DNA of 64,000 bases from Planctomycetota bacterium (lineage in GTDB: Bacteria; Planctomycetota; SZUA-567; H5-PLA8). The translations under genes were made by a program, and so were the position numbers. Below, in pieces: positions 1-64,000 of the stretch. The notes under the pieces were generated by a model, which searched no databases, had not been told where the DNA came from, and saw only the letters and a program-made list of their open reading frames with translations. Each line of letters opens with the position of its first letter. Position 1 is the stretch's first letter. The stretch covers positions 96,001-160,000 of the forward strand of contig JBBRPR010000002.1 of NCBI GenBank assembly GCA_038227875.1, read 5' to 3'.

Positions 1-42
1 AAATTTCATGAATAGTAAAAAGCGTTCTGCGCCCACATCGGG

Positions 43-270
43 TTACTTGGTCTCGATCTTGGTTTCCTGCTTGGTTTTGGTTACCGAACCGTCGGGATTT
101 TCCGTCTTCGTTTCGATCTTTTCCTTCTTCGTGCCGTCGTCGTCGACCTTCACTTCCTTCTTGACGGTAGTCGGAGAAGTGGGCGTCACCGTGACCGACT
201 CGCCACACCCTGCAATCAACAGTGTGACCAACGCGCCCAATCCGGCCGTAAACATGCGATTCAATGACAT
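43..270 (-). CDS. small secreted lipoprotein, K/T/E-rich
   Basis: MSLNRMFTAGLGALVTLLIAG-C signal peptide with lipobox; start moved to the internal ATG at 270. Confidence 0.7.
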   Translation of the reverse strand: MSLNRMFTAGLGALVTLLIAGCGESVTVTPTSPTTVKKEVKVDDDGTKKEKIETKTENPDGSVTKTKQETKIETK

Positions 271-534
271 GATTATCTCCTTGAGAAAGGTTTCCGTGCA
301 CTGCGGCAATCATAAATGCAAAGCAGAGGCCAAGCCGTTTCACCTGCGTCGGCGTATAGCGTTTCAATTCGATTGAGTGGATACCGACCACAAACGTCCG
401 GAATTCGGGGGGCGGGACTGGCTTTTAGCTCGTGGCTCTTGGAATCCTGTCGGGTTGATTTGGTGCCACTGGCACGGAGGAGTTAGTGCGGAGCAAGAAC
501 TCAGTCTTGCCAGTGTGACCGTAGTGGCTACGAG

Positions 535-1371
535 CTAAGAGCCGCTCTTCCGCTGGCATTTCGGACAGAACCACGTGCCGCGCTGACCCATCACGATGCG
601 TTTGATCGACGTCTTACAGCGCGAGCACGGTTGGCCTTCGCGGCCGTACGCGAGAAGTTCGCGCTGGAACCAGCCGGATTCGCCTTCGGCGTTGCGAAAG
701 TTTTCGATGCTCGATCCGCCGGCTTCGATCGCGGAGCGGAGCACGGTCTGGATCGCCGCGTGGAGTTCCCGCGCGCGCTCAGGTTTCACGCGCGAGGCTA
801 TGGCGAGCGGATGGAGTTTCGCCGCGTAGAGTGCTTCGTCGGCATAGATGTTGCCGACGCCGGCGAGGAACTCCTGGTTGAGCAGCAACGCTTTCAAGCG
901 GCCGCCGCGGGCGCGCAGACGCGCGGCGAAATCGTCGGCGGAGATCTCGAGCGGCTCGGGGCCGAGCTTGGCGATCGATTTCATCGCGTCGAGCACGGCG
1001 CTTTTTCCGGTCCACACACGGCCGAACGTGCGGATGTCGCGGAAGAGCAGTAATTCGTTGCCGCCGTCGAGTCCAAAGCGTACGCGCGCGTACGCGTCGT
1101 TGAGTTCGTGCGGCGCCTTTGCGGGAATGACGCCCAGCCATCCGGTCATCCGAAGATGGACGGTCATGCCGAAATCCGATTCCAGCAGGACGCGAATGTA
1201 TTTGCCGCGGCGCTGGACGTCGATCACGCGCTGGTTGATCAGGCACTGCGGCTTGGCCGGCGATTCGGAGACCGTGGGCTTGTGGAGGACTTCGACGCCC
1301 ACGATCTTTCGGCCGACGAGGGACGTTTTCAAACCGCGCACGACGGTTTCGACTTCGGGGAGTTCTGGCAT
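535..1371 (-). CDS. mutM: formamidopyrimidine-DNA glycosylase / AP lyase
   Basis: N-terminal MPELPEVE, RRGKY, HLRMTG, GVGNIYADE H2TH motif, C-terminal CSRC..CPKCQ zinc finger. Confidence 0.97.
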   Translation of the reverse strand: MPELPEVETVVRGLKTSLVGRKIVGVEVLHKPTVSESPAKPQCLINQRVIDVQRRGKYIRVLLESDFGMTVHLRMTGWLGVIPAKAPHELNDAYARVRFGLDGGNELLLFRDIRTFGRVWTGKSAVLDAMKSIAKLGPEPLEISADDFAARLRARGGRLKALLLNQEFLAGVGNIYADEALYAAKLHPLAIASRVKPERARELHAAIQTVLRSAIEAGGSSIENFRNAEGESGWFQRELLAYGREGQPCSRCKTSIKRIVMGQRGTWFCPKCQRKSGS

Positions 1372-1382
1372 TGGCGATGATT

Positions 1383-2324
1383 CTATTTCACGAGTAGGAC
1401 GCGCTCGACGAACACGGCCGCAAAGAGCAGCAGACTGACACAGCCGTTGATGGTGAAGAAAGCCACGTTGACGCGGCTGAGGTCGTTGGGCCGGACGATC
1501 CAATGTTCGTACAGGAGTAAACCGGCGACAAGGACCACGCTGCCAAAATACCACGCGCCCATCGCCGCGTAAATTCCGCATGCAGCCAGGAGCGCGACGG
1601 CCAGCACATGCAGCACGGCCGACAGGATCAGCGAGTTGCGGATACCGATTTCCTTGGGCATGGAGTGCAAACGCGGATCGGCCAGATCGACGGCGTAATC
1701 CTGGCAGGCGTAGATCAAGTCGAAGCCGCTCACCCAGAGCAGCACGGTGGCGCTGAGGAGAATCGGAAACAGTTCCAGCGACAATCCCCAGCGCTGACCC
1801 AAACCGGCCAGCGGCGCGAGATCGCCGCGGACGGCCAGATGCGCGCCCAGCGGCGCCAGACCCAGCGCGAGCCCCAGCCAGAAATGACACAGGCAGGTGA
1901 AGCGCTTGGCCAGCGAATAGCCGAGCAGAATCGCGAGCACCGGCAGCGCCAGCACGAAGCAAATGTGATTGAATTGCGCCGCAAACAAACAGAAGAGCGC
2001 GCCGCTGATCAAGGTGAATGCCGCCATGAACGGCATCGAGACGGCGCCGGTGACCGTCGGCCGCGTGCGCGTGCGCGGGTTTTCGGCGTCGATGTCGCGG
2101 TCCATGAAGCGGTTGAAGGCCATCGCGGCACTGCGCGCGGAGATCATGCAGAGGACGATCAGCACCAGCGTGCGCGTGCCGGGCAGGCCCTGCGCGGCAA
2201 CGATCATCGCCAGCAGCGCGAACGGCAGGGCGAAGATGGAATGTGCGAATTTAATCGAGTCGAGCAACAACGACAGCGACTTGAAGCTGAACGCGGCCGG
2301 ATGAGCTGGGACTGTGGCGGGCAT
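1383..2324 (-). CDS. ubiA: UbiA-family prenyltransferase (4-hydroxybenzoate polyprenyltransferase/MqnP-like)
   Basis: IKFAHSIFALPFA, AMAFNRFMDRDIDAENPRT, FDLIYACQD motifs; multiple TM helices. Confidence 0.88.
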   Translation of the reverse strand: MPATVPAHPAAFSFKSLSLLLDSIKFAHSIFALPFALLAMIVAAQGLPGTRTLVLIVLCMISARSAAMAFNRFMDRDIDAENPRTRTRPTVTGAVSMPFMAAFTLISGALFCLFAAQFNHICFVLALPVLAILLGYSLAKRFTCLCHFWLGLALGLAPLGAHLAVRGDLAPLAGLGQRWGLSLELFPILLSATVLLWVSGFDLIYACQDYAVDLADPRLHSMPKEIGIRNSLILSAVLHVLAVALLAACGIYAAMGAWYFGSVVLVAGLLLYEHWIVRPNDLSRVNVAFFTINGCVSLLLFAAVFVERVLLVK

Positions 2325-2334
2325 GGGTTACGCC

Positions 2335-2775
2335 TCAGCTGATAATGGCCGTGCGCAGCTCGTCTTCCTTCAAATCCACGGCGGCCAGCACCGCGCCGGC
2401 GACGGTGTTGCGCGTGCGCGCCAGGCCCAGCAGAAGATGCTCCGGGCCAATCTGCGGCTTCTGTGCGCGGACAGATTCGTCTTTCGCCGCTTCGATCACG
2501 CGCTTGGCGCGTTCGCTGAACGTCAGTTGCTCGTCGGTGAGCTGCAGGTCGCCGACACGCAGGTGGTGTTCAACCAGAATCTTAATTTGCGCGGGTGTGG
2601 CATTGGCAATCTGGAAACCCTTGGCCAGGACCGTGTCGTTCATCTGGACCAGCGCCAGGAGCATGTGTTCGGGCGTGATGTGTGTGTGCTTGTACTTCAG
2701 CACCGAGGCCTTCGCCTGTTCGATCACCTGCCGCGTCGCGGGGGTGAAGCGGTCAGAGGTGGCGTTCCCGGACAT
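2335..2775 (-). CDS. stand-alone Clp N-terminal (Clp_N repeat) protein
   Basis: Two Clp_N repeats (DRFTPATRQVI..ITPEHMLLAL; FSERAKRVI..IGPEHLLLGL); no AAA+ domain. Confidence 0.88.
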   Translation of the reverse strand: MSGNATSDRFTPATRQVIEQAKASVLKYKHTHITPEHMLLALVQMNDTVLAKGFQIANATPAQIKILVEHHLRVGDLQLTDEQLTFSERAKRVIEAAKDESVRAQKPQIGPEHLLLGLARTRNTVAGAVLAAVDLKEDELRTAIIS

Positions 2776-2840
2776 GGACTGTTGCTCCCGACGGTCGGTT
2801 CATGTGGAAAATTTCTAACCAGAGGATACCGTAAACCTTC

Positions 2841-4004
2841 ATGAGCAAAAATCAAAAATCCAAACCCGGAAATTCTTCGGAAGCCGTCGTCATTGGCGGC
2901 GGCGCCATGGGCTCAGCCACCGCGTTTGAGCTGGTCAAGCGCGGCGTCAAGACGCGGCTGTTCGAACAATATCTGATGGGCCACGATCTCGGATCCAGCC
3001 ACGGGTATTCGCGAATCATCCGCCGCGATTATTACGAGCACCCCGATTACGTGCCGCTCGTCGACCGCGCCTATGAACTCTGGCGCGAGCTGGAAGCGGC
3101 GTGCGGCGATCAGGTGTTGTACATCACCGGCATTCTCGGCATCGGCGTGCCGGGCGGAGAATACCTGACCGGTTCAGCGTTGAGCTGCAAGCGCTACAAA
3201 ATTCCGCACGAACGCCTGACCGCCAAACAGATCCGCAAGCGCTTTCCGCAGTTCAATCCGCCGGAAAATTTCGAAGGCGTATATCAGAAGGACGGCGGAA
3301 TTCTGGCGATCGAGCGCTGCATCCTCGCCTACCGCAATGAGACGCGCAAACTGGGCGGATTGATTCACGAGGACGAGGAAGTTCTCGCGATCGAACCGCA
3401 GCGCGGCGGCAAGTCGTTTCGCATCCGCACGCGCAAGGGCGAGTACACGACCGAGCGCGTGGTCATCTGCGCCGGGCCGTGGGCCGAGCGGATTTTGAAG
3501 ACGCTGAAGCTGAAGGTGCCGCTGGAAGTCGAGCGCCAAACGCTGGGCTTTTACACGCCGCTGGAGCGCGCGCCGTTCGAGCTGGGGAAGATGCCGGTCT
3601 TCTTCTTCGACTTCGGCGATTCCAATTACTACGGGTTTCCGTTCTTCGGCATCGACTGCGTGAAGGTCGCGCGCCATCACGGGGGGTCGGTGGTGAATCC
3701 AGAGACCGTCGAGCGAAATTTTACCGACAGCGACAACGAGCAGCTGCTGCGCTTCCTGAAAAGTTACATGCCCAAAGCTGCCGGCACGATGCGCCTGGGC
3801 AAGGTGTGCCTCTACACCAACACGCCCGACCACGATTTCATTCTCGACAAGCACCCGGAATACGAAGGCCTCTCGATCGCGTCGGGCTTCAGCGGACACG
3901 GATTCAAGTTCGCCAGCAGCGTCGGGGAAGTGATGGCGGAGCTGGCGACGAAAGGAAAATCGCGGCACGGCATCGGGCGATTCCGCATCGATCGCTTTAA
4001 ATAA
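2841..4004 (+). CDS. solA: N-methyl-L-tryptophan/sarcosine oxidase (FAD-dependent)
   Basis: VIGGGAMGS FAD motif, GSSHGYSRIIR, CLYTNTPDHDFILD, SGFSGHGFKF. Confidence 0.9.
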   Translation: MSKNQKSKPGNSSEAVVIGGGAMGSATAFELVKRGVKTRLFEQYLMGHDLGSSHGYSRIIRRDYYEHPDYVPLVDRAYELWRELEAACGDQVLYITGILGIGVPGGEYLTGSALSCKRYKIPHERLTAKQIRKRFPQFNPPENFEGVYQKDGGILAIERCILAYRNETRKLGGLIHEDEEVLAIEPQRGGKSFRIRTRKGEYTTERVVICAGPWAERILKTLKLKVPLEVERQTLGFYTPLERAPFELGKMPVFFFDFGDSNYYGFPFFGIDCVKVARHHGGSVVNPETVERNFTDSDNEQLLRFLKSYMPKAAGTMRLGKVCLYTNTPDHDFILDKHPEYEGLSIASGFSGHGFKFASSVGEVMAELATKGKSRHGIGRFRIDRFK

Positions 4005-4059
4005 TCGCTGGAATGTGTGAGCGCTCCCCGTACCTTTTTTCCGCGGAGGGATATGCGTA

Positions 4060-4251
4060 ATGACGATTCGGTATTGTGAAAAGTGCGGCGTGCTGATGCG
4101 GGTGAAGGTGGTCACGCCACATTCGATCTGCCCCGATTGCAAAGCTGGCAAGAAGCCCAAGTACCGCGGCCCGCGCGACAGCGCAATGATCCCGCGCAAG
4201 AAGATCGACGCGCTCCGCTCCAACGATGCGTCCAAGCGCTCGGAGAAGTAG
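4060..4251 (+). CDS. small basic zinc-ribbon protein (63 aa)
   Basis: CEKC..CPDC pair; GGAGG SD upstream; host-like codon usage. Confidence 0.65.
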   Translation: MTIRYCEKCGVLMRVKVVTPHSICPDCKAGKKPKYRGPRDSAMIPRKKIDALRSNDASKRSEK

Positions 4252-4259
4252 CACGGAAT

Positions 4260-4443
4260 ATTTTCGATTTCCGATTTCTAATTTTCCATCGGCGCAGCGT
4301 CGCCTGTGTACCAAGGAGCAGCGGCCGTATGCTGCTCCTTGCTCAACGTATAGAATGCCAGAATAAATATTCTTCTCGGCAGGCCCCCCGCGACACCGCT
4401 TGCGCGATCGAAAATCGAAAATGTTTAATCGAAAATCGAAAAT
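4260..4443. repeat. intergenic imperfect inverted repeat built from GAAAATC heptamers
   Basis: ATTTTCGATTTCCGATTTCTAATTTTC (4260-4286) faces GAAAATCGAAAATGTTTAATCGAAAATCGAAAAT (4410-4443). Confidence 0.75.
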
Positions 4444-4497
4444 GACCGTTCAACACTCCCCGTGAAACGTGGTATCTAATAGTGGGGAGGAGCGGCG

Positions 4498-5166
4498 ATG
4501 CGAATTCAAATCCTGACAACTCTGCTCGGTCTTCTCGCGTTGAACGGCTGCGGTACGCCGGAAGCGCCGAAGTCGACGCAGCTCGTCGCGCCTGTTCCTG
4601 ACGAACCCAAGCCCTCTCTCGTCGCCGCGCCCAAACCCACGCCGCAGCGGCCGTGGACATACAACGTGGCGCTCGCGATTCACGGCGCCACCGCCACAGG
4701 AGGCGACCGGCCACAGCTGCTCATCGACGGCAATTCCACCACTTACGATGGCGGCGAAGGTTACTCACAGACCGATTGGACCGTCAAACCCACGCCGTCG
4801 ATGGTCGTGACGCTGAAGGAAGCGGAGACGATCAACACGGTCCGCTTCCTGCTCTGGGACCAGGACAATCGCTTCTACCGTTACAAACTGGAAATTAGCC
4901 CCGATGCCGACGGCGAAAAATGGAACATGATCGCCGACCACTCGGTCACGGGAGAATTTCGAACCTGGCAGTTGATTTCATTTCCCGCCGCGTCCGTCCG
5001 TCGAATTCGCGTGACAGGGACGTTCGATTCATCAAACAATATGTTTCACGTCGTAGAACTTCAGGCCTACAACATCCCCGCCGACGTCAAACCGACCTGG
5101 GATGAAAAGAAGAACGACATGCCCAGCGCCGCGTCCAAAACCGGCGGGACCACGAGTGAATGGTAG
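4498..5166 (+). CDS. lipoprotein with discoidin / F5-8 type C (CBM32-like) domain
   Basis: LALNG-C lipobox; LIDGN, YRYKLEIS..W, RRIRVTG, VVELQAY pattern. Confidence 0.8.
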   Translation: MRIQILTTLLGLLALNGCGTPEAPKSTQLVAPVPDEPKPSLVAAPKPTPQRPWTYNVALAIHGATATGGDRPQLLIDGNSTTYDGGEGYSQTDWTVKPTPSMVVTLKEAETINTVRFLLWDQDNRFYRYKLEISPDADGEKWNMIADHSVTGEFRTWQLISFPAASVRRIRVTGTFDSSNNMFHVVELQAYNIPADVKPTWDEKKNDMPSAASKTGGTTSEW

Positions 5167-5174
5167 CAGCCAGT

Positions 5175-6092
5175 TTACTTCTTCTTCGCGTCAAGCCGTT
5201 CGAATTTGATTTCCGTCACCGACTTCGCCGCCGTCGCTCCATGATCGCCGTCTTGCAGCGTGAAGACCACCGTGGCGGTGTGCACGCCGGCGATCCATTC
5301 TTTCGCCGCCAGATCGTAGGTCTGCTGGCCCTGCAGTTCGACTTCAACGTTGCGCGCCATGATGCGACCGTAGGAATCGCGGATGAACGGCGCCTTCAGC
5401 GTGCCACTGACTTTGACGCTCGGCTGGCGTTCGCTGCCTGCGTCGCCGGGTGAAGTGCTGCTCGCGGCTGCGTCGGGCTGCTTTTCGTACGTGAGCACGC
5501 CGGTCGCGGTGCCGCCGCCGAGCATGCTGTATTCAATGTTGCGCGTCCACTTCTCCTTGCCGGCCGGAAATGGCGCGTGGAAGAGCAGGCAATTGGTGAC
5601 CATGCCGCTGGCGACAAAATCCTTCGCGGCCGGATCGGAGTTGACCTTTTGTTTGGCAATCGCGCCGTCGTCGTCGAGTTCCAGCTTGGCGAGCACGGTG
5701 CCGAAACTGGCCTCCAGCGTTTTCTTGAGCGCCGGATCCTGGTCGGCGGTGAGCTCCTGCTTCTTGCTGTTCTGTCCGGTGAAAATGGTTTTCACGCGGT
5801 CCATGTAGCCTTCGTAGGAGACGGAGCCGTCGGAGGAATTCTTCACCGCAACGGAATCGCAGACGACGTTGACGTCGTGGCCCTGGCGCAGATGGCGGTA
5901 GTTGACGATCGTTTCGGTGCCGATCTTGTGGCGCTTGCCGTCGAGCTCCATTTCGGCGCGGCCGGTCATGGTCAGGCGGAATCGCAGCGCCTCCGCGCCG
6001 TCTTCAGCCCGCGCCCAGGCGCAGAAGAGCACCACTAATAGGTAGGAAACGCGATGCTTCACGAGAACCTCAGATGTCCGCCGTGGAAACAC
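5175..6092 (-). CDS. secreted hypothetical protein
   Basis: Signal peptide ending AWARA; beta-rich body; exact start uncertain. Confidence 0.7.
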   Translation of the reverse strand: MFPRRTSEVLVKHRVSYLLVVLFCAWARAEDGAEALRFRLTMTGRAEMELDGKRHKIGTETIVNYRHLRQGHDVNVVCDSVAVKNSSDGSVSYEGYMDRVKTIFTGQNSKKQELTADQDPALKKTLEASFGTVLAKLELDDDGAIAKQKVNSDPAAKDFVASGMVTNCLLFHAPFPAGKEKWTRNIEYSMLGGGTATGVLTYEKQPDAAASSTSPGDAGSERQPSVKVSGTLKAPFIRDSYGRIMARNVEVELQGQQTYDLAAKEWIAGVHTATVVFTLQDGDHGATAAKSVTEIKFERLDAKKK

Positions 6093-6245
6093 GACGGGGA
6101 AGCAGAAAGTTTACTGCCGATATAGTCACTCGTGCAGCAAAAAGTGGAAAGACCCGGAACGAAAACATTTCGAGCGCGTCGAAAATGAGGTAGAGTTTTC
6201 GGTCTGGTCTGACTCGCCCAACCACTTTCTCCAGGAGATGCGCGC

Positions 6246-6899
6246 ATGCTTTCACGTCGGATGCAGTGTGCCGGATTGTTCGCGATGGCGATGATCTCGT
6301 TTGGCGGCGCAATGGCCAGCGAGACGGACGCTCCGTTCGTCGTCGAGCAGCGCGACCGTCGCGATCCGTTCACGTTCCGGTCGAAGTTTGGAGTGCAGGC
6401 GGTCAAAGAAGACGTTACCGGTTGCTACCCCGTCCCGCCCGTCCCGCCGACTTTCGATCTGATCGCTGCGCGTGCGAAATTGCAAGAAACCTACGCGCGC
6501 GCCGAAAACGCGTTCCTGGACGCACAGTTTCCGCAATCGCTTCAGGGCTGCGATGAGGGACTGACGGTGCTGCAGAGCATTCCTGAAAATCAACGTGCCA
6601 GCTTCGGCACATTCCAGAACGACCTGGCGCGCCTGCGCACCGCGACAGAACGCCAGATTCAGCGCGCGGAAGCGCAGCGGCAGTTCGATTCGCTGAACGT
6701 ATCGCTGACCGGCGTGGTGGTCCACGATCGCCAGTCGCAGGCGATCGTGAACGCGAAAATCGTCTCGCGCGGCGAGCTCGTCCCGCTGACCAATTCACCG
6801 CAGGACGTGATCGTGCTGGAAATCCGACCGCAGGAAGTCGTCTTCCTCTTCCACGGTTACCGGATGCCGGTGGCGATTAAAGACAACGCTGACCACTAA
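6246..6899 (+). CDS. secreted PilP/GspB-like pilus-assembly accessory protein
   Basis: Signal peptide, RDRRDPF motif, C-terminal LTGVV..QAIVN..RGELV..VLEIRPQEVVF beta domain. Confidence 0.55.
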   Translation: MLSRRMQCAGLFAMAMISFGGAMASETDAPFVVEQRDRRDPFTFRSKFGVQAVKEDVTGCYPVPPVPPTFDLIAARAKLQETYARAENAFLDAQFPQSLQGCDEGLTVLQSIPENQRASFGTFQNDLARLRTATERQIQRAEAQRQFDSLNVSLTGVVVHDRQSQAIVNAKIVSRGELVPLTNSPQDVIVLEIRPQEVVFLFHGYRMPVAIKDNADH

Positions 6900-6902
6900 T
6901 TA

Positions 6903-7793
6903 CTACAGCAGCTCTTGCCCGGTGATCTGTTTGTACGCGTCGACGTACTTCTCGCGCGTCTTTTCGACCACGGACTCCGGCAGCGGCGGCGCGGGCGGCT
7001 GTTTGTTCCAACCGATGCCTTCCAGGTAGTCGCGCACGAACTGCTTGTCGTAGCTCAATTGCGTCTGCCCCGGCGTCCACTTTTCGCGCGGCCAGAAGCG
7101 CGAACTGTCCGGCGTCAGCACTTCGTCGACGAGAATAATTTCGCCGCCAGCCAGTCCGAATTCGAGCTTGGTGTCGGCGATGATGATCTCGCGGGTCAGC
7201 GCGTGCGCCGACGCGCGTTCGTAGACGCTGATGGTCAGTTCGCGGAGCTTCTCGGCGTTCGTCGCGCCGATGATCTTGCTCGCTTCTTCAAAGCTGATGT
7301 TCTGATCGTGGCCGCTGGTGGCCTTGGTCGCCGGCGTAAAAATCGGCGCATCCAAACGCGAACCGTTGGTCAGACCACGGGGGAGGGGAATGCCGCAGAC
7401 GGAACCTTTCTCCTGGTATTCCTTCCAGCCGGAGCCCATCAGGTAGCCGCGCACCACGCATTCGATCGGAAAAACTTCGGCCTTCTTCACCAGCATCGAA
7501 CGTCCCGCGAGAATCTCCGCGTGAGCTTCCAGGCCGTGGCCCATTTTCGTGACGTCGGTGGTGATCAGGTGATTTTTCGGAAGATCGCCGAGGAACTGAA
7601 ACCAGAACCGCGACAGGCTGTTGAGCACCTTTCCTTTATCGGGAATCGGCGTCGGCAGCACGCAGTCGAACGCGCTCAGCCGGTCGGTGCTGACGATCAA
7701 TAATTTTTCGCCCAGGTCATAAACATCGCGAACCTTGCCGCGCGCGACCAGTTTCAGGCCGGGCAGTTTCGTTTCAAAAACGGGAGCAGACAT
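6903..7793 (-). CDS. purC: SAICAR synthetase
   Basis: RGKVRDVY, TDRLSAFD, ECVVRGYL, IIADTKLEFG, DEVLTPDSSRFW, YDKQFVRDYL. Confidence 0.98.
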   Translation of the reverse strand: MSAPVFETKLPGLKLVARGKVRDVYDLGEKLLIVSTDRLSAFDCVLPTPIPDKGKVLNSLSRFWFQFLGDLPKNHLITTDVTKMGHGLEAHAEILAGRSMLVKKAEVFPIECVVRGYLMGSGWKEYQEKGSVCGIPLPRGLTNGSRLDAPIFTPATKATSGHDQNISFEEASKIIGATNAEKLRELTISVYERASAHALTREIIIADTKLEFGLAGGEIILVDEVLTPDSSRFWPREKWTPGQTQLSYDKQFVRDYLEGIGWNKQPPAPPLPESVVEKTREKYVDAYKQITGQELL

Positions 7794-7883
7794 TCCAGAA
7801 TTTCCTCAGCCGCGTTGTGTGACGTGAACGCGCTGATTATGGTTGGGATGGCCTGCGATACAACGGGAAAACGGGTGGGGACG

Positions 7884-8060
7884 AACGGATGGCATCGGGG
7901 ATCGGGCATCAGGCATCGGTCGTTGGGCAAATCAAACGAACGGATACTGCGCCATCCGAAAGTTGATCTTCACTCTGAAAAATGAACACTGGCATCTTCC
8001 GTGCACCTGCCCAATGACCGATGCCAGATGCCAGATGCCCGATCCCCGATGCCATCCGTT
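7884..8060. repeat. ~178-bp hairpin/MITE-like element, copy 1
   Basis: Terminal inverted repeats AACGGATGGCATCGGGGATCGGGCATC...GATGCCCGATCCCCGATGCCATCCGTT. Confidence 0.9.
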
Positions 8061-8131
8061 TTCACCCTATCCCCATTTCAAGAACGCACTAAATTAACAC
8101 AGAGGCAATCCAATCCAGGGAGGAACATCGC

Positions 8132-8983
8132 GTGGGATCATTGAAGCTGGGCGTGGCATTGTGGTCGCTGGGCAATCCGGGGACGTTTCCGGAATGGGAG
8201 AAGCTGCTGGATGCGGCAGCATCGACGGGCGTGAAAGCCGTACAGCCGTGGTCGGTCGATGAGAAGAAATGGAACGTCGTCTGCGCGCTGGATCCCGATC
8301 GCTGCGCGACGCCGCGGCAGCGCACGGAAGTGCGCAAAGCCTGCGAAAAACGCGGACTGGCCATCAGTGCCTTCTGCGCGCAGCTTGCCGGCCCCCACGA
8401 ACTCGGCGGCTTCGGCGACAGCGATGCGGAATTGGGATTCCGCGTGGAGAAGACAATCAAGGCGTTGCGCATGGCCGCGGAAATCGGCTCGCCCATCGTC
8501 ACCACGCACATCGGACCGATTCCGGAAAGCAGCGAGGATCCGGTCTATGGCCGCTTCGTGAAGTCGATCGCGACGGTGATGAAGGACGCCGAACGTTCCG
8601 GCGGCATCTTCGCGCTGGAAACCGGCCAGGAATCCGCGCAGTGCCTCAAGCGTTTCATCGAAGACGTCGGCAGCAAGAATCTGAAAGTGAACTACGACCC
8701 CGCCAACATGCTCGGCAAGGGAGTCGTGGAAGGCGTGGAGATTCTCGCGCCGTACATCGTCCACACGCACGCGAAGGACAAGCACCCGAAGACCGGCAAG
8801 CCCACCGTCGGCCAGGGCGACGTGCCGTGGACAGAGTACCTCGCCGCGCTGAAGAAAATCGGCTACGACGGCTGGTACGCGATCGAAGACGAAAGCGGTG
8901 GCCACGGTCTGGAACACAAGACCGGCGAGTACAGCGTGCTCGAATCGGTGACGATCGGCCGGAAGTTCCTGGAGCAGTTCTAA
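8132..8983 (+). CDS. sugar phosphate isomerase/epimerase (xylose-isomerase-like TIM barrel)
   Basis: ALETGQE, VNYDPANM, HTHAKD, VGQGDVPW..GYDGWYAIE metal-binding motifs. Confidence 0.9.
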   Translation: MGSLKLGVALWSLGNPGTFPEWEKLLDAAASTGVKAVQPWSVDEKKWNVVCALDPDRCATPRQRTEVRKACEKRGLAISAFCAQLAGPHELGGFGDSDAELGFRVEKTIKALRMAAEIGSPIVTTHIGPIPESSEDPVYGRFVKSIATVMKDAERSGGIFALETGQESAQCLKRFIEDVGSKNLKVNYDPANMLGKGVVEGVEILAPYIVHTHAKDKHPKTGKPTVGQGDVPWTEYLAALKKIGYDGWYAIEDESGGHGLEHKTGEYSVLESVTIGRKFLEQF

Positions 8984-8988
8984 CTGCA

Positions 8989-9164
8989 CGAACGGATGGG
9001 ATCGGGGATCGGGCATCGGGCATCGGTCGTCTGGTAAATCAAACGGACAGATGTCGCACCATCCGTAAGGCAGATCCTCGAACTGAAAAGACAACGCACG
9101 CTTTCGTTCGTGCGTTTACTCACTGACCGATGCCAGATGCCCGATCCCCGCTCCCATCCGTTCG
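8989..9164. repeat. ~178-bp hairpin/MITE-like element, copy 2
   Basis: Same TIRs (CGAACGGATGGGATCGGGG...CCCCGCTCCCATCCGTTCG); lies between convergent stop codons. Confidence 0.9.
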
Positions 9165-9169
9165 CTCGT

Positions 9170-10738
9170 CTACGGATTCGGTGCTGTCGCAGGCGGTGCA
9201 GCCGCATCCCCGGGCAGCTTCCGCTTGAGGAACTCCGGGAGCACCGGGACGTCGGGGACTTTGCCGGTTTTCGCGGCGCCTTCGATCACGGCGGCAGCGC
9301 GGCGGGCGCTCCACGTGTCCAGCATCGTCAGCCGGCAGCCGCGCACGAAATCGCCGGGAGGTACGGCGGTCTCGTCGCCAGCCAGCGCTTTGGCATCGGT
9401 GCAGATCTTGTCGATGCGCTTGACCAGCTCCTCTTCCGATGCTCCGGCTTTCAACGCGGTGCGAAGGTCGAGCACGCAGGGAATCACTTCCGACGCGCCG
9501 GTGTCGGCGGTCATGAGCTGAATGTGGTTCTTGTCGATGTAGATGCTGTGCGACGCGCTGATCTTGCCGAGTTCGCAGAGCTTCGCGACGTAATCGAAGC
9601 CCGTCGCGTCCTTGGCCGACCACGCTTCGTCGAGCGTGCCGCCGCCGACTTCTTCCGCACTGATTTCAAAGCCCGTGAGATTGGCGAGGTCCTCGGAGGC
9701 CTGGCGGATGGTCTCCTTCTTATCCAGGCTGAAGCGCAGCGGCTGATTCATCTTCGTGAAGTAGTCCTGTACCAGCGGCTGGAAATGGACTGACTGCGAG
9801 CCGGGGGTGCCCAACGCCGCCAGCAGCGGTTCGATTTGCGTGAAAATTTCGCGGTCGGCGACGAGGTCGAACTTTCCCGGCGCGGTCACGGTCACCTTGG
9901 TTGGCTCCTGAGTGCCAGTATCGTGGAGCGTCCATTTGGTGATCGTTTGCGTGAACTGCGTGGTCTGTTCGGCCGTCCACGGTTCACCGCCCGGGGGGAC
10001 CGGGAGCGTAAACGACTTTCCGCGCAGGCGCAGGCGCGCGCCGTGTTCCTTGGTGGTGATAACCACGACGCGGCCTCGGACGATGTATTCGCAGTCCAGC
10101 AGCCGGACCATCCATTGCAGCGCCAGCGACGATTTCATGGCCGAGACGCGCAAGTTGATGTTCGGTGGATTCGAGGCCGTCACGGCCGGGTCGACGAAAA
10201 AGACCGCGTTCGTCTGCTGCTTGAATAATTCGAGCGCCGCGTCCAGTGGGACGTCGGCGAAGTCGAAGCTGATGACCGGCTGCAGGCGCGGTTCGACGCT
10301 GGGATCCGGGGGCAGGTACTGCAGCGGCGCGTCGGCAAGGACCTGGTCGAAATTCTTCGTGGCCTCTTCCAGCGAGCGGTTGTCTTCGATGCGCTGAATA
10401 TAGAGCTCGACGCGTTTGAGTCCCGCAATCAGCTCCGGACTTTCGTGGGCCCCCGGCCGCGCTTTGATCCGCTTTTCGAGCAGAGGGCGGATGCGTTCGC
10501 CCAAGGCGGAGAGTTTCACGGTTGCGGCCTGGCGGACGTCGAAGCTGTCATCATCGAGCTGCGTGAAGAGCGCCTCAGCGCCGCGGATTTCCTCGGGACT
10601 CAGCGGCGCAGTGGACGGTAATTGGACCGGCGGCGGGGATTCCGAGACATCGAGCGCGGTCGCGCTTTGCGCGCCGGTCCAGACGGCAAGGACGATCAGC
10701 GCATAGCGGACGATCAATGTTCTCTTGCCTTCACCCAT
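9170..10738 (-). CDS. secreted HEAT-like + STN/secretin-N-like domain protein (paralog of the adjacent anti-sigma ectodomain)
   Basis: Signal peptide; QLDDDSFDVRQAAT HEAT-like module; ISFDFADVPLDAALE..INLRVSAMKSSLALQWM STN-like pattern. Confidence 0.75.
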   Translation of the reverse strand: MGEGKRTLIVRYALIVLAVWTGAQSATALDVSESPPPVQLPSTAPLSPEEIRGAEALFTQLDDDSFDVRQAATVKLSALGERIRPLLEKRIKARPGAHESPELIAGLKRVELYIQRIEDNRSLEEATKNFDQVLADAPLQYLPPDPSVEPRLQPVISFDFADVPLDAALELFKQQTNAVFFVDPAVTASNPPNINLRVSAMKSSLALQWMVRLLDCEYIVRGRVVVITTKEHGARLRLRGKSFTLPVPPGGEPWTAEQTTQFTQTITKWTLHDTGTQEPTKVTVTAPGKFDLVADREIFTQIEPLLAALGTPGSQSVHFQPLVQDYFTKMNQPLRFSLDKKETIRQASEDLANLTGFEISAEEVGGGTLDEAWSAKDATGFDYVAKLCELGKISASHSIYIDKNHIQLMTADTGASEVIPCVLDLRTALKAGASEEELVKRIDKICTDAKALAGDETAVPPGDFVRGCRLTMLDTWSARRAAAVIEGAAKTGKVPDVPVLPEFLKRKLPGDAAAPPATAPNP

Positions 10739-10817
10739 ACGCGACGCGAGCCCCGGTCCCCATACTTAAAGGGGTAACCGAGGCATCGCGCATTTTTACT
10801 CAAATAGCAAGGGGAAT

Positions 10818-12656
10818 CTAAAATTCATCCTTCTTTTTCGGCTCCTGAACCGGCGTAGTCGGGACGCATTTAAAATTCGGATCACCATGCTTCCATAACG
10901 GTTGATTGCAAATCTTGCAGAAAAGCGTCTTTTTCAGCGTCTTGAAGAACCACGGGGCTGGCGGCGCTTTGGGAATCTTCCCGGTCTTCGCGGCCTCTTC
11001 CAGAACGGTATTGATGCGCTGGGCCGTCCATAGGTCGACGTTCCCACAATAGAATGAGCGGATGACGTGTCCCGTCGGCAACCCTTCTGCATTGGCGTCG
11101 TCGACGATGCCTTTCAACGCGGGCTCCAGTTTTGTAAGGTCGACACCAGCTTTCAACGCGGGGCGCAAATCGAACACGCAGAGCGTGGCGATTGGATTCT
11201 TCGGAGCCGCCATCAGGAACAGGGCATCGTTCCGGCAGGTAATCGTCACGCCGGCGATTTGGCAAATCTGGACCAGCGCGTCGCTCAAAGGAGCCTCTTT
11301 CACGCGCAGTGTGAGCAGGGCCTTATTTTTAACCGCGGCAGTCAATGGCGGGTCCATGATGATGTTCACTTTGGTCAACGAATTGAAGAAGTTGATCGCG
11401 TCTTCCAGCGTGGTCTCCTCGAAGTCAAACGTGACTTTCCGAGCGAGTTTGCGCTCAGCCTCGACCATCCACGCAGGCGGACCGGCAGGGGGCACTCCAT
11501 TCAATTCCAGAGCTTTGATCAGACTGTTGAAGCTGGCCTGATCGGGATCGGATGCAAGGACATTGACCTCGCCGGGTACGATCACAGAGATAAGACCAGC
11601 CGGCATCAGCTCGCAAACCTCCAGTGTTTCCTTGGCGCTCCAGGGCCCTTCGCCTTTGACTACCGGCAAGCGGTACGATTGGGGCCGTGACAGCAGGCGT
11701 GTGGCCCGCTCCGGCGTCGTCAAGATGATGACGCTGCCACGCTTCACACTGTTGAGGCCGCTGAGCTGTGCAATCCAGTCCAGAGCCAGATCGAAATTCA
11801 TGTCCGTGACGCGAAGACTGATCTTTTCATTCTTTTTTGCGGCAGCCAGAGCCGGGTCTATGGCCGTGTATATTCCCGTGATCTGGCGGGTGAACTGCAT
11901 TGCCTCTTCCATGTTGGTATCGACGAAATCAAACGTGACCTTACGCTGCAGTCTTTCGGCCAGTTTTTTGTCTGGCGCCAGGTACAAGGACTTGTCCTTT
12001 GGCGCCTTGTCGATCAGTTCTGAGAGCTGCTTGACTTCGTTCTCGTCCCGCCGTTTCAACGTTTCGAGCATTTCGTTGATGCGGGCCATCTCGTTCTTCT
12101 TGCCTTCCGCGCGGCTGAGACGGATCAGTTCCTCTTCCAGCGCGCCCTTGGCTGTCAGACCGCCGGCACTCAGCTTGACCAGCGCGATATTCCGTTCGCT
12201 GGGGTTGCCGGCTTCGATGCCGTACATCAGCGTATGCAATTCCGCCGTGGTCAGCTCCGCGGGTTCGACCTCGAGTTGAGGTCGTGGCTGAGGAAGATCC
12301 GGAAGTGGCGCTTCGTCGCCATGCGTCTCCCTTTTGTCATTCGGAATCGCCACCGTATCCTGATTCGTCGTGTCCAGTTTTTGGGGTGGCGTGACCGGCG
12401 CAACGCCGCGGGTCAGCTTCATCAAGGCGAAGAGCCCGATGATCAGCGCCAGCATCACCGCCGCGGCTAGAATGTGCCGCCGCCAGCCGGTCTCCGGACG
12501 CGCGATTTTTCCAGCCCGCGGTGCGCCGGTATTCAAACGTACTGCCAGTCCGTCCATGGTTCGCTCCTCGGAAGCCCGCGGGACTGCCAATTCCTGCCGC
12601 AGCAGTGCCTCGAGCTTCGGGTCAACATCTGGTTCTGTGTGGTCGTCGCCGTCCAT
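10818..12656 (-). CDS. putative membrane anti-sigma factor with two periplasmic STN-like domains
   Basis: TAATG overlap with the sigma stop; short cytoplasmic N-terminus, one TM (ILAAAVMLALIIGLFALM), two RKVTFDF..L.V domains. Confidence 0.75.
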   Translation of the reverse strand: MDGDDHTEPDVDPKLEALLRQELAVPRASEERTMDGLAVRLNTGAPRAGKIARPETGWRRHILAAAVMLALIIGLFALMKLTRGVAPVTPPQKLDTTNQDTVAIPNDKRETHGDEAPLPDLPQPRPQLEVEPAELTTAELHTLMYGIEAGNPSERNIALVKLSAGGLTAKGALEEELIRLSRAEGKKNEMARINEMLETLKRRDENEVKQLSELIDKAPKDKSLYLAPDKKLAERLQRKVTFDFVDTNMEEAMQFTRQITGIYTAIDPALAAAKKNEKISLRVTDMNFDLALDWIAQLSGLNSVKRGSVIILTTPERATRLLSRPQSYRLPVVKGEGPWSAKETLEVCELMPAGLISVIVPGEVNVLASDPDQASFNSLIKALELNGVPPAGPPAWMVEAERKLARKVTFDFEETTLEDAINFFNSLTKVNIIMDPPLTAAVKNKALLTLRVKEAPLSDALVQICQIAGVTITCRNDALFLMAAPKNPIATLCVFDLRPALKAGVDLTKLEPALKGIVDDANAEGLPTGHVIRSFYCGNVDLWTAQRINTVLEEAAKTGKIPKAPPAPWFFKTLKKTLFCKICNQPLWKHGDPNFKCVPTTPVQEPKKKDEF

Positions 12657-13204
12657 TACAGGTACCTCCGCAATTTCGCCTGCAACAGGGGCATCGCGCG
12701 CGACAATCGCGCGCGGACCGTGCCATGGGGAATCTTCAAGCGCGCCGCGATCTCCGCGGCATTCAGTCCTTCCAGATAGCGCAGCGTTACGACCAGCCGG
12801 TAGGACTCTTCGAGTTCCGCGACCGCTTCGCGCACTGCTGCACCGCGTTCGCTGCGAGTCGAGTCCACTTCCGGCGCGGCCGCGTCCGTCGCATTCAGTG
12901 TCTGTTGCGGCGGGACTTCGCGCTGCGAACTGCGCGCCTTGTTCAACGCGATGCGGTAAAGCCACGCCGGAAAGCGCGCCGGATCGTCCAACTGCGGCAG
13001 CGCTTTAAACGCGCTCAGGAACGTCTCCTGCGCCAGATCTTCCGCCTCATGTTCGTTGTGGAGACGCTGGCGCAGCAGCCCGAGCACCATTTTCACGTGG
13101 CGCCGCGCGAGGATTTCAAACGACGCCGCATCTCCCCGCCGCGCACGGTTGACCAGCGCGGCATCGCTCTGCTCCGTCGATTCCAAGTCCGGGCCGGAAC
13201 TCAT
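12656..13204 (-). CDS. ECF-family RNA polymerase sigma-70 factor
   Basis: SDAALVNRARRGD..F, AEDLAQETFL, FPAWLYRIALN, EIAARLKIPHGTVRARLSRA. Confidence 0.95.
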   Translation of the reverse strand: MSSGPDLESTEQSDAALVNRARRGDAASFEILARRHVKMVLGLLRQRLHNEHEAEDLAQETFLSAFKALPQLDDPARFPAWLYRIALNKARSSQREVPPQQTLNATDAAAPEVDSTRSERGAAVREAVAELEESYRLVVTLRYLEGLNAAEIAARLKIPHGTVRARLSRAMPLLQAKLRRYL

Positions 13205-13605
13205 CCGCGCCACTATATCCACAGCCAACTGGTTCTTCCCCCGATTCCTGGCAGCCCGTTGAAAGACGCAATGCCGTAGCATTTCTCCGTAAAACGCCGA
13301 GCAGTAACGGCGTTTTGCGGCGTCGGACAAGGGTTTAGCAATGGGCTGCCCCCGGGCATTTTCACTCTACTGAGCGTGTGAGGGAGTCGAGTGTTGCGAC
13401 TAAAACGATGAATTATGATTGATGAGTTATGAATTTTGGTGCCATCGATGCGCGCACGCTTGAGCGAAGCGAAAGCGTGAGCTCATCCGTTTGCCCAAGT
13501 AGATGATGAGATCGTTGGTTTTTGGTGGTCGCAAATTTGCGACCACGGTTTTGCGCACATTGTAAGAATGAAATGCGATGCCGTTCATTCGACATTCGAC
13601 ATTCG

Positions 13606-14967
13606 CTACAACTGCCGCGCGAGCAATTCCATCGGGTGCAGCACTTCGCACGACAGGCCGGCGGCTTTGCAGCCGTTGCGGATTTGCATCAGGCAGCCGG
13701 GATTGCCGGTCGCGACCAGTTCGGCCTTGGTGCCGGCGATCGCTTCGATCTTGCGCTGCAGAATCTTGGCGGCCATCTCCGGTTGTGTGAGATTGTAGAT
13801 GCCGGCCGCGCCGCAGCAGAATTCGGCGTCGGGGAGGGGGATCCACTTCAGGCCGGGAATGCTCTGGATCAGCGCCTTGGGCTGCGCGCTGATTTTCTGC
13901 GCGTGGAGCAAGTGGCAGGGCTCGTCGTAGCAGAGCGTCTTTTCGAGCGGCTTGATCGGGCGCACGGGCGTGAGGCCAGCCAGGACTTCCGAGACGTCCT
14001 TGACCAGCGCGCTGAATTCGTCTGCATGGTGTTCGCCGTGGAGCAGGTGCTTGTACTCCTTCAGCTGCGCGCCGCAACCGGCGGAGTTGTTGACGATCGC
14101 GTCGATTTTCAGGCCGTGGAAAATCTCGAGGTTCTTGCGCGCCAGTTTTCGCGCGTCGTCGGCCGCGCCGGAGTGGACCATCAGCGCGCCGCAGCACTGC
14201 TGGCCTTTGACGGTCAGCACTTCGACGCCGTGCGCCTGCAGCACCTTGATTGTGGCGCGGTGAATGTCGCCCATGAAACGGTCCATCACGCAGCCGGCGA
14301 AGAACGCGACGCGTTTTTTCGTCACGGGACCGTCGGCTGGAAAAATGTCGGGCGCGTTTTCGAGAAACGCGGGCTCTTTGAGTTCCGGCTGAAGAGCTTC
14401 GAGTTCGCGCAGGCGTTTGGGTAGCAGTTTCATTAGTCCCAGCGACTGCGCGAACTTGCGCAGGCCGCTGGTCTGCTGGAAACGGAGCGCGGAACAGATC
14501 AGGCTCAAAATTTCCGGGCGGGGCAGGATCTGTTTGAAGAAGACGGCGCGCAAGGCTCGTTCAACTACGCTCTGCGGCATCACCGGCTGCAGCGCTTCGC
14601 GCGCGTTTTCGAGAATCTGGCCATACTGCACGCCGGAGGGGCAGGCCGTCTCGCAGGCGCGGCAGTCGAGGCAGAGATCGAGATGGCCGACGACATCCGG
14701 CGTCGGCTGGAGCGTGCCGGAGGCCAGCGACTTCATGATGTACAGGCGGCCGCGCGGCGAATCGTTCTCGTTGCCTTCTTCGCGGTAAGTCGGGCAGGCG
14801 CCGAGGCACAGCCCGCAGTGGACGCACGACCGCAGCAGCGTGCTGGCGTGGTCGGGAAAATCGAAGAGCGGTCCGGGCGAGGCCGGTACAGCCGGCGCGG
14901 TGGCGGCTTTGAGTTCAGACGTGGCGGTGTCTTCAACAGTCAACGCGGGCGGGTGGCTGGTACTCAT
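13606..14967 (-). CDS. glcF: glycolate oxidase Fe-S subunit
   Basis: CVHCGLCLGACP and CLDCRACETACP ferredoxin motifs plus two CCG domains. Confidence 0.9.
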   Translation of the reverse strand: MSTSHPPALTVEDTATSELKAATAPAVPASPGPLFDFPDHASTLLRSCVHCGLCLGACPTYREEGNENDSPRGRLYIMKSLASGTLQPTPDVVGHLDLCLDCRACETACPSGVQYGQILENAREALQPVMPQSVVERALRAVFFKQILPRPEILSLICSALRFQQTSGLRKFAQSLGLMKLLPKRLRELEALQPELKEPAFLENAPDIFPADGPVTKKRVAFFAGCVMDRFMGDIHRATIKVLQAHGVEVLTVKGQQCCGALMVHSGAADDARKLARKNLEIFHGLKIDAIVNNSAGCGAQLKEYKHLLHGEHHADEFSALVKDVSEVLAGLTPVRPIKPLEKTLCYDEPCHLLHAQKISAQPKALIQSIPGLKWIPLPDAEFCCGAAGIYNLTQPEMAAKILQRKIEAIAGTKAELVATGNPGCLMQIRNGCKAAGLSCEVLHPMELLARQL

Positions 14968-15069
14968 GAAAGGCGAATGACTCCCGAAACACCTGTGGTC
15001 CTGACACGAACAATGATCGTATGCCGGGCCGTTTTGTAAATTGGAGAACGCGGCGATGTCAGGGCTGCG

Positions 15070-16266
15070 CTACACAACAAAGCGCCCCGAGTTGAACAGA
15101 CTATGCGGATCGAGCGACGCGCGAATGCGCTTCATCAATTCCCAATCGCCGCGCGGCGCGCCAAACGGTTCGGCGATGTTTACGCCTTGCATGTTTTCGA
15201 AGCGGAAGTTCGCGCCGAGCTTGGTCAGGGCGTCGCCGATTTTCGCGGCAGCATCGGCGGTCAATTTGGGAAGCTCGATCCGTCCGCCACCGGGATTGAC
15301 GCTGTAGGTCGTATTCGGCTGAATTTGCGCGACCGCGGCGACGCACTTTTCGAGCGCCGACGTCAGCGACCAGAATCGCACAGTGGCGCCTTGCGCATGA
15401 ACGGAGTTCGAAAGTCCGGCATTTGCTGAGGTCCATGTCGGGGATAGATCAGACCGCGTGAACGCCGCGCTGCAGGCTTTCAATTCGCTGTCGATGCGTT
15501 CGAGCTCTTTGGCCGTGCCCGATGCCAGTACCTGAACCGTCAGTCCATTGAGTTGCAATACTTCCAGCGGCAGATTGAGCGCGTCGATTTTCTGGAGCAA
15601 TTCAAAGCCGGTCGTCGCGCCGCCGTTCAGTGCGACGTTCCATTCCTGTCGCGCCACGGGGAACGGCCGCAGCTTGAACGTTACTTCCGTGATCAACCCC
15701 AGTGTACCGAACGAACCGATGTACAGTTTCTCGAGCGGAAATCCGGTCACGTTCTTCACGACTTTTCCGCCGCACTTTCGCGCCACGCCATCGCCGTTGA
15801 CGGTGCGGAGCCCCAGCACCTGATCGCGCAGCGTGCCGTAGCCATAGGACAACGGGCCGCTGAAATCCGTGGCGAGCAGACCGCCGAGCGTCGATTTCGG
15901 GTTGCCGCTGATCGGCAGCCACTGTCCGCGTTCGCCGAGTTTCTCCTGGAACGCGCCGAGCTCCATGCCGGCCTGCGCAGTCGCGACCATGTCGCCGGGT
16001 TCGTGTTCGACGAGCTGGTTCATGCGGCGCGTCGAGAGCGCAACGAATTTCTCGCGCGGCGCGCCGCTGCTGCCCTGCTGCGTGCCGCTGCCATACGGGA
16101 CGAGCTGGATCTTCTGTGCGATGGCATGGCGGATCAATTCGCAGGCCTGCGCTTCGTCGGCCGGTGCGCAAATGGCGCTGGGCGTTACGGCGTGAATCGC
16201 GCAGGCTTGCAAACTCGCCGCGTCGTCACAGAATCCGTCGCCGCAAATCGTTTTGAGTGTGCTCAC
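15070..16266 (-). CDS. glcE: glycolate oxidase FAD-binding subunit
   Basis: FAD_binding_4 pattern, STLGGLLAT, GGKVVKNVTG, GSFGTLGLITEVTFKL, LDP..LFNSGR. Confidence 0.85.
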   Translation of the reverse strand: MSTLKTICGDGFCDDAASLQACAIHAVTPSAICAPADEAQACELIRHAIAQKIQLVPYGSGTQQGSSGAPREKFVALSTRRMNQLVEHEPGDMVATAQAGMELGAFQEKLGERGQWLPISGNPKSTLGGLLATDFSGPLSYGYGTLRDQVLGLRTVNGDGVARKCGGKVVKNVTGFPLEKLYIGSFGTLGLITEVTFKLRPFPVARQEWNVALNGGATTGFELLQKIDALNLPLEVLQLNGLTVQVLASGTAKELERIDSELKACSAAFTRSDLSPTWTSANAGLSNSVHAQGATVRFWSLTSALEKCVAAVAQIQPNTTYSVNPGGGRIELPKLTADAAAKIGDALTKLGANFRFENMQGVNIAEPFGAPRGDWELMKRIRASLDPHSLFNSGRFVV

Positions 16267-16868
16267 AATCGCCTCTTCAGTGCCGCCAGCACGTACTTGC
16301 CCAGAATGTCCGTCTCGATATTAGAGCTCGCTGCTTTCTGCTTCGATCCGATGGTTGTGCGCGCGAGTGTTTCGGGAATCAGCGCGATCCAGAACGTGCC
16401 GGCCGCCGCGTTGCAGCCCGCGACGGTCAGACTGATGCCGTCGACGGCTATCGATCCCTTCTCCACAATCTGTTCGGCCAGCGCCATGTCGTCGAGCTGG
16501 TAATGCCATTCCGCCCAGCGTCCGCCAGTCACCGTATTCACAACGGTCGCCGTGCCGTCAACATGCCCCTGCACGAAATGCCCGCCGAGCGGACTGCTCG
16601 GGAGCAGCGACGATTCCAGATTCACGCGCGAGCCGGCCGCGCATTTCCCGAGCGTCGTGCGGCGAAGCGTCTCGGGCACCGCATCGAAGCTCGCGATGGT
16701 TCCGCTCAATTCCACGACCGTCAGGCAACAGCCGTCAACTGCGATCGACGCGCCGAGCTTGCAGCCCTCCGCCAGCGGCCCAATGTCGACGCCAATCCGC
16801 GTACAGTCCCCCGGCGCAGGCGCCAGACGCGTGACGGTGCCGATGTGTTGGATCAGGCCGGTGAACAT
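16263..16868 (-). CDS. ribE: riboflavin synthase alpha chain
   Basis: MFTGLI N-terminus, SIAVDGCCLTV, GGHFVQGHVDG, NIETDILGKYV. Confidence 0.97.
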   Translation of the reverse strand: MFTGLIQHIGTVTRLAPAPGDCTRIGVDIGPLAEGCKLGASIAVDGCCLTVVELSGTIASFDAVPETLRRTTLGKCAAGSRVNLESSLLPSSPLGGHFVQGHVDGTATVVNTVTGGRWAEWHYQLDDMALAEQIVEKGSIAVDGISLTVAGCNAAAGTFWIALIPETLARTTIGSKQKAASSNIETDILGKYVLAALKRRL

Positions 16869-16910
16869 GCGGGAAGTATCGCGGATGAAGAGGGGAGTGT
16901 AAAGGTGCGG

Positions 16911-17089
16911 GAACGGATGGGATCGGGGATCGGGCATCGGGCATCGGTCGATGGGTAAATCCATCGAACAACGGATCCCTTGTTGGAAGACTCGAAATTT
17001 TTAATCATTGAAATTAAAGGGATCGCAATCCGGCCGTGCGTGTTCCCAACGACCGATGCCTGATGCCCGATCCCCGATGCCATCCGTTC
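16911..17089. repeat. ~178-bp hairpin/MITE-like element, copy 3
   Basis: Same TIRs (GAACGGATGGGATCGGGGATCGGGCATC...GATGCCCGATCCCCGATGCCATCCGTTC). Confidence 0.9.
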
Positions 17090-17095
17090 GGGCTC

Positions 17096-20050
17096 TCACA
17101 GCGGCGTCTGCCACGCTGCCTTCAATCCCGCCAGCGGCTCGTCGATCCACGGCAGCTGATCGGGGCCGATGCACTGCAGTACCTGCTGTTCGGTCACGAC
17201 GCCGACGCAGGCGTGCGGGAGGCCGCCGAAAATGCCTTCGAAATCCTGGCGCAGATCGCGCGAGACTTCGATCAGGTAGCGCGACGGGCTTTCGCTGAAG
17301 AGCACCACATTCGGTGGCAGCATGCGCGGCACGGGGATCTTGCCGATTTCGATCTGTGCGCCGAGACCGCCGGCGAACGCCATTTCGGCGGCGGCCGCGG
17401 CCAAGCCGCCTTCGCTCAGGTCGTGGCAGGCGCGCACGACTTTGCGCGAAATGGCTTTGTGCACGGCCTTGTGAATCCGCGTCGAGAGCTTCAAATCCAC
17501 GCGCGGAATGTGGCCGGCGGTGATCGCGATGTTGGTCACCATGTTGAGGTGGCTGCCGCCCAGTTCGTCGTTGGTGATGCCAATGACGTAGAGCAGATCG
17601 CCGGCCTTCTTCAAATCCATGGTCACGCACGACCGCACATCTTCGACGATGCCCATGCCGGAGATCAGCAGCGTGCCGGGAATCGCGATGGTCTTGTTGT
17701 TCACGCTGTATTCGTTGTTCAGCGAATCCTTGCCGCTGATGAACGGCGTGCCGTAGGCGATGGCCGCTTCCGTCGCGCCTTCGCAGGCCAGCGCCAGCGA
17801 GCCCAACTGCTCGGGCTTGGAGGTGTTGCCCCACGAGAAGTTGTCGAGAATGAACGTGTTGTCCGGATCGGCGCCGACGGCGACGAGATTGCGGATGCAT
17901 TCGTCGACGGCCAGTTTCGCCATCTCCTTCGGATCGCGTTCGGTGAACTGCGGGCACAGACCGCAACCGATGGCGAGGCCCCGTTCGCTGCCGAGGATCG
18001 GCGTGAGCACAGCCGCGTCGCCGGGCGCATCGTCGTTGATGCCTACCAGCGGCTTGATTGCGGTGCGGCCCTGAACTTCGTGATCGTACTGCCGGATGAT
18101 CCACTGCTTCGACGCGACCGTCGGGTGCGCGAGCACTTTTTTCAGCAGCGCGCCCCACAGCACAGCCGGTTGCGTCCGCGCCTTGGAGAGCATCTTCAAA
18201 TCCAGACCCGTCGTCGTGTGCATGGTCATCAGCGCGTCGAGCGTTGAGACGTCCTGCACCGCGACCTTGGGCGGCGTCCATGTCGCATCGCGCGTGACGT
18301 GCGGCAGGCCGCCGTGGAGGAATTCGACGGAGAGTTTCGCCACGGGCTGGCCACGGTAATTAAGGCGCAGAATCTTGTCGGCGCCAAACGCGCCGATGAC
18401 CGTCGCGTCGACGTCTTCGTCCTTGCAGAGCTTGTCCAGTTCCGGCCACTTCGCGGGCGGCACGGCGATGACCATGCGTTCCTGCGCTTCGCTGATCCAG
18501 ATTTCCGTATAGGAAAGTCCGTCGTACTTCAGCGGCACTTTTTCCAGATCGACAATGGCGCCCAGGTCTTCGCCCATCTCGCCGACGGCCGAGGACAGTC
18601 CACCCGCGCCGCAATCGGTCACGCAGGTGTACAACCCGGCGTCGCGCGCCACCAGCAGGACGTCGAGCACCTTCTTCTGCTCGATGGCATTGCCGATCTG
18701 CACCGCGCCGCTGGAGACCATTTCGGAATTTTCGGAGAGTTCCAGGCTGCTGAACGTCGCGCCGTGGATGCCGTCGCGTCCGGTCCGGCCGCCGAGCACC
18801 ACGATGAAATCGCCGGAATGCGCGCGCTTGTTGATCTTGTCGCGCGGAATCAAGCCGACAGACCCCGCGAAGACGAGCGGGTTGCCGACGTAGCGCGGAT
18901 CGAACTGCACCGCGCCATTGACCGTCGGAATGCCCATTCTATTGCCGTAATCGCGCACGCCGGAGACGACCCCGGCCATCACGCGCCGCGGGTGGAGCGT
19001 GCCGGCGGGCAGATGTTCGTGGCGGATTTCCGGGCTGCCGAAACAGAACACGTCGGTGTTGGCGATGGGCTTGGCGCCCAGGCCCGTGCCCATCGTATCG
19101 CGGATGCAGCCGCCGATTCCCGTTCCCGCGCCGCCGTAAGGTTCGATCGCGCTGGGATGATTGTGCGTTTCGACTTTGAACGTTACCGCCCAGTTTTCAT
19201 CAAACGCGACGACGCCGGCGTTGTCTTTGAAAACCGACAGACACGCGCGATGGCCGATCGTTTCGGTCGCGCGGACGATGGTTTCTTTGAGCAGATTGTT
19301 GTAGCGCTTGGAGCCTTCCGGACCGGTAAAGTTCACCGTGCCGCGCATGGTCTTGTGGCGGCAGTGTTCCGACCACGTCTGCGCCAGCGTTTCCAGTTCG
19401 ATGTCGGTTGGGTTGCGGCCGTTCTCCTGGAAGTAAAGTTGGATCGCTTTCATTTCATCCAGCGACAACGCCAGCGAACCGTCGCGGCTGATCTCGAGGA
19501 GTTCCGTGTCTTCCTTGCCGATCAGCGGCACCTGCATGAGCTGGAAGTTGTACGCGCCGGCCGGTCCGTGCACGGGGGCCATCTTGTCGATGTGAATTTC
19601 TTCGATGCAGTCGTTGCCCAGGATTTTGCGCGAAACACGCAGCAGTTCCTTGGTCTCGATTTTCGTGCTCGACGGATAGAAGAAGAGGTACTTGCGGCCG
19701 GTCGTGACGAGGCCGACGTTGAGCTTGCGGTCGTTGAGCGCCTTGCGGATGCTCGCCGCGACGGGATCCATCACGCCGGGCTTGCGCGCGACTTCGATCA
19801 GCCGCGCGTCGACGTCGTCGTACAGCGGCTCGTTGACCGAGGCCTTCTCCACGATCGGGTCGGAGAACAGTTCGCGGGCGACGGTCGCCGCGACGTCGGG
19901 GGAAAACTCGGCTTCAATCCAGTAGAGCCGGGCCGTGCGGATGCGTTCCGGGAGCTGCGCGCCCAGTGCTTTGAGTTCAGAGAGAATTCCAGCCGCCAGC
20001 GGGTCGGGAAGATTCTCGCGAAGTCCTGCTTCGATGCGGTACAGATTCAT
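17096..20050 (-). CDS. purL: phosphoribosylformylglycinamidine synthase PurL with N-terminal PurS-like extension
   Basis: QTWSEHCRHK, KVETHNHPSAIEP, DCGAGGLSSA, SEAQERM, HDLSEGGLA. Confidence 0.97.
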   Translation of the reverse strand: MNLYRIEAGLRENLPDPLAAGILSELKALGAQLPERIRTARLYWIEAEFSPDVAATVARELFSDPIVEKASVNEPLYDDVDARLIEVARKPGVMDPVAASIRKALNDRKLNVGLVTTGRKYLFFYPSSTKIETKELLRVSRKILGNDCIEEIHIDKMAPVHGPAGAYNFQLMQVPLIGKEDTELLEISRDGSLALSLDEMKAIQLYFQENGRNPTDIELETLAQTWSEHCRHKTMRGTVNFTGPEGSKRYNNLLKETIVRATETIGHRACLSVFKDNAGVVAFDENWAVTFKVETHNHPSAIEPYGGAGTGIGGCIRDTMGTGLGAKPIANTDVFCFGSPEIRHEHLPAGTLHPRRVMAGVVSGVRDYGNRMGIPTVNGAVQFDPRYVGNPLVFAGSVGLIPRDKINKRAHSGDFIVVLGGRTGRDGIHGATFSSLELSENSEMVSSGAVQIGNAIEQKKVLDVLLVARDAGLYTCVTDCGAGGLSSAVGEMGEDLGAIVDLEKVPLKYDGLSYTEIWISEAQERMVIAVPPAKWPELDKLCKDEDVDATVIGAFGADKILRLNYRGQPVAKLSVEFLHGGLPHVTRDATWTPPKVAVQDVSTLDALMTMHTTTGLDLKMLSKARTQPAVLWGALLKKVLAHPTVASKQWIIRQYDHEVQGRTAIKPLVGINDDAPGDAAVLTPILGSERGLAIGCGLCPQFTERDPKEMAKLAVDECIRNLVAVGADPDNTFILDNFSWGNTSKPEQLGSLALACEGATEAAIAYGTPFISGKDSLNNEYSVNNKTIAIPGTLLISGMGIVEDVRSCVTMDLKKAGDLLYVIGITNDELGGSHLNMVTNIAITAGHIPRVDLKLSTRIHKAVHKAISRKVVRACHDLSEGGLAAAAAEMAFAGGLGAQIEIGKIPVPRMLPPNVVLFSESPSRYLIEVSRDLRQDFEGIFGGLPHACVGVVTEQQVLQCIGPDQLPWIDEPLAGLKAAWQTPL

Positions 20051-20198
20051 GGAGGCGATGGTAAAGGTTCGATTGAAATTCGAAAACGAATTTTAAATGC
20101 CGGTCTCACACAATGCTCAACCTTCAGGCGTATGACGCAGCGACTATAGCGGTCGGTGGATGAAAGCCAAAGAAATTCGAGAGCCAGGAGCCGTTCAC

Positions 20199-21119
20199 TC
20201 AGTCGTCCGAGAACTGCACCTTCTTACCAAACTGTTTCTCGAAGACGCTCAGGTACTGCTCGAGTGAAAACATACGCAGTTCCTTGCGGTACTGTTCGAC
20301 TTTGGTTTTGTCTTCCAGCGGCAGGACGATGGGGTCGCCCTTGTCGTTCTGCCCGACTTGCGTGCCGTATTTCTGTTTGTTGCCCAAATAGAGTTGGGTG
20401 CGGTCGTAGAGCAGCGCGAAATTCTGGCCGTCGTTGAGCAGGCCGGCTTTCATATCTTTTTCGATTTCCGGAAGCACGGAGATCATCAGCGGCAGCGTGC
20501 CGATGTGTTGGACGATCAGGAACGCGGTGTTCGAGGCCGATTGCCCAAAACGTTTCACGTCGATCCAGCCGTACTCCTGGATGAGCTTCGTGATGTAGCG
20601 GGTGTTCTCCGTATCGACGGCGCCTATTTGGTTCAACTTCGTTTGATCTTTGCGCACTTCCTGATCGGTGACTAGACGCTTGGCGAATTGGAATTGGATT
20701 TCCTTGAGTTCCTCGGCAGGGACTTCTTTTTTGGTGCCGAGCTTCAGCGGCTTCAGTTCCAGCTCGTCCGGCGTGGTGGAGAGTTTACTAAAGGTGAGTA
20801 CAGGTCCGCCGCCTTCGGGCGTGAAGATCAGCTTGTCGCTTTTCAGCTCCAGCTTGATCGGAACCGTACGACCTTGAGATTTGATGATGAGTTTGCCCGG
20901 CGCCAGTTGCGCGGCGAAGAAGCTGAGCTGGCCATTCTCGGCGGAACTGAAGCGCTGGGGTTCGATCCGGATCAGCGCTTTCGCGTTGGGATCGTCGCTC
21001 GACCAGCAGCCCAGGAAGACTTTCGCCTCCGGTGGCACTACCGCTTCGGCGGCGTGACACGATTCCTTACACATCAAGACGGCGAACAGGGTCAGGGTGC
21101 AGGCCAGATACCGGGGCAT
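20199..21119 (-). CDS. secreted DUF6624-like protein
   Basis: Signal peptide; DQEVR..D..NT..I..YGW, AFLIVQH, ALLYDR..QKYGTQ pattern. Confidence 0.75.
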   Translation of the reverse strand: MPRYLACTLTLFAVLMCKESCHAAEAVVPPEAKVFLGCWSSDDPNAKALIRIEPQRFSSAENGQLSFFAAQLAPGKLIIKSQGRTVPIKLELKSDKLIFTPEGGGPVLTFSKLSTTPDELELKPLKLGTKKEVPAEELKEIQFQFAKRLVTDQEVRKDQTKLNQIGAVDTENTRYITKLIQEYGWIDVKRFGQSASNTAFLIVQHIGTLPLMISVLPEIEKDMKAGLLNDGQNFALLYDRTQLYLGNKQKYGTQVGQNDKGDPIVLPLEDKTKVEQYRKELRMFSLEQYLSVFEKQFGKKVQFSDD

Positions 21120-21262
21120 GGTGCTTCTCCGAGAAAATGGTGGGCGTCGTTTATTAACGTGCCCAAGGTACAGAACGTTACATTCGCACCTTGTAGGAAT
21201 CGTGGTTGTTGAAAAGAAAGGCGTGTTCGGCAATACTATTCCAGAACCGCGACGAGGCCGCC

Positions 21263-22021
21263 ATGATCGCCATTCTTTCCGATGTGCATGCCAATTTAGA
21301 AGCGCTCCAGGCGGTCATTCACGACGTCAGCCAGCGCGGCATCAAACGCATTTTCTTTCTCGGTGACATCGTCGGCTACGGACCCAATCCGGCCGAAGTG
21401 CTCGACTTTATCAAGAATTTCGAATTCTGCCTGCTCGGCAACCACGACGAAGCCTGCTTGAAGGGCCCGGGCAAGCAATTCAACGCGGCGGCGGCGAAGT
21501 CGGCGTGGTGGACGCGGCGGCAGATCTGCCCCGACGAAATCTCCGGCGCGTTCTTGCGGCCGGGCGAACACCAGAAGCGGACGCAGCAGTGGGAATACCT
21601 GTTGTCGCTGAAGCCGGTGCGCATGGTCGGTGAAATGATGTTCGTCCACGACACACCCGCTCAGCCAGGTTCGTGGCGCTACGTCCGCGACCGCGCGGAG
21701 GCCGATCTGGGCTTCAAAGCGCATCCGAATGTGCGTGCGTTTTTCTACGGGCATTCGCACGTGCCGGGCGTGTGGACAGAGACCAATTACATAAAGGCCG
21801 AGCCCGGCCGCAAGTTCACCTTCAAAGACCGCGTCTCGGTGAACGTCGGTTCCGTCGGCCAGCCGCGCGACAAGGACCCGCGAGCGTGCTACGTGCTGCT
21901 GGAACCCGACGGCTTCCGCTTCTTCCGCGTGCCCTACGACATCGCCAAGACGCAGGAAAAAATCCGCGCGACGCCGGAACTGGAGCCGATCCTCGCGGAC
22001 CGGCTGGCGGTCGGGCAGTAA
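21263..22021 (+). CDS. calcineurin-like metallophosphoesterase
   Basis: SDVHAN, GDIVGYG, GNHD, GHSH, NVGSVGQPRD. Confidence 0.92.
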   Translation: MIAILSDVHANLEALQAVIHDVSQRGIKRIFFLGDIVGYGPNPAEVLDFIKNFEFCLLGNHDEACLKGPGKQFNAAAAKSAWWTRRQICPDEISGAFLRPGEHQKRTQQWEYLLSLKPVRMVGEMMFVHDTPAQPGSWRYVRDRAEADLGFKAHPNVRAFFYGHSHVPGVWTETNYIKAEPGRKFTFKDRVSVNVGSVGQPRDKDPRACYVLLEPDGFRFFRVPYDIAKTQEKIRATPELEPILADRLAVGQ

Positions 22022-22139
22022 GCTTCAGCAACTGAAGCAGAAGTGATGCAGCGCGCTTCAATCGTCCCATCTTGGATGTGTTCGACGGTCACGATCCCTC
22101 CTTTTTAAAAGATTCAGAGTGAAATCCTCCGACATGGAG

Positions 22140-22157
22140 TGTACTGTAAATAGAACA
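22140..22157. promoter_or_regulatory. palindromic operator-like site TGTAC-N8-GAACA (site 1)
   Basis: TGTACTGTAAATAGAACA just upstream of the Kelch gene; recurs at 24374, 35426, 35535. Confidence 0.65.
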
Positions 22158-22165
22158 GTTGTTTC

Positions 22166-24319
22166 ATGATCGGTACTGCCATGGGAGAGTTTGGCGTGAC
22201 CAAGATCTGTATCAAGTTCGCGGCGGCGACCTTTGTGATGGGATGTGGATTCATGCCAATGGCTCTGGCAGCGGATGCCCCGCCGGTGGAGCGGCGTTCA
22301 GTGCCGGCGGTCGAGGATCTCAAAAAGCCGATCTTGTGGGGGCTGGAATGTACGGCGGCGGACGGCTCGGGCCTCGCGTTTGGCGGATGCGAGCAGGAGG
22401 CCGACGACGGTGCCTCGCGTACGCGCATCAAAGTGTCTGGCAACTGGAAACCTCTAACCGACGAACTTCGCGCCAAAAATCCGCTGCAGAAACAGTACGA
22501 GAAAACGTGGGCACTGCGCAACCATTTGAAAGACGGCATCGCCCGCGCCCGCTACATCTACTTTGAAGGCCGCGTCGCCGACGACGCGCAGAAGTCGCTC
22601 AAGGCCGACGTCGTTCCGGCACTTGAAGGCGTTCTCAAAGACGTGGAGACGCTGTCGACGGAACTGGGCGCGCTGAAACTGGACGCGTACGAGGCTGCGC
22701 AAGCCAAGTCCGGCCTGGCGACGCTGCAGACTGTGGCCGGCAAACTCAAAACGCTGAGCGGCACGCTGACCACCGGCGTGACGGCCGATCTGCTCAAGGA
22801 ATTGCGGGAAGCCCAGGTCAATCTGGAGCGCGCATCCGAGGCGTTCGATGCGGAACCTCCCGTGCGCGCGCTGACGGCGATGGTCTTTGACGAGAAGAGC
22901 AAACTCGTTGTCCTCTTTGGTGGCGATCACTTCGATTACCTCATGAACGACACGTGGACTTTTGATCCGGCCGCGAAAAAGTGGATGCAGCGCCACCCCG
23001 CAACGGCCCCCTCGCCGCGCGGCAACGCGCTGCTCAAGGCCGCCGGCGGCAAGGTGACGCTCACCGGCGGCTACGACTACACGTCCACCACTGACTACGT
23101 GGGCGCTCATTACAAAGAAGTGAAGGACGGCGAGTGGACCTATGATCCGGCCACCGATGCGTGGTCCGGCAGCGGCCCGGGCGAACCGTCGGGCTCGCGT
23201 GTTTACCGCAAGGACCCGTATTTGCCGGAGTCCTTCATGCAGGGCGATGCGCCGAACGCGGCGGCCACGGATGAGAAGCAAAAAGAGTTGCCGGTCAACA
23301 CCTGGGTGCTGGCCAAGCCGCCGAAACTTCCCAAGCAGAACCGCGACTGGGGTTCGGTCACGATCGACACGGATCACGACATGCTGCTGTTTTTCAGCGG
23401 CGGGCATGTGGCTCACGGCGGGTCGGATGTGCTGCAGTACCATTTCAGCACCAACCGCTGGGAATTGCCGTTTCCGATCGAGTTCCCGCTGGGGCAAACC
23501 TATTCCAACACCAGCTATCCCGACGGCTACAATCTCAACCGGCGTCCGTGGGTGACCGGGCACACGTATTTGAGTTACCTCTACGATCCGACCGCCAAAA
23601 AACTGCTCTTCACCGGACACACCAGGCATTGCTACGAGTACGATCCCGTGGCCGCGGACTGGACCGGGCGTTCGGTCAAGCCGGCGGGGATGAATTACGG
23701 CGGCTGCTTCTTTGATCTGAACTGCGCGTTCGCCACTGGCGGTTCGGTCTGCTGGACCAAGGAGAGCCGCTTCTTCCGCTACACGGCGGCGCAGAATCTG
23801 TGGGCGGAACTTAAAGTGACCGGCAAAGCTCCCGGCGCGAGCGTTGATAGCTCTGTTTCGGTCTACGACAGCAAGCGCGATCGCCTGCTGATGATCGCGT
23901 CCGGATATGGCCAGAAATATAACGGCCAGGTCTTCGCCCTGGATCTGAAGACGCTGGCCGTCTCAGCGCTCACGCCCACGAACATGGCGGCGGTGCCGGC
24001 TGCCGGAGGTTTCGGCGTCGACCGGGCCTGCTATGATGCGGAGAACGACGTGGTCCTGATGGGGACATTGTTGCCGGATGCCTCCGCCGATGGGGTACAC
24101 CGGACGCCGGCTTACGATTGCGCGTCCAATCGCTGGGTCGCGCTGAAGATCAACTACCCGACCGCTGGCGACAAGAAAAGTCCTCAAGTTCCGATGGGGC
24201 ATTCCAGTGGCGTTGCCTTCGACCCGAAGCGCAAACGGGTTTGGGGCGTGGATACGAATTGCAACATCTATATGCTGAAATTAGACCTGAAATCCGCCGA
24301 CGCTACGGAGATGAAATAG
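22166..24319 (+). CDS. secreted Kelch-repeat/beta-propeller protein with helical insertion
   Basis: Signal peptide; VVLFGGD..NDTWTFDP..W, LFFSGG, YDSKRDRLL repeats; start may be GTG at 22196. Confidence 0.8.
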   Translation: MIGTAMGEFGVTKICIKFAAATFVMGCGFMPMALAADAPPVERRSVPAVEDLKKPILWGLECTAADGSGLAFGGCEQEADDGASRTRIKVSGNWKPLTDELRAKNPLQKQYEKTWALRNHLKDGIARARYIYFEGRVADDAQKSLKADVVPALEGVLKDVETLSTELGALKLDAYEAAQAKSGLATLQTVAGKLKTLSGTLTTGVTADLLKELREAQVNLERASEAFDAEPPVRALTAMVFDEKSKLVVLFGGDHFDYLMNDTWTFDPAAKKWMQRHPATAPSPRGNALLKAAGGKVTLTGGYDYTSTTDYVGAHYKEVKDGEWTYDPATDAWSGSGPGEPSGSRVYRKDPYLPESFMQGDAPNAAATDEKQKELPVNTWVLAKPPKLPKQNRDWGSVTIDTDHDMLLFFSGGHVAHGGSDVLQYHFSTNRWELPFPIEFPLGQTYSNTSYPDGYNLNRRPWVTGHTYLSYLYDPTAKKLLFTGHTRHCYEYDPVAADWTGRSVKPAGMNYGGCFFDLNCAFATGGSVCWTKESRFFRYTAAQNLWAELKVTGKAPGASVDSSVSVYDSKRDRLLMIASGYGQKYNGQVFALDLKTLAVSALTPTNMAAVPAAGGFGVDRACYDAENDVVLMGTLLPDASADGVHRTPAYDCASNRWVALKINYPTAGDKKSPQVPMGHSSGVAFDPKRKRVWGVDTNCNIYMLKLDLKSADATEMK

Positions 24320-24373
24320 ACCGCTTTCGGGCTACAATTTAGCTAGAAACATCGTGAAATCGCATCCCAAGGG

Positions 24374-24391
24374 TGTACTGTAAAAAGAACA
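24374..24391. promoter_or_regulatory. palindromic operator-like site TGTAC-N8-GAACA (site 2)
   Basis: TGTACTGTAAAAAGAACA about 30 bp upstream of the first gene of the mod operon. Confidence 0.65.
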
Positions 24392-24420
24392 ACAGCGGAC
24401 GGGGCGGGCGAGGTAACGGC

Positions 24421-25647
24421 ATGAAAAGCACGTTTCGATGGATCGAGTGCAAAGCTTGGGCGCTGCTGGTGTTAAGCGTCGGTTTTGCGCTGTTGACCGG
24501 ACCGGACGCGCGTGCCTGCTCAGAACCCGTCTACAAGTACGCCGCGGAAAATTGGCAGCCGGAACCCTATGTGGTCGTGCTGTTCCGGCACGGCAAACCC
24601 GCGGCTGACGACGAGGCCCTTTCGAAGCTCATTTCCGATTCCCACGCCAACGCCATGGTCGACAACTGCGACGTCGACACCGACGTGCCACAGGAATACA
24701 AAGCCGTGTGGGATTCGATCAAGACGCAGACGCTGCCCCAGATGGCCGTGCTGTCGCCGTCCCATCGGGAAGCGCCGGAGAGAGGCGCGCTCTGGTCAGG
24801 CGCGTGGAACAAGGCCAACATTGAGAAGGTGTTGAATTCCCCCGTGCGCAAGAAATTGGCGGAGAACCTGAAGCGCGGCGACGCCGGCGTCTGGCTGCTC
24901 TTCGATGGCGGCAAGAAGGCGACCGACGATACCACCATGGCCCTGCTGGAAAAGAACGCCAAGGAACTCTCGGCGCGCTTCACGGCTGAAATTCGAGCCA
25001 ACTCCGAAATGGTCAAGGATGAACCCCGCGATCCGGCGGCGCCCGAAGCCAAGGCAGCGGCGCCCGCGGAAGATGTGCGGCTCTCGGTGATCCGTGTTTC
25101 GCGCAAGGAAGCGACCGACGACACGCTCTTCTCCGGAATGATGGCCGAACCGTTCAAGCAGGACGAACCCTGCGCGATGATGGTCTTCGGACGCGGTCGG
25201 GCGCTGGGACCCCTGGCCGCCAAGGAACTCACGGAAGAAGGGGTCGAATCGGTCGCCGGTTTCCTGGCCGGGCCCTGCGTCTGTTCGATCAAGGAACAGA
25301 AAATCGGCATCGATCTGCTCCTGGATCTGCCAATGGATTCGCATTGGAAGCCGCCGGAGTTTCCCGTGGACCTCGGTGCGGCGCCTCCCTTGTCGCCCCT
25401 GCCCGTAACGCCGGCTGCACCGGCGACGACTCCCGCGCCCGTGATTCCGGCGCCGCTGGCTGCAACGACTCCGCCGGCGGTCGCGCCTACCCCGGCGCCA
25501 GTTCCCGTCTCTACTGCAGCCGATACCGCCATCGCTCCGCAGACGGTTGAAGCTCCGCGCTCGCTCTCTGGACTGACGCTGGCGGCGGCGCTGATTGCCG
25601 TGGGCCTGGTCGCGTTGATTCTTGCCACTCGAAAGGGCTCGGCATGA
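24421..25647 (+). CDS. exported Cys-containing hypothetical protein with Pro/Ala linker and C-terminal membrane anchor
   Basis: Signal peptide ending ARA-CSEPVYKYAAENW; GPCVCSIKEQ motif; ATGA overlap with modA. Confidence 0.75.
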   Translation: MKSTFRWIECKAWALLVLSVGFALLTGPDARACSEPVYKYAAENWQPEPYVVVLFRHGKPAADDEALSKLISDSHANAMVDNCDVDTDVPQEYKAVWDSIKTQTLPQMAVLSPSHREAPERGALWSGAWNKANIEKVLNSPVRKKLAENLKRGDAGVWLLFDGGKKATDDTTMALLEKNAKELSARFTAEIRANSEMVKDEPRDPAAPEAKAAAPAEDVRLSVIRVSRKEATDDTLFSGMMAEPFKQDEPCAMMVFGRGRALGPLAAKELTEEGVESVAGFLAGPCVCSIKEQKIGIDLLLDLPMDSHWKPPEFPVDLGAAPPLSPLPVTPAAPATTPAPVIPAPLAATTPPAVAPTPAPVPVSTAADTAIAPQTVEAPRSLSGLTLAAALIAVGLVALILATRKGSA

Positions 25648-27194
25648 CCTTGATCGGCGGATTAGTTCTACGCAGACCCGCGCGGGGCGGTGCCCATCCG
25701 CTGGCGATGATCTTCGGAGTCTCGCTGATTGTCGCCGGCCTGCTGGTGGCGATGCTGACGCTGCTCTCGGGCGGAAATTCGGCCACGCCGGGAAAAAAGC
25801 CGCTGATCGTCCTCGTCGGCGCAAGCTTGAAGCCGGCCTTTGAAGCCGTCGCCAAATCCTACCGCGAACAGTACGGCGTCGAGATCCAGGCTCAGTACGA
25901 TGCCTCCGACAACCTGCTCAGCTCCATCAAGATCACGCACACCGGCGATCTGTTTCTGCCGGCCGAAGAGCTCTATATCAACCGCGCCCGGGGTGAAGGT
26001 CTGGTCAAGGAAGTGCTGGCCGTGGCGCACACGCGTCCGGTGATCGCGGTGAAGAAGGGCAATCCCAAAAATATCAAGGATCTCAACGACCTGCTGCGGA
26101 CGGATGTCAGCGTCGGCGTGGCCAGTCCGGCGGCGGCCATTGGACGGCTGACGAAAGAAGCCTTCGAGCGCAGCGGCAAGACCGAGGAATACAACACGCG
26201 ACGCAAGAACACCGATTCGAAATTCAGCGAACTGGGCAAGGAACCGGAAGTCGGCAACAGCATCAAGCTGGGCGCTGTCGATGCGGGCATCATCTGGGAT
26301 TCGTCCGCGACGCGCTATCCGGAACTGGAAGCCATCAGCGACACGCAGCTCAATTCCTTCGACCAACAGGTCTCGATTGGCGTGCTGAGCACCTCCAGCG
26401 ATGCGACGCGCGCGCTCCACTTTGCGCGCTACCTGACCGCGCGAGATCGAGGGCTGCCGCAATTCAAGGCCGCCGGTTACCGCGTGGACGATGGCGATCA
26501 GTGGGCTGAAAGCCCGGAGCTCTCGGTGTTTCTCGGCGCCATGCTGCGCCCGGCGATGACCGAGACGTTGAAACAGTTTGCCGCGCGCGAAGGTCTGCCG
26601 CCCATCAAAACGGTTTACAACGGCTGCGGCATTCTCGTGGGACAAATGAAAGTTGGCGCGCGGCCGGACATGTACTTTGCCTGTGACACCTCCTTTATGA
26701 ACCAGGTCCAGGATCTCTTCGACAAGGCCGACGTGATCTCGTCCAATGAAATGGTGATCGTGGTTCAGAAGGGCAATCCGAAGGGCATCAAGGAACTCAA
26801 GGACCTGATGAAACCGGGCATCAAGCTGGGTGTCGGCGAAGAACGGCAGTGCGCGCTGGGCTGGCTGACCAAGGATGTCCTCGACCGCACCAACCTGTGC
26901 GAGAAGATCGAAAAGAACATCGCCACCCGTCTGACCACTGGCGACATGCTGATCGCCGCGATGCCTGCGCTGGACGCGGTGATCGTGTACAAGAGCAACG
27001 CGATGTTCATCAAAGACCGCTTCGATGTCATCCCCGTCGATCTGCCGCAGCATTTCGCGCAGCAACCGGTGGCGGTGAGCAAGGAATCCAAGTACCGGCA
27101 TTTGACCGAAAGGCTGCTGGATGCGATCCGCTCCAGCGAATCCCAGGCACGCTTTCGCGAAAACGGATTTCAATGGGTCTACAATCCGAAGTGA
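25644..27194 (+). CDS. modA: molybdate/tungstate ABC substrate-binding protein with two tandem ModA domains
   Basis: Two repeats of the ModA fold signature (VIAVKKGNPKNIKDLNDL; VIVVQKGNPKGIKELKDL; F..AGY / F.ENGF ends); N-terminal TM. Confidence 0.85.
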   Translation: MTLIGGLVLRRPARGGAHPLAMIFGVSLIVAGLLVAMLTLLSGGNSATPGKKPLIVLVGASLKPAFEAVAKSYREQYGVEIQAQYDASDNLLSSIKITHTGDLFLPAEELYINRARGEGLVKEVLAVAHTRPVIAVKKGNPKNIKDLNDLLRTDVSVGVASPAAAIGRLTKEAFERSGKTEEYNTRRKNTDSKFSELGKEPEVGNSIKLGAVDAGIIWDSSATRYPELEAISDTQLNSFDQQVSIGVLSTSSDATRALHFARYLTARDRGLPQFKAAGYRVDDGDQWAESPELSVFLGAMLRPAMTETLKQFAAREGLPPIKTVYNGCGILVGQMKVGARPDMYFACDTSFMNQVQDLFDKADVISSNEMVIVVQKGNPKGIKELKDLMKPGIKLGVGEERQCALGWLTKDVLDRTNLCEKIEKNIATRLTTGDMLIAAMPALDAVIVYKSNAMFIKDRFDVIPVDLPQHFAQQPVAVSKESKYRHLTERLLDAIRSSESQARFRENGFQWVYNPK

Positions 27195-28048
27195 GCAGTA
27201 TCGAGAAAGCGCAGCCCCCCGCGACGCAGGCGTCGCCAGCCCACACGCGTGTGGCCTCGGACGCTCCCTTCTATACCGGGATGATCCTGATCGGCGGATT
27301 CTACATCTTCATGATCGTGGCGATGCTGGTCGCGGATCTGAAGTACACCAGCATCCCGCACATCTTCGACGCGCTGAAGAGTCCCGAGATCGCCTACTCG
27401 ATCAAGCTCAGCCTGGTCTCCTGTACGTTCACCACGCTGCTATCGGTCTGGGTCGCGGTGCCGCTGGGCTATCTGCTCTCGCGCCACAAATTTCCGTTCA
27501 GCAGCCTGGTCGATGCGCTGCTGGATATTCCGATCGTGCTGCCGCCGCTGGTGGTCGGCTTGAGTTTGCTGATTCTCTTTCAGACGCCGGCCTTCCGGAA
27601 GCTTGAAGAGTTCATCCCCATCACCTTCGCGGTGCCCAGCGTGATCCTGGCGCAGTTCATGGTCGCCGCGGCGTTCGCGGTGCGGACGATGCGCGTGACC
27701 TTCGACCAGATCGCCGTCCGCCAGGAACAGGTCGCGATGACACTGGGTTGCACGCGCAGCCAGGCCTTCTTCCACGTCGTCCTGCCGCAGGCGCGCAAGG
27801 GCATCATCACCGCCGCCACGCTGGCGTGGGCGCGCGCGCTGGGTGAGTTCGGACCGATCCTGATTTTCTCCGGCGCGACGCGTGGCCGCACGGAAGTGCT
27901 CTCGACGACTGTTTACCTGGAATTCAGCGTCGGCAACATCGACGCCGCCGTCGCCGTCTCGCTCCTGATGATCGCCACCTCCGTCGCCGTACTGATCGCG
28001 ATGCGCAGCTTCGGCCTGACCGGATTCTGGAAGGCGGCGTCGGCATGA
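27191..28048 (+). CDS. modB: molybdate ABC transporter permease
   Basis: DIPIVLPPLVVGLSLL, EAA-like loop, WARALGEFG; GTGA overlap with modA. Confidence 0.9.
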   Translation: MSSIEKAQPPATQASPAHTRVASDAPFYTGMILIGGFYIFMIVAMLVADLKYTSIPHIFDALKSPEIAYSIKLSLVSCTFTTLLSVWVAVPLGYLLSRHKFPFSSLVDALLDIPIVLPPLVVGLSLLILFQTPAFRKLEEFIPITFAVPSVILAQFMVAAAFAVRTMRVTFDQIAVRQEQVAMTLGCTRSQAFFHVVLPQARKGIITAATLAWARALGEFGPILIFSGATRGRTEVLSTTVYLEFSVGNIDAAVAVSLLMIATSVAVLIAMRSFGLTGFWKAASA

Positions 28049-28680
28049 TCCAGGTCAAAGATCTGACCATCCGCAATGGCGCCTTCAGCATCGAGAAGGT
28101 GAACTTCACCATCGAAACCGGCGCCTACGCGGTGCTGATGGGATCGACGGGCAGCGGTAAAACGTCGATCCTCGAAGTCCTCTGCGGGATCAAGAAGATG
28201 GATTCCGGCAGCGTCTCGATCATGAACCGCGATGTTTCCAAATTGAAACCGGCGGAGCGCAATATCGGGCTGGTGCCTCAGGACGGCGCGCTCTTTTCGA
28301 CCATGACCGTGCGCGAGCAGTTGTCGTTTCCGCTGACGATCCGCAGTTGGAAATCCGCCGCGATCAACAAGCGCATCGATGAGCTCGCGCCGCTGCTGCG
28401 CATCACCCATTTGCTCGGCCGCCTGCCGCAGGGCCTGAGCGGCGGCGAAGCGCAACGCGTGGCGCTGGGCCGTGCGCTCTCGTTTTATCCGGAAGTGCTC
28501 TGCCTCGACGAACCGCTTAGCGCCACCGACGAAGAGATGCGCGTCGAGATGTACGAACTGCTGCGCACCGTCCAGAAATCGACCGGCGTGACGACGCTGC
28601 ATGTGACCCACAGCCAGGCCGAAGCCAAGGCGCTGGGCGACCGCTGTTTCACCATTCGCAATGGCAAACTCGGAGAGTAG
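28045..28680 (+). CDS. modC: ABC transporter ATP-binding protein (ModC-like, no TOBE domain)
   Basis: GSTGSGKT Walker A, LSGGEAQR, LCLDEP, HVTH. Confidence 0.88.
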   Translation: MIQVKDLTIRNGAFSIEKVNFTIETGAYAVLMGSTGSGKTSILEVLCGIKKMDSGSVSIMNRDVSKLKPAERNIGLVPQDGALFSTMTVREQLSFPLTIRSWKSAAINKRIDELAPLLRITHLLGRLPQGLSGGEAQRVALGRALSFYPEVLCLDEPLSATDEEMRVEMYELLRTVQKSTGVTTLHVTHSQAEAKALGDRCFTIRNGKLGE

Positions 28681-28685
28681 CGGCG

Positions 28686-28988
28686 ATGGATTCCGATTTG
28701 AAAACAAGCGGCAGTGTGGCGATCAGTTACTTTGGCACGTTGCGGAAAGTCTCCGGCGTCGGCCGCGAGACGGTAACGCTCAACGGCGCCAACCGCATTT
28801 CCGATGTCGTCCGCCGCCTGGCTGAACTGCATGGCGAACCCCTGAAGAGCGCGCTGTTGGACGCCAACGGTTTGATCCGCGAATACCTGCTGATCAGTGT
28901 CGGCGACGAGGAAATCGACAAAACCGGGTCAACGCAGGTTGCGGGTGGCGATGAGATCAGTATCTTCTCTCCCATCTCCGGCGGATAA
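28686..28988 (+). CDS. moaD: MoaD/ThiS-family sulfur carrier (ubiquitin-like)
   Basis: 100 aa beta-grasp pattern, ends DEISIFSPISGG. Confidence 0.85.
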   Translation: MDSDLKTSGSVAISYFGTLRKVSGVGRETVTLNGANRISDVVRRLAELHGEPLKSALLDANGLIREYLLISVGDEEIDKTGSTQVAGGDEISIFSPISGG

Positions 28989-28997
28989 TTTGAAGCG

Positions 28998-29747
28998 ATG
29001 AACGAATCGAAGTTGACCGATCAGGAACGCGCAGTCTACGAGTGGCAGATGTGGTCGCCGCAATTTGGCGAACGCGGACAGGAAGCGCTGAAAGGCGCAT
29101 CGGTGCTGATCACGCGCTGCGGTGGTGTGGGCAGCGCGGTGGCCTATTATCTCGCGGCCGCCGGCATCGGGCGGCTGGTGCTCGCGCACGAAGGCAACGT
29201 CAAGCCCAGCGACCTCAACCGCCAGATCCTGATGACCGACGACTGGGTCGGCAAGCCGCGGCTGGAATCCGCCGAGCGCCGTCTGCATGATCTGAATCCC
29301 CGCGTGAAGATCGAGACGGTCGGCGAAAACGCGTCGGACGCCAACGCCCGCGACCTGGTCAGCCGCGTGGATCTGATTGTCGATTGCGCGCCGATGTTTC
29401 AGGAACGGTTCGCGCTCAACGGCGCGGCGGTGGCGCAGAAAAAGCCGCTGATCGAATGTGCCATGTTCGATTTCGAAGCGCAGATCACCACGATCATTCC
29501 CGGCGTGACGCCGTGCCTGGCCTGCCGGCATCCGTCGCAGCCCGAGGCGTGGCGGCGGCAGTTTCCCGTCTTTGGCGCGGTCGCCGGCATGGTCGGCGCG
29601 ATGGGCGCGGTGGAGGCGATCAAGCAGCTCTCCGGCGTGGGCCAGACGTTGGCGGGCGAACTGCTGATGTGCGATCTCGCCTCGATGTCGTTCCGCAAGA
29701 TCAAGCTGCGCCGCAATCCGGAATGCGCGGTTTGCGCTAACGTTTGA
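28998..29747 (+). CDS. HesA/MoeB/ThiF-family E1-like adenylyltransferase
   Basis: CGGVGS nucleotide loop, SDLNRQ, CLAC and CAVC zinc pairs. Confidence 0.9.
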   Translation: MNESKLTDQERAVYEWQMWSPQFGERGQEALKGASVLITRCGGVGSAVAYYLAAAGIGRLVLAHEGNVKPSDLNRQILMTDDWVGKPRLESAERRLHDLNPRVKIETVGENASDANARDLVSRVDLIVDCAPMFQERFALNGAAVAQKKPLIECAMFDFEAQITTIIPGVTPCLACRHPSQPEAWRRQFPVFGAVAGMVGAMGAVEAIKQLSGVGQTLAGELLMCDLASMSFRKIKLRRNPECAVCANV

Positions 29748-32700
29748 GCGCCTGAATTAGACGTTCCGTCGCGCGCGGCGTCGGGAAGCTCGAGTAGTCG
29801 CGCGGCGCATATCCATTCCATGCGTCTTTCACGCGCTCAACGCTGAGCGAGCGGTTGCTGCAGTCGCGCAGGTCTTCGGCGAGCACGTTGGTCTTGTCTT
29901 GCAGCGACGAAACCACGTCGCTCACGTCTGCAACACTCAGCAGCCCCGGAATTGCCGCGTCGACGGGAAGATAATGGTAGCGCCGGTCGAGGATCGAGGC
30001 GAAGGATGCGACCGTGCCCCGCGCGAGCACAGCCTTGATCGGAATCGACTTCCCGTCCAGCTCGACGGGGTATTGCGCGGCCATTAGCGCCAGCCAGCCG
30101 CCGGCCGGCTCGACATATTGTCGTGGCGAAGGGCCGGTCTGGCGGAAGCCGGTTTCGTCGAAGAGCACAGGCTCGTCGCTGCTACCGTCGGGCTCGTTGA
30201 GCGCCTCGCCCCACAGCGCGAGATGTGACGCGTCGATACCATCACGCGTGGCGAGGAAGCGCAGCGCGGTGCGCACATCCTGGAGCTGGCGCACGGGCAG
30301 ACTGTCGTTCTGCATCCACAGTTCGGTCGCCAGCGACGCGGTCGCGCCTTCGGGCAATTGATTCGGATTGGCCGCGGTCTCGCCGCAGCCGCGAACATCG
30401 AGCAGTGCCACGGCGACGCCGGCATTCAGGAGCGACTGAACTTCTCCCGCGCGCGCGGCAAGGAAGCGAGCCTTGCCCGCCTGAGCAACACAGAGCACCA
30501 GCGGCGTTGGCGTCTTTGCTGCAGCGGGTTTGAGCAGCCACAGCGCCAGTCCGAGCTGTCCGTCCTCAATGGGGATCCAGATTCCGTCCACGCTAGCACC
30601 GCGCCACGGTTTTTGCGGCGTGACCACGACGGATTTAGAATCGAAAGCGCCCGGTTTGGACGTGCTGAGCAGCCGATCGATCGGCTCGCCCACCACTGAA
30701 CTATCGTGGGGACCGCGCGCTTTCGCCAGGTGGGCGCGCATCATCTCGGTAGCGATCTGCAGCGGCTCGCGCAACTTCTTGGCGGCGTCCAACTCATCAC
30801 GGTACGCGACGCCGTCGGGCGTGGTCGTGCATTCCAGTGACGGCACCGGCACGGTCTTGCGGTACTCGTCGGCGTCCTTCTCGGGGAGCTTCATGCCCCA
30901 CCATTCGTTGATGATGCGGTACATCGGCAGCCGGTGCATCGTGTTGAAATGGGTGGCGTGCGTGTTGACGCCGCCGTGCAGCATCGCGAGGTTCTTCTCC
31001 GCGCCCAGCCACGCGTACACCTTCTGGAAACGCTCGAAGGCGGACTGCAACTCGGGTTTCCAGTCGAATTCCTGCGCGACGATCAGTCGGCGCGGCGCGA
31101 TCAGCGCGTTGACCATCCACGGCGTGTACCCGCCGCTGTTCGCACCCATGTACGTGCGGCAGGGATCCCAGTAGCCGCCGAACGGGCGTGGCATCACGAA
31201 GTTGAAAGGCACGGAGAGCGAAATCCGGTCGTCAACCACCGCAGCCAGCGCGCTCAGGTCGCCGCCGCCGGCCACGCCGCCCACGATGCCCACGCGCTTG
31301 GCGTCGATGTCGCCGCGCTGCAGCAGGCAGTCGACCGCGCGCGAAACATCCCATGCCGTCCAGCCGGCCAGTTCGGTTCCAGCCAGCAGCAGTTGCGTGC
31401 CGATTTCGTTGCGCTGATACGATTGATGTTCCCACGCCGCGATGGTCGAGCGTTCGCCGGTACCGAGGGATTCAATGGCCAGCACCACGCCGCCGGCCCG
31501 CGCGAAGTTCGCGCCGAGGACTTGAAGATCCGAATTGTTGCGCGGCGTGTGGTGCGCGGGAATGATGATCAGCGCCGGGCGCTGCGCTCCGTCCTTCGCA
31601 GCTTCGAGCGGCAGATAAAGTGTCGCGGGCACCAGCAGGCCGGGGCGGGATTGGAAGAGGATGCCCTGGATCTGGAAACCGTCGGCCGTCTTGGTGAAGA
31701 CCGTCCGCGCGTCCAGCGGCGTGCGTTCGGGAAGTTTGCCGCCGGATTCCGGGAACATCGCGCGCATCAAGTCGGCACGGATCTTCGCGGCGAAGGCCGT
31801 CCACGCATCGGCGTTGTCGATCTTCGCAAACGTCTCTTCATACTGCTGATTGAATTTAGTCTTCCGCGCGGTGATCCACGACTCCAGCATCTTCGTGGAC
31901 TTGAGTTCCTTCCGCCGCTCGGCGCTCAACACCGCTGCGGGCAACTCGGGCCGTTCGAGCACCGGAGACGCAATCGGCTGAGCCGACGCGTCGACGATCC
32001 GCAGCGTCGCGAAGCGCAGCGGGCAATGCCCGGTGGCGCTGCGCGTCACGGAGAGCAACGAAATCTGTTCGGCCTGGCTCAGAGTCTCGCGCGGCGTGCG
32101 CGTGCGCGAGATCTGAATCCACCACGGGTATACTTCCGGCGAGCGCGGCGACGGCAGCGCGAGCGTGGCGTAAACGCTGTTCAGGGGAATCGTGAGATCG
32201 ACGGTCCACGCATCCGCGCCGCGCACGACTTTCGCGCTGACGCCGGGTGGGATCGGAATCGGTTTCACATTCTTGCCGCCGGTCTTGCCGCGCGACGTTT
32301 CCACTTTTTCAAATGGATTGAACGCGACCTGCAGGTAGCCGAAGCGCTCCGGACCCACGAAGACTTCGAGGTTGTCCTGATTCCAGACGCCGCCGTCGCC
32401 ATCCTTGAGCAGCTCCGGATGGTCTTCGTGGCAGACGATGCGCAGCAGCAGCGCGTCGCGGGTCAGCGCGGCGCGGACTTCGGTGGTTTGGAATTCGGGA
32501 TCCAGCGGCGTGTTGCCGCTGTCCTCGCGCAGCAGCGTGGCCGGGAGCATCGACCACGCGGCGGCATCGGCCGGAGCCGCGTTGCACCGCCCGGCGTCGA
32601 TGACCGCTGCGCCGAAAAAGTGTTCGGGCAGCGCCGCGGTGACGCGCACGGTCTTCGCGAGTTCGGCTGTCGGAAGCGGTACGAGCAACGACTGGTTGCT

Positions 32701-33336
32701 CGGAGGAACGCTGGTCTCTTCAAACGGCGTCAGGCCGCGCTGCTGGCGCTGGCGGTAAATCCGCAGCGTGGTGTTGGCGGGAAACTGGCCGTCTTTTTCC
32801 AACTCGCGCAAGTCCACGGCGACTTCCGCGCGCCAATGACCTTTCGTGATGCGCGCCGAGGAGAGGATCGCCGAACGCAGGATCGGCGCGGCATCGGTCG
32901 TGCCGTTCACATTACACCAGAGCGAACCCAGCGGGTTGACCAGGATCTCGACGGACTGCGAACCCTTCAGTTGGATGCCGAACGAATCGTCGAACCAGAG
33001 GTCCGCGCCGTGAAGCGACTCCTGCGCGACGATGCCGTCGGGTTCGTTGGCGTCGAGAGCCAGCAGCAACCAGCTTCCCGCACGCACGGCCCGCACCGTG
33101 GACGTGCGATCGGCACGCTCCGGCTTTCCGGCGCTCAACATCAATGGCGGCAGAGTGCGCGCGCGCGACCAGACGGCGTCGTGACCCGCGCCATCCAGCA
33201 GCACGGCGTTGGTCACTTCTGCAATGGGGATGTCAAAACCAGGAGGCGTCATCGATTCATTCGTGTCTTCGGCCCAGGAATTCATGGCCGCCAGACAGAG
33301 GACGGCCAGCCCTACCCATCGATGTCCACGGCTCAT
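29737..33336 (-). CDS. large secreted protein: CBM9/DOMON-like domains plus two alpha/beta-hydrolase (acetylxylan-esterase-like) modules
   Basis: Signal peptide; LDG..DAVW, LWFDDSF, VWNQDNLEVF; FQSRPGLLVPATLYLP, DVSRAVDCL..R.DID..RVG. Confidence 0.78.
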   Translation of the reverse strand: MSRGHRWVGLAVLCLAAMNSWAEDTNESMTPPGFDIPIAEVTNAVLLDGAGHDAVWSRARTLPPLMLSAGKPERADRTSTVRAVRAGSWLLLALDANEPDGIVAQESLHGADLWFDDSFGIQLKGSQSVEILVNPLGSLWCNVNGTTDAAPILRSAILSSARITKGHWRAEVAVDLRELEKDGQFPANTTLRIYRQRQQRGLTPFEETSVPPSNQSLLVPLPTAELAKTVRVTAALPEHFFGAAVIDAGRCNAAPADAAAWSMLPATLLREDSGNTPLDPEFQTTEVRAALTRDALLLRIVCHEDHPELLKDGDGGVWNQDNLEVFVGPERFGYLQVAFNPFEKVETSRGKTGGKNVKPIPIPPGVSAKVVRGADAWTVDLTIPLNSVYATLALPSPRSPEVYPWWIQISRTRTPRETLSQAEQISLLSVTRSATGHCPLRFATLRIVDASAQPIASPVLERPELPAAVLSAERRKELKSTKMLESWITARKTKFNQQYEETFAKIDNADAWTAFAAKIRADLMRAMFPESGGKLPERTPLDARTVFTKTADGFQIQGILFQSRPGLLVPATLYLPLEAAKDGAQRPALIIIPAHHTPRNNSDLQVLGANFARAGGVVLAIESLGTGERSTIAAWEHQSYQRNEIGTQLLLAGTELAGWTAWDVSRAVDCLLQRGDIDAKRVGIVGGVAGGGDLSALAAVVDDRISLSVPFNFVMPRPFGGYWDPCRTYMGANSGGYTPWMVNALIAPRRLIVAQEFDWKPELQSAFERFQKVYAWLGAEKNLAMLHGGVNTHATHFNTMHRLPMYRIINEWWGMKLPEKDADEYRKTVPVPSLECTTTPDGVAYRDELDAAKKLREPLQIATEMMRAHLAKARGPHDSSVVGEPIDRLLSTSKPGAFDSKSVVVTPQKPWRGASVDGIWIPIEDGQLGLALWLLKPAAAKTPTPLVLCVAQAGKARFLAARAGEVQSLLNAGVAVALLDVRGCGETAANPNQLPEGATASLATELWMQNDSLPVRQLQDVRTALRFLATRDGIDASHLALWGEALNEPDGSSDEPVLFDETGFRQTGPSPRQYVEPAGGWLALMAAQYPVELDGKSIPIKAVLARGTVASFASILDRRYHYLPVDAAIPGLLSVADVSDVVSSLQDKTNVLAEDLRDCSNRSLSVERVKDAWNGYAPRDYSSFPTPRATERLIQALKR

Positions 33337-33339
33337 GGA

Positions 33340-35424
33340 CTACTTTCCGCCGGCGGAGATGATGACTGCTTCGTTGGTCTCCATCGCGCCGCCCTTCACG
33401 GTGTACTCCTTGGACTTCTCGGCAGCGTCGATCTTCTCGACGTGTTCGCCGCCGGTCCATTTGTGCGTGATGGTCAGCGGCAGCGCGCCGGCCTTCTTGT
33501 AGTGAACGTAGATGCCGAAGAGGTGATTGAGCGCACCGTTGCCGCCCTTGGTGTAGAACTTGACCAGCACCGAGCGCGTCGGCTGGGCTTCAAACGGGCT
33601 GGAACGGATGGCGGTCTTCGACGGCGTGCAGCCGGGGCTGTAGGCCTTCTTCTGCTCGAAATCCAGGATGCCGTCGACGCACTGCATCCAATGTTCTTCC
33701 TGGTACTTCTCGCCTTCTTCGCCGGCGGAGACGACGCCCTGTTCGCAGGCGGTGACCCACGTCTTGCCGTCGTCGATGGAGAACGCGACGCCGTTGCGCG
33801 TGCTCTTGGATCGGCAGCCGAACTTCGCGCCGGTTTGCACGCGGACGATGTCGCCGGGCGCGTCGACCTTGAAGATCACCGCGCCTTCGTTGCCTTGGAA
33901 CGTGTAGTGTTGGCTGATGTTCTCTGCGAACGCGGCCACGCGTTCAGTCTTGTACGCGGTGCGGTCGAGTTCCTCCTTGCTGATGGTGATGTCCGGTGCG
34001 TAGAGCAGGCAATCCGTATCGCTGCGGGTGAAGGTCATCTTCGTCGGACCATCGACGTACGGCAGCGATGCCGGCGAAACCGTGCCGCGCACCACGCTCT
34101 TGAACGCGGAAACTCCAGAGCCCGCGCCCTGGAAGCTCAGCTTGATCATCCAATCGTACTGCGACTGCAACTGAGGCGTGAGATCGAGCGAGAACTTGCC
34201 GCCCTTGTCGTGGACGACCGACCACGACTTGCCGAGGTCCAGCGAGAGCGAAACGGTGCCCTTATCGTTGGCGAATTCGCCTTCGAACTTCGCGCCGTCG
34301 TTGTCGTCCTTGGGATCGTTGAGGGCGTTGGGGCAGCCCACGCAGCCGTAGGGGCTGTAGTAATGGTAGACGACCTCCGCCGGAGCGGCCGCGTCTTCGG
34401 GACGGAAGAACGGAGCGGCGGGGTTGTAGGCCACGTTGGTTTTCTGGAAGAGGCCGTCGAGGCTCGACTTTTTGTTCAGCGGCGGTTCATACGTCATTTC
34501 GAAATTGCCGTACCGCGCCATGCCGCCGTCTTTGAAAATGTACCAGGTCTCGGGGCGTTCGGGGCCCTGCTTGTGCTGATTGACCAGCGTCTTGTATGAG
34601 TCGCTGTCGGCGTTGGCCGGCACGGCGAAGTGGAACTTCGGCGCCCACTGCCGCTTGAAGTAGCGCGCGAGCGTCTCGCCTTCGCGCAACGAGAGGTTCA
34701 TGGAATGCGCGCTGACTTTGCGGCCGTACATCAGGTCGTGGATGCCGCCGTTGAGGCAGCCCCATTCGCCATTCGGGGAATCGTACTTGAAGTAACCTTC
34801 CGGCTGCTTCTCGTGCTTTTCCAGGAGCAGATTCTTGTTCGCGTTGATTTCATCGACCGAGGGGACGGTGCCGTCTTCCTTGCGGCGGCAGAAGCCCATC
34901 ATGTCGACGTCGAAGTGATGCCATTTGCCGTCGTACTTGGCTTCGCAGACGGTGTGGCCGTCGACGCCGCCGATGCGTCCGGTCATGCCGGCCGCGTTGA
35001 AAAAGTAATCTTCAATCCACGAGATCGAACCGCAGATGGCGTAGCCGTAAACGTTGAGCAGTTTGGTGGCGTCCATGACCTTCGCGTTTTCGTTGTTGTA
35101 CTTGCGCGACTTCAACGTGTCGGCCATGGGCTCTTCCGGCGGCATGTGATGGTAGGAGTGCCGGATCAGGTAAAAGTAAATCGCTTCCGCCTTTTCCTGG
35201 TCCTTCATCTCCGGCTTGAGAATGGTTTTGAGCACGTTCTCAATGTTGGAGAGATCGGGGTTCTTCTCGCTGACCACCTTGACGCCGTTGGCGCCGGCCT
35301 CGTCTGCGCAGAAAGCTGTGGTACACACGGAAAACGCCAGGGCGAAGGCGAGCGCCGAAAATCCAAGATTACGCAAGGGAGATCTCCACAAACCAGAGAA
35401 AAGCGATGCTTCAAAATCAAACAT
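33340..35424 (-). CDS. secreted transglutaminase-like (Cys-His-Asp) protein
   Basis: YGYAICG, GHTVCEAKYDGKWHHFDVD; signal peptide; true start may be TTG at 35376. Confidence 0.7.
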   Translation of the reverse strand: MFDFEASLFSGLWRSPLRNLGFSALAFALAFSVCTTAFCADEAGANGVKVVSEKNPDLSNIENVLKTILKPEMKDQEKAEAIYFYLIRHSYHHMPPEEPMADTLKSRKYNNENAKVMDATKLLNVYGYAICGSISWIEDYFFNAAGMTGRIGGVDGHTVCEAKYDGKWHHFDVDMMGFCRRKEDGTVPSVDEINANKNLLLEKHEKQPEGYFKYDSPNGEWGCLNGGIHDLMYGRKVSAHSMNLSLREGETLARYFKRQWAPKFHFAVPANADSDSYKTLVNQHKQGPERPETWYIFKDGGMARYGNFEMTYEPPLNKKSSLDGLFQKTNVAYNPAAPFFRPEDAAAPAEVVYHYYSPYGCVGCPNALNDPKDDNDGAKFEGEFANDKGTVSLSLDLGKSWSVVHDKGGKFSLDLTPQLQSQYDWMIKLSFQGAGSGVSAFKSVVRGTVSPASLPYVDGPTKMTFTRSDTDCLLYAPDITISKEELDRTAYKTERVAAFAENISQHYTFQGNEGAVIFKVDAPGDIVRVQTGAKFGCRSKSTRNGVAFSIDDGKTWVTACEQGVVSAGEEGEKYQEEHWMQCVDGILDFEQKKAYSPGCTPSKTAIRSSPFEAQPTRSVLVKFYTKGGNGALNHLFGIYVHYKKAGALPLTITHKWTGGEHVEKIDAAEKSKEYTVKGGAMETNEAVIISAGGK

Positions 35425-35425
35425 T

Positions 35426-35552
35426 TGTTCTGTATTTAGTACACCGTGCTCGAATTTCTGTTAAGGCCATTTTCACGCGATTTTGCACGCATTGCTGCGG
35501 AAATACTGGTGTATCGTAAACAGTCCGCATGTTCTGTTCTATGTACAGTACA
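35426..35552. promoter_or_regulatory. divergent promoter region with two TGTTC-N8-GTACA sites (35426-35443; overlapping pair 35530-35552)
   Basis: TGTTCTGTATTTAGTACA and TGTTCTGTTCTATGTACAGTACA. Confidence 0.65.
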
Positions 35553-35639
35553 ACAACGAGGTGAAAATCCACGTTTGCACGATGGGTGTGGGAGTTGGAG
35601 CCGGTGCGCCGGCTTCAAATGGGGCCAACAGGAGCGATA

Positions 35640-37802
35640 ATGAAGACGTTTCAAATCGGCATGGTGCTGTTGCTGGCGGCGGCTCTGGCGGCCGTCTCGG
35701 CGCGGGCGGAAGAGGATGACCTGTACTACCTCTATGTGAAAAACGCACCGGAATTCAAACCCGTCAAGCAGGATCCCGCCGGCTGGACCGCGCGCTGGGA
35801 TACCTGGATTTACATGCCCTGGCGTTACCAGTGGGGCATTGGCACCGGCGACGAAGGCGGCCAGTTCTGCAAGGATTACGGCTTCAACGGCGGCTTCACC
35901 GATCACGGCGATCCCGGTCCTCTGCCGTGGCTGGAAAAGTGGAATTTGAAATTCTACAACGATCACACCGCCTCCAAGGGCTGGCTCCATCTGGGCACCG
36001 GCGATTTCAAAAAATACATGCGCGATCCGCGTGTCATTCGCACCGGTTCCAACGGCCCGGCGCCGCTGAATGAAGCGATGATGACCAAACTCAAGAAGAT
36101 CGTCACCGACGGCGTCAACAATCTGAAGAAGAGTCCCGTCCGCGCCGCGTATTCGCTGGACGACGAAATCTCCACCGGCTCGTTCGTGAAGCCGCTGGCC
36201 TGGCGCGTCAACGACGACGACAAGGCCTACGAAAAGTGGCTGGAAAGCTACTACGGCAAGAATCCGCCGAAGGCGCAGTACGTCACCGCCGATTCCTTCG
36301 CCAGCCAGTACGGCAAGGCGCTCAAGGATCTGGATTTTTCCCCGCTGCTGGATCGCATGACCTACAACGATTCGGTCTGGGCCAACTTCCTGGGCGAACT
36401 GGTGGAATGCTCCAACGCCGCCGATCCGGACACGCCGTGCGGCTTCGTGGGCGGACAGTCGCCGAACACCTTCGGCGGTTACGACTACGCCAAGCTCTGC
36501 AGAAAGATTCAGTTCATCGAAGCGTACCTGGGAACCGCGCAGTCGATCATTCGCTCGTTCAATCCCAACATCCCGCAGGTGACGACGCATTTCCACAACG
36601 ACAAGCTCGGCACGGTCAATGATTTTTGGCAGGAATGGTGGTGCCTGGCGCACGGCAACCGCGGCATGATCGGCTGGGTCGAAGGCTGGTTCGACGGCAA
36701 GACGCCGCGCAAGTGGCTGGAAGACTGGAAGGGCCCGAACAAGGAACTCTGCACCGTCCAGGGGCCGAAAGTGGTCGGCAGCAAATGGGTCCACGACGGC
36801 ATCGCGATCTACTACTCGCAGGCGTCGATCCAGGTGTCGTGGTGTCTGGACATTGAAGCGCATGGCAAGACCTGGCCCAACCGCGGCAGCGACGACGCGC
36901 ACGGCACGTGGCATCTGGTGCGCAAGGCCTGGGAGGAGATCCTGACGGATTCCGGACTGCAGTACAATTGGATCAGCTACGATCAGGTGGTGCTCACCGG
37001 CGTGCCCAAGGATTACAAAGTCCTGATCCTGCCGGCCAACTACGCGCTGTCGGACATCGAAGCCAAGCACATCCGCGAATTCTGCGAAGGTGGCGGCACG
37101 GTGATCGCCGATTTCGCCTGCGGCATCTTCGATCAGCACGGCAAGGGCCGCGCCAAGGGCGCGCTGGATGACATGTTCGGCGTGGCGCACGACGGCTCGG
37201 AAACCAAGAAGGATTTCTTCGCCGGCTCACTGTGGGTCGAGACCGATCAGGATTCCGGCTTCAACGCTGGCATCAAGAAGCTCCTGGCGACGCTCAGCCC
37301 CAAGCTGCAGGACGGCTTCGCCATCGCCGAGCCGAAGATCAAGGTGAACAACGTCAAGAAGGTGGGCACGGGCTCGGCGGTGTACCTGAACCTTTCTCCT
37401 CAGCGCTACCTGCTCTACCGCGAAGAGAAGACCACCGACGACGCGCAGCGCGCGGTCTTCACCAAGGCGATCACCGATGCCGGCGTGAAGCCCTGGGTGA
37501 AAGTCACCGCCAACGGCAAGCGGCCGGTGAACTGCGAAACGACGTACTTCACGAAGAACGGCCGGACGTTTGTCTTCATCGTTCAGAACGCGACGGTGAC
37601 GTCGACGTCACTGGGCGACACGAAGACCGAAGGCCTGGGCGCCGGCAAGCTCAACGTCGACGTGGAATTCTCCGGCGCCGTGAAAGACGCCATCGACGAA
37701 CGCGCCGGCAAGAAGCTCGGCGACGGCGCGAAGTTCCAAGTCGAGTTCAACACCGCCGAAGCCGCGCTGTTGAGCTTTGACGGCAAGCCTCCGGGGAAGT
37801 GA
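35640..37802 (+). CDS. secreted glycoside-hydrolase-like protein with beta-galactosidase trimerisation-like domain
   Basis: Signal peptide; TIM-barrel-like region with SLDDE; IAIYYS, GLQYNWIS, YKVLILP..ALSD.E...IREF..GGGTVIAD. Confidence 0.7.
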   Translation: MKTFQIGMVLLLAAALAAVSARAEEDDLYYLYVKNAPEFKPVKQDPAGWTARWDTWIYMPWRYQWGIGTGDEGGQFCKDYGFNGGFTDHGDPGPLPWLEKWNLKFYNDHTASKGWLHLGTGDFKKYMRDPRVIRTGSNGPAPLNEAMMTKLKKIVTDGVNNLKKSPVRAAYSLDDEISTGSFVKPLAWRVNDDDKAYEKWLESYYGKNPPKAQYVTADSFASQYGKALKDLDFSPLLDRMTYNDSVWANFLGELVECSNAADPDTPCGFVGGQSPNTFGGYDYAKLCRKIQFIEAYLGTAQSIIRSFNPNIPQVTTHFHNDKLGTVNDFWQEWWCLAHGNRGMIGWVEGWFDGKTPRKWLEDWKGPNKELCTVQGPKVVGSKWVHDGIAIYYSQASIQVSWCLDIEAHGKTWPNRGSDDAHGTWHLVRKAWEEILTDSGLQYNWISYDQVVLTGVPKDYKVLILPANYALSDIEAKHIREFCEGGGTVIADFACGIFDQHGKGRAKGALDDMFGVAHDGSETKKDFFAGSLWVETDQDSGFNAGIKKLLATLSPKLQDGFAIAEPKIKVNNVKKVGTGSAVYLNLSPQRYLLYREEKTTDDAQRAVFTKAITDAGVKPWVKVTANGKRPVNCETTYFTKNGRTFVFIVQNATVTSTSLGDTKTEGLGAGKLNVDVEFSGAVKDAIDERAGKKLGDGAKFQVEFNTAEAALLSFDGKPPGK

Positions 37803-37837
37803 GGGAATGTCGAGAAGTGAATGTCGAATGTCGAAGA
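37803..37837 (+). repeat. 35-bp GAATGTC-heptamer repeat; near-identical copy at 44707-44741, partial reverse copy at 13586-13605
   Basis: GGGAATGTCGA(G/A)AAGTGAATGTCGAATGTCGAAGA, 1 mismatch between copies. Confidence 0.85.
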
Positions 37838-37843
37838 TCGGAG

Positions 37844-37872
37844 AACTCCCCGCGGAAGCGGGGAGTTTTTTT
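37844..37872 (+). terminator. intrinsic terminator
   Basis: AACTCCCCGC-GGAA-GCGGGGAGTT followed by a T-run. Confidence 0.85.
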
Positions 37873-38011
37873 GAACGTGCTCAGTCCCGCGAATATTGCT
37901 CCTGAATGACAACGATTGTCCTGGAGCTTCTTGTCGCAAGCGATCCGGCCCGAGGGGCCGGGCCACCCCTCGCGGGTTGGTCGCTCGATTTTACAGAATC
38001 GTGGCCGTCAT

Positions 38012-41000
38012 TCAGGGCTTGAAGACTTCGACCTTGTCCTGGTCTTCTTCGCTGCCGTCGAAGGAATAGAACTGCTGCTGGGTCTGTTCGAGTTCTTCCT
38101 TGGTGGGCGTGGGGATGTTGAACTTGAGTTCGCCGAGTTCGAGCTTCTCGCCGTTCTTCACGGAGAACTCCTTCAGCGGCTTGCCACCGATCAGGCTGTT
38201 GGTTCCGGTGATCGAGTTGGTGCCGAGCTGGTAGAGCTTGTAGTCGCCCGGCGGCAGGTGGTCGATGTTGAAGAGATCGAGGTGGTTGTTCTGCAGTTCC
38301 TTGGGCGGTGTGCCGATCACCACGGGTTCGAGCGTGGGCTGCTGCTGGCGGGCCTGCATGTTGTAATAAAACGTGGCCAGGATGTCGGAGCTCACGAGCA
38401 CGAAGCTCACCGGCTGGACCAGTTTGTCCCGTGGCACATCGGGCGGGAATTGCGGCACCAGCGAGACGGCGACCGAGCCGGTCGACGGGGCGATCGTAAT
38501 GGCCTTCGCCTCGAGCTTGGCGATCTGGGCGGCGTTGTCCAGCGGCTGTGAGGCGACGCTGGCGATGCTGCGCATGATCGTGACGTTGTTGCGCTGGCCG
38601 TATTCCGGATCGTAATAGTTCTCCATGTCGGAGACGAGCACGCGGTACGAGTCCTCCGGGGCAATGAACTCGATGCGGCCCGCGCCATCGACGGTGTCGT
38701 TGGGCAGGTTTTGCATCCAGAGGTCCTCAACGCGGCCGTTCTTGAAGAACGATTCGCGATAAAGATGCGCCGTTCGGCCGGCCTGCGCGGGGCCGACGTT
38801 GAGGACGATGCCCGCGTTGCGCACGAACTGGAGCTTCACGTTTGCGGGCTCTTTCTGATCCTTGGTCAGGGTCAGGCGCGTGGCCGGTTGCGTCGGGCCG
38901 CAGCCCGGCACGTCGACAGCCACGGTGTAAATGCCCGGCGGCAGGCCTGAATACGTAAATTTACCATCGGCGCCGACGCAGGCGACCATGCTGCGCCCGG
39001 CGTGGTCGTTAAGCACGACGTTGGCGTTGACCACGGTCACTCCGGCGGGAAGTTCCAGTTGCCCGCTGATCTTCAAGCCGGTGTGCAGCGTCGCAGTGAA
39101 GAGCGACTCGTCTTCGCCGGCCACGACCGTGGCGGTGGCGTCAGGGTCGGTGAAGTAGCCGTTGAGTTCGATCTGGAGTTTGCGCGGGCCATCGGCCAGG
39201 CCCTTGAAGTGGACTTCTCCCGCCGCGTTGGTGCGCTGCATGCGGTTGCCGCCCTGCCGGCCGAAGGGATTGAAATTCGCGTTGGGCGCGGTGGGCCAGA
39301 CCTGCACGCCGGCCATCGGTTTGCCGGCCTCATCGACGGTCTTCACACGGAGCTTGCCGTAGTCGCGCTTGCGCAGGTTGACGACGATCTCGTCCACCTT
39401 CAAGTCCGGCACAGTGAGATCGAGCGTTACCGGATGGTACCCGGCGAGCGCGACGCGGATGCGGTTGGGCAGGTAGCCCATGTTGTAATAGGACATGTTG
39501 AAGTCGAACTCGCCTTTTTGATTGGTGTTGATCCCGCTGGAACTGCTGCCGAAGGCGCTGACGGTTTCCAGATTGACGGTGGCTCCTTGAGCGGGCGCTC
39601 CGGTGGGGAGCAGGATCTTGCCTTTGATGTCGCCGAACGCCTTCTTGGGCGTGGGGAGTTTCAGTTCGGGCAGGTCGGTGGCCTTGCCCGCGGCAACGTC
39701 GATGCCGTAGACGACCGCCGATTCGCCGTTGCGGCCGTGCGCCGAGAGGGCGTACTTGCCCGGGCGCAGATTCTTGATTTCGAACGTTCCGTCCTGCTTA
39801 TCCTGGGCGTAATGCGAATGCATGCCCGCGGGGTCGTAGTAGTTTTGCGTGAAGACCTGGACGCCGGCGATGATCAGGTAGTTCTCTTCGATCAGCGCGA
39901 GGGAGATGTCGTGGCAGGGCTCGCCCTTCTCGTTGACGATCTTGCCTTTCAGTGTGCTACCAGCGGAGGGCTTGAGGCTCATTTCCACCGGCGCGCCGGC
40001 CTTGATCTCAATGTCGCGCAGAGAATATTCGACCGTGTTCTCCGCCGACTGATCGTTGCCGTTGCCGCGGAAGAAGATGCGGCCCTGATTCTCTGTCGTG
40101 GTGGTGCGGAGGAGAATGTGGAACTTGCCGGGCTTGAGATTCTCCAGCGTCACTTTGCCCTTTTCGTCGGTCTGTTGAAGTGCTGCGCCGTTGTCGTACA
40201 TGCGCTGCTGGTATTCGGTTTTCAGCGCGGCCCGGGCGACAACCGGGTCGTCGGAGACTGGCACGATGCTCATGTAGAAGTGCATTTTCTCGAGCGGCTT
40301 GCCGTCTTCCTTGGAGAGCGTCAGCTGCAATGAACCGCGGGACTTGGGAGTCAGCGTGGTGTCGGGGACCTGGGTGACCTGGCCTTCGTGGATGCGGACG
40401 ACGGGGCCGAGCGTCGGTTCGCAGGATTCGTGCGTCCAGACCAGACGGTAGACGCCATCGAAGACGTTTTCGAGCTTTGCGTTGCCCTTCTCGTCGGTGG
40501 ACTGGGTGAGCTCCGGGCGTCCGCCGAAGCGGTTTTGAAAGGTCGGATCGTCGATGTATTCGCCGATATCGATCACGGTGGAGAGGAGCAGTTTGGCATC
40601 CTTGAGCGGCTTGCCGGCGGCGTCGAGGGCGCGGGCTTCGCACGTGCCGCCCTGGGTGAGCTGAACGGTGATGCGGTTGGGACCGGGTACCAGGTTGAGG
40701 CGCGAAACGTATGAGAAATTGCCCACCACCGCGCACTTCTTCCAGTTGAAGTAAACGTTGTAAACGGACGGTTCGGTCTTGAGCAGGAGCTCGGTGCCGT
40801 CGGCCTTGGTGGTGACGGCCTGGGGCTGCTGGTTTCCGCCGCCCATTTCCTTGCTGAGCGTCAGGTCGGCGCCCACGCCGGGGAGCGGCTTGCCGCTCCG
40901 GTCGAGCGTGAGCAGGGTCAGCGTGGCCTGACTGAGCTTGCCGAGCAGATCGGTGGCGGCGGCTTTGATTTCCGGATCGCTGCCGTTGGCGCCTTTTTCC

Positions 41001-41254
41001 AGCGCTTCGCGGGCGGCTTCGCCGAGGTTGGCGAGATTGGTGGAGGCGGAATTGCGTTCGTCGAAGTCTTCACTGTTGAGCCTGGAGACCCATGTGGCCG
41101 CATCGCCAGCGGCAGGCGCGGTGGTCGCGGAGGGGGATTCTTCCGCGCCAGCCGAGCCAGCCATGAATGCAAACGCAATGAGCGGCCCTGCGGACAGGAG
41201 CAGTCCGCTGGACAACTGAGAGCGCAAAGACGTGTCAGACTTTCGCAAACGCAT
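38012..41254 (-). CDS. large secreted protein with HEAT-like module and multiple carboxypeptidase-regulatory-like beta-sandwich repeats
   Basis: Repeated D..GKPL..A.V / TD.KG...LENL.PG.Y motifs; signal peptide. Confidence 0.82.
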   Translation of the reverse strand: MRLRKSDTSLRSQLSSGLLLSAGPLIAFAFMAGSAGAEESPSATTAPAAGDAATWVSRLNSEDFDERNSASTNLANLGEAAREALEKGANGSDPEIKAAATDLLGKLSQATLTLLTLDRSGKPLPGVGADLTLSKEMGGGNQQPQAVTTKADGTELLLKTEPSVYNVYFNWKKCAVVGNFSYVSRLNLVPGPNRITVQLTQGGTCEARALDAAGKPLKDAKLLLSTVIDIGEYIDDPTFQNRFGGRPELTQSTDEKGNAKLENVFDGVYRLVWTHESCEPTLGPVVRIHEGQVTQVPDTTLTPKSRGSLQLTLSKEDGKPLEKMHFYMSIVPVSDDPVVARAALKTEYQQRMYDNGAALQQTDEKGKVTLENLKPGKFHILLRTTTTENQGRIFFRGNGNDQSAENTVEYSLRDIEIKAGAPVEMSLKPSAGSTLKGKIVNEKGEPCHDISLALIEENYLIIAGVQVFTQNYYDPAGMHSHYAQDKQDGTFEIKNLRPGKYALSAHGRNGESAVVYGIDVAAGKATDLPELKLPTPKKAFGDIKGKILLPTGAPAQGATVNLETVSAFGSSSSGINTNQKGEFDFNMSYYNMGYLPNRIRVALAGYHPVTLDLTVPDLKVDEIVVNLRKRDYGKLRVKTVDEAGKPMAGVQVWPTAPNANFNPFGRQGGNRMQRTNAAGEVHFKGLADGPRKLQIELNGYFTDPDATATVVAGEDESLFTATLHTGLKISGQLELPAGVTVVNANVVLNDHAGRSMVACVGADGKFTYSGLPPGIYTVAVDVPGCGPTQPATRLTLTKDQKEPANVKLQFVRNAGIVLNVGPAQAGRTAHLYRESFFKNGRVEDLWMQNLPNDTVDGAGRIEFIAPEDSYRVLVSDMENYYDPEYGQRNNVTIMRSIASVASQPLDNAAQIAKLEAKAITIAPSTGSVAVSLVPQFPPDVPRDKLVQPVSFVLVSSDILATFYYNMQARQQQPTLEPVVIGTPPKELQNNHLDLFNIDHLPPGDYKLYQLGTNSITGTNSLIGGKPLKEFSVKNGEKLELGELKFNIPTPTKEELEQTQQQFYSFDGSEEDQDKVEVFKP

Positions 41255-41344
41255 ACCGGCCGTGCCTCCAGATATGTTCCGCGTACGGTTAAGCCGGGCC
41301 CAGGATTGAACGCTGACACCATGGACGTGTCAACGCGCCGGGCA

Positions 41345-42001
41345 TTACGCTTTCGTTGACGCAGAAACAACCGGAGCCGGAGCGGCGGCAGCGACTGGCG
41401 CGACCGGAGCAGCAGCGGGAGCCGGGCGCGGAGTGGCCGCGGCCGAAGGCCCGCCACCGGTGCGTTCCGGTTTTGCCGGTTTGTCGGGCACGGCCTGTTT
41501 CGGAGCCAGGATGAGACCGACACGCTTTCCTTCGCGGAAGGGAGGGCGTTCAACCTTGGCCGAATCGGCGAGCTGCGTCACGACGTTCTTCAGGATCTGT
41601 TCACCGATCGACTGATGGGCGATTTCGCGGCCCTTGTAGATCATGGTGAACTGCACGCGGTGGCCTGCTTCCAGGAACTCCTTGGCGTGCGTGACCTTGA
41701 TGTCGAGATCGTGCTTGCCGATCTTGAAACTCAACCGTACTTCCTTGAGATCGTGGGCGTGCGCCTTCTTGCGCGCCTTCTGTTCCTTCTTCTGTTCGTG
41801 GTAGATGTGCTTGCCGTAATCCATGATGCGGCACACCGGTGGTTCGGCCGTCGGCGCGACTTCCACCAGATCCAGTTCCAGTTCTGTGGCCTTCATGCGT
41901 GCCTGGTCGGCCAGCATGATTCCCAGCTGTGCACCTTCCGGTCCGATCACGCGGACGGTCTTCGACTTGATTTCCGCGTTAATTTTCAGTCTCTCTGAAA
42001 T
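41345..42001 (-). CDS. infC: translation initiation factor IF-3 (ATT start; Pro/Ala-rich C-terminal tail)
   Basis: INAEI..VRVIG, DLVEVAP...PPVCRIMDYGK, KGREIAH; GGAGG SD 8 nt before an in-frame ATT at 42001. Confidence 0.96.
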   Translation of the reverse strand: MSERLKINAEIKSKTVRVIGPEGAQLGIMLADQARMKATELELDLVEVAPTAEPPVCRIMDYGKHIYHEQKKEQKARKKAHAHDLKEVRLSFKIGKHDLDIKVTHAKEFLEAGHRVQFTMIYKGREIAHQSIGEQILKNVVTQLADSAKVERPPFREGKRVGLILAPKQAVPDKPAKPERTGGGPSAAATPRPAPAAAPVAPVAAAAPAPVVSASTKA

Positions 42002-42085
42002 GGCCGTAGCCTCCTTGTTCCTTGAGTATCCCCCTGCGTGGCCCGGGCACATACCCGGGTTTACAACACCTGCCTGCTCCGTCGT

Positions 42086-42229
42086 TTACTGATTCTGTCC
42101 CAAGTACAGATGCGCAACGTCGACCCGGGCCTGGGTGGTGCGCATAATGCCCGCGAATTGACCATCCGGTCCAATCAGACGGACCATCGCTGTCTTGATT
42201 TCATCGTTCATCCGTAGTCGTTCAGTCAT
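42086..42229 (-). CDS. mini IF3-N-terminal-domain paralog (47 aa), absent from the ORF track
   Basis: MTERLRMNDEIKTAMVRLIGPDGQFAGIMRTTQARVDVAHLYLGQNQ; 21/43 identical to the adjacent IF3 N-terminus by manual alignment; AAGGAGGTG SD. Confidence 0.75.
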   Translation of the reverse strand: MTERLRMNDEIKTAMVRLIGPDGQFAGIMRTTQARVDVAHLYLGQNQ

Positions 42230-42291
42230 CTGCACACCTCCTTTCGTCTGTTCTTTCGTCAACGCCTTCGCTTACGCAAATCGCTCTCCCA

Positions 42292-44280
42292 TTATGTCAA
42301 TTTGCGCTCGGTAATTTCCTGTTTCGCCCGGGCGATGAATTCCGCCACCGGCATCGTGCCCAGGTCCTTCCGTCCGCGGCCGCGGACTGCGACGCTGTTG
42401 TTGGCCGCTTCGCGTTCGCCGATGACCAGCAGGTACGGGATCTTCGCGGCTTCCGACTCGGCGACCTTGGCGTTGATCTTGTAGTGGCCGAGGTCCTCTT
42501 CCACGCGCATACCGATGGCGCGCAGTTCGGCGGAAACGCGCCGGACTGCCTCTTCCTGCTTGTCGGTGATGTTCGCCACGCGCACCTGCACGGGAGACAG
42601 CCACAGCGGGAACGCGCCGGCGAAGTGTTCGATCAGGATGCCCACGAAGCGTTCGAAGCTGCCGAACGGCGCGCGGTGGATCATCACCGGACGGTGGCGC
42701 GCGTTGTCCGCGCCGACGTATTCCAGCTTGAAGCGTTCGGGCAGATTGTAATCGAGCTGAACGGTACCCAACTGCCATTCGCGGCCGATGCAGTCCTTGA
42801 CCATGAAGTCGAGCTTCGGACCGTAGAAGGCCGCTTCGCCGGGCATTTCCTCGTGCGGCAACTTCATGTCCTTGGCGACACGCTTCAAGGTTTCTTCCGC
42901 GCGGTCCCAAGTCTTCGGGTCGCCGGTGTATTTGTCGCTCTTCGGATCGCGCAAGCTGACCTGCACGCGGTAGTCGTTCAAGCCCAGCGCGGAGAAGATC
43001 GTCTGGACCAGCCCGACGGTGCTCTGGAATTCCTGCTCGACCTGCTCGGGAGTACAGAACAGATGCGCGTCGTCCTGAGTCAATCCGCGGACGCGGGTCA
43101 TGCCGTTGAGCTCACCGGACTGCTCGTAGCGGTAGACGGTCCCGAATTCCGCCAGGCGCACCGGCAGATCGCGGTAGCTGTGCTGCTCGGCCGCGTAGAT
43201 CTGAATGTGGTGCGGGCAGTTCATCGGCTTGAGCAGGTACTCTTCGTTGCCTTCGCCTTTGAGCGTCGGGTACTGGCTGTCTTTGTAGAACGGGAAGTGG
43301 CCGGAGATCTTGTACATCTCGACGTTGCCGATGTGCGGGGTGAAGACCGGCTGGTAACCGCGCTTGAAGAGCTCCGACTGCATCAGGTTCTGCAGTTCGG
43401 TGCGCATGATCGCGCCCTTGGGCATCCAGAGCACCAGGCCCTGTCCGACCAGTTGCGACATGGTGAACAGACCCATCTGCTTGCCGATCACGCGGTGGTC
43501 GCGCTTCTTGGCTTCGTCGATGCGGTCGAGGTGTTCCTTCAGGTCCTTGGCATCGTTGAAGGCGGTGCCGTAGATGCGCTGGAGCTGCTTGAGTTTCTCG
43601 TCGCCGTGGAAGTAGGCGCCGGCGACGGCAGTGAGCTTGTACGCGCCGATGCGGCCGGTGGCCGGGACGTGCGGTCCCATGCACAGGTCTTCGAAATCCT
43701 TGCCGACGTTTGAGCCGGTGACGTAGAAGGAGAGGATCTCGCCTTCCGCGCGCTGGGCGTTGTCGAGCTTGTAGGGATTGCCTTCGGCTTCGAGCTTCTT
43801 GATGCCTTCGGCGCGCGACAGTTCGTAGCGGGTCATCGGCCGGTTTTCGGCGACGATCTTGGCCATCTCTGCTTCGATCTTGGGGAAGTCGTCGACGGAG
43901 ATTTTGTAGTCGAGATCGATGTCGCCGTAGAAGCCTTCCGACGTCGGCGGACCGTAGACCAGCTTGGCTTCGGGCCAGAGGCGGATGATGGCTTCGGTCA
44001 TCACGTGTTCGGCGGTGTGGCGGATGCAGTAGAGCGCATCGGAGTCGAGCTTGCCGTCGCGGGACTTCGGAGTCACGACCGCGAACTTTCCGCTCTTGTC
44101 GAGGGGCCTGTTGAGGTCGTGGATCTGTCCGTCGATCTTGACGGCGATGGCATCGGCGGCGAGCCGTTTGCCGATCGACGCGGCGACCTGGTATCCGGTG
44201 GTTCCCGCGCTGAATTCGTGCTGCGATCCGTCGGGGTAGGTAAGAGTAATGTTGTGTGCTCCCGGGTTAATGGTGTTCAT
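42292..44280 (-). CDS. thrS: threonine--tRNA ligase
   Basis: TGS domain, DLC.GPHV, KRDHR, LKPMNCPHH, RVRGLTQDDAH, AAFYGPKLD, HRAPFGSFERF. Confidence 0.99.
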   Translation of the reverse strand: MNTINPGAHNITLTYPDGSQHEFSAGTTGYQVAASIGKRLAADAIAVKIDGQIHDLNRPLDKSGKFAVVTPKSRDGKLDSDALYCIRHTAEHVMTEAIIRLWPEAKLVYGPPTSEGFYGDIDLDYKISVDDFPKIEAEMAKIVAENRPMTRYELSRAEGIKKLEAEGNPYKLDNAQRAEGEILSFYVTGSNVGKDFEDLCMGPHVPATGRIGAYKLTAVAGAYFHGDEKLKQLQRIYGTAFNDAKDLKEHLDRIDEAKKRDHRVIGKQMGLFTMSQLVGQGLVLWMPKGAIMRTELQNLMQSELFKRGYQPVFTPHIGNVEMYKISGHFPFYKDSQYPTLKGEGNEEYLLKPMNCPHHIQIYAAEQHSYRDLPVRLAEFGTVYRYEQSGELNGMTRVRGLTQDDAHLFCTPEQVEQEFQSTVGLVQTIFSALGLNDYRVQVSLRDPKSDKYTGDPKTWDRAEETLKRVAKDMKLPHEEMPGEAAFYGPKLDFMVKDCIGREWQLGTVQLDYNLPERFKLEYVGADNARHRPVMIHRAPFGSFERFVGILIEHFAGAFPLWLSPVQVRVANITDKQEEAVRRVSAELRAIGMRVEEDLGHYKINAKVAESEAAKIPYLLVIGEREAANNSVAVRGRGRKDLGTMPVAEFIARAKQEITERKLT

Positions 44281-44314
44281 TTTGAGCGCTCGCTTAAGAG
44301 TGTGCGACCTGCGG

Positions 44315-44339
44315 AAAAAGCAGACTCACAAGAGTCCGC
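44315..44339 (-). terminator. terminator-like hairpin in the thrS leader
   Basis: Minus strand GCGGACTC-TTGT-GAGTCTGC-TTTTT, about 35 nt upstream of the thrS ATG. Confidence 0.55.
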
Positions 44340-44491
44340 GTTGGCCGACACGCGTCGCGCGGCTTGAGCGATTCCATGCCGGAGGGCTTGCAGAGCAAAA
44401 CGCGAACGCGTAGTGCCACAGGCAGCCGCCCGGACCCACAGGCTTGATACGACTGGCGCAGAAGCGCTTGCAGGGGGAATACGAACGATCA

Positions 44492-44575
44492 TCAAGAGTC
44501 GAGACGCGTCAGTACCGTGAGAACCACGGCGGCGCTTCTCGTCGACCGCCTGGCTGGTGAAGCCAGGCGTGTCAT
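44492..44575 (-). CDS. putative 27-aa leader peptide upstream of thrS
   Basis: MTRLASPARRSTRSAAVVLTVLTRLDS*, 4 Thr codons, AAGGA upstream (close spacing); overlaps strong hairpins. Confidence 0.35.
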   Translation of the reverse strand: MTRLASPARRSTRSAAVVLTVLTRLDS

Positions 44576-45009
44576 ATCCTTAGTGAAGTAAAAAGAGTGG
44601 CGCATTCAGTCAAACTTTCCGAACCTTGGATTACGAAACGTTCACCTCATAAAGATAACTCGCGGCGGAAGGGTGTGCAACCGAATTCCTAACAAAGTGC
44701 ACCTGCGGGAATGTCGAAAAGTGAATGTCGAATGTCGAAGAATGTGGGCGGCGCTCGCAGGTGTAACATTCGAGCTGGATTGCACGGGGTGAGGTACCAC
44801 ACGGTTTCATAGGTGAATGTTACCAAATGTGACAGAATGTTACGCGGACCGGGAGTGGGGCTGTTTTCCGGTACAACAGCGCGGGTGTACGGCGCGGACC
44901 CTCCGGCCGAGATGCCCGGTCTATTTATGACCGGGCACTTCTGGCCTGGCGCGTCGTTGCGCTCGGGGTCCGCTGGAGGCGTATGAGGTTGTCAAAGAGC
45001 GGGAACAGA

Positions 45010-45044
45010 GTCATTGGTCATTGGTCATTGGTCATTGGTCATTT
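45010..45044 (+). repeat. tandem heptamer (GTCATTG)x5
   Basis: Direct reading; fifth unit GTCATTT. Confidence 0.9.
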
Positions 45045-45126
45045 TTCATTTACGAGGGGCGGATGGGGCGCGTCGTGGAGTGAGGGCGGGCCGCGGCTGA
45101 CTTTGGCACAAGGGGAACGCGAGGTT

Positions 45127-45277
45127 GGTGATTGGCGCATTGCGATTGCAATTGGGATCATTGGGTGTCTCTTGGAATTTGGGGCGTTGGAGTGTGCCAC
45201 TGGTGGCTTGTCCACCAGTGCCGCGCTCGCGGACCCACGTGGATGGTTCGTGAAGGTTGAGAGCGCGGGGCGCGTGT
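45127..45277. repeat. left arm of diverged ~150-bp inverted repeat containing REP-like palindrome GTGCCACTGGTGGCTTGTCCACCAGTGCCGC
   Basis: Reverse complement aligns with 47143-47293; 31-bp core has 1 mismatch; related palindrome at 45527-45563. Confidence 0.75.
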
Positions 45278-46003
45278 GGTTCATGCTGTTGCCGTTGCTG
45301 TTCACGCTGTTGCTTGGGAGCTCGGCGAGGGCTGGGGTGTGGCATTAGATGGCCTGATCACTGGAAAGGCGGCGAGGGTTGCGCGGAAATCGGGCGCCCT
45401 TTCAGGGCGCGGGGCATCGAGTCGAACCGAGGGCTGCCGCCCTCGGCTATTGACGGGCGGCCTTCCAGGCCGTGGGGCTTCGCGCGATCGGTGGCGACTC
45501 GGACGGGCGGGCTTTGTTTGCGAGGTCGGCACTGGTGGCTATACAGCCAGCCACCAGTGGCACACAACTGCAGGCGAAATTGCAAACGAGGCGCGTCTCT
45601 CGCCTGTTCGAAAAGCTCAGGGCAGGCACCCTGACTTGTGAATGGGAGCAAGTGGGCGCGGGGCGTGGGTGCTCCGGGGGATGGGGTGTTCACGGGGATG
45701 GCTCCTGGCGGACGGGACTTGAGTGTTGCAGATGATAAAAGACTGGGGGGTTCGGGCGTTGGTGCGGGATAGTGGATTTCCTTTATATATCTATGCGCTT
45801 GAGAAATGAAAAAGTCAAGTAATATCTTGAAACTTCGTATATAAAAGTTAAGTATTTTTATATTTATAGTGAGTTATGAGTTTCAGTTCGCATGGGGCAG
45901 TATTCGGTTTCCGTTGGCCGGGGACGCGCGATGAAGCTTCGTCGTGTGAAAAGTGTCCTTATATAAAGCAACTCTCGACACTGAAAATCAAGGGAAATCT
46001 GGC

Positions 46004-46123
46004 GAATGAGCTAATTTGAGCAGGAATGAGAGCGAATGATAGCAAATGAGCGCGAATGAGCAGGAATGATTCAAAATGAGCGTGATTGAACAAGAATGAG
46101 CACGAATGAGCTGAAATGAGCGG
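46004..46123 (+). repeat. 12 x 10-bp phased tandem array, consensus GAATGAGCnn
   Basis: gaatgagcta atttgagcag gaatgagagc gaatgatagc aaatgagcgc gaatgagcag gaatgattca aaatgagcgt gattgaacaa gaatgagcac gaatgagctg aaatgagcgg. Confidence 0.92.
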
Positions 46124-46254
46124 TTTTGTGTTGGATGGGCGGGGGGCAATGGATGGTGTTGGCGAAATCGTGGTTTGCAGAAAAGGGTGCAGCGTTCATA
46201 CAATTCCATGCTGGTCGCTGTCTGTGGAACTCGCCTCAAACGGAGGTCGCTGAC

Positions 46255-47109
46255 TTGAGTGAGACTGAGGATAACTCGTACGAGGCTCACGAGCGGCGCA
46301 AGCGCGCTTTAACGGAGCGCTTGCGCGCCTGCCAGCAGGATGAGATCGTGGGTGTGGTTGATCCGAGCGGGGGTGGTGTGGTGCGGGTACGCTCGGGTGA
46401 CGAGACAGAATGGACTCTGGTGGCATGTCTCTGCCCGTGGCGGATAGCCGGACAGGCCATGAAGGAAAGCAAACTGCATCTGGAGTTGAAAGCGGATGCC
46501 GCGACACTGGACGAGACCCAGAACGCGCTCAAGGTCCATGACGTTGTGCGCCTTCGCGCGCAAATAATTGAAGACGCTTCGGGACAGCGCGCCGATGGTT
46601 TGTTGAAAGTGGTGATCGGAACGGAAACTCGCGACGAGGAACTTTCCGCGCAAGCTTTGGCAAGACAAAAGCCAGTCACATTTACTGATGATCTGCTCGG
46701 AGAATTTACGCTGAATCGCAGTGTCGGCTGGTTTGGGGGCAAGCCACTTTGGATGGGCAAGCGGATCCGGTTGTCGCTTTCCGTTGATACTTCTGTCAAT
46801 GCGGATGCATTCCTGAAGACTGCGCATTTGATTTGGAGCGCGCAGAAGGAGTGGGATCAACGGGCGCGTGCGGTGGCGGTCCGCGATCTGTTGAAATTGA
46901 AAAACTCGGCATGGCTCGACACGGATGAAGGCGAGACGGAATTATCCGCGGCGCAGTTCAGTGCCAAAATTGAGTGTGAAAGCGTGAACATCAGCGACGA
47001 TGAGGACATCACGTTTTACTACAATGACGGGGATCTCTTTCTCGGGCATTCAATCCAGATCAGCGCAACGATTTCGGACGGGCCGACGGATGCGCAAATT
47101 GTCGGGTGA
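46255..47109 (+). CDS. DUF2262-like protein
   Basis: LGEFTLNRSVGWF..W, W...AR..A...LL.LKN.AW, FYYNDGDLFLGHSI; GGAGGT SD before TTG at 46255. Confidence 0.75.
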   Translation: MSETEDNSYEAHERRKRALTERLRACQQDEIVGVVDPSGGGVVRVRSGDETEWTLVACLCPWRIAGQAMKESKLHLELKADAATLDETQNALKVHDVVRLRAQIIEDASGQRADGLLKVVIGTETRDEELSAQALARQKPVTFTDDLLGEFTLNRSVGWFGGKPLWMGKRIRLSLSVDTSVNADAFLKTAHLIWSAQKEWDQRARAVAVRDLLKLKNSAWLDTDEGETELSAAQFSAKIECESVNISDDEDITFYYNDGDLFLGHSIQISATISDGPTDAQIVG

Positions 47110-47142
47110 GGAGTAGATCGGCATTGCCCATCCCAAAAGGCC

Positions 47143-47293
47143 AATGCACTCCGCGCATTCAATGCCTCACGGACCGGCAGCCATTGTCCGTGAGGGCGGC
47201 ACTGGTGGACGAGCCACCAGTGGCACATTCCGGCGCTTTGATTGCAAGAGGAGCGTGATGGTCCAGATTGCAAGCGCGGTGGCGCTCTTGACC
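47143..47293. repeat. right arm of diverged ~150-bp inverted repeat (REP-like core 47196-47226)
   Basis: GCGGCACTGGTGGACGAGCCACCAGTGGCAC plus flanks homologous to the left arm. Confidence 0.75.
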
Positions 47294-47384
47294 GGTCCGC
47301 GCGTAAGCTTCTCACCCCGGTCTCGCTGCGCTCGCTCGACCTGCTCCCCAGAGGGGGCGAGGGGACCAATGATTCCGTCCCGTT

Positions 47385-48221
47385 CTACGTCCACAACTGC
47401 GCGAAGGTGTAGGGCATGCCTTCGATTTGGCGGACGCCGAACCAGCAGACGTTGTCGCCGTTGACTAATTCGACGCGGCGGTTGCGGACGGCGGGGATGT
47501 CGGAGTAAGGGGCGAAGTCGGCGAGGTGTTTTTCTTTGAAGCGATAGGGCTCGGACGGGAGCCAGATCACGTCGGGTTGCGCGGCGCGGATCTGGTCCAT
47601 CGTGACGGTGGGGTAGCGCGAAGACGCGTCGGCTCCGAAGACATTCTCGGCGCCGACGACGCGGAGATGATCGTGGATGAAGGTGTCGGCGTTGGTCGTC
47701 ATCCACGGATCGCGCCAGATGGCGTAGAACAGGCGCAGCGGTTTTCGCGCGGCGAGTTTTTCGGCGGCGCGGCGGCGGACTGATTTCAGTTGTTCGTCGG
47801 CTTCGCGGGCGAGCGATTCGGCGCGTTCGGTGGCGCCGATCAGGGCACCGAGTTCGCGGATCGAGGCGATGCCGTCGTCGAGCGTTTTCACGCCGTTGCA
47901 GTAGGTCTCGAGGCGCGACTTGAACCAGTCGATGTCCTCGAGCTGATTTTCTTCGAGATTGGTGAGCAGGAGGTCGGGATTGAGGCTCATCACTTTTTCG
48001 CGGAGGACTGTCTTGGTGCCGCCGACTTTGACGACGCGCGGGTCTTTGAGCAGGTCCTTGGGTTCGATGCAGAAGGCGGTGCAGCCGACGAGTTCTTCGC
48101 GGCCGCCGATGGCGCAGAGCGATTCGGTCAGGCTGGGCACGAGCGAGACCACGCGGCGGTTGGGGCGTACCGTTGCGGGGGTGTGCACCACGTTACCGGC
48201 GTCGGTCCACGGACTGTTCAT
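47385..48221 (-). CDS. helical-backbone metal receptor (BtuF/cobalamin-Fe3+ binding family)
   Basis: RRVVSLVPSLTESL, VGCT.FC..P, VGGTK, IWRDPWMT, PDVIWLPSEPYRF. Confidence 0.85.
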   Translation of the reverse strand: MNSPWTDAGNVVHTPATVRPNRRVVSLVPSLTESLCAIGGREELVGCTAFCIEPKDLLKDPRVVKVGGTKTVLREKVMSLNPDLLLTNLEENQLEDIDWFKSRLETYCNGVKTLDDGIASIRELGALIGATERAESLAREADEQLKSVRRRAAEKLAARKPLRLFYAIWRDPWMTTNADTFIHDHLRVVGAENVFGADASSRYPTVTMDQIRAAQPDVIWLPSEPYRFKEKHLADFAPYSDIPAVRNRRVELVNGDNVCWFGVRQIEGMPYTFAQLWT

Positions 48222-48420
48222 GGATTTTAGAATAACAATAGGGCGCTGAAAAATACAGCGCGCACCTAACTCCCGAACCCCCGAACCCCTTACCTAAAAG
48301 GGAGGGGGCCGGGGGTGGTGTTTGCGATTGAAGGTTTTTTGCCAACCTGCGTCCTAAAATGTAGAGCGGCGCTTGGACCCGCGGCTACGGATGGACATTT
48401 TTTGCAGGAGGTCATCGACC

Positions 48421-49635
48421 ATGAATAAATTACGTCTCAGTATTCCGCTGGCGCTTGGATCGCTATTTCTGGTTCCGCAGCTGAGCCAGGCGGCGGATGC
48501 GAATACTCCCCCGGCGGAGAAGCCGGCGCCGAATACGACCGAGCTTGAAAACCGCATCCGGACGCTGGAGGCGCGCATTCACGATCTCGAATCGCAGCTC
48601 GACGACCGGGCCACGCAGAACAACAACCACAGCATGCGCCAGTTCCGCGATCGGATGAAGCGCGACCTGGGCAACAACTTCGACGACATGTTCGATCAGA
48701 TGCGCCGCGAGCTGGAACAGGGTGGCTTCAATTTCAAATTTGATTTCACGCCGGATGGCCAGATGGCGCCGCCGCGGCTTAATAGTCGCGGATTCGGGAT
48801 GAATGCGCCGAGCCAGGAGCGGCCGCGCCTGGGCGTGCAGTTGCAGCCGTTGAGCGACGAACTGCGCGAACGCTTCAACAACAAGCCGACGCAGGGCGCG
48901 TTCGTGACGTCGGTGGTGCCGGATTCCCCCGCGGAGAAGGCGGGCCTCGCGGTGGGCGATGCGATTATCAAAGTGGACGGGAAGGACGTGGCGACTGCGG
49001 CGGAGGCGATTGACGCGGTGCGCAACGCGGCCGACGGGAAGCTCAGCCTGACCGTGCTGCGCCAGAACAAGGAAGTGACGCTGACGGCCGAACTGCAGGC
49101 GGAACTGTCGATCGACGATGACGCGAACCAACCGCCCAACGGCCGCTGGCTGCGCAAAGGGGATCTGAACCGCGGTCCGAAGAGCCTGGGCAACAACGGC
49201 ATGACCGGCAATGGCGCGAACGGACATTCGGAATCGAAAACGGTGCTGAAGGCATCGGCGCTGGAAGTGACGGATGAACTGGCGACGACGCTGAAGCTCA
49301 ATGACGAGCAGCGCAAGAAGATGAGCGACGTGCTGGCCAGGCAGTCGCAGGCGGCGAGCGACGAAGCGTCGGCGCCGGTTCAGCCGCGGGCGACTACGCG
49401 CGGCGGCTGGAATAATCTTTCGTTGAACGCGGACATCAGTGGCATCATCGAGAAACACGTCGCGGCCGCGGAAACGGAATTGAAGGGGACGCTTAACGAC
49501 GAGCAGCTGCGCGCGTGGAAGGATTATCGCGCGACGCACAATACGATTCAGTTCTCGCGGTCGATGACGATCGAGAATGGCGGAACGGTTCCGGCGCCGT
49601 CGAACGGCGGTGCTTCGGGCGGGAATGGCTTCTAA
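48421..49635 (+). CDS. secreted PDZ-domain protein
   Basis: Signal peptide, coiled coil, RLGV..VTSVVPDSPAEKAGL.VGDAIIKVDG. Confidence 0.85.
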   Translation: MNKLRLSIPLALGSLFLVPQLSQAADANTPPAEKPAPNTTELENRIRTLEARIHDLESQLDDRATQNNNHSMRQFRDRMKRDLGNNFDDMFDQMRRELEQGGFNFKFDFTPDGQMAPPRLNSRGFGMNAPSQERPRLGVQLQPLSDELRERFNNKPTQGAFVTSVVPDSPAEKAGLAVGDAIIKVDGKDVATAAEAIDAVRNAADGKLSLTVLRQNKEVTLTAELQAELSIDDDANQPPNGRWLRKGDLNRGPKSLGNNGMTGNGANGHSESKTVLKASALEVTDELATTLKLNDEQRKKMSDVLARQSQAASDEASAPVQPRATTRGGWNNLSLNADISGIIEKHVAAAETELKGTLNDEQLRAWKDYRATHNTIQFSRSMTIENGGTVPAPSNGGASGGNGF

Positions 49636-49662
49636 GCCGTCGCCTGGGACGTGAGTGAAGAC

Positions 49663-49702
49663 GAGACGGGCAGAGCGTGAAAGCTCTGCCCGTTTCTTTT
49701 TT
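49663..49702 (+). terminator. intrinsic terminator
   Basis: GAGACGGGCAGAGC...GCTCTGCCCGTTTC followed by T-run. Confidence 0.85.
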
Positions 49703-49764
49703 GTGGGTCGAAATCGTACGGTCATCCGTTTGCATCTCTATGGATAGGGCACGGAGAGATTGAT

Positions 49765-50886
49765 ATGTATAGCCATCGACTTTTCACGGCACTGACGGTG
49801 CTGACCTTGGCGGGAATAGCGCAGGCACGAGCGGAAGACCGCGTTTTTGATCAGCCGGGTGTGGAAGTGCGGATCAGCGCGACCGATCTGGCGCCACGCA
49901 TAAATACGGTGGTCGAAGGAATCGTGACAGCGGTTAACGGAGAGGCCGGCGCATTTTCGGTCAGTGGGCGGCGGGTGTTGTTCCAGAGCTCCCGCGAGGA
50001 CCAGCCGCCGGTGGATACGACGCTGGTTCCGGCGGAAGTTGTGCAACTGCCGCCGGGCATTCGAACGGGTGCGATTGTGCTGGGCAAATCCGCGAGCCCC
50101 GGGCTGAACATTTATGCGAGTGTCGCGGGCTTTAATATTCTTCTGCGCGACACGCCGCGGCCTCCGGTGGTGGGAGACGGCGTTGATCACCGCTTCGAGC
50201 AGGGACCGTTTACGAGCACGGTCACGCCGCAGCCGTTGCCGCCTGTGCATCTGGTTCCACCTCCGAATCTGGCGCAGACAATGCCGGCTGCCGCGGCCAG
50301 TCATCCGTGCGTGTGCACGCGCATTGTCGTGCAAGCTCCCATGGTTGGAAATGGAGCAGGGACAGTCGCAGGGACGGGGGCGACGCGAGCAGGTGGCGCA
50401 GCGGGTGAGGAACAGTCAACGCGCGAGCCTGCACCGATCCTGGACTACAAGTTCTTCCCGACCGATCATGGTATGACGGTGATCAACAGCATGGATTTGA
50501 AGCAGCCGATTGCGCTGGCGAAGGACAATGTGTTGCATCCGGTGGAAGATCCTGATCACGCCAAGCGCCCGTGGGATGCGGCGTGTGTGTGCGACGCGAC
50601 GTTGGTGATCCGGCCCTACGGCGACGATTTTACGCAGAACGCCGAGACGTACACCAATCCGCGATCGCGGACGGGTGAACGGGTTGCGTACGAGAAAGAG
50701 CCGGTCGCCGATCCGCTGCCGCCGGAAAACAAGCGCGATTCGATTTTGAACATCAAGAACACGCCGCCCCGCGCCGTTCGCGCGCTGAGAAAAGGCGATC
50801 GCGTGCTGGTCGGATATTCGTCGGGCGAAGTGGCCGAGCCGGTGTTCGTGATTCGCGCTCCGGGAATCGACGTACCTTCACGGTAG
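49765..50886 (+). CDS. secreted hypothetical protein (Pro-rich)
   Basis: Signal peptide AQARA; GGAGAG SD; host codon usage. Confidence 0.7.
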   Translation: MYSHRLFTALTVLTLAGIAQARAEDRVFDQPGVEVRISATDLAPRINTVVEGIVTAVNGEAGAFSVSGRRVLFQSSREDQPPVDTTLVPAEVVQLPPGIRTGAIVLGKSASPGLNIYASVAGFNILLRDTPRPPVVGDGVDHRFEQGPFTSTVTPQPLPPVHLVPPPNLAQTMPAAAASHPCVCTRIVVQAPMVGNGAGTVAGTGATRAGGAAGEEQSTREPAPILDYKFFPTDHGMTVINSMDLKQPIALAKDNVLHPVEDPDHAKRPWDAACVCDATLVIRPYGDDFTQNAETYTNPRSRTGERVAYEKEPVADPLPPENKRDSILNIKNTPPRAVRALRKGDRVLVGYSSGEVAEPVFVIRAPGIDVPSR

Positions 50887-50905
50887 TTGCACGGTAGTTC
50901 GTTCG

Positions 50906-52408
50906 TTACCGTGAGCGGACGAAGCGGGTTTTCATCAGCCAGACATTGTACGGCGTCCAGGTCGAGAGCACGAAATAGACTGTGACGGAGCCATCGGCGT
51001 TGACGGTACTGGTATCGAGCATGTAGGGGCCATAGGTCGCGCCGGAATTTTCTGGAGCGAGGAAGGGCTTGCCATCGGGGCGTAGCACGGGGTAGCTGTT
51101 TTGGGTGATCGGATCCTTGCCCGGGTGGTGGATGAATTTGTCGGCCCACGGATCGAAAAGGCCGAAGACGCGCATCTCTTTGGACCACGTTCCCCACGGC
51201 GTTGGCGCGGTGCGGAAGATCACGTCGATGTAGCGGTCCTGGTAGCTTAAGACGAACTGGCCGAGCGCGGCATTCCAGGCGACGGAATGTTCGCCGATGC
51301 ACGGCTCGCCGTTGGGACGCCAGGTGTCGAGCAGCGGAATGGCGGCGGCCTCGTCGTGCGACCAGGCGGGCTGACCGCCGGTGACTGCGGAACAGAACCA
51401 CCATTTGGTATCGTCACGTTTGCCTTGCGCGGTGGCCTCGATGTCTTCACCGGCGACAGCGGCAAGATAGAGATTGCTGTGAACGTAGCGCCACGAGCTC
51501 CCCCAGATCAGGAGGACCGATTTGGCTTTCTGCAGAGGTGGCGGCAGCAGCGGCAGAAGTTGTGCGGACTGCAGCGCGGCGTGGTCCATCAGCACCGGCG
51601 CGGCGTGAATGAATTTTCCGGCGTCGTGGAGGTCGGAGGGCGGCGCGTCGACGTCTTGAACGCTCGCGTGCTCCGAAACATCGTACAGGCGCGTGAAGGT
51701 GGGCGGGGCGTCTTCTTTCCACTGGGTGTAGGTCTGGTCGGAACGGGCGAGCACGGAGTTCAGGAAAAAGGTGATCTTCTTTCCTGACGCGCCTTCCTGT
51801 TCCTGATGTTTGACGTTGTAGAACAGGTAGAGGTACCCGTTGAGCGCGAAGGCGCCGGTGGGGACTTCGTAGGAGCCGAGCGCCTGGCCGGGAAGCAGAT
51901 CTTTGATCGCGGTGGGCGCGAAGCGCGGCTCGGTCTCGACGGGCGTGGGGCGGAGGAAGAATTTCAGCAGCGGCGCGTCGCGGTTGTCGCTGTCCGGCGC
52001 ATTTTTGCTCGTGGCGAGCTGCTGGTCGACGCGTTCGATGGTGTGGCAGGCGTTGAAGTCGAAGGGGAGATTGATGTAGCCGATGCTGTCATCTTTTCCC
52101 CAGCCGGGGTGCCAGACGTATTGCTTGTCCTTGAGCGTGTAGCCCCAACTGTCGCCGAAGAGGAAGACCATTTTGTCTGGGAACGAAACGGGGATGCCGA
52201 GGTCGGCGCCGTTTAGTCCGGCTCGCGAGAGTGTCTGGGCGGGCGTCGCGGCTTTGTAGTGCTGGCCTTTGGCGAAGAATTGAAACGTCTCACCGGTCAG
52301 TTGCACCAGCGGGACCGTTGATCCTTTGACCCAGGTGGTGGCGGGCGTGGCTTCGTCGGCGGCGGCGAGGGTGCAGACCAGCAGAATGACGCAGAACTTC
52401 AAACACAT
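50906..52408 (-). CDS. secreted DUF4185-like beta-propeller protein
   Basis: GADLGIP..MVFLFGDS, VPTGAF, GEHSVAWN, FRTAPTPWGTWS, YGPY, YFVLSTWTPYNVWLM. Confidence 0.78.
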   Translation of the reverse strand: MCLKFCVILLVCTLAAADEATPATTWVKGSTVPLVQLTGETFQFFAKGQHYKAATPAQTLSRAGLNGADLGIPVSFPDKMVFLFGDSWGYTLKDKQYVWHPGWGKDDSIGYINLPFDFNACHTIERVDQQLATSKNAPDSDNRDAPLLKFFLRPTPVETEPRFAPTAIKDLLPGQALGSYEVPTGAFALNGYLYLFYNVKHQEQEGASGKKITFFLNSVLARSDQTYTQWKEDAPPTFTRLYDVSEHASVQDVDAPPSDLHDAGKFIHAAPVLMDHAALQSAQLLPLLPPPLQKAKSVLLIWGSSWRYVHSNLYLAAVAGEDIEATAQGKRDDTKWWFCSAVTGGQPAWSHDEAAAIPLLDTWRPNGEPCIGEHSVAWNAALGQFVLSYQDRYIDVIFRTAPTPWGTWSKEMRVFGLFDPWADKFIHHPGKDPITQNSYPVLRPDGKPFLAPENSGATYGPYMLDTSTVNADGSVTVYFVLSTWTPYNVWLMKTRFVRSR

Positions 52409-52549
52409 GTGCTTTCCTCCAGTGGTGGCTCAACCTACCCGCCAGACGCCAGCCTGTGAATGGGGCGGCGTTGCAAAAACATGTGTTTTATTGATGTCGG
52501 GACGCAATCCGATGTTCAAAGGTCCAGGCGATCGTGCTAAACTTCTGAC

Positions 52550-53356
52550 GTGAAAACAGAGAAGCGATTCTTTCCGCCGGCGGCGACTTCACGCAGCGAT
52601 CTGCGCCTCCTCGGCCTGGCTATTCGTGAACGGCTGCGGCCGTGGACGGTCCGCCGCGACGTTGGGCCGGAACATTTTATCATCATGTTTTTTCATGATG
52701 CTGCTGTGATCAATGGTGTGCGCGCTCCGGAGAATACGCTGGTGATCTGGCCGCCGCGCACGGCGCACACGTATGGCCGCGAAGATCGAGCGTGGTCGCA
52801 TTCGTGGTTGGTGGCGGACGGACCATTTTTGCGCGCGCAGCTCCGGGCGCTGAAGTTGCCGCTCAACCGCGCGCTCACGGGCATCGATGCGGCGACGTTC
52901 GAGCACGGGGTGGGGGAGCTCAACCGGGAACTTCACGAAGCGGCGCCGGATGGCGTGATCGTCAAAAATCTGCTGGTGAACTGGCTGCGCGAATTGCAGC
53001 GCGCGGTAGCCGGACGCAGCAGGGCTCAGCGCGTGCCGGCGGCTTACCGCGCGTTGCGGCAGTTTCTGGAGGAGCACCACGACCAACCGGTGACGCTGGC
53101 GTCGCTGGCGCGGCGGCTCCATGTTTCGCGTAGTCATCTCAGCCGCGAGTTTCAGCGCCATTTTGGCGTCGCGCCGATTCACTACCTGCTGCGCCTGCGG
53201 TTGCAGCACGCCGCGCATCTGCTGCGCGAGCAGAATTTCAACGTGACGGAAGTCGCGCGCGCGGTGGGCTACGAGGACGTCTTTCACTTTTCGAAACTTT
53301 TCAAAAAGCATCACGGCCTCAGTCCGCGCGCGTTTCGGCGGCCGTCGCGAATTTGA
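52550..53356 (+). CDS. AraC-family transcriptional regulator
   Basis: Cupin N-domain; LARRLHVSRSHLSREF, VTEVARAVGYEDVFHFSKLFKK. Confidence 0.93.
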   Translation: MKTEKRFFPPAATSRSDLRLLGLAIRERLRPWTVRRDVGPEHFIIMFFHDAAVINGVRAPENTLVIWPPRTAHTYGREDRAWSHSWLVADGPFLRAQLRALKLPLNRALTGIDAATFEHGVGELNRELHEAAPDGVIVKNLLVNWLRELQRAVAGRSRAQRVPAAYRALRQFLEEHHDQPVTLASLARRLHVSRSHLSREFQRHFGVAPIHYLLRLRLQHAAHLLREQNFNVTEVARAVGYEDVFHFSKLFKKHHGLSPRAFRRPSRI

Positions 53357-53366
53357 GCGAAAAGTT

Positions 53367-53411
53367 TTGACAGGGGCATGAACTGGGCTTATATATCTGT
53401 CGCGGATATAT
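53367..53411 (+). promoter_or_regulatory. sigma70-like promoter with overlapping palindrome ATATATC-N7-GATATAT
   Basis: TTGACA at 53367, TATATA 17 bp later (imperfect -10), palindrome 53391-53411. Confidence 0.5.
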
Positions 53412-53588
53412 CCGTGAGAGAGTGAGTCGCGGGTGACGGTGAAGACGGCACCCATTCTATAAAGAGGGGAATTTTTTTCGCGCTGACGCGACTACTTTGC
53501 AGCGACTCGGGAAATCGAAGCCCATGCCTCTGCGGTCGGGTGGTGCAGTTGACGCATAACAGCGCGTTGGCCAAGGACAGGATTCTTC

Positions 53589-54206
53589 ATGGGCGAACAC
53601 GGCAGACTGCTGGAGTATTCGAAACGGCTGTACGCGTGTTTGTTGCGCGCGTATCCGGCGGAGTACCGTCGCGAGTACGGCGCGGCGATGGCGCAGACGT
53701 TTGGCGATCTCTGCCGCGCGCGGTTTCGCGAGCGCGGCGCGTGGGGATTGTGTGCGGTGTGGTTGCGTGTGCTGGGCGACACGGCGGTCAACGCGGTGCA
53801 TGAGCGCGGAGGAGTTCTGGCCATGCTGAAAACCATGCTGACTTCAAAACTCTCATCGGATGCGGCGGACCGGCGCTTCGGTCTGATGTTTTATGTACTG
53901 AGCTCGCAGTTGGTCATGCCGCTGGTCGTCCACTTCACGACCAAACTGGGCTGTTCCATCGACCAGATGGTGTCGTGCATTGTACTCTCTTGCATCCTGC
54001 AAATACTCCTGGCGTACTGCGGATTAGCGTTGCACTATCGCGACAAGAGCATTGAGTGGTTTAGCCGAATGCTGACTGCCCGATGGTTCTTTGCAAAGCC
54101 TGATTTGACGCTACGGCAGTACGCGTTTTTCGGCGCATGCATGGTCTCGCTGGTCCTCGGAGTCCATCTTGTAGACTGGCTGAAGCTGTCGGAGGCGAGC
54201 TGTTAA
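53589..54206 (+). CDS. membrane protein with PadR-partner-type N-terminus
   Basis: RLYACLLRAYPAEYRREYGAAMAQTF motif followed by 3 TM segments. Confidence 0.7.
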   Translation: MGEHGRLLEYSKRLYACLLRAYPAEYRREYGAAMAQTFGDLCRARFRERGAWGLCAVWLRVLGDTAVNAVHERGGVLAMLKTMLTSKLSSDAADRRFGLMFYVLSSQLVMPLVVHFTTKLGCSIDQMVSCIVLSCILQILLAYCGLALHYRDKSIEWFSRMLTARWFFAKPDLTLRQYAFFGACMVSLVLGVHLVDWLKLSEASC

Positions 54207-54319
54207 TGGCGGTCCTGGCGGTGGTGTGCGTATCGCTATTTCAGTTGCTTTGCGGTCTGATTATTTTTGGAGCGAACGACGCCTGGCGAAAAGAGCCCGT
54301 CCGCGTGAAGACAACGTAA
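54206..54319 (+). CDS. putative 37-aa single-TM peptide
   Basis: TAATG coupling to the upstream gene; MAVLAVVCVSLFQLLCGLIIFGANDAWRKEPVRVKTT. Confidence 0.4.
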   Translation: MAVLAVVCVSLFQLLCGLIIFGANDAWRKEPVRVKTT

Positions 54320-54361
54320 TTCATCACTCATCATTCCGTGAGCATCGCTTAAACTGCGCGC

Positions 54362-54940
54362 ATGATTTGTTTGCGCAAACCGAGCGCGGCGGCGATCGAC
54401 GATTTCATCGCCGCGCAATCGCAACTGGAGTTCACGCAGCCGTCCGTTGGCGCGACGTTGCGGGTGCCGTTCAAGCCGCCCGCGGGGTTTGACGTCGACC
54501 ACACGCGTGTGAAACTCGGGTCGGGCGCGCAGACATTTGCCGCAGCGAAGAAGAGTCTCGCCGCGTGGCGGCACTACAAACTCGGCTGGCTGGAGATCTG
54601 CCCGGAGTGCCCGGCGCCAGAGCGCGGGCGCACGGTCGCGAGCCGGATTCGCTACGGCGGCCTGTGGTGGCTGAACGCGTGCCGGATCATCGATGTGATT
54701 GACGAACCAGAGCGGCGTTTTGGTTTTGCGTTCGGCACTCTGCCCAGCCACGCGGAGTGCGGCGAGGAGCGGTTTTTAGTGGAGTGGGATCGGACTGACG
54801 AGAGCGTCTGGTACGACATTCTTGCGTTCTCGCGGCCGAATTTCTGGATCTGCCGGATCGGGGCGCCGCTGGTGCGGCGGTTGCAGAAACAGTTTGCACG
54901 GGATTCGGTGGCGGCGATGACGCGCAATCCTCCCGCGTAA
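54362..54940 (+). CDS. DUF1990-family protein
   Basis: LGSG..TF..AK..L..W, NACRII, FGFAFGTLPSHAECGEERFLVEW, AFSRP. Confidence 0.88.
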   Translation: MICLRKPSAAAIDDFIAAQSQLEFTQPSVGATLRVPFKPPAGFDVDHTRVKLGSGAQTFAAAKKSLAAWRHYKLGWLEICPECPAPERGRTVASRIRYGGLWWLNACRIIDVIDEPERRFGFAFGTLPSHAECGEERFLVEWDRTDESVWYDILAFSRPNFWICRIGAPLVRRLQKQFARDSVAAMTRNPPA

Positions 54941-54953
54941 AGATGGAGAGGAT

Positions 54954-54988
54954 AAAAAAAGCGTGGCCCGGTTGATCCGGGCCACGCT
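54954..54988 (-). terminator. intrinsic terminator between convergent genes
   Basis: AGCGTGGCCCGG..CCGGGCCACGCT with A7 tract on the + strand. Confidence 0.85.
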
Positions 54989-55015
54989 GAATGACATTTC
55001 GACGTTTTGAAAGAA

Positions 55016-55879
55016 TCAACCCGAGAGTTTTTTCAGCAGCGCGTACGCATCCTTCAGGCGCGAATATGTGGTCTCGTGTTCGGTGTGGCCTTCTTCAATC
55101 AGCCAGCCCTTGTAGCCGTGAACTTTCAGCGCGGCGACAATTTCGGCCCAGTTCACGCAGCCGTCGGCGAGATTGGAATTGGCGGTCTTCCACTTCTTGG
55201 TGCCGCGCGGGTCGTCGGCGTCGCGGACCCACTGCACGTTCTTGACGTGAACTTCCGCCAGGTACGCGCCGAGCACGTTCAACGCCACCTTCGGCACTTC
55301 CCAGCCGTCGGCGATCATGTTGGCCGGATCGTAGAGCACGCCGACTTCATCCGGCGACATGCCCTTCAGATACGCCACGGCTCCGGACGCGCCGGGGAAG
55401 GCGGTGCCCATGTGGAGCTCCAGGCAGGGACGCACGCCGACCTTCTTCGCTTCGGCGACCAGTTCCTTGTACGTCCCCCGGCTGCGTTCCGTGAACGCGG
55501 CGAAATCGAAGACGTCTTCCTTCGGCATGGGCAGTCCGCCGATGCGCACATTCTTGATGCCGGCCTTGCCGCAGGCTTTGACCATGTTGAGCGCGCGGTC
55601 CATGTCGGCCGTCGAGGTGTAGCTGGCGACGCTGGTGATCGTGAGTCCCAGGTCGGTCGCGGGTTTCAGCACGCCCTTGGGATCGGCGAAGAAATCCGTC
55701 TCCGAAATGCCGCCCTTATTGTTGCCCCACGGATTGTACGGCTTGGCCGGGTCGAAGCCGACCGAAGCGGGCGGAACGATGCGCGGCTGCACGCCTTCGT
55801 AGCCGATCGATTTGATGCACTGACACGCTTCCGCAAACGTGTACTCGGGCAGAAACGTCGTGAACGCGCCAATCTTCAT
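55016..55879 (-). CDS. sugar phosphate isomerase/epimerase (xylose-isomerase-like TIM barrel)
   Basis: CLELH, VLYDPANM, VHVKN, GCVNW..L...GYKGWLIEE. Confidence 0.88.
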   Translation of the reverse strand: MKIGAFTTFLPEYTFAEACQCIKSIGYEGVQPRIVPPASVGFDPAKPYNPWGNNKGGISETDFFADPKGVLKPATDLGLTITSVASYTSTADMDRALNMVKACGKAGIKNVRIGGLPMPKEDVFDFAAFTERSRGTYKELVAEAKKVGVRPCLELHMGTAFPGASGAVAYLKGMSPDEVGVLYDPANMIADGWEVPKVALNVLGAYLAEVHVKNVQWVRDADDPRGTKKWKTANSNLADGCVNWAEIVAALKVHGYKGWLIEEGHTEHETTYSRLKDAYALLKKLSG

Positions 55880-55995
55880 GAATCGTCGATCTCCTAAGTA
55901 AATGAGAAATGATGTCCGACAAAAAGTGCATTCACTTTGCCGTGTTGGCGCGGATATTCAACATTTTTCCGGAGCAACGGCAGGAAGGAATTCGA

Positions 55996-57429
55996 TCAGC
56001 GCTGGTATTTGGCGACGCCCGGCGGCAGTCCCGGCTGGGTGGCGGTGTTCGCGCCGCGGCTGTCCGGCGGAGCGTCCGCGCGCGGCGCGCTGAGCATCTG
56101 GGTGTTGGCGCCCGGCATTTTCAATTGGTGGAGCAGTTCCTGCGTGAAGGCGACCTTGGTGACTTCGTCGCGCTGCGCGGTGTCGGCCAGCAGGGTCACG
56201 TCGATGTCGCGGACCGTCGGGCGGATGTCGGAGACGAAGCGCGCCAGCCGCGTCGCTTCTTCCTTGGCAGGGTCGCGATTGGGGCCGCCCTGCCCGGCCG
56301 CCGCCATCGATTCCGCCGGAAGCACCGCCGCGAGGCTCACCCGCGCGTCGTCGACCTTGACATTCGAGAAGCGGCGCGAGCCGGCGGCGGTCTTCTCGCC
56401 GTAGGTCATGATCAGCCGCAGCAGGAGTTCCTTGTCGGAGGGCTTCATCGCGCCATAGGCGTGTTCGTACCACGCGTCCACTTCCTGGGTCAGCGCGTCG
56501 GCCCAACTGGCGGCTTCGGGGCTGACGAATCCAGCCTCTTTGGAATCCTTGGCCGTCGCGGAGCTCTTGAAGGCGGTCAGCGCCTGTTGCGCTTCGATGC
56601 CGCGGTCTTCCTTGATGAGTTGCCGGACTTTTTCCACGTCGACGGCCAGAGCGGCGTTGGCGCGGCGCGTTTCCTTTTGCGCGTTCACAGCCATGATCGC
56701 CGCGACGGAGACGCCGATCAGCACCGTGCCGCCAAGCGCCAATCCCGCGCGCGTGCGTCCGCTGAGCGTGAAGCCCAGCACGCCGATGAGGACGGCGGCG
56801 CCGCCGCCGATGACCAGGCCCAGCAGCAGCAGCGACGGAAAGAAGACGCCGACAATCAGCGCCACGACGCCCGCCCCGATCGCCATTTGCAGCGGCAGTG
56901 TGCTGTGCTGGCGGGCGACCTGGCCCTTCTTCTGACAGAACGAGCAGACCAGGTTGCCGTTCACAATTTCAGCGCGGCCGGAATGAATGTCATCGCGCGT
57001 GAGCACCCGGCCGCACTCCACGCATTTGGACGGTCCGATCTGGAGCAGCGGCGACTTCTGATGGATCGACGAGGGCGGCTTGGGATTCGTGCCGGACGGA
57101 ATCCTATTGGCAGGGAGCGTGGTTGGCGGAGGCGGCGCCACCGACAGCACGGGACGCGGCGGCATGGCTACCGGCGCCTGCATCGGCCGGGGCGGAAGCA
57201 GCGGCGTGCCGGGGGCGCGCTTCTGCGGTTCGACGGGTTTTGGCGTCGGGGTGGTATTCACCGTCACGCCCGAGCCCACGGGCGGACGCAGCCCGGCAAT
57301 ACGGGTGGGAATTTTGACGTGCTTGACCGCGGGCCTCTTGCCCGACCCGGGCTTTTCAGGATTTCCGGAGTTGGAGTTGCCGCCTGAAGACTGTGGAGGT
57401 TGCGGCATCTCCTCGTGTTCCTTCGTCAC
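55996..57429 (-). CDS. membrane protein with Pro-rich N-terminus and CxxC-CxxC zinc finger
   Basis: CVECG..CSFC, three TM helices; GTGA overlap with the upstream gene. Confidence 0.72.
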   Translation of the reverse strand: MTKEHEEMPQPPQSSGGNSNSGNPEKPGSGKRPAVKHVKIPTRIAGLRPPVGSGVTVNTTPTPKPVEPQKRAPGTPLLPPRPMQAPVAMPPRPVLSVAPPPPTTLPANRIPSGTNPKPPSSIHQKSPLLQIGPSKCVECGRVLTRDDIHSGRAEIVNGNLVCSFCQKKGQVARQHSTLPLQMAIGAGVVALIVGVFFPSLLLLGLVIGGGAAVLIGVLGFTLSGRTRAGLALGGTVLIGVSVAAIMAVNAQKETRRANAALAVDVEKVRQLIKEDRGIEAQQALTAFKSSATAKDSKEAGFVSPEAASWADALTQEVDAWYEHAYGAMKPSDKELLLRLIMTYGEKTAAGSRRFSNVKVDDARVSLAAVLPAESMAAAGQGGPNRDPAKEEATRLARFVSDIRPTVRDIDVTLLADTAQRDEVTKVAFTQELLHQLKMPGANTQMLSAPRADAPPDSRGANTATQPGLPPGVAKYQR

Positions 57430-60044
57430 GGGTTATTCAGCGACCAGAACGATCGGATAATAACGCGCGTCGTCGTCTGCGGCGACGTGGCGCCACCCGT
57501 ATAGTAGCTTTTCTCGTCGCCGGGCGCAACGCCCCGATAATCAAACCAGTCGCGAGGAACGGAGGTCGGCGCCATGGCTCCGTTCGTGGTCGCCACGGGA
57601 ATTTTCAAGCCCGTGTCGTAGCGGTAATCGTTGGGCAGCGTCTTGCAGTTCAAATCCATCACCAGCGGATCGGTCTTGCGCTGATGGGGCATGGCGTCGC
57701 GGTAATAGTGCAGCCCGCGGAACGTGCCGTCGCCGGCGCCGTCCTTGGTGCCGTCGCCGCCCTTGTCTTCGACCAGGATGTCCGGCGCGACTTCGACCAC
57801 GACCTGGCGCTGATGATGGAAGAGCACGCGCGGATTGGTGGGATCTTTTTTCGCCGATTCGGCGTCGACCAACTGCGCGTTGACGATGCAGACAAAGGTC
57901 GTCGTGGCGGTGGTCAGCTCCGTCGAAAACCAGTCGGGCCCGAACGTCAGTTGCCGCTGCGGCACGGGTTTGCCATTGGTGGCAGTGTTGATGTCCTTGC
58001 CGACGTCCGGCGAGCCCACGGTCCCCCCGGGAGGGGTGCCGACCTTGAATGGCGGTTCGAAAGGAATCATGCCGAAGTAATTGTAGTCGTTGTGCTGATT
58101 TTCATCGCGACCCCAGCCGGCGGCATAAAGCTGCCCCAGCGGGTCCTTGATTTCAGGATTGGGTTCGCCGGGAAAGAGATAAACCTTGCCCGGAATAATA
58201 TTGTCGTAGATCGCGCTGGCCGTGCGGCGGTCGAGTTTTCCCGGCAGGATTTCCGGAACACCGTTGAGCGTGTACCAGGTGTTGAGATAGTTGTGATAGA
58301 CATTGCGGTATGCGGCGCTGCGCAGTACGGGTGGGCCGAAACAGACCTTCTCGCCGCCGTCGCGCGCCACGCCGCGGTCGATTTCGCCCTTCCATCCGGG
58401 ATCGGCGGCGATGTTGTTGTTGAGGGTCATCGCGATCAGATCCTTCTTCACTTCGTCGCGGAATTCCAGCAGGCCGACGGGAAAGCGCGTCTGCGTGTCA
58501 TCGAATTTCTGCGCCGCGAACTTCACGCGGTTGGCTTCGGCGCTGTTCAGCGGGCCGTTGGGCACGGTGTAGGTTTTGAAGTAGTTGAGATTCTGCGGAT
58601 TGGGCGTGCCCCAGACATCCCAGTTGAACGGGACTTCCGGATGATACAGGCTGTGGCAGAACGGCCGGATGGGGTAGGTCGCCTGAAAATAGCGGCAGAG
58701 CGTCTGCTGATACTGGAACGCCATCTTGGTCTTCAGCATTTCGACAAACAGCCGCATCGCATTGGCCACATCCTGCTTGGTTTTCAGATCGGTGGTCTGA
58801 ACCAGGTGCGGGTCGAGCAGTGCGGTAATGGTGATCGACGGATTGGGATTGAAGTTCGCGTTGAACGTCGCATCGTTGGCGATGAAATTATCGTCGTAGA
58901 GATTGGCCGTATCCATCTCGGAGTAGGCGTTGTCGATGTCCGTCTGTGTTGACGTGGGAGGATCTTCGTTGGGATTGGGAATCAACTTTCCCGGATTAGT
59001 GTTGTTGCGGAAGTAGAACTTGCCCACTTTCACGATGCGCCGCAGCGATTCGACATTAAAGACCGCCTGCATCGTATTGGGAAAATTCGTGTGTCCGTAT
59101 TCGTTCCACGGGCTGGTAAAATTGTTGTCGACGGTATTGACGTTCACCGGCGAGCGGCCGGTGTCGGGATCGACGTACGACTGCCAGTAAAACGAACCCA
59201 TCACGCTATCGTAGAACCAGCCGATCTGCTGGCCGCCCCCGCCGCCGGGACCATTGCTTGCGGGGACTGCTTCCTCCGAGTGCATCGGATTGAAACACTG
59301 GCTGCTCAGCCACGCGGATTGGTACGACGTGGTGTTGGTGGTGACGCGACTGGGGCTCAGCCAGTTGCCGGACGTGTAGCGCGTCGTCCGCGTCGCCAGG
59401 TAGAAGCAATCTTTGTAGCGCTCGTACTGCAGCGGCTCGTTCCACATCTGCTGGCCGGTCCACGCGCCGTAAAGACCCAGGTACGCGCCGCGCATGGTCT
59501 CGGTGTATTGCAGACCCATGCCGTCCATCGCCATGTGCGCCATCTGGGTCTGCGTGGGCATGCAGTTCTCGCCCCAGTTGTTGATGTTGATTTTGCTGTT
59601 GGGATCGATCACCAGAACGCTGAAGCGGCCGCGCACGCCGCCACCGGGGTAGTAATCTTCAGGCAGATAAACCCACGGCGCTTCGTACGCGGTCTGGTTT
59701 CCGCCGCCGCCCATCCAGCTGCCCCAGTCGGGGCTTTTATCGATGCCATTCTCCAGCGGGCGGTACCACCAATGGCCATCGGCGCCCAGCGATTTTGAAA
59801 TGTAGCGGTCGGGGCGAAACTGCTGCGTCGCCGGATCGACGGCCCAGTCGGCGACTTGAGCGACGATGTAATCGGTGGCGGAATCGGCGAGGTCAAACGT
59901 GTCGGACTTGTCGCGCAGATGCGAAACGGCGCCGAGTTCCGCGCGCGTGTACGACAGGAAGCCCAGGCACAGCACCAGCAGGATGGCCAGGATGCCAATG
60001 ACCACCAGCAGCAGAAATCCGCGCTTCTTCAGGAGATTGGTCAT
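57426..60044 (-). CDS. large GspK/PilX-like minor pseudopilin
   Basis: KKRG-FLLLVVIGILAILLVL prepilin-like N-terminus lacking E5; SKININN and SPVNVNT motifs. Confidence 0.7.
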   Translation of the reverse strand: MTNLLKKRGFLLLVVIGILAILLVLCLGFLSYTRAELGAVSHLRDKSDTFDLADSATDYIVAQVADWAVDPATQQFRPDRYISKSLGADGHWWYRPLENGIDKSPDWGSWMGGGGNQTAYEAPWVYLPEDYYPGGGVRGRFSVLVIDPNSKININNWGENCMPTQTQMAHMAMDGMGLQYTETMRGAYLGLYGAWTGQQMWNEPLQYERYKDCFYLATRTTRYTSGNWLSPSRVTTNTTSYQSAWLSSQCFNPMHSEEAVPASNGPGGGGGQQIGWFYDSVMGSFYWQSYVDPDTGRSPVNVNTVDNNFTSPWNEYGHTNFPNTMQAVFNVESLRRIVKVGKFYFRNNTNPGKLIPNPNEDPPTSTQTDIDNAYSEMDTANLYDDNFIANDATFNANFNPNPSITITALLDPHLVQTTDLKTKQDVANAMRLFVEMLKTKMAFQYQQTLCRYFQATYPIRPFCHSLYHPEVPFNWDVWGTPNPQNLNYFKTYTVPNGPLNSAEANRVKFAAQKFDDTQTRFPVGLLEFRDEVKKDLIAMTLNNNIAADPGWKGEIDRGVARDGGEKVCFGPPVLRSAAYRNVYHNYLNTWYTLNGVPEILPGKLDRRTASAIYDNIIPGKVYLFPGEPNPEIKDPLGQLYAAGWGRDENQHNDYNYFGMIPFEPPFKVGTPPGGTVGSPDVGKDINTATNGKPVPQRQLTFGPDWFSTELTTATTTFVCIVNAQLVDAESAKKDPTNPRVLFHHQRQVVVEVAPDILVEDKGGDGTKDGAGDGTFRGLHYYRDAMPHQRKTDPLVMDLNCKTLPNDYRYDTGLKIPVATTNGAMAPTSVPRDWFDYRGVAPGDEKSYYTGGATSPQTTTRVIIRSFWSLNNP

Positions 60045-61051
60045 CAGATATTCGGCTCCAGCAGCTTGAGATTTTTGGTGCGGTTGTACGGATACGACGG
60101 ATTGGCGAAGTCGGCGTCGCGGGTGTCCTGCACCGCGCCCATGCCATTGCCGACGGGAATCTTGATCACGCGGCTTAACGTCACGCGATCGCGTTTCTCG
60201 CGATCGCAGACGGTGATGGTGACGCGCACGGCCTTGGGCGGCGGCGCGAAGTAGACGGACGTGAAATCAGGCAGGTTCAAAAATTTCTGGACCGTGTCGT
60301 CCCAGTAGGCAATGTCCAGATCCATGATATTGCCGCCGTTATTGTATTTACCCCAGATTGACGTCACGGGATCGTTGGGCGCATTTTTTTCAGCGCCGGG
60401 CGAGAATTCGGTCATCAACTCATTGCTGGCCCAGCCCACGTTGCGGCCGGTGGAACCATCCCAATAACTGCCGGTGTTGGCCCAGCGCATGTCCATGTAA
60501 AAACCGGAGTCGATCTGCGAAACGTCCGCCAGCACCGTGTTGCGAAAACCGGTCACCGTGTACGGCCACTGCAGCGAACCGTAGAGCACGTTGGGCCGCA
60601 GGTACGAGCGGAACAAATCCGGATAGTAGACCTGGCTGGGCTCCGCGAACGGATGCCACGCGCTGCCGCTGTACGGACTGATGCTCCACCGCGCGCCAGC
60701 CGTCCGGCGCAGGTAGTAGAGCGCATCGAATTCACGCCGCGACTGATAAAACTTGCCGTCCGATCCCGCGGGGTTCGCCGCCGGAGTAAACGGATCGGTA
60801 TCGAGAAAGTTCACTGCTTTGATACAGAATTGATCGCCCTTCTCGTTGACGAACGCGGTCAGAATTTCGCATTCGTAGCGATCGAGCGTGTTGCGCGCCG
60901 CTTCGTAAACAGCCAGGCGGCGTTCCACGTGCTGAATCGTGCGCGTCGAGACTTTAAAGATGGAAAGCGCCATCGTGACCAGCATCAGGCTGATCAACAG
61001 CACGACCATCATTTCCACCAGAGTGAATCCGTGAGACCGCATCACGCGCAT
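60044..61051 (-). CDS. prepilin-type N-terminal methylation protein (GspJ/PilW-like)
   Basis: HG-FTLVEMMVV; PKAVRVTITV C-terminal motif. Confidence 0.85.
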   Translation of the reverse strand: MRVMRSHGFTLVEMMVVLLISLMLVTMALSIFKVSTRTIQHVERRLAVYEAARNTLDRYECEILTAFVNEKGDQFCIKAVNFLDTDPFTPAANPAGSDGKFYQSRREFDALYYLRRTAGARWSISPYSGSAWHPFAEPSQVYYPDLFRSYLRPNVLYGSLQWPYTVTGFRNTVLADVSQIDSGFYMDMRWANTGSYWDGSTGRNVGWASNELMTEFSPGAEKNAPNDPVTSIWGKYNNGGNIMDLDIAYWDDTVQKFLNLPDFTSVYFAPPPKAVRVTITVCDREKRDRVTLSRVIKIPVGNGMGAVQDTRDADFANPSYPYNRTKNLKLLEPNI

Positions 61052-61063
61052 TGTCGCTCTCCC

Positions 61064-61870
61064 TTAACTGTCCGGCGCCAGTTGCGAGAGCAATTTGGGC
61101 AGATCTTTTTGATTGGTCAGCGGTTTTCCGCCCACGGTTTTAAGACGATCGGGAATCAACTTCGGCCGCGTCGCCATGCCGCCGGTCGCGACCTGGATCA
61201 ACTGGTAATCGCCGCTGACTTCTTCGTAGACGATGATCAAGTCGTAGCTCTGATAGGCCAGCGCGCCGTTGCGGCCGTAGGCAATTTGATGGCGTTTGAG
61301 TTCTCCGATCGGATCCTGGCGGTAGCCCAGGCAGCGGAATTCGTGATCGAAATTGGTCGGCGGCAACCAGTAGACGTAGCCGTTCAGAAATGTGCCGCAC
61401 ATGATCCGCACGCCGTCCGGCAGCGTTCCGGCGACGGGGGTCAGATCGTTCATCTTGGTGCGGTGCGGATACCAGTTGGGGCACTGCGAGGTCGGATTCT
61501 CCACCCAATACGGCGGAGCTTCGTCCCAGAGCCGGTCGTCTTCGGTCGCGTTGATGCCGCGCTTGCAGGACCAGATTTCCATCCGGCCCTTGGCCGGCAT
61601 CACGCCGGCAATCGGCTGCACGGGCAGCAGCGCCGGATCGTCGCCGAAAAACACGACCACCGGATCGCGGTACCGTTCCGCTTCGCTGCGGGCGTGCCAG
61701 AGCATCGTCAGCACCTGCTGCGATGCCTGCTGCACGCGGCTGGTCTTGGTCATCAACGCAAACTACGGCACGGCCACGACCGACAGCAGCGCCATGATGA
61801 AAATGACCAGCAGCAGTTCCACAAAACTGAAACCGCTCGGCTGCCGGGTTGCGTTGAGAGGGGAGTTCAT
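61064..61870 (-). pseudogene. prepilin-type protein (GspH/FimT-like) interrupted by in-frame TAG at 61763-61765
   Basis: MNSPLNATRQPSG-FSFVELLLVIFIMALLSVVAVP*FALMTKTSRVQQASQQV..ARSEA; frame continues past the stop. Confidence 0.85.
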
Positions 61871-61873
61871 GGG

Positions 61874-62428
61874 TTACCAATCTCCGTCGACGGGCTTCAC
61901 GCGACCGGCGGCATACATGTACTGGCTGAATAAAAATTCCTTCTTGGTGTTCTTCAGATGAACCACGACCGCCACGCGCGCCAGTTTGCTGAGCGGCCGT
62001 CCGCCGGTTTCCACGGGTGTCATGTTGTCGAGCGCCACGAAGACCTGCTTGAAGCGGTCGGGATCGATGCGCCATTCGTAATGATCGATGTCGTCGAAAA
62101 ATTCATAGGTCTCGCCGGGCGCGTGGGCGAAATCGTGCCATGGACCGTTGGCGCTGGCGTTGATCGGCTCCTGCCGCTTGGTCATGTAGGGGCTGCCTTC
62201 CACCAGATCGACCAGCGGATCGACGCGGTCGCGCCGGAATTCGGAGAACTTCGAGTGTGCCAGATGGATCGACGCGTCCTGCAGGATCACCGTCTGCGCC
62301 GACGAAATCGACGGCGGCAACGCCGCCAGCGCGCCGACGACGCCGATCAGAAAAATGAACAGCGCGATCAGCACTTCCAGCAGTGTCAATCCAGAGGCAC
62401 GAAGAAAGTGGCGCGAAGTCCGTCGCAT
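61874..62428 (-). CDS. prepilin-type protein (GspI/PilV-like)
   Basis: SG-LTLLEVLIALFIFLIGVVGALA; GGAG SD before ATG at 62428. Confidence 0.85.
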   Translation of the reverse strand: MRRTSRHFLRASGLTLLEVLIALFIFLIGVVGALAALPPSISSAQTVILQDASIHLAHSKFSEFRRDRVDPLVDLVEGSPYMTKRQEPINASANGPWHDFAHAPGETYEFFDDIDHYEWRIDPDRFKQVFVALDNMTPVETGGRPLSKLARVAVVVHLKNTKKEFLFSQYMYAAGRVKPVDGDW

Positions 62429-62687
62429 ACAACTTCTCCGTGGTGTGCACAAGGATGAGGTTCGGGATACATACTCTCATCTAATTGAGCAGTATTCGTG
62501 ATGCCATTTTTTTATGTGCAGAATACGGAAACGAGCCATATTTTTTATGCACCGTGATGCACACGAGCAAAAATGGTTCCATTTTGAACACATGAGTTCC
62601 CCCTATTAAGTATATTTACAGTTGCGTCTTAGCTTCAAAATCCATTAACGTGCGCGGCAGCTCTTCCTGAGTCGATGGAGACAGCGG

Positions 62688-64000
62688 ATGAACTCTGAGG
62701 ACAATGCGCTCGACGCCGCGTTGCGCGATCCGTTGACCGGGCTTTTCAACCGCGCCTATTTTCAACGCGAAGTTGAAAGCACGCTGCGCCGCGCAGTCCG
62801 TTCGCAAAATGCCTTCTCGGTGTTGCTGGTTCGCATCGTACACTTGGAGAAAGTGCAACAGTCCGGCGGCACCGAAGCCGCCGATCGCGTGCGCATCGCC
62901 TTTGCCAACGCCGTTCGGACCACGCTGCGTTCGACCGACGAAATCGCGCGCCACGAAAACGACGACCTGTTGATTCTACTCCCCGACACCGGTGGCCTGG
63001 TCGCCGAGCATGTCGCCGGGAAGCTGGTCGATCCACTGCTTGAGGCGGCTGCGCATCACGAACCGGTGGTGTCATTCGCGATCGGCATTGCGACCTATCC
63101 GGACAATGCCGTCGACGTGAAGAATCTGATGCTTCACGCGCTCGAGGCGCTGACCTCGGCGCTGGAAGCTGAACTCCCCAGCATCGTGCGCTCTGTTTAT
63201 GCCGCGCCGCTGCCGCCGCCGGCCTGGGTCTCGCGACAACTCTCGCGCGAGACCAGCGCTCAGTTGGTTGCGCGGCGGAAAACGCCCGACGTACTGGAGG
63301 CCTGGGAACGCCACACGCTGACCGGCACGGACACGCCATTGCGCGCGGAAGACTGGAAGAGCGTGATGGGCACGTGGCGACTGGACGGTGACGAATGGGT
63401 TTCGGAAGGCAGCACCACCAGCGTGCTGGTCTCGAGGATTCCCATCGTCGGCTCGTTTCAGTTCGTGTGCGAAGCCTGGAACGAAGGCCCCGGTGAAATT
63501 TCAATCCTCGGCCATTCGTTCGAGGGAAAAAACTCGGCGCATTGGGGTTACGCGTTCCACGTCGGCGCCGATGGCAACACCTGCACCAAATTGACGCGGC
63601 TGGGCATGACGGTGATGACGCTCCCCGATTGCACGATCGAACCCAACCGGCATTACCAGCTCGAAATGCATTACGACGACGGCGAAGGCCGCCTGACGTG
63701 TTTTCTCAACGGGCAACGTCTCTTCGACTACCAGGAACGCCGCCGCTTTCCGGGATATCAAATCGGCCTCTACGCCTGGGGTGCCGGCGCGCATATCAAG
63801 CCGCTGGAAATCCGCTGCATCAAACACCGCCGGCTTTCGGCGATGGACCTGGCCGATGAACTGATGCAGGAAGGTTCCCACGAGTTGGCGCTGCAGAGCT
63901 ACACGGCGCTCTATTCCAGTTGCACTACGCCGCTGGAAGCCGCGCAAGCCCGGCTGAAAAGCGCCGTCTGCCTGATTGCGATGAACAAGGCCGTCGAAGG
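62688..64000 (+). CDS. degenerate GGDEF-domain protein fused to a beta-sandwich domain and TPR-like helices (runs off the window)
   Basis: MNSEDNALDAALRDPLTGLFNRAYF..LRSTDEIARHENDDLLILLPDT..FAIGIATYP; missing from the ORF track because no stop lies in the window. Confidence 0.85.
   Translation, partial: MNSEDNALDAALRDPLTGLFNRAYFQREVESTLRRAVRSQNAFSVLLVRIVHLEKVQQSGGTEAADRVRIAFANAVRTTLRSTDEIARHENDDLLILLPDTGGLVAEHVAGKLVDPLLEAAAHHEPVVSFAIGIATYPDNAVDVKNLMLHALEALTSALEAELPSIVRSVYAAPLPPPAWVSRQLSRETSAQLVARRKTPDVLEAWERHTLTGTDTPLRAEDWKSVMGTWRLDGDEWVSEGSTTSVLVSRIPIVGSFQFVCEAWNEGPGEISILGHSFEGKNSAHWGYAFHVGADGNTCTKLTRLGMTVMTLPDCTIEPNRHYQLEMHYDDGEGRLTCFLNGQRLFDYQERRRFPGYQIGLYAWGAGAHIKPLEIRCIKHRRLSAMDLADELMQEGSHELALQSYTALYSSCTTPLEAAQARLKSAVCLIAMNKAVE

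Follow-up and report, generated by a model that had tools for sequence, protein, structure and literature searches.

Why does a short, ATG-initiated open reading frame that resembles the beginning of translation initiation factor 3 (IF3) lie between thrS and infC, the IF3 gene itself, in a genome of the Planctomycetota, and does it take part in the control of infC? The infC gene is the textbook case of a gene controlled through a weak start codon: in the E. coli thrS–infC–rpmI–rplT cluster, IF3 autoregulates infC through its AUU start. An upstream ORF with a canonical start, built from infC's own first codons, would be a simple and natural route by which to bypass or retune this feedback, and would clearly illustrate how a small gene can be born from part of an essential one. 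In S. aureus, infC has a non-canonical AUA start and a predicted extended Shine–Dalgarno sequence, according to a preprint (10.1101/2025.06.19.660503). Our literature searches turned up no account of an ORF derived from IF3 ahead of infC.

Organization of the thrS–infC locus

The locus lies in a window of 64,000 nucleotides (the whole stretch of DNA that was analysed), and all features considered here are on its minus strand:

42292..44280, minus strand: thrS, threonyl-tRNA synthetase, 662 aa (ORF list); stop TAA at 42294–42292; Pfam TGS, tRNA_SAD, tRNA-synt_2b and HGTP_anticodon
42291..42002, minus strand: thrS–infC spacer, 290 nt
42078..42272, minus strand: 195-bp cassette, skipped in a near relative (contig of run X2)
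42235..42243, minus strand: Shine–Dalgarno sequence of the mini-ORF, AAGGAGGTG, from reading of the sequence; infC-like DNA homology begins at AAGGAGG
42086..42229, minus strand: mini-ORF, 47 codons plus TAA, for an IF3-N-derived peptide limited to strands 1 and 2 and helix 1
42042..42059, minus strand: GC-rich hairpin CCCGGGU/GCCCGGG (RNAfold) within the native leader of infC, on the downstream side of the cassette
42010..42016, minus strand: infC Shine–Dalgarno sequence AAGGAGG, within the conserved box ACTCAAGGAAnAAGGAGG
41345..42001, minus strand: infC, IF3 of 218 aa from ATT at 42001–41999; Pfam IF3_N 99 bits, IF3_C 97.9 bits; TIGR00168 188 bits

Direct reading of the sequence bears out the original prediction of a 47-codon ATG ORF with a strong Shine–Dalgarno sequence between thrS and infC, for which no strand had been given. 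The mini-ORF runs from ATG at 42229–42227 to TAA at 42088–42086, with 5 nt separating AAGGAGGTG from the ATG. Its ATG lies 228 nt upstream of the infC ATT, and 84 nt separate its stop from the ATT. The 195-bp cassette that contains it begins with 43 nt of leader, including the ribosome-binding site, continues with the ORF (47 codons and stop) and closes with a further 8 nt. As in E. coli, infC directly follows thrS and has an ATT start behind an extended ribosome-binding site; the E. coli system differs in having no IF3-derived upstream AUG ORF and in that rpmI and rplT follow infC, whereas here the gene downstream of infC (38012–41254, minus strand) encodes a 1080-aa protein rich in CarboxypepD_reg-like domains. 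The IF3 itself ends in an Ala/Pro-rich tail of about 45 residues past the IF3_C domain (41345–41500, minus strand), the sequence of which varies among relatives.

The infC start codon and leader

An in-frame ATG at 42052–42050 (minus strand) opens a 235-aa ORF that gene callers would choose as infC. This ATG has no ribosome-binding site, lies inside the hairpin loop and is 51 nt upstream of the ATT, which itself is preceded by AAGGAGG at a distance of 8 nt. Of 14 family loci, 12 have ATT or ATC at the corresponding codon, again preceded by A/GGAGG, and ATT is found there in both of two closer metagenome loci (L029 and L030). The ATT initiation of infC that had been proposed from the sequence is thus upheld by conservation, and the mini-ORF adds to it by beginning at exactly the homologous codon. 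Taken together, the sequence comparisons favour ATT, rather than the ATG at 42052, as the infC start.

A GC-rich hairpin is also found upstream of the binding site in most of the 13 other leaders folded; the stem sequences differ, and the hairpins lie before the conserved box ACTCAAGGAAnAAGGAGG. The hairpin at 42042–42059 may be the thrS terminator or another element of the infC leader. Rfam searches at E ≤ 1 over 40800–44600 returned no family, including the L20-leader types, and folding of the spacer RNA gave no signal (z −0.28; 39 of 100 shuffled sequences folded equally well or better). The promoter and terminator scan gave no minus-strand site in 41200–42600.

Relationship of the mini-ORF to the 5′ end of infC

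The mini-ORF peptide aligns without gaps to the neighbouring IF3 (BLASTP, 21 of 41 residues identical, E 1e-11), and 21 residues are identical over the 43 codons that can be aligned. The likeness claimed in the original prediction, gapless over the first 43 residues of IF3 with 21 identities, is therefore reproduced, as is its end just before the DLVEV segment: it stops at codon 43, ahead of the DLVE strand. Searches of the whole 9.3-Mb genome with the mini-ORF and infC copies recover one another at E 1.1e-6 and 2.5e-4. At the DNA level, homology to infC extends from AAGGAGG to approximately codon 35, and the leaders further upstream are unrelated. These alignments support the mini-ORF being a copy of the infC 5′ end that comprises the ribosome-binding site and 43 codons. 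The mini-ORF begins with a canonical ATG and infC keeps ATT.

The amino-acid identity of the mini-ORF to 14 IF3 N-termini (13 from relatives and that of its own infC) is 40–51%, placing it at about equal distance from all of them. At T2 and R6 it agrees with the family consensus and not with its own infC. Two further ideas on its history were set aside. Adenine-specific changes, of the kind made by diversity-generating retroelements, were rejected on the codon table, where the differences between infC and the mini-ORF are not confined to adenines. Third-position GC content was likewise rejected as a sign of foreign origin, being 0.62 in the mini-ORF against 0.64 in the first 47 codons of infC (hand count) and 0.85 in thrS.

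Distribution among relatives

A profile built from 21 N-terminal 47-residue IF3 fragments was searched against 62 genomes of the class. Only the present genome gave two matches; 58 others gave a single one, and three, all incomplete, gave nothing. All 17 family genomes were searched, and a second IF3-N match was again seen only here. With the mini-ORF peptide as query, the sole strong match in a relative (E below 1e-3), where there was any, fell in an open frame of IF3 size or larger, and a second strong match was seen in the present genome alone. Everything else had an E of at least 0.8 and, in the relatives, lay on other contigs. Both the class counts and the peptide-query counts include an unpublished genome (G017). 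A permissive tblastn (E ≤ 50) of the loci of 19 relatives gave no second copy near infC. Weak matches to residues 23–47 of the peptide some 900–1000 nt upstream of infC in five relatives were read as chance, since a similar short motif occurs in the ThrRS translations of this window and of L029. Neither of the two closer metagenome loci, L029 and L030, whose IF3 is 87–88% identical, has a mini-ORF.

Broader searches gave a similar result. Among 5.8 billion proteins of 25–83 aa there was no relative beyond the peptide's own cluster, and among longer proteins sharing sequence words with it no candidate scored. A search of 1.84 billion representatives returned only the peptide itself and two repeat proteins (P0002 and P0003), which were rejected as spurious. 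A search of 185,579 species genomes yielded just two loci, both betaproteobacterial and 45% identical, and a scan of genome contigs with IF3 as query found nothing. A Pfam IF3_N search of 401 genomes of the phylum (E ≤ 0.001) missed the mini-ORF even in the present genome and so is uninformative on fragments of this kind. In that sample, five genomes (G043, G056, G099, G255 and G348) have two IF3_N matches above threshold, which could represent IF3 paralogues or contamination.

The spacer itself is variable. Among relatives, the thrS–infC gaps measure 67, 67, 68, 84, 98, 128, 208, 415, 677 and 1036 nt; the nine loci with thrS as the upstream ORF span 67–1036 nt. Two loci (L002 and L029, in the latter at 1975–2441) hold a hicAB-like pair in the spacer and a third (L006) a hicB-like ORF, these names having been assigned by reading the translations and not by family search. 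L029, one of the two closer metagenome loci, is thus among those with such a pair, and in L030 the upstream gene is a different one. On these comparisons, the thrS–infC spacer is evidently a hot spot of insertion and deletion in the family.

Alleles with and without the cassette

Contigs of four public runs were compared with 41345–42700. A 768-nt contig from run X2, which belongs to a different study, matches 41830–42077 with 11 other letters and 42273–42700 with 30, so that its flanks differ at 11 of 248 and 30 of 428 letters (about 93–96% identical). It passes from 42077 straight to 42273 without intervening letters, skipping exactly the 195 bp from 42078 to 42272, and the joint has 1 nt of microhomology. 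The resulting spacer of 95 nt falls within the 67–128 nt range of the short family spacers. The evidence of absence consists of this joint only, the uncovered parts of the cassette in runs X2, X3 and X7 being no such evidence.

The cassette also occurs elsewhere. A second allele (P0004), from another assembly and in the 90% cluster of the peptide, is intact at 47 aa with three substitutions (V16I, R30H and T32A). The cassette is present in part in runs X4 and X7. A 151-nt contig of run X4, from another study and at depth 2, matches 42188–42282 with one difference; 38 other letters then replace 74, and matching resumes from 42113 downward. Read by hand from this one low-depth record, the X4 allele would tentatively have lost a net 36 nt in frame, and with them the conserved hairpin motif. 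The existence of the cassette is thereby confirmed, in at least two intact alleles, and one near relative lacks it. No other copy was found in its own genome, and features of a mobile cassette (MITE- or IS-like) were not seen: inspection of its ends showed no terminal inverted repeats, and there were no target-site duplications.

Absence or frameshifts in close relatives had been named in advance as marks of a non-functional relic. The former was found: the mini-ORF is lacking from the 61 other genomes of the class, from L029 and L030 and from the X2 contig. The latter was not: the two full alleles are intact, and the possible third keeps the frame.

Divergence and constraint

Identities between the mini-ORF and infC number 26, 33 and 19 of 43 at the first, second and third codon positions. 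By the NG86 method, dN is 0.44 and dS 1.15 (saturated), a ratio of 0.38. Strong purifying selection acts on infC, whose dN to its orthologues is 0.07–0.31; that of the mini-ORF to IF3s is 0.40–0.62. By our reckoning a copy drifting neutrally beside a constrained infC would give a ratio of about 0.55. With 31 synonymous sites, the observed ratio does not reject neutrality. In simulations with 51 random changes, 14.2 ± 2.2 residues remained identical, and 21 or more did so at P 0.0016. When 30 random changes were placed on the copy and all others were silent changes in infC, 23.8 ± 2.0 remained identical, against 21 observed. The simulated probability of meeting no stop codon was 0.26–0.40, the value of 0.40 being obtained with 30 changes on the copy.

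The peptide scores poorly as an IF3 N-terminus. Pfam IF3_N gave 24.5 bits against a cut-off of 26.9 and covered only profile positions 1–28 of 70, whereas 20 genuine 47-aa IF3 N-termini from the class scored 37.6–60.9 bits, 19 of them over positions 1 or 2 to 41 and one over 2–40. There was no IF3_C match, and the TIGR00168 score of 20 bits fell short of its cut-off of 60. Among the 16 IF3 columns that are invariant or nearly so, nine are kept (N8, E10, I11, R17, I19, G23, G27, A34 and L43) and seven are changed (Q25, K37, A38 and D44–E47). Judged by these scores and columns, the peptide is apparently no longer under IF3-type constraint.

The signals for translation have fared differently. The 129 coding nt hold 51 substitutions and no indel, the one indel lying in the 7–8 nt between ribosome-binding site and start. 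All seven bases of AAGGAGG are kept, though the surrounding DNA is 40% diverged. The AAGGAGG, the ATG, the indel-free frame and the equal length of the alleles look maintained.

Predicted structure of the peptide

An AF2 model, built with an alignment of IF3 N-termini, has strands at residues 15–19 and 25–30 and a helix at 31–46, with a mean pLDDT of 72. It superposes on the IF3-N structures 1tif, 6o6d and 5lmn_X at 2.2–3.1 Å over 31–34 columns. The Foldseek E-values for these structures (0.5–2.3) fall short of significance, and the model is not independent of the IF3 alignment supplied to it. A phmmer search with the peptide reached T. thermophilus IF3 at E 0.005. The peptide has no counterpart to strands 3 and 4 of the IF3 N-domain.

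Origin and possible function of the mini-ORF

With roughly even confidence, we propose that the mini-ORF arose when part of infC, its initiation region, was duplicated, and the ribosome-binding site and the first 43 codons were copied into the thrS–infC spacer. This event would have taken place within the genus-level lineage and be about as old as the split from the sister genera, and the cassette would later have been deleted in at least one close relative. The copy retained a strong ribosome-binding site and now has an ATG, so that translation into a 47-residue peptide is probable. The product would amount to less than half of the IF3 N-domain and would have drifted from IF3 constraints, and any influence on infC would be an incidental effect in cis, for example through ribosomes loaded and then released 84 nt upstream of the AUU. 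That the mini-ORF is at present a dispensable, possibly translated relic of such a duplication is an evenly balanced judgement; dispensability is suggested by the very close relative that has the same spacer without it. In common with gene remnants and pseudogene fragments, it shows homology to part of an adjacent gene, truncation, degenerate conserved positions, a lineage-specific and variable presence, and relaxed constraint relative to its parent. It differs from them in its intact frame, start codon and ribosome-binding site and in having two alleles of the same length, which is unusual for decay; the in-frame X4 allele, if correctly read, points the same way. Bacterial pseudogene fragments are usually deleted quickly, and a neutral relic that has outlasted about 0.5 synonymous divergence per branch is thus uncomfortable. 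With neither a donor nor an intermediate form found, the origin within the lineage is something that we infer.

These same intact signals are what would be expected if the mini-ORF were a selected, cis-acting upstream ORF, AUG-started and insensitive to IF3, that loads ribosomes on the thrS–infC transcript. Termination and re-initiation, or unfolding of the leader, would then adjust use of the weak AUU and form a second input to IF3 autoregulation. The strong ribosome-binding site, the ATG and a frame intact in two alleles, and possibly in frame in a third, are in keeping with this, as is the position of the cassette between the thrS stop and the leader hairpin, which would have it transcribed together with the thrS 3′ end and the infC leader. 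By analogy, a eukaryotic precedent might be seen in the eIF5 gene, in which, according to one report (PMC3326321), start-codon stringency is coupled to upstream ORFs. The 84 nt from stop to ATT are long for coupling, however; RNA folding gave no significant structure connecting stop and start (z −0.28, no Rfam match); and absence from 61 other genomes of the class and from the near-identical relative indicates that the mini-ORF is not needed for control of infC. Bacterial regulatory upstream ORFs and leader peptides are likewise short ORFs with their own ribosome-binding site, on the same strand and ahead of a translationally regulated gene, but the mini-ORF departs from them in its lack of conservation in relatives, its distance of 84 nt from the start, the absence of an alternative-structure signal and the derivation of its sequence from the main gene. 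We consider selection for such a role in cis unlikely. A little less probable still is a broader version, in which the cassette is a strain-variable accessory mini-gene, AUG-started, IF3-insensitive and born from infC's own start, that selection keeps open because it feeds the AUU start or makes a half-domain peptide; if it were true, ribosomes fed to the AUU start would shift the set-point of IF3 autoregulation, or the peptide would interfere with IF3-N contacts. Action of the 47-residue peptide in trans is very improbable. Such a peptide would bind the 30S subunit, the elbow of the initiator tRNA or IF3 and modulate start fidelity while escaping the AUU feedback, a role with which the nine retained residues and the modelled hairpin and helix (pLDDT 72, superposing on IF3-N structures) would agree. 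The IF3 C-domain carries most IF3 activities, and the peptide is without that entire domain as well as strands 3 and 4; it has lost Q25, K37 and A38; its predicted fold draws on the supplied alignment, with Foldseek support that is not significant (E 0.5–2.3); the possible X4 allele would lose the conserved hairpin motif; and the near relative dispenses with the peptide altogether. The proposal of a decoy, modulator or tuning upstream ORF thus gained nothing from the comparison, given absence in relatives, the low IF3_N score and a divergence that fits neutral drift. The decayed duplication that the original prediction offered as its alternative fits these three observations better, except that the frame is not broken.

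The source of the fragment can also be sought outside the lineage. Recent recombination into the spacer of the 5′ end of a distant, foreign infC, or of a piece of a divergent IF3 paralogue, would mean that the divergence pattern reflects divergence between orthologues and not history at this site. It would account for the near-equal distance to all compared IF3 N-termini (40–51%), for T2 and R6 matching the family consensus and not the resident infC, and for absence from a relative with flanks about 93–96% identical when the mini-ORF is 40% diverged from infC; the spacer does take up foreign genes, such as the hicAB-like pairs. We nevertheless regard import as quite unlikely: no donor emerged from the longer proteins, from the 185,579 species genomes (only the loci at 45%) or from the 1.84 billion representatives; a freshly acquired, genuine IF3 N-terminus should score 38–61 bits and not 24.5; and there are no target-site duplications or terminal repeats, with only 1 nt of microhomology at the joint. 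That the start of a second organism's infC was stitched into the spacer during assembly or binning is barely conceivable, even in a genome assembled as 176 contigs at 88% completeness, when Logan contigs of run X1 contain 0.97 of the sampled words, the X4 contig, obtained in another study, crosses the left junction from 42282 in the spacer to 42188 in the 5′ part of the ORF with one difference, and a separate ENA assembly encodes a 47-aa allele. Returning to the duplication of infC's own start, the element is real but young in its distribution, degenerate and dispensable. We would therefore class it as a passing stage in the turnover of gene fragments within a hyper-variable spacer, and less readily as a novel system of regulation. 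Alleles that have the cassette, lack it or, possibly, have it shortened in frame coexist, and together with expression data they would form a usable natural experiment.

Other features of the neighbourhood

A Pfam scan of 19 neighbouring ORFs of the window gave matches in 10, with no phage-related family among them. Two stretches in a collection of viral contigs encode a relative of the 58-aa extended ORF, and both derive from the same or a very near genome. Upstream of thrS lies a region of about 1.8 kb in which no gene passes the ORF filter, and within it an Acido-Lenti-1 RNA motif (RF01687) was detected at 45427–45472 on the plus strand, with 44.9 bits against a gathering score of 37.
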